NCBI GenBank assembly: GCA_040400605.1
Contig: JBBAPZ010000019.1
Span: 43,232 to 59,342, forward strand
Direction: 5' to 3'
Source of the DNA: Candidatus Sericytochromatia bacterium
GTDB lineage: Bacteria; Cyanobacteriota; Sericytochromatia; S15B-MN24; JAQBPE01
DNA: 16,111 bases
Of the stretch, positions 1-16,111 are shown piece by piece (within the stretch, counting starts at the first letter, position 1; each line of letters starts with the position of its first letter). The position numbers and the translations under genes were made by a program. A model generated the notes under the pieces. That model searched no databases and had not been told where the DNA came from. It worked only from the letters and a program-made list of their open reading frames with translations.

Positions 1-368
1 CCTTGGGCAATCAAGCGCGTGTCCCCGGCGCTGAAAACGCTTTGCTCGCCAAGCGTCGCCAACGTCCCACCGCCTTGCGCGACCAATTGGCTGGCGTCCA
101 GTCGCACGGTACCGGACAGGGTAATGGTGTTGGCTGATGGTTTGAGCAGTTTGGCGATCGCAACCGCCGCCGGACCGGCCGCCACCGTCGCTGACGCACC
201 AGGTGTCACCAAGCCGGCACTGGAAGGCTGCACCGACCCCACCACCTTGGCCCTTGGCGCCGTACCAACACTACTTCCCGCCTGGCAAGCCCCCAGCACC
301 TGCAGGCTCGCCAAAAACAGCAAAACCCCGCATCGACGCGAAATCGGGGCATTCATCAACGGCATCAT
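1..368 (-). CDS. Lipoprotein, 5' part only (runs off the left edge); paralog of the gene at 15714
   Basis: Not in the ORF track; translated by hand from ATG 368: MMPLMNAPISRRCGVLLFLASLQVLGA|CQAGSSVG...KLLKPSANTITLSGTVRLDASQLVAQGGG...RLIAQG, open to the window edge. It has basic residues, a hydrophobic core and an LGAC lipobox. GGAGGG lies ~12 nt upstream (381-386). The start could be any of several nearby Met codons. Confidence 0.85.
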   Translation of the reverse strand, partial: MMPLMNAPISRRCGVLLFLASLQVLGACQAGSSVGTAPRAKVVGSVQPSSAGLVTPGASATVAAGPAAVAIAKLLKPSANTITLSGTVRLDASQLVAQGGGTLATLGEQSVFSAGDTRLIAQ

Positions 369-596
369 CGTTTTTGCAAGCCCTCCACCGGGTGGGTTCA
401 CACCCGTTCACTGACGCGCATCCTCATCATTCCCATCGCATCAATTGGCTTAACGCGAATGAGGAATTGATCACCGGTGGCAAGCCGCTCACGTTTTGTC
501 AAAAAAATTTCACGCCCTCACGCAAGTTGACTCAATGACTTGTCTATATACAGTTCATTAACAGATGCACGGAGTCTAGAAAGAGGTTGACCGACC

Positions 597-992
597 ATGC
601 AGATCAGGAAAGCAACATCGCTACCCGAGGGTATGAAGGTTTATCAGCTGGGGGATTCTAGCCAGGCACCTCAGGCGGAGAAACTCATCAAAGAGGCCAA
701 CGTCGATTACATCAAGCTCACCAGCCAGGATGGCAAAAAGAGTCTTTATGCAATCGGTCAGATTGATGACAGAAAACTGCCGAATGGCGAAACAAGCTAT
801 GACTACAAGGGTGATGTTTACCGGGGTGATAAACCCGTTGCCAAGGACAACACGTCAACAGATGTATTCAACGCCAATGCGCAACGTCCGATTTGGGAAA
901 GACTGGTTAAAGTTGTAACAGCCCCGCCTCGAGAAATGTATCCTTGGATGGTCCCGGACCTGCTCGACAAGTTGGTTAAGCGATTCGGTTGA
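597..992 (+). CDS. Hypothetical soluble protein, 131 aa; probable distant paralog of 2272..2568
   Basis: ATG preceded by AAGAGGT (581-587). Charged, protein-like composition. Shares colinear motifs with 2272..2568. Confidence 0.8.
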   Translation: MQIRKATSLPEGMKVYQLGDSSQAPQAEKLIKEANVDYIKLTSQDGKKSLYAIGQIDDRKLPNGETSYDYKGDVYRGDKPVAKDNTSTDVFNANAQRPIWERLVKVVTAPPREMYPWMVPDLLDKLVKRFG

Positions 993-1312
993 GCCAGGAA
1001 CGTTTCCGGCGTCTGGTGATGCTGATGGCGGTCGTGTGACTTGACCATCGCGCGGCGTGATGGAGAAGGTGGTGTCTGCCGGGCATCCGATGCTTCAGTG
1101 AGCGGAATTCTTGTGATCAGGTAATGGCCTCGTGACCGAAAAATGTTTGATCCGCAAAGCGGACGGTTGCGATTTAAATGCGAGTGTCCTCCAAACAGGT
1201 ATCACATAAAGACCGTGAGTGTTTTTATTTCGAGGTGTGTTGAACGGGTGTGTGACGGCGTCGCTCAGATCAATCTCGACACGACTTGTCCATCACCACA
1301 GTTTTTGAACCC

Positions 1313-1350
1313 GGGAGGAAGATCTTGCTACGAGCTCCTCCTCCTCTCTT
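1313..1350. terminator. Stem-loop between convergent transcription units, possible terminator
   Basis: GGAGGAAGA (1314-1322) pairs with TCCTCCTCC (1336-1344), fully on the minus strand with one G-U pair. It lies ~30 nt past the MNT stop. The U-tract is weak. Confidence 0.35.
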
Positions 1351-1376
1351 ATTGGCCCGATCCATCGCTTGCAACG

Positions 1377-1733
1377 CTACGACCATTGGCCTTGGGGGAC
1401 TATCGCACCATCGGCAGGCCAGATCCCCAGTTGGATGCGGCGATCGCCCAGCGACTGGATAAACGCATCCGCCATCGCCCGCTCGCGGGTGGTCATCACA
1501 ACATCAAGCTTCTGCTCACCGATCAGGCCCTTGACCCGCGCCAGATATGCCGCTTTACCCTGCAACGCTGCCTGAAACACACCCTCATTGACAAAGGTGA
1601 ACAAGAGGTCAATATCACCACCACGCAGCTGATCATCGATTCGGCTACCAAAAAGTTCGAGGATCCACGGTCCCTCAAACAACGCTTGCCCGCAGCTCAC
1701 GAGCACACCGGCCTCATACTCACTCAGGCGCAT
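1377..1733 (-). CDS. Minimal nucleotidyltransferase (MNT) domain protein, antitoxin of a HEPN/MNT module
   Basis: LFGSRIDDQLRGGDIDL fits the Pol-beta GS-x9-DxD motif (1649-1608), with a third Asp in KLDVV. Likely start is ATG 1733 (MRLSEYE), overlapping the HEPN gene end by 14 nt; TTG 1739 is an alternative. Confidence 0.92.
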   Translation of the reverse strand: MRLSEYEAGVLVSCGQALFEGPWILELFGSRIDDQLRGGDIDLLFTFVNEGVFQAALQGKAAYLARVKGLIGEQKLDVVMTTRERAMADAFIQSLGDRRIQLGIWPADGAIVPQGQWS

Positions 1734-2148
1734 GGCCAAACAGTCGTCGCGTATCCAGCAACAGTGGGGTCAGGCGCATCATCTCAAGCAGTGCCGCATC
1801 AATGGCTGCGTCGTTGTACTCGTGCACGGCCAGATTGCGCAATTCGCGAATCCGTAACCAGGCCTCCACATCCTCGATGTAACCCGCCTTGGCCGCCGCG
1901 TTCAAAAGGTCGCGCACGCTGCCCCGAAAGGCCGGGTCCTCGTGCAGGATTCGGCCACGAAGGTATTTCTGCAAGAAAAGGTCACTCGCGCGCGCAAACC
2001 GAGCAACGAATCCCTCCCACACCTCAAGCGCCTCATCATCCATGTCAGCGACACGTGGGCGTTGTCCAGCCAGTTTACGCTGACTGTATTCCAGATGGCT
2101 GAGTGCTTTCTCCAGCCATTTTTGCGAGTCAGACAACAAACGGTTCAT
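1720..2148 (-). CDS. HEPN-domain protein (HI0074 / nucleotidyltransferase substrate-binding family), putative RNase toxin
   Basis: 142-aa helical protein with RELRNLAVHEY, i.e. the Rx4H(xY) HEPN motif (1839-1816). EGFVARF and RDLLNAAAKAGYIED are typical of the family. It overlaps the MNT gene. Confidence 0.92.
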   Translation of the reverse strand: MNRLLSDSQKWLEKALSHLEYSQRKLAGQRPRVADMDDEALEVWEGFVARFARASDLFLQKYLRGRILHEDPAFRGSVRDLLNAAAKAGYIEDVEAWLRIRELRNLAVHEYNDAAIDAALLEMMRLTPLLLDTRRLFGHAPE

Positions 2149-2157
2149 GCTCCACTT

Positions 2158-2166
2158 ATTCTAACA
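2158..2166 (-). promoter_or_regulatory. Putative extended -10 promoter (TGtTAGAAT) for the HEPN/MNT pair
   Basis: Minus strand reads TG-T-TAGAAT, ending 9 nt before ATG 2148 and just downstream of an intrinsic terminator. No good -35 element. Confidence 0.45.
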
Positions 2167-2189
2167 TCCAGCAGACCGTTGGAACCATC

Positions 2190-2224
2190 AACAGAAAAGA
2201 GCCAGCGCCGTCAGGCACCGACTC
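2190..2224 (-). terminator. Rho-independent terminator after 2272..2568
   Basis: Minus strand GAGTCGGTGCC-TGAC-GGCGCTGGCTC-TTTTCTGTT: an 11-bp stem with three G-U pairs that form only on this strand, a 4-nt loop and a U-tract. Confidence 0.75.
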
Positions 2225-2271
2225 AGGAGCATACCATCCGGTTCAATGCTGAATGGTTCAACGATTTCTTG

Positions 2272-2568
2272 CTAACCTTGGCGGTTAAACAACCGGTCGA
2301 TAAAGTCGCGGGGGGTATCAACCCAATCCGTCACGCCTTGGGTCTTTTCGTAGGTCTTGCCTTTGATAACCACCCGGCTGCCGTCGGGGAGATTGATAAT
2401 CGCCTGGTCGCGCGACATTCCGCGTTTGGAAACACTGAATACCTGACCCTTGTCGTCTTTGACCCGCATCTCGTCCAGTTGGCCACCCAGCATGGACCCA
2501 ACGACGGAACGCCCACCTACATACGGTTCAATCTTGACACCCTTTGGCATCACAAACAACTGACTCAC
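2272..2568 (-). CDS. Hypothetical soluble protein, 98 aa; probable distant paralog of 597..992
   Basis: GTG start with a strong SD (GGGAGGGAG) 7 nt upstream, followed by a clear terminator. Shares motifs with 597..992. Confidence 0.8.
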   Translation of the reverse strand: MSQLFVMPKGVKIEPYVGGRSVVGSMLGGQLDEMRVKDDKGQVFSVSKRGMSRDQAIINLPDGSRVVIKGKTYEKTQGVTDWVDTPRDFIDRLFNRQG

Positions 2569-2725
2569 GGTGTAGCTCCCTCCCTCTGCGGCTTCGCAGT
2601 GTCCACTGGTACTTCCTGACGCAATGTGCAGCGAAATGCTGACCCTTTACCCGATATCGCGCCAGTAATGGGCAGACTTGCGAGACATCGAGTAAAGTTG
2701 CTTTTAAATGCGGCTTTCGGAATCT

Positions 2726-3961
2726 TTACTTGTTGACTGTCGCACTGGCACCGGATGTCACGGTGGCGCCATTGATGGGCAAGGGCATTTTACAGACTGG
2801 CAACTCTGATGAATCATACGACGCAGCATACTCAGCGGGGTTCAAGACACCATCACCATCTGTATCCAAGGCCCGAAACCGTTCAGCATTCGCTTGACTC
2901 AAGCCCATTTGCCCTTCTTGCAAGCCCAACCACTCCGGCAAGCTCAAGACCCCATCCTGGTTGCGATCACGACGCTTGAACGCCTCATCACGGCGATCGC
3001 TCACCCACGGCAACGGCACCACCTGCACCCCGATGAACTCATCGATACCCAACATGCCATTGCCATCACGATCCAAACAACCAAACCACAGCCGCGCATC
3101 CAATATCGCTGGCGGCGATACCCCATCCGGCACCGGATACCACTCAATTGGTGACACCTCAATGGGTGCAGGAAACGGCTGCACAGCCGGCTTGCCACGG
3201 CGCCAGACACGATTTGACACAGTCTCCGCAGCAAAGGATCCAGGCGCCGGCACAACCGATGCGCTCGTCACTTGAGGCAATTCGTTGGTCCCATCGGGCG
3301 ACAGCATCGGCAAGTCATTGGTCACATCCGGCGCAGGAGCGACACCCGTGGCACAATCCAAAACCCGCTCACCGCTTGCAATCTCTTGATAAGGAAAGTA
3401 AGTGGCGAACTCTTCAAAGCGCAACTGCTTATCCCCATCAGCATCTGCAATCGCAAAGCCGTCGTGGTTCATCCGCAGACCCTTGCCTGGCGTATCATCA
3501 AAAGTAATGACTGCCGTCACCGCCCCCGTTCGCTTCAACGCCTGCACCCGCACCGGCAAAGCCGCAACCTGGCCCGCTTTGACCTGCGTTGCCTCTTCAC
3601 CTTCGCCAATCAGCGTGCCATTGGCATCATACACCTGCACCGCAAGCGTCACCTTGCCCACAGGCACCGCATCAAAGGTCTGCACCGCACCATTGCTTAA
3701 CTCGTTCCGACTCAACTTCCGCTTCATCGCATACTGGTTGCCACGTAAGGTCAAAGCCAAAGTCGCGAGATCATCACCAAGCGACAACACCCCATACGCC
3801 CGCTGGCCCAACGCCGCCACCTTCACCTGTAAAGAACCCTTGCCAGCACTCACCGTTGATGCCACGGGTTTGATCGCACCAACCGACAACCCAGGCACGC
3901 CACACCCCACCACCGACCCCACCATCAATGCCAAAACACCAAGTTTCACAACCTTGACCAT
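2726..3961 (-). CDS. Lipoprotein with an N-terminal beta-rich domain and four EF-hand Ca2+-binding loops
   Basis: Start reassigned to ATG 3961 (GGAGG at 3972-3968). Signal peptide MVKVVKLGVLALMVGSVVG|C. EF-hand loops: DADGDKQLRFEE, DRDGNGMLGIDE, DRNQDGVLSLPE, DTDGDGVLNPAE. Confidence 0.88.
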   Translation of the reverse strand: MVKVVKLGVLALMVGSVVGCGVPGLSVGAIKPVASTVSAGKGSLQVKVAALGQRAYGVLSLGDDLATLALTLRGNQYAMKRKLSRNELSNGAVQTFDAVPVGKVTLAVQVYDANGTLIGEGEEATQVKAGQVAALPVRVQALKRTGAVTAVITFDDTPGKGLRMNHDGFAIADADGDKQLRFEEFATYFPYQEIASGERVLDCATGVAPAPDVTNDLPMLSPDGTNELPQVTSASVVPAPGSFAAETVSNRVWRRGKPAVQPFPAPIEVSPIEWYPVPDGVSPPAILDARLWFGCLDRDGNGMLGIDEFIGVQVVPLPWVSDRRDEAFKRRDRNQDGVLSLPEWLGLQEGQMGLSQANAERFRALDTDGDGVLNPAEYAASYDSSELPVCKMPLPINGATVTSGASATVNK

Positions 3962-3993
3962 CGGACACCTCCTCATCACCTGCACCATCCGCC

Positions 3994-4059
3994 GTATACT
4001 TTAAAAACAATTCACGCTGTTTTCATTTTGTATACTTTATTTGTATACCAATTGTAGAC
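3994..4059 (-). promoter_or_regulatory. AT-rich promoter region with repeated GTATAC boxes
   Basis: Minus strand ATGAAA(4026-4021)-17 nt-TAAAGT(4003-3998). GTATAC at 3994, 4030 and 4043, and GTAGAC at 4054. Confidence 0.45.
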
Positions 4060-4267
4060 GGAAGACAAGCGGGCTTGCTTAAAATTTTGGTTAAACCGGC
4101 GTTCGGCCATTCGGTGCGCGGCATGGTGGGCATCAGGTCGCGGTTTTGTGACTTCAACCATTCAATTCGCCGAACGGGCGGCTGCGCGATGTCTGCGGAC
4201 GCGGCTTAAACAGGCATCACAGGGGCGGCTCAGCCTTTTGTGGTGTCACGCTGGCGCGTTGCGCTCA

Positions 4268-4310
4268 CGTGGTAACCAACGTGCCTTGGTTGACTGCGTT
4301 GGTTACCACG
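4268..4310. repeat. Perfect 14-bp inverted repeat with a 15-nt spacer
   Basis: CGTGGTAACCAACG (4268-4281) / CGTTGGTTACCACG (4297-4310). Confidence 0.9.
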
Positions 4311-4375
4311 AGCGGACAAACAGCCTTGCCAAGCGGCTATGAGGCCGTTTTAGGTGTGCTTGGCCGACGGAGTGC

Positions 4376-4410
4376 ACGGATTGGGTTCGGTGATCCAATC
4401 CGTTGTTTTC
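4376..4410 (+). terminator. Terminator-like hairpin (may also act on the minus-strand J-domain gene)
   Basis: ACGGATTGGGT-TCGGTG-ATCCAATCCGT followed by TGTTTTC on the + strand, ~60 nt from the stop of 4468..5940. Confidence 0.55.
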
Positions 4411-4467
4411 GGTGATGCCTTCAAAGGCTGTGTGTCATTTTGTGGCTGTCCGTGAGGAGTTGAACAG

Positions 4468-5940
4468 TTACGGGCGCCTGGTTGAAGCGTTTGGGGGCCG
4501 TGTGAGGGCTTCAAGTGCCTGTTTGGCGAGCTGTTGGCGAATCGGATTGTCGAGGCTTAAGGCGATACATTGGTTCCACGCTTCGCGCGCGCGTGTGCGA
4601 TCGCCCAGTTGCGCATAACAGCTTGCCAGTTTGGCACACAAGTCGCCATCCGTGGGTGTCAGCTCATACGCCTTTTTTAGCGGCTCCAGCGCATCTTTGT
4701 ATTTTTTTTGAACGAGGTAAACATCTCCCAAGTGTTTGAGACCCAGCAAATGGGTTTGCGTGAGGCTCAATGCTTGCAAAAAGGCAACTTCTGCGTCACG
4801 GTAGCGTTGCGTGGCTTGATGGGCCGTGCCGAGGTAAACAAAGTTATCCGCGCTGGGATTGGCTTCGGCTGCGCGTTTGAGATATTCAATCGCGTCAGGG
4901 AAGCGGCCTTTTCGAAGGCGCATTTGTCCAAGCGCCTCCAAAGCACCGGCTTGGGTGCGATCCAACGCCAAGGCTTTTTTGAAAGCTGACTCGGCTTCTT
5001 GCGTGCGTCCCAGTTGCAAACATGTTTGACCCTTGAGGGTGTGAACCCACGCATTGTCCGGTCCCAGAACAATCGCCTTGTCGTATTCTTCGAGCGCACG
5101 CTCCAGGTTACGCTGTTTCACCAGGATGTCGCCGAGTTTCTCATGCAGGCGTGGGTTGGCACGATCCTTGGCGATCGCTTCGTTCAACAGTGCTTCCGCT
5201 TGTGGATAATTCTGGGTTTGCTGTAATTGTTCTGCTCGCACGATTGGATTGTCGCGCGTGAAATTGTTGTCGTTGAGTACATAGGTGATCAAAGCCCCGC
5301 TCAACAGCATTAAAACCACCGGAATCGCGGCCCCCCAGACCCAGCCCACCTTGCCGTTGCCCGGCTTCTCACTGAAACGTTTCAGCACCGGAAAACGTGC
5401 TTCAAGCATTTCCACAAAACCATCCAAACGTTCCTGCACACGTTCCAGGACCGTGTCCGCGTTTGGTGTGCCGCCTTTGAGCGTCTGGCTGCACTCGTGA
5501 CACCGCGCCTGATCCAGTCGTTGGGTGTTGCGCACACGATTCTTTGACTGACAACGCGGGCAACTCACAATCGCGCCCGTTGGCGCGCGCGGCGACACAG
5601 GTGGCGTTTTGGACGCCTGTTGCGGGGGAGCCGGGCGCGGCTGGGGCCTGGGTGGCGGCGATTGCGGTGGCTGCGGAGAGGCTGTCTCACCTGCCGCCCG
5701 GCCGGGCGCCCGGTCTTGCTTGAAATACTGCGCATCGTAAGCGGCACGCCGCTCCGTGGAGGAGAGCACCTGATACGCTTCGGTGATCAAACTAGCCGTC
5801 TGTGCGTCGCCGCCACGATCCGGATGCTGCCCAAGATCCAGCATCAGCGCACGATAAGCCTTCTTGATCACCGCCAGAGTCGCCTTGGGGTGAACCTGCA
5901 AAATCTCATAGTAGTCTGGCACGAAACGCTGACTGGACAT
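4468..5940 (-). CDS. DnaJ (J-domain) / TrxC-like zinc ribbon / transmembrane / TPR-repeat protein
   Basis: PDYYEILQV...IKKAYR...HPDRGG J-domain with intact HPD (5826-5818); Pro-rich linker; CPRCQSKNRV...ARCHEC (5562-5491); hydrophobic helix WVWGAAIPVVLMLLSGALITYVL; about 6-7 TPR motifs (e.g. HEKLGDILVKQRNLERALEEYDKAIVLGPDN). Start uncertain: ATG 5940, or GTG 6021, which has an AGGAGAGGG SD. Confidence 0.9.
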   Translation of the reverse strand: MSSQRFVPDYYEILQVHPKATLAVIKKAYRALMLDLGQHPDRGGDAQTASLITEAYQVLSSTERRAAYDAQYFKQDRAPGRAAGETASPQPPQSPPPRPQPRPAPPQQASKTPPVSPRAPTGAIVSCPRCQSKNRVRNTQRLDQARCHECSQTLKGGTPNADTVLERVQERLDGFVEMLEARFPVLKRFSEKPGNGKVGWVWGAAIPVVLMLLSGALITYVLNDNNFTRDNPIVRAEQLQQTQNYPQAEALLNEAIAKDRANPRLHEKLGDILVKQRNLERALEEYDKAIVLGPDNAWVHTLKGQTCLQLGRTQEAESAFKKALALDRTQAGALEALGQMRLRKGRFPDAIEYLKRAAEANPSADNFVYLGTAHQATQRYRDAEVAFLQALSLTQTHLLGLKHLGDVYLVQKKYKDALEPLKKAYELTPTDGDLCAKLASCYAQLGDRTRAREAWNQCIALSLDNPIRQQLAKQALEALTRPPNASTRRP

Positions 5941-6440
5941 GACTTCTTTCTGAACGGGTTGGCGCGCTGTTACCCAATCCCGAAACCAAACGGGAAAATC
6001 GGCGCGTGGACAACCAAGCACCTTATTCCCTCTCCTGTCGGTTTTTGACAGACAAACCTTGCTTGAAACGAACGAACCATTTGACACGAAACAACTGCTG
6101 ACTGTCCTCGTCTCGTGTGCAAACGACCGCCCAACCCTTCAGCCAAAATCCGTGGGTTACAAAGAACGCCTCAACTGAGCCGGCGTCTCGAACAAGCATC
6201 ATCGCCAACGCAACAGCGTATCGACACACCACACGGTACATGCTTGCCTGCACGCCCGTTACGTTCACTTTGCGCCATTCATACTGGTCGTCGTGCCCAT
6301 GTTTGCACCCGTCATACACCCTTGACTCACGCCAGTGTGTTTCGTTCAAGCTGCCCGATGCAGCGTGGTTGACGACGGCTTAGTCTGCCAATGGCCCAAA
6401 ACGGTTCACCAGAACGGTTGATTTGAAAGTGAGGTTGGCT

Positions 6441-7493
6441 ATGCTCGCGGAACATCAAATCCTCCAAAAACACCCGCAGTCCACACGACAGCCCGAATTG
6501 CCGCATGCGGCAGGCGTCGCGCCACTGGATGAGTCCCAAGCCTATCACCTGCAATTACACGGCGCACTGGATGCCGCCGTGGCCACCCGGTTGCGACACA
6601 CACTCAGACAAAAAATGGCGCACGACACGCCACCTGAACAACTAATTCTGAATCTCGCGTCCGTGCGACGCATCGACGCGCATGGTCTCGGTGCCTTGCT
6701 GTACCTCCGTGACTTGTGCAGCCGGCATCACTGCCATCTAACCCTTCAGGCCCCCTCTCCGGCGGTTGTGAAGATTTTGCTTAAAACGCGCCTGGCAGAC
6801 GCTTTTCGTATGACGCCACCGGTCGCGTCGCACCGGCGCGACGCGACGTGGCATCACAGACTGGATCGGTGGCATACGTGTTTGGATCAATTCTTGGCGG
6901 CTGTGGGGCTTGTGGCACTCTTTCCGTTGTTGGCCCTGATTGCGTTGGCCATCAAATTGGACTCCCCCGGCCCTGTTTTTTTTCGCCAGCCGCGCATGGG
7001 TTCAGCGAAGGCAGCGCTGACCGATGGTCCGATCGAGGGCCAGATTTTTTCCATTATCAAGTTTCGAACGATGGTGCCGGATGCGGAAAAGATGTTGTCT
7101 GAGCTGCAGGCGCGGAACCAGTATGCCGACGGCGCGTTTTTCAAGTTGCGCGACGATCCCAGGATCTCTCGCGTGGGGCGTTTTTTGAGGCGGACATCCT
7201 TGGATGAATTGCCGCAACTGATCAATGTGTTAAAGGGGCAAATGCGTCTGGTAGGCAATCGGCCCCTGCCGTTGTACGAGGCGGAGGCTTTGCTTGAGCC
7301 GTGGCAACGGGTGCGTTTTCTGGCGCCGGCCGGCATCACGGGCTTGTGGCAGATCAGCGGCCGCAGCGATACCGACGCCATGGAACGTCTGGTTCTGGAC
7401 ACCTACTACAGTGCCACGCGCACCTGGTTGGGTGACTGGTGGATTCTTGTGAAGACCCTGCGTGTGTTTTTTAGGCAGAACGGTGCCCGTTAG
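6441..7493 (+). CDS. STAS (anti-anti-sigma-like) domain fused to a priming polyprenyl-phosphate phosphoglycosyltransferase (Bac_transf family)
   Basis: ATG 6441 after GAGGT. N-terminal LQLHGALDAA...LNLASVRRIDAHGLGALL...VVKILLKTRL is a STAS pattern. C-terminal IKLDSPGPVFFRQ, KFRTM, DDPRISRVGRFLRRTSLDELPQLINVLKGQMRLVGNRP and GITGLWQISGR are the PGT signature. Confidence 0.95.
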   Translation: MLAEHQILQKHPQSTRQPELPHAAGVAPLDESQAYHLQLHGALDAAVATRLRHTLRQKMAHDTPPEQLILNLASVRRIDAHGLGALLYLRDLCSRHHCHLTLQAPSPAVVKILLKTRLADAFRMTPPVASHRRDATWHHRLDRWHTCLDQFLAAVGLVALFPLLALIALAIKLDSPGPVFFRQPRMGSAKAALTDGPIEGQIFSIIKFRTMVPDAEKMLSELQARNQYADGAFFKLRDDPRISRVGRFLRRTSLDELPQLINVLKGQMRLVGNRPLPLYEAEALLEPWQRVRFLAPAGITGLWQISGRSDTDAMERLVLDTYYSATRTWLGDWWILVKTLRVFFRQNGAR

Positions 7494-7517
7494 GTCATTC
7501 TCCAAAGGAGTAAGGTC

Positions 7518-8222
7518 ATGCGCCAGTATTTTTGGACTGTTCTACTGATCGCGGGTGTTGTGGCAGCCACAGGCAGCCAGGCTTTCGCGCTTACGCCTGA
7601 CCCGTGGGCCTATGACCCCGCGTTGACGCTCGACGCCGCCTTGCAGACGGCCAGGCAGAACAACCCGGATATTGTGGGGGCGCGTGCCAAGCTTAACCAG
7701 GCCCGCTTGGAGGCGCAGGATCAAGACAATTGGTGGGCGCGTTTGTTCAAGGCGAACATCAATCACAATTTTCTGGGCGCTCCCGTTGGTCAAACGGTGA
7801 ATGCGGATGGCGTGGCGTTGCCCACAGCGGCCATTGGCCTCATCGTGAACCTGTCGGATTTGCTCAACGGTCCTCGCGCCAAGCAACGGGGGCTGGAGGG
7901 GGTCACGATCGCCGAGGCCGAACTTAACCGCACCATCGCGGATGTGTTAACCCAGGTAGCCAATGCGTACCAGAACGTGCAGATTGCGCGTGAACGCCAA
8001 CGCCTCGCCAAAGATACCGTATCGGTGGCGCACGCCGATCTCCATGTTGGTCAACGTCAATTCGCCAATGGCTTGGGCACCGCCAACACGATCCTGGGTT
8101 TGCGACTCGCGACCGAACGCGCATCCGGTGAACAGGCAGCTGCCGAGCTTGCAGTGCAGGTGAACTGGATTGCCCTCAAGACCTTGCTGGGTGCCGCGAC
8201 AACGGCCACCCCCACCCGATGA
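7518..8222 (+). CDS. Short TolC/OEP-family outer membrane protein (single repeat, 234 aa)
   Basis: AAAGGAG SD; Sec signal ending SQAFA; LTLDAALQTARQNNPDI, QVANAYQNV, RQFANGLGT and ALKTLLG are OEP-type motifs. Confidence 0.8.
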   Translation: MRQYFWTVLLIAGVVAATGSQAFALTPDPWAYDPALTLDAALQTARQNNPDIVGARAKLNQARLEAQDQDNWWARLFKANINHNFLGAPVGQTVNADGVALPTAAIGLIVNLSDLLNGPRAKQRGLEGVTIAEAELNRTIADVLTQVANAYQNVQIARERQRLAKDTVSVAHADLHVGQRQFANGLGTANTILGLRLATERASGEQAAAELAVQVNWIALKTLLGAATTATPTR

Positions 8223-8243
8223 CACCCAGAGAGGAAGCCTGCG

Positions 8244-9962
8244 ATGTCTGCCGCCACTGACCCCCAAGCCCGCGCCCTTGCTCTGTATGAGGCTCATTTG
8301 CCCTGGTTCGAACACTGGATTGCCAAGCAGCGCATGGCGGCTTCCGGCCTCGCGGTGCACGACCGGATTTTGGGCTTGCACGCGTTGTATCAGGCGGCAC
8401 AAGACTGGGTGGCTCAAACAGCCGACGTGCGTGAGGAACATTTCGTGGATTTCGCGCAGGGGCGCTTGATCGCTGCCTTTCAGGCGGCGGATCGCGTATC
8501 GGCCAACATCGCGGAAAAATCGACTGTTTTGTCGGTTTGGCAGGAACCGCGCGATACGCAAGCGTTGGCACGGCAGACGTCTTATCTGTTGGCTGAACCT
8601 TTGTCACTCCCTCGTGATGAGGTGGGGTCTCTCGGCGGCTTGCTGACGCACTGGCGGATGTTGCTGGGGCGATATTGGGCTTTGATTCTGAGCTTGGTAC
8701 TGGTTTTTGAGTGTGGCATTGCGGCGTTGACCCTGACGGTTCCGCCAACTTACCTGGCGAGCACGACGCTGAATACGGGCATGGGGCGGCGCGATCCGCT
8801 CAGCGGCGGTGGTGACTGGTTTACGCAAGGTGTGGCGATCGCCAACATCACCGAACTCCTCAAAAGCCGCAGCGTTTTGCAAGAAACCCTCGAAAGTCTC
8901 AAGTGGCCGCAATCGCCCGAGGACCTGCAAAAACGCATCACCATCACACGCTTGGGGCAGGCGGGCTTTTTGCGCATTGACGCTGAAGCCGAAGGTGCGG
9001 CGGATGCGGCTAATCTCGCAAACACGTTGGTACGGGTCTTCCTGGACATCTACGCATCCCATCAATCCAGTGACGCCCGTTCCAATCAGGCTTTCTTCAT
9101 CGGTCAGGTCCGGGTGGCCCGGCAGCGCCTGGATCGCGCGGAGGGTGCCTTGCGCGCGTTCCGCGCCAGGGCGCTGCCCGAACTCCACGCAGCGGTTCCA
9201 CAGCGTGTCAACGATTTGCTCTCACAACGCGAAGAAGCCCTTAGCACACTCTCAGCCGCTGAAGCAGGACTCAAAAGCCTGCAAGAACAATGGCGCCAAT
9301 TGCAGAACAGCCCCGAAGCCAAACGTGCCCTCGTTCACCAAGGTACGCTCGATACCCCCTTGGAACGCGTCCGTGAACTCGAAAACAATCTGCAAGACGC
9401 CCGCGAGATTTACGGACCACGCGCTGACATTGTCAAACTGTTAACCCAACAATTGACCCGTGCCCGGCAAGGCCTGGCGGTCGCGCGCGACGAAAGCGAA
9501 AGCAACCGTCCCGCCTTTGCGGAGACCAGGACACGGCTGGCACAACTGCGTACCGACGTGGCCATGGCCCGGGCGCGGTTGCAGGCGATCGACCGCAGCC
9601 TGGCCACCTGGCAACCACAAGCAGGCCTCGCGGGAACGCAGCAGGTCACCCACGAACAGCTAGCGCGTGAAGTCAAAGTCGCGGAAACCCAGTACCTTGA
9701 ACTGCAAGCGCAACTCGGGCAATCGCGCCTTCAGGCGCAAGGGGCACAAAACCTGCCCATCTCGGTCATCGATCCCGCCACGGCACCCGAACAGCCAACC
9801 AGCAACAAACTCGCACTCAAACTGGCACTTGGTGCGCCTGTGGCACTGGCACTCGGGCTCGGCTTGGCCCATTTTCTAGCGCGTCCCCGACGCAGACGCA
9901 CGCATGACCCCAAGGATGTTCCGGCCGGAGTCGATGGGCACGCTGCGGAGCAAGCGTCGTGA
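8244..9962 (+). CDS. Polysaccharide co-polymerase / chain-length determinant (Wzz/GumC-like), no C-terminal kinase
   Basis: GAGGA SD. TM1 near residue 144 followed by PPTYLASTTL and ELLKSRSVL. Long coiled coil, then VIDPATAPEQP before TM2 and a short basic tail. Confidence 0.9.
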   Translation: MSAATDPQARALALYEAHLPWFEHWIAKQRMAASGLAVHDRILGLHALYQAAQDWVAQTADVREEHFVDFAQGRLIAAFQAADRVSANIAEKSTVLSVWQEPRDTQALARQTSYLLAEPLSLPRDEVGSLGGLLTHWRMLLGRYWALILSLVLVFECGIAALTLTVPPTYLASTTLNTGMGRRDPLSGGGDWFTQGVAIANITELLKSRSVLQETLESLKWPQSPEDLQKRITITRLGQAGFLRIDAEAEGAADAANLANTLVRVFLDIYASHQSSDARSNQAFFIGQVRVARQRLDRAEGALRAFRARALPELHAAVPQRVNDLLSQREEALSTLSAAEAGLKSLQEQWRQLQNSPEAKRALVHQGTLDTPLERVRELENNLQDAREIYGPRADIVKLLTQQLTRARQGLAVARDESESNRPAFAETRTRLAQLRTDVAMARARLQAIDRSLATWQPQAGLAGTQQVTHEQLAREVKVAETQYLELQAQLGQSRLQAQGAQNLPISVIDPATAPEQPTSNKLALKLALGAPVALALGLGLAHFLARPRRRRTHDPKDVPAGVDGHAAEQAS

Positions 9963-11422
9963 ACAAGGTCTTGCTCGGTGGTCTGACATTTGGTGTCGGC
10001 GGCGTGTTGTGCGTGGCGGTTGCCGAATTGCGTTTCACCTGGCTGGTTGCGGTCGCCACGCTGGCTTTGCTGCTCTGGATACTTGGTCGCATTCACGTTG
10101 GCTTGGCGTTATTGCTTGTGTATGCCTCACTGGTTGGTTGGCTCATCCGCATGGTGAGCGTGCATCAGGCAGGACCGTTTGGTGTGGCCATTGACGCGTT
10201 GTTTGTGGCCATGGGGTTACGCTTGCTCTGGGATGTGTCGCACCGGCGCGACGTGCAGCGCTTACGCAGCGCACTGACGCCGTTGGTGCTGATTTTTGTT
10301 GGTTTTCAGTGTTTGGAGGCGTTTAACCCGGCGTCGCCGCATTGGGCGTTGGGTGTCACGGGCTTGCGCCACACGCTGCGCGCGTTGGGTTTTTTTCTGG
10401 CGTTGTATTACCTGTCCGATGTCCGTCGTATCGACACCTGGTGTCGGTGGTGGTTGGGGACGTGTGCGTTTGTCGCCCTGTATGGGATGTTTCAGCATTA
10501 TCACGGGTTGCTGTGGCAAGAGATGCAGTGGCTGTATGAGGAGGGTAACGCGCAGACGCACATTCTCGGCGGCTATGTGCGGATTTTTTCGACCGTTGGC
10601 GATGCGGCAACTTTTGGCTTTTTGATGGGGATGGCTAGCCTCGTGTGGGTGGCGCACGCTCTCCATGACAGGGGTTGGCGTGCGCTGATGTGCGTGGTGG
10701 CAGCCGTGCCCTTTTTGTATGCGATGGTTTTGTCGTATTCCAGGGGGCCGATTCTCGCTTGGTGTGCGGGTGTGGTTGCGATGTTGGTGCTGACGAGGCG
10801 GTGGTTCTTTTTGGGGCTGATTGCCTCGATGCTTGGATTGATTGGCGTGGGTGCGGGGTTGGCGCCTGGTGTTCATCCGTTGTTGGATCGGGTGCGCACG
10901 GCGTCTCGCCCGTTGGAGGATGCCAGTTTCATGGTACGCGTCAATTACTTGAGTACCCACCTGGCGGACATTGTGAATCGACCGTTCGGGCACGGCCTTA
11001 ACACGTCGGGCGGTGGTGCCACGAAGTGGGTGGATCCCCTCAGTGCACGCCGTTCGGTGGTGGGTGTGCCCACTGACAATTACTATTTCAAGATCGCGCT
11101 GGAATTGGGTTGGGTCGGATTATTGCTGTGGTTGGTGCTACAAGGGCGCATCTTGCAGGTAGCTTGGGTGGTGTATCGACGGGGCCCACCGAGCGCTTTG
11201 AGTGGCTGGGTCGCGGGGTTGTTTGGGGTGTGGGTGGCTGTTGCTGTTGGCGCGGTGTCCAATGACTATCCCATTCAGAAGCCGATCGCGGAGTTTTTGT
11301 GGTTGTCATTGGGTGTGTTGGGGCATTTGCATGCGACGCACGGGGTGATGGTTGACCGGATTGCGGGTGGTGCTCGACCGAGGAATGCAAAACATGAAAA
11401 TCACGTTAATCGCGTCAGATGA
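9959..11422 (+). CDS. O-antigen ligase / Wzy_C-family polytopic membrane protein, probable polysaccharide polymerase
   Basis: GTGA overlap with the upstream gene. More than 10 hydrophobic segments. RIFSTVGD, LSYSRG, RPFGHG and DNYYFKIALELGWVGLLL motifs. Confidence 0.88.
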   Translation: MNKVLLGGLTFGVGGVLCVAVAELRFTWLVAVATLALLLWILGRIHVGLALLLVYASLVGWLIRMVSVHQAGPFGVAIDALFVAMGLRLLWDVSHRRDVQRLRSALTPLVLIFVGFQCLEAFNPASPHWALGVTGLRHTLRALGFFLALYYLSDVRRIDTWCRWWLGTCAFVALYGMFQHYHGLLWQEMQWLYEEGNAQTHILGGYVRIFSTVGDAATFGFLMGMASLVWVAHALHDRGWRALMCVVAAVPFLYAMVLSYSRGPILAWCAGVVAMLVLTRRWFFLGLIASMLGLIGVGAGLAPGVHPLLDRVRTASRPLEDASFMVRVNYLSTHLADIVNRPFGHGLNTSGGGATKWVDPLSARRSVVGVPTDNYYFKIALELGWVGLLLWLVLQGRILQVAWVVYRRGPPSALSGWVAGLFGVWVAVAVGAVSNDYPIQKPIAEFLWLSLGVLGHLHATHGVMVDRIAGGARPRNAKHENHVNRVR

Positions 11423-12584
11423 GGTCACGGCACCTTTGTACCGGGTGCGTGCGTTGGCTCGGATGTTGCAGCGCGCATTTGATGTGGAGGTTTTGGGTTT
11501 CAGTTTTGAATCTGGCAAGGGGGACCCACGTTCACCGCGGGATTTCCCCTATACCGCCATCCCGGTGCCGCCGGGCCGTTCCTGGGTGGATGCGGAGCGG
11601 GAATTGCGCGCCCGCATCACGGGCGACTTGCTGTATGCCATGAAGCCTCGTCCCAGTTCGTTTGGGGTCGCATTGCGCCACAGGGCGTCGTCGGGCTTAC
11701 CGGTGGTGGTTGACATTGATGATTGGGAATTGTTCATGATTCATCCCTGGAGTCGTTATACGCTCAAGAACATGGCTTATGCGTTGGCGCGTCTGGATTA
11801 TCCCAATCATTATCTGGCGACGTGGGCACTGGATAAGCGCATCCGCAGTGCCGACGGCGTGACGGTGGTCAGTTCATTTCTGCAGGCGCGTTACGGGGGA
11901 GCTTTGACGCCCCAGTATGTGGATATTGATACCTTTGATCCCGCGGTTCAGCCACGTGAGGGTTTGCGATCGCAACTACGCTGTGAGGGGCAACACGTGA
12001 TCGTGTTCGCGGGTATTGCCCAGCCTGGCAAGGGGGTGGGGGAGATTATCCAGGCGTTGCAATTGTTGGATGACGCGATGCAAAACTGGCAATTGCTGAT
12101 TGTCGGGCCTCAAACGCCCTATGCGCGCGCGGTGGCCCAATGCGATGAGCGCGTGCGACTGATTGGGATGTACCCACCGTCTGCGACGCCCCAGTTCTTG
12201 GCGATCGCCGACCTCATCGTGCTCCCGCAGCAACCGGTGCCCGTCGCGCTGGGACAGATGCCCATGAAACTGTACGAAGCCATGGCCATGGGCCTGCCCA
12301 TCGTCGCGACGGCCGTCTCGGATATCCCTGAACTGCTGGATGGTTGCGGCTTGGTGGTGCCGCCGGGCGATCGCCCCGCGCTTGCCCGCGCCATCGCCAG
12401 TCTCCTTTGTAACCCCGCTTTGGCGCGTCGTTTGGGACGCGCGGCCCGGGCCCGCATCACAACCCATTATAGCTGCGACATCGGTGCGGATGAACTCAAG
12501 GCTTATTTCACCAGCGTGGCCCGCTTGATGCCCCACCGTAAATCCGGCGCAGGCCTAACACCCCTTTCGGCACCCTGCACCTGA
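11394..12584 (+). CDS. Glycosyltransferase family 4 (GT-B)
   Basis: Start reassigned to ATG 11394 (MKITLIAS; GAGGA at 11380). Motifs VFAGIAQPGKG and PMKLYEAMAMGLPIVATAVSDIPELL...GLVVPPGD. Confidence 0.93.
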   Translation: MKITLIASDEVTAPLYRVRALARMLQRAFDVEVLGFSFESGKGDPRSPRDFPYTAIPVPPGRSWVDAERELRARITGDLLYAMKPRPSSFGVALRHRASSGLPVVVDIDDWELFMIHPWSRYTLKNMAYALARLDYPNHYLATWALDKRIRSADGVTVVSSFLQARYGGALTPQYVDIDTFDPAVQPREGLRSQLRCEGQHVIVFAGIAQPGKGVGEIIQALQLLDDAMQNWQLLIVGPQTPYARAVAQCDERVRLIGMYPPSATPQFLAIADLIVLPQQPVPVALGQMPMKLYEAMAMGLPIVATAVSDIPELLDGCGLVVPPGDRPALARAIASLLCNPALARRLGRAARARITTHYSCDIGADELKAYFTSVARLMPHRKSGAGLTPLSAPCT

Positions 12585-12673
12585 AACTTTGGTCAAATTG
12601 GGCGTGCCTGGCCGCCCCTTGGTCGGGTTCAATCAAGCAGCTAAACCCAAGTTCTCTGTGGAGGCCGTCACCT

Positions 12674-13495
12674 ATGCCCGTTTTGTCCATCGTGGTGGTG
12701 AACTGGAACACGCGCCAGTTGCTTGCCCAATGTTTGCGCAGCGTGCAGCTAGAAACGCTGATTTCACATGAGATTTGGGTGGTGGACAACGGTTCCACCG
12801 ATGGCAGTGTCGAGATGCTTCGTGCGGAGTTTCCGGGCGTTCAGGTGATCGCCAATCAAGAGAATCGCGGGTTTGCCGCAGCCAACAACCAGGCGTTGGC
12901 CCGGTGTCAGGGGCAATACCTTCTGTTGCTGAACTCTGACACGATCGTTTTGTCGGGCGCGTTGGATCGCATGGTCGCAGCCATGCACGCCCATCCGACC
13001 ATCGGTGCCCTCGGCTGCCGCCTGCTCAATGTTGATGGATCCCTGCAAGCGTCTGCCCACACCTTTTACAATTCGTGGCGATCGCTCATCGAAAACCGCC
13101 TGATGGCCCGCTTGTGGCCTTTCAGGCACAGCCGCACACCCTTTCTGACTTTTTGGGACCACAGCCACCCCCGCTCTGTCGATTGGGTCAGTGGCGCGGC
13201 CTTGCTCATCAGGCGCGAGGTCTTGAAAACGGTTGGCCCGCTTGATGAGCAGTTTTTTATGTATGGTGAAGAGATCGACTGGCAAATGCGCATCAAAAAA
13301 GCCGGCTATCAAGTGTGGTTCAATCCGAACGCCAGCATCATCCACTTGGGTGGTGGCAGCGCGAAACAGGCCAAACAGGCCATGAATCGCATCGAACTGC
13401 AAAGTCGTGATGCCTTGATTCGCAAGCACTATCCGCCACGTACCCAGTCTTTTTATCGATTCAAGCGTTCCCTCGCCAGCCGTTTGCAGGGTTGA
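12674..13495 (+). CDS. Glycosyltransferase family 2 (GT-A, WbbL/rhamnosyltransferase-like group)
   Basis: GGAGG SD; SIVVVNWN, VVDNGSTDGS, NRGFAAANN, LLLNSD, DWVSGAALL, FFMYGEEIDW. Confidence 0.95.
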   Translation: MPVLSIVVVNWNTRQLLAQCLRSVQLETLISHEIWVVDNGSTDGSVEMLRAEFPGVQVIANQENRGFAAANNQALARCQGQYLLLLNSDTIVLSGALDRMVAAMHAHPTIGALGCRLLNVDGSLQASAHTFYNSWRSLIENRLMARLWPFRHSRTPFLTFWDHSHPRSVDWVSGAALLIRREVLKTVGPLDEQFFMYGEEIDWQMRIKKAGYQVWFNPNASIIHLGGGSAKQAKQAMNRIELQSRDALIRKHYPPRTQSFYRFKRSLASRLQG

Positions 13496-13499
13496 CCCA

Positions 13500-14696
13500 A
13501 TGCTGATGGCTGTTGTAAACGCCCTGCTGATCGGGGTGCAAGGTTTCGTGCTGGCGGGTGTCTGTCACCTGCTTTGGCCCCTGCTTGTCATCAGGCGCCG
13601 CGAACCGGTCAGACATTGGACCGTTTTGGGGCGATCGCCCCGTATCGCCGTCCTGGTCGCGGCCCGCAACGAAGCATCTGTCATCAACACCTTGCTGACG
13701 GCCTTGGCGTCGCAGAGTTTGTCGCGTCACTGTTTCGAGGTGCATGTGGTGGCGGATGGGTGTTCTGATCAAACGGCTGCGATCGCCCGTCGCGCCGGTG
13801 CGACGGTCTGGGAGCGTCCGATGATGCCCAGCAGCACCAAAGGCGAGGCGCTTACGTGGTTATGGTCCCAACTGGACCCTGCGGCGTGGCACGGAGTGGT
13901 CCTGTTTGATGCGGACAATGCGCCGGATCCGGAATGTCTCGCCGAGTTGACGCGGGCTTTGGAAGGTGGGGCGCAGGTGGTGCAATGCTTGCGAATTCCA
14001 GGGCATGGTGAGGCGGCTGGGGCGGCAGGCTGGGATGGTTTGGGCGAGTTGTGCCAGCAGTGGATTGGGGCCGCGGGGCGGGCGCGTTTGGGTATGAGTG
14101 TGCCGATTCTGGGGTCGGGGGTTGCGTTTCGCACGGGTTGTTTTCAGTGGTTGCTTGGGCGATCGCACCGGGTGACCTTGGTTGAGGATGCGGATTGGAT
14201 GGTGGAATTGGCGCTGGCGGGTATTCGGGTGCAGTGGTGTCCAGAGGCGCGGGTGCGGGATTGCAAGACGGCAAACTGGGTGGCCTTGCGCAGCCAGCGC
14301 CGCCGTTGGTTGGGTGGGCGAGTCCGTTTGCTGCAAGCGCGCGGGTGGGCGCTTGTGTGGGCTGGCTTGCGCCACGGGCGCTTTGGCGCGTGGGATGTGT
14401 TGTGGCAGTTGCTGGCTCCGCCGCGGATGGTGCTGGCACTTGGGGTGTTTGGTTTGGCGTTCGGCGGTTACCTGGGAATGCCCGTGTGGCCGCTCTGGCC
14501 CTGGGTTGCGCTCGCTTTGCTGCTGTATGTCGCAGTGGGTGTGTATGGGGCGGGTAACGCGCGGCCATCCAGACGCGAGGGGTGGGTGATGCTGTTGGCC
14601 CTGCCACGCTTTGTTTGGGAGCTGTTGAGTGCCGCTTTACACGCGTGGTCCGGGCGCGCGGTGGGGTGGCAGGTGACGCCGAAGGGGAGGGACTAG
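13500..14696 (+). CDS. Membrane-bound GT2, cellulose-synthase/PgaC-like (D, DxD, ED, QxxRW)
   Basis: N-terminal TM; VAARNEA, ADGCSD, KGEAL, FDADN (13908), VED (14181), QRRRW (14295-14309); C-terminal TM helices ending WQVTPK. Confidence 0.92.
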   Translation: MLMAVVNALLIGVQGFVLAGVCHLLWPLLVIRRREPVRHWTVLGRSPRIAVLVAARNEASVINTLLTALASQSLSRHCFEVHVVADGCSDQTAAIARRAGATVWERPMMPSSTKGEALTWLWSQLDPAAWHGVVLFDADNAPDPECLAELTRALEGGAQVVQCLRIPGHGEAAGAAGWDGLGELCQQWIGAAGRARLGMSVPILGSGVAFRTGCFQWLLGRSHRVTLVEDADWMVELALAGIRVQWCPEARVRDCKTANWVALRSQRRRWLGGRVRLLQARGWALVWAGLRHGRFGAWDVLWQLLAPPRMVLALGVFGLAFGGYLGMPVWPLWPWVALALLLYVAVGVYGAGNARPSRREGWVMLLALPRFVWELLSAALHAWSGRAVGWQVTPKGRD

Positions 14697-14697
14697 G

Positions 14698-15267
14698 GTG
14701 CAGGAATGGGGCCAAAAGTTGACGCAGGCTTGGCGCTACATGCTGAAGCGGCTCAACGCCTGGTGGGTGTTTCGGCGGTGCGATGCGGTGGGCCGCGGGG
14801 CACGTTTGCGTGGGAAGCCGCATATTGAGCGCAATGGCGGGCGGATTCACCTAGGGCAAGATGTTTGTATTTACAGCTATCTGGCGACGGTTGAACTGTA
14901 TGCGGGGCCGGGTGCCGAATTGGTGCTCGGGGATGGGGTCTTTGTGAATAATGGTGTGATCCTGTCGGCCAGTCAGGCCATTCACGTCGGTGCGCGAAGT
15001 ATGATTGGGCCCCATTGCGTGCTGATGGACAACGACTTTCATCGGGTGGAGCCGCAGGAGCGCCACGCGGGTGGGGTGTGTGCCCCGATCACCTTGGAGG
15101 AGGATGTCTGGCTCGGTACCCGCGCAATCATTCTAAAGGGGGTGCGGATTGGGCGAGGCAGTGTGGTGGCGGCAGGTAGTGTGGTCACCAAAGATGTTCC
15201 GGCGGGGGTATTGGTTGCGGGGATTCCTGCGCGTGTGGTGCGTACGCTCACCCCGTCCGTCAGTTGA
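14698..15267 (+). CDS. Hexapeptide-repeat (left-handed beta-helix) O-acyltransferase
   Basis: GTG start 1 nt after the previous stop. DNDFH, PITLEEDVWLGTRAIILKGVRIGRGSVVAAGSVVTKDVP and GIPARVVR. Confidence 0.95.
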   Translation: MQEWGQKLTQAWRYMLKRLNAWWVFRRCDAVGRGARLRGKPHIERNGGRIHLGQDVCIYSYLATVELYAGPGAELVLGDGVFVNNGVILSASQAIHVGARSMIGPHCVLMDNDFHRVEPQERHAGGVCAPITLEEDVWLGTRAIILKGVRIGRGSVVAAGSVVTKDVPAGVLVAGIPARVVRTLTPSVS

Positions 15268-15713
15268 TAACGTGCCTTGACTTCACTTTGTGAACGACTG
15301 TTTGGCAGCCTGCGAGAAGCGTGGCGATTCCCCCGGTTCGCCCAGTGCTGTCCATCCACCAAGGTCGTTGATTGTCTGTCAAATCTTTGTTGAAGCAATG
15401 CCGGTTGTCAGACCGGCACGGGGCGTGTCACCTTTTTGGCTTGGTCTGATGGATATCGTTTGAACAGTGAAATGGATGGTTCCCCAGTGCCGTCATACCA
15501 TCTGGCATTGCCAACCATCAGATTGACTGATTGTTCGTTAAATGTGCGTTGTGACCTTGCCGCAGGTACGACCCGAAGTCGGTCTGTCAACCCTTGCGTC
15601 TTGTTCTGATGGTCAGCGTCCGATCGGTGAAAATGATGGTTGGAATGGCGTGTTAAGCCAAAGCGCAAGCAGGGTATGCTGACGACGTAGCGTTTGCTGG
15701 GGGAGGGGATGGC

Positions 15714-16111
15714 ATGCGGCGACCGGTCGGCTGGATGACCCTGGCAATATTGGTCGCGTATGGTTGTGCGACGCCACAGACGTTGCGTCCTGTACCTGTG
15801 AGACCCCGCGCGGGATTGAGTGCTTCTGTCCCACCCGCGTCACAAGCGGTTGTCACCGCGTCGAACTCGTCTGCACGGAATCGTGCGACTGTTGGGATCC
15901 TGAAGCAACCGGCCAGCGGCACGGTTGCCCTGAAAGGGACGCTGAAACTGGATGCGGGCTATTTGGTAAATGCCGGGGCCGGCAAGGTGATGCTTGCCGG
16001 GCAACAGGGAGCACGCATCGCCGCAATTGGTGGCGGCAGACTCGTCGGTAATGATGCGGCGTCATTGGTTGGTAATGATGCGGCGTCACTGGTTGGTAAT
16101 GATGCGGCGTC
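15714..16111 (+). CDS. Lipoprotein with LVGNDAAS tandem repeats, 5' part only (runs off the right edge)
   Basis: Not in the ORF track; translated by hand from ATG 15714 (GGGAGGGG at 15701-15708): MRRPVGWMTLAILVAYG|CATPQ...ILKQPASGTVALKGTLKLDAGYLVNAGAG...RLVGNDAASLVGNDAASLVGNDAAS, with no stop before the edge. Confidence 0.87.
   Translation, partial: MRRPVGWMTLAILVAYGCATPQTLRPVPVRPRAGLSASVPPASQAVVTASNSSARNRATVGILKQPASGTVALKGTLKLDAGYLVNAGAGKVMLAGQQGARIAAIGGGRLVGNDAASLVGNDAASLVGNDAA
16041..16111 (+). repeat. 24-bp in-frame tandem repeat, at least 3 copies (truncated by the window end)
   Basis: CTCGTCGGTAATGATGCGGCGTCA / TTGGTTGGTAATGATGCGGCGTCA / CTGGTTGGTAATGATGCGGCGTC; all differences between copies are synonymous. 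Confidence 0.95.

Follow-up and report, generated by a model that had tools for sequence, protein, structure and literature searches.

A single-repeat TolC-like protein encoded beside a Wzc-like co-polymerase in a Sericytochromatia bacterium: a candidate outer-membrane duct for polysaccharide

We analysed a stretch of 16,111 nucleotides, hereafter the window, from a contig of a Candidatus Sericytochromatia bacterium (GenBank assembly GCA_040400605.1, contig JBBAPZ010000019.1). The following genes and domains, all on the forward strand, were recognised in its central and right-hand parts. The short TolC-like (OEP) protein at the centre of this study is called the short OEP.

6423..7493, forward strand: priming phosphoglycosyl transferase with an N-terminal STAS domain (Pfam; relatives)
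7518..8222, forward strand: single-repeat TolC-like (OEP) protein, 234 aa (Pfam, structural model and alignments)
8244..9962, forward strand: polysaccharide co-polymerase (Wzz/GNVR), 572 aa (Pfam and structural model)
8262..8534, forward strand: degenerate sigma-70 region-2-like domain, the cytoplasmic N-terminus of the co-polymerase (family profile and Pfam)
9351..9506, forward strand: helix-turn-helix of the co-polymerase, residues 370-421, predicted to lie where its arm is farthest from the base
9959..11422, forward strand: Wzy_C (PF04932) membrane protein, whose start overlaps the co-polymerase stop (Pfam)
11394..12584, forward strand: GT4 glycosyltransferase (Pfam)
12674..13495, forward strand: GT2 glycosyltransferase (Pfam)
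13500..14696, forward strand: membrane GT2 glycosyltransferase (Pfam), with EpsU as best NCBIfam match, under its cut-off
14698..15267, forward strand: hexapeptide-repeat acetyltransferase (Pfam)

As the original prediction had it, the short OEP gene lies between the priming transferase (STAS and Bac_transf domains, upstream) and the co-polymerase (Wzz/GNVR, downstream), both of which are parts of the Wzx/Wzy pathway. The Wzy_C protein is likely the polymerase of the operon, although PF04932 alone cannot tell polymerases from ligases and Wzy_C also spans oligosaccharyltransferases. The 15 window proteins that were scanned gave no match to the Poly_export, SLBB, ABC or HlyD families, in agreement with the earlier statement that no OPX protein, ABC transporter or membrane-fusion protein is encoded there. 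No flippase gene was found in the cluster or at the 16 related loci that we fetched. Scans for promoters and terminators stayed at chance level (1 vs 2.8 and 13 vs 13.3, respectively). In relatives, STAS is a separate upstream gene (four relatives were tested for STAS) and the N-terminus of the transferase is of the NTP-transferase/hexapeptide type; at 6423-7493, STAS is fused and that N-terminus is missing, a lineage-specific rearrangement.

Several genes flank the operon. A DnaJ-TPR membrane protein is encoded divergently from it (4468-6087, minus strand) and occupies the same position in 11 of the 16 related loci, so that it may belong to the system. Further upstream on the minus strand are a predicted lipoprotein with several EF-hand motifs (2726-3988) and, at 1377-2148, an NTase_sub_bind/HepT-like gene and, after it, a probable minimal nucleotidyltransferase without a Pfam match, a pair that looks like a HEPN-MNT toxin-antitoxin. 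At the right-hand end, a lipoprotein-like gene with many tandem short-peptide repeats and no Pfam match (15714-16111, plus strand) runs on into the adjoining stretch (L035), and a related N-terminus begins at position 401 on the minus strand.

The short OEP gene carries an AAAGGAG motif 7 nt 5′ of its ATG and ends in TGA, and the next ATG, at 8244, lies 21 nt downstream. Pfam analysis of the 234-aa protein returned a single PF02321 stretch, from residue 38 to 225, that covers the whole profile (1-187/187, E 8e-16). These features bear out the description of a protein with one set of OEP motifs, its own Shine-Dalgarno sequence and a clean end, for which one PF02321 domain had been anticipated. 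A likely signal peptide without cysteine, recognised by reading the sequence, spans about residues 1-24 and is followed by helices (38-70), a predicted beta-hairpin (73-112) and a long helical hairpin (112-224), which holds the tip motif R180-x-F182-x-x-G185. The two strands singled out earlier, FKANINHNF and AAIGLIVNL, correspond to residues 77-85 and 104-112. Both align with the first two strands of SilC, and hydrophobic and polar residues alternate along them in 52 sequences, with small or polar residues facing the predicted lumen. In the same 52 sequences the tip is strongly conserved (R180 and G185 in 52/52, F182 in 48/52).

An AlphaFold model built from 38 sequences (pLDDT 82, pTM 0.67) has the helices of one TolC repeat, with the strands of the beta-hairpin unformed in the monomer (pLDDT 49-57 across residues 81-110). 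Foldseek and VIA searches with this model ranked TolC and OprM first, matched to one repeat; the best VIA match (9tg4_A, residues 201-417; Z 12.0, rmsd 3.7 over 171 residues) is modest for a helical protein. A PDB search with the single short OEP sequence gave no significant match. PF02321, Foldseek and VIA agree on the repeat sequence and fold of an OMF. The two tandem repeats of an OMF protomer are absent, with one stretch in 234 aa and homologues of 214-285 aa, and Pfam found neither the Poly_export nor the SLBB domain of OPX proteins such as Wza. The short OEP would be OMF-like in its working, yet falls outside the two-repeat definition, and it is not an OPX.

The length of the protein is a conserved property. 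In a profile search, 38 of 41 matches measured 229-277 aa, the next match having an E value of 7e-7, and in an exhaustive search at E<=1e-30, 12 of 14 representatives measured 214-285 aa, the other two being a fragment of 132 aa and a read-through frame of a transferase. The closest homologues are therefore single-repeat proteins; full-length TolCs in their place would have spoken against the original prediction. On contigs from two other sequencing runs (X3 and X4) the gene is uninterrupted and free of indels. Of the 32 differences listed within it, 26 fall at third codon positions (12 more lie in the stretch outside the listing). The gene is thus not an assembly artefact. The genome of the host encodes four ordinary two-repeat TolCs and a single short copy. 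Since no second short match was obtained anywhere in it, we rejected a split gene, and the earlier remark that no second half lies nearby holds for the whole genome. A metagenome scan yielded one locus; tblastn searches of plasmids with a homologue and with the co-polymerase yielded no match.

The co-polymerase has two membrane helices (residues 145-165 and 523-546) and a Wzc-like periplasmic base with a helical arm (252-500), the arrangement of PCP-2a/Wzc proteins, in which two helices enclose a Wzz-type base and a long arm. Its model matched Wzc best (9r68_I, E 4e-11). The helix-turn-helix at residues 370-421, with invariant L383, D385, L400 and Q403, is in the model a candidate docking tip. 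A fused BY-kinase is absent, the protein ending about 26 residues past the second helix in 16/16 aligned members, and Pfam found no kinase family among the neighbouring genes.

At the other end of the co-polymerase, a profile of the N-terminus matched FliA (E 4e-6), sigma factors making up 53 of the 60 matches shown, and Pfam detected Sigma70_r2 in 6 of 16 members, with a best E of 0.0065. These profiles show homology to sigma-70 region 2 over the first 100 residues. Regions 3 and 4 and a soluble form are absent: a disordered linker and then the membrane helix follow the region-2-like part. An ESM Atlas search with this domain gave no usable match. The core-binding and promoter-melting residues of the sigma motifs are presumably not kept, which makes a docking role likelier than one in transcription.

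We examined the distribution of the locus in 47 genomes of the host's class, which belongs to the cyanobacterial phylum; one homologue bears the label 'Cyanobacteria bacterium'. Matches to the short OEP (E<=2e-58) coincide with those to the orthologous co-polymerase (E<=9e-188), both proteins being found in the identical 17 of 47 genomes. These genomes are kin, so that the match does not represent 17 independent events; a single gain together with a small number of losses may account for it. Among the 16 loci fetched, the co-polymerase gene comes directly after the short OEP gene in 15 and the transferase gene before it in 14; at the remaining loci the contig ends there. No OPX match was obtained at any of the 16.

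Neighbours of the short OEP in the ESM Atlas were short PF02321 clusters, of which those listed were mostly from Bacteroidota. A profile-profile comparison of the local and the Bacteroidota short OEPs gave 99.5% (E 1e-22), which alone speaks for OEP homology only. A profile of 12 Bacteroidota sequences scored a median of 65 bits for 52 local proteins vs 34 bits for 232 TolC halves. The reverse test (37 vs 44) did not discriminate, but the TolC halves had been picked with the profile used in that reverse test. An xLGxLL motif at the strand exit occurs in 46/52, 8/14 and 6/232 of the sequences compared (52 being the local proteins and 232 the TolC halves), and an LFDG-type exit in 0/52 local proteins vs 82/232 TolC halves.

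Two trees, both unrooted and with long branches, agree with this division. In a 66-row tree, 34 single-repeat proteins split from 32 TolC halves (100/97), with the N and C halves each grouped. In a 76-row tree for which the halves were chosen differently, 24 single-repeat proteins again fell on one side (SH-aLRT 99), C halves grouped at 84 and N halves were not resolved. Profiles and trees place the single-repeat OEPs of the two phyla in one family. Since both trees set them apart from TolC halves, they do not look like recent halvings, and an origin before the duplication that gave rise to TolC is allowed by these sequence comparisons. Two further complete single-repeat OEPs (P0127 and P0165) lie outside the local and Bacteroidota branches, which suggests carriers in further phyla.

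The Bacteroidota sample comprised 13 loci; a fourth short frame, at a contig end (L188), was left out of the count. Eleven of the 13 belong to clusters that also encode Wzc-like and Wzy_C proteins, five directly before wzc and six after wzy, so that the 'short TolC + GumC' neighbourhoods that the original prediction mentioned for Bacteroidota do exist. The short OEP gene is several kb from wzc in six of the 13 and unlinked in two. The genomes with these two orphan copies encode a member of the same Wzc family in an unlinked cluster, on a contig without OPX. The Bacteroidota clusters resemble the one studied here in encoding the same protein family next to a comparable set of genes, and one of the loci has STAS close by. 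They differ from it in that their co-polymerases measure 721-729 aa and have a kinase-like tail, whereas ours measures 572 aa and has the sigma-2-like N-terminus, and in that a flippase is often linked (6 of 13 loci), unlike here. At L185:10595-16986, one Bacteroidota cluster has genes for type IX secretion (adhesin, PorP, OmpA-family) with the priming transferase on one side of them and the short OEP on the other.

In the Wzx/Wzy pathway, a lipid-linked unit is passed to the flippase, is polymerised by Wzy and becomes a chain guided by the co-polymerase. We consider that the short OEP probably acts at the end of such a pathway, as a TolC-like duct made of identical subunits, which docks on the arm of the co-polymerase and takes the place of Wza. 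The transferases would assemble the lipid-linked repeat unit, and a flippase, unlinked here but with a candidate on contig C4 of the same genome, would flip it. The Wzy_C protein would then polymerise the units while the co-polymerase ring guides the chain. As a single unit, with its two strands, is too small to close a barrel, the short OEP must oligomerise to make a pore; it would self-assemble, probably as six copies with twelve strands, into an outer-membrane duct. Six copies would rebuild the geometry of TolC, as extrapolated from the two-repeat TolC trimer described in PMC8277102. The tip of the short OEP would meet that of the co-polymerase arm directly, and the polymer would leave through the lumen of the duct. 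Such a duct fits in length as a substitute for Wza: OprM is given as about 140 Å long in PMC8277102, and Wza as 140 Å in the Wza-Wzc complex of PMC12881504. A complex prediction with three OEP chains (residues 34-228) and three co-polymerase arms (330-465) scored 0.00 with the fold of the partner uncertain, and is uninformative either way. The weakest step of the explanation is the regulatory one, for which we can only guess that the STAS and sigma-2-like domains form a docking pair replacing the missing tyrosine kinase.

The candidate flippase is a stand-alone Wzx-type protein, unlinked to the locus (L223:5912-7510). Its orthologues occur in the seven carriers of the host's family, not in the non-carrier G037, whose genome is small, and weakly in the non-carrier G010; in the ten carriers outside the family none was found at E 1e-30. 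Because Wzy_C proteins may also be ligases or oligosaccharyltransferases and the 16 loci have no linked flippase, a long exported polymer is only putative.

That no OPX protein takes part is less straightforward. Homologous clusters do not carry an OPX gene as a rule, given its absence from the 16 related loci and from the surroundings of the 13 Bacteroidota loci, and to this extent the proposed OPX-independent route stands. It is weakened by the OPX genes found elsewhere in nearly all carriers: Poly_export genes occur in 24 of 26 genomes of the order, including 15 of 16 carriers, and in 13/13 Bacteroidota carriers, where they are on a different contig or separated from the locus by 0.5 Mb or more. 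An unlinked OPX might therefore export the polymer or bridge the periplasm, the short OEP being an outer-membrane pore or accessory of a three-part translocon, like the EpsX-type barrels that work with class 3 OPX proteins. The best support for this reading, which we regard as unlikely, comes from the host itself. It has two OPX genes outside the window, a large one beside Wzz on contig C56 and an orphan of 252 aa on contig C1 (L033:9459-10217) with Poly_export and SLBB domains only, for which tblastn found no other Wzc-type partner in the genome. The class 3 median given in PMC9603273, 256 aa, is near the size of the orphan. However, orthologues of the orphan OPX are present in 8/8 genomes of the host's family, including the non-carrier G037, and in 0/10 carriers of two other families; it does not track with the short OEP locus, which within the family is followed better by the unlinked flippase. 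Moreover, both OPX genes of one complete genome (G046, 100% complete) adjoin co-polymerases within their own clusters, which leaves the third co-polymerase, at the short OEP locus, without one. A TolC-like duct by itself also spans about the height of Wza. Against our preferred reading, on the other hand, the single, large OPX of another nearly complete genome (G055, 99%) has no Wzz match on its 11-kb contig.

A bolder and likewise improbable form of our preferred reading would take the single-repeat OEPs for a surviving branch of pre-duplication TolC that, in several phyla, is a third kind of exit for Wzy polysaccharides. Without the constraint of three times two repeats, eight copies might then build a 16-stranded duct matching a co-polymerase octamer, with the sigma-2/STAS pair regulating in place of the tyrosine kinase.

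The short OEP could also serve a non-polymer function, as a channel through which a modifying enzyme or glycoprotein is exported via an unlinked adaptor and transporter, or as an envelope strut that anchors the assembly machine, in an operon that may glycosylate protein or lipid. The conserved residues of its tip are those of adaptor contact, the ambiguity of Wzy_C and the lack of a linked flippase fit such a role, and with four two-repeat TolCs in the genome adaptors are probably available. We nevertheless find it a shade more doubtful than participation of an unlinked OPX, as the short OEP strictly co-occurs with the co-polymerase orthologue, a long Wzc-like arm normally serves an outer-membrane partner, and the scanned window proteins include no adaptor or transporter family. 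Finally, a truncated or decaying TolC fragment present in the operon by chance, which the long branch of the window protein (0.97) and its 43 bits against the Bacteroidota-only profile might suggest, is highly improbable, being ruled out as a pseudogene by the length kept in 38 homologues, the kept gene order, the third-position differences and the spread of one family across phyla.

If the preferred reading is correct, Wzx/Wzy polysaccharides would have an additional exit route, a TolC-like duct docked straight on the co-polymerase, which would also operate in culturable Bacteroidota such as Mucilaginibacter gossypii (G301 cluster), where knockouts are possible. A natural single-repeat TolC would open the long-assumed pre-duplication form to structural work on gating and copy number. 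In the titles and abstract openings of the literature searched (subscription papers being outside its scope), no single-repeat TolC and no pairing of TolC with a co-polymerase was described.

The short OEP shares with the PF02321 proteins TolC, OprM, CusC and SilC the repeat fold, a predicted amphipathic hairpin and the tip motif. These proteins have two repeats and an LFDG-type exit, whereas the short OEP has one repeat and xLGxLL, and its cluster is without an adaptor or an RND, ABC or MFS transporter. The Wza-Wzc translocon as presented in PMC12881504 is similar in that the co-polymerase matches Wzc best, is encoded by the adjoining gene and would meet an outer component of similar height; it differs in that our cluster has no Poly_export/SLBB protein and no tyrosine kinase, with a sigma-2-like domain instead. 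The exits set out in the main text of PMC9603273 for Wzx/Wzy systems are OPX alone or OPX with a porin, and the word TolC does not occur in that text. The second kind, a class 3 OPX with a barrel of 16-18 strands (Myxococcus WzaX/S/B), would have in common with our system the Wzx/Wzy pathway and a beta-barrel exit through the outer membrane, but in the Myxococcus case of PMC9603273 a single-chain porin works with a linked OPX, and here a two-strand OEP unit is found with no linked OPX. TolC-type ducts have been proposed for polysaccharide exit in two further systems: Sinorhizobium beta-glucan requires full-length TolC (BgsA-BgsB-TolC; PMC13438883), and cyanobacterial XcsAB-TolC is put forward as a model (PMC12430437). 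As described in those papers, both are synthase-dependent and use an HlyD-type adaptor and a full-length, unlinked TolC, whereas the system proposed here would depend on Wzy and combine a co-polymerase with a single-repeat protein of its own.
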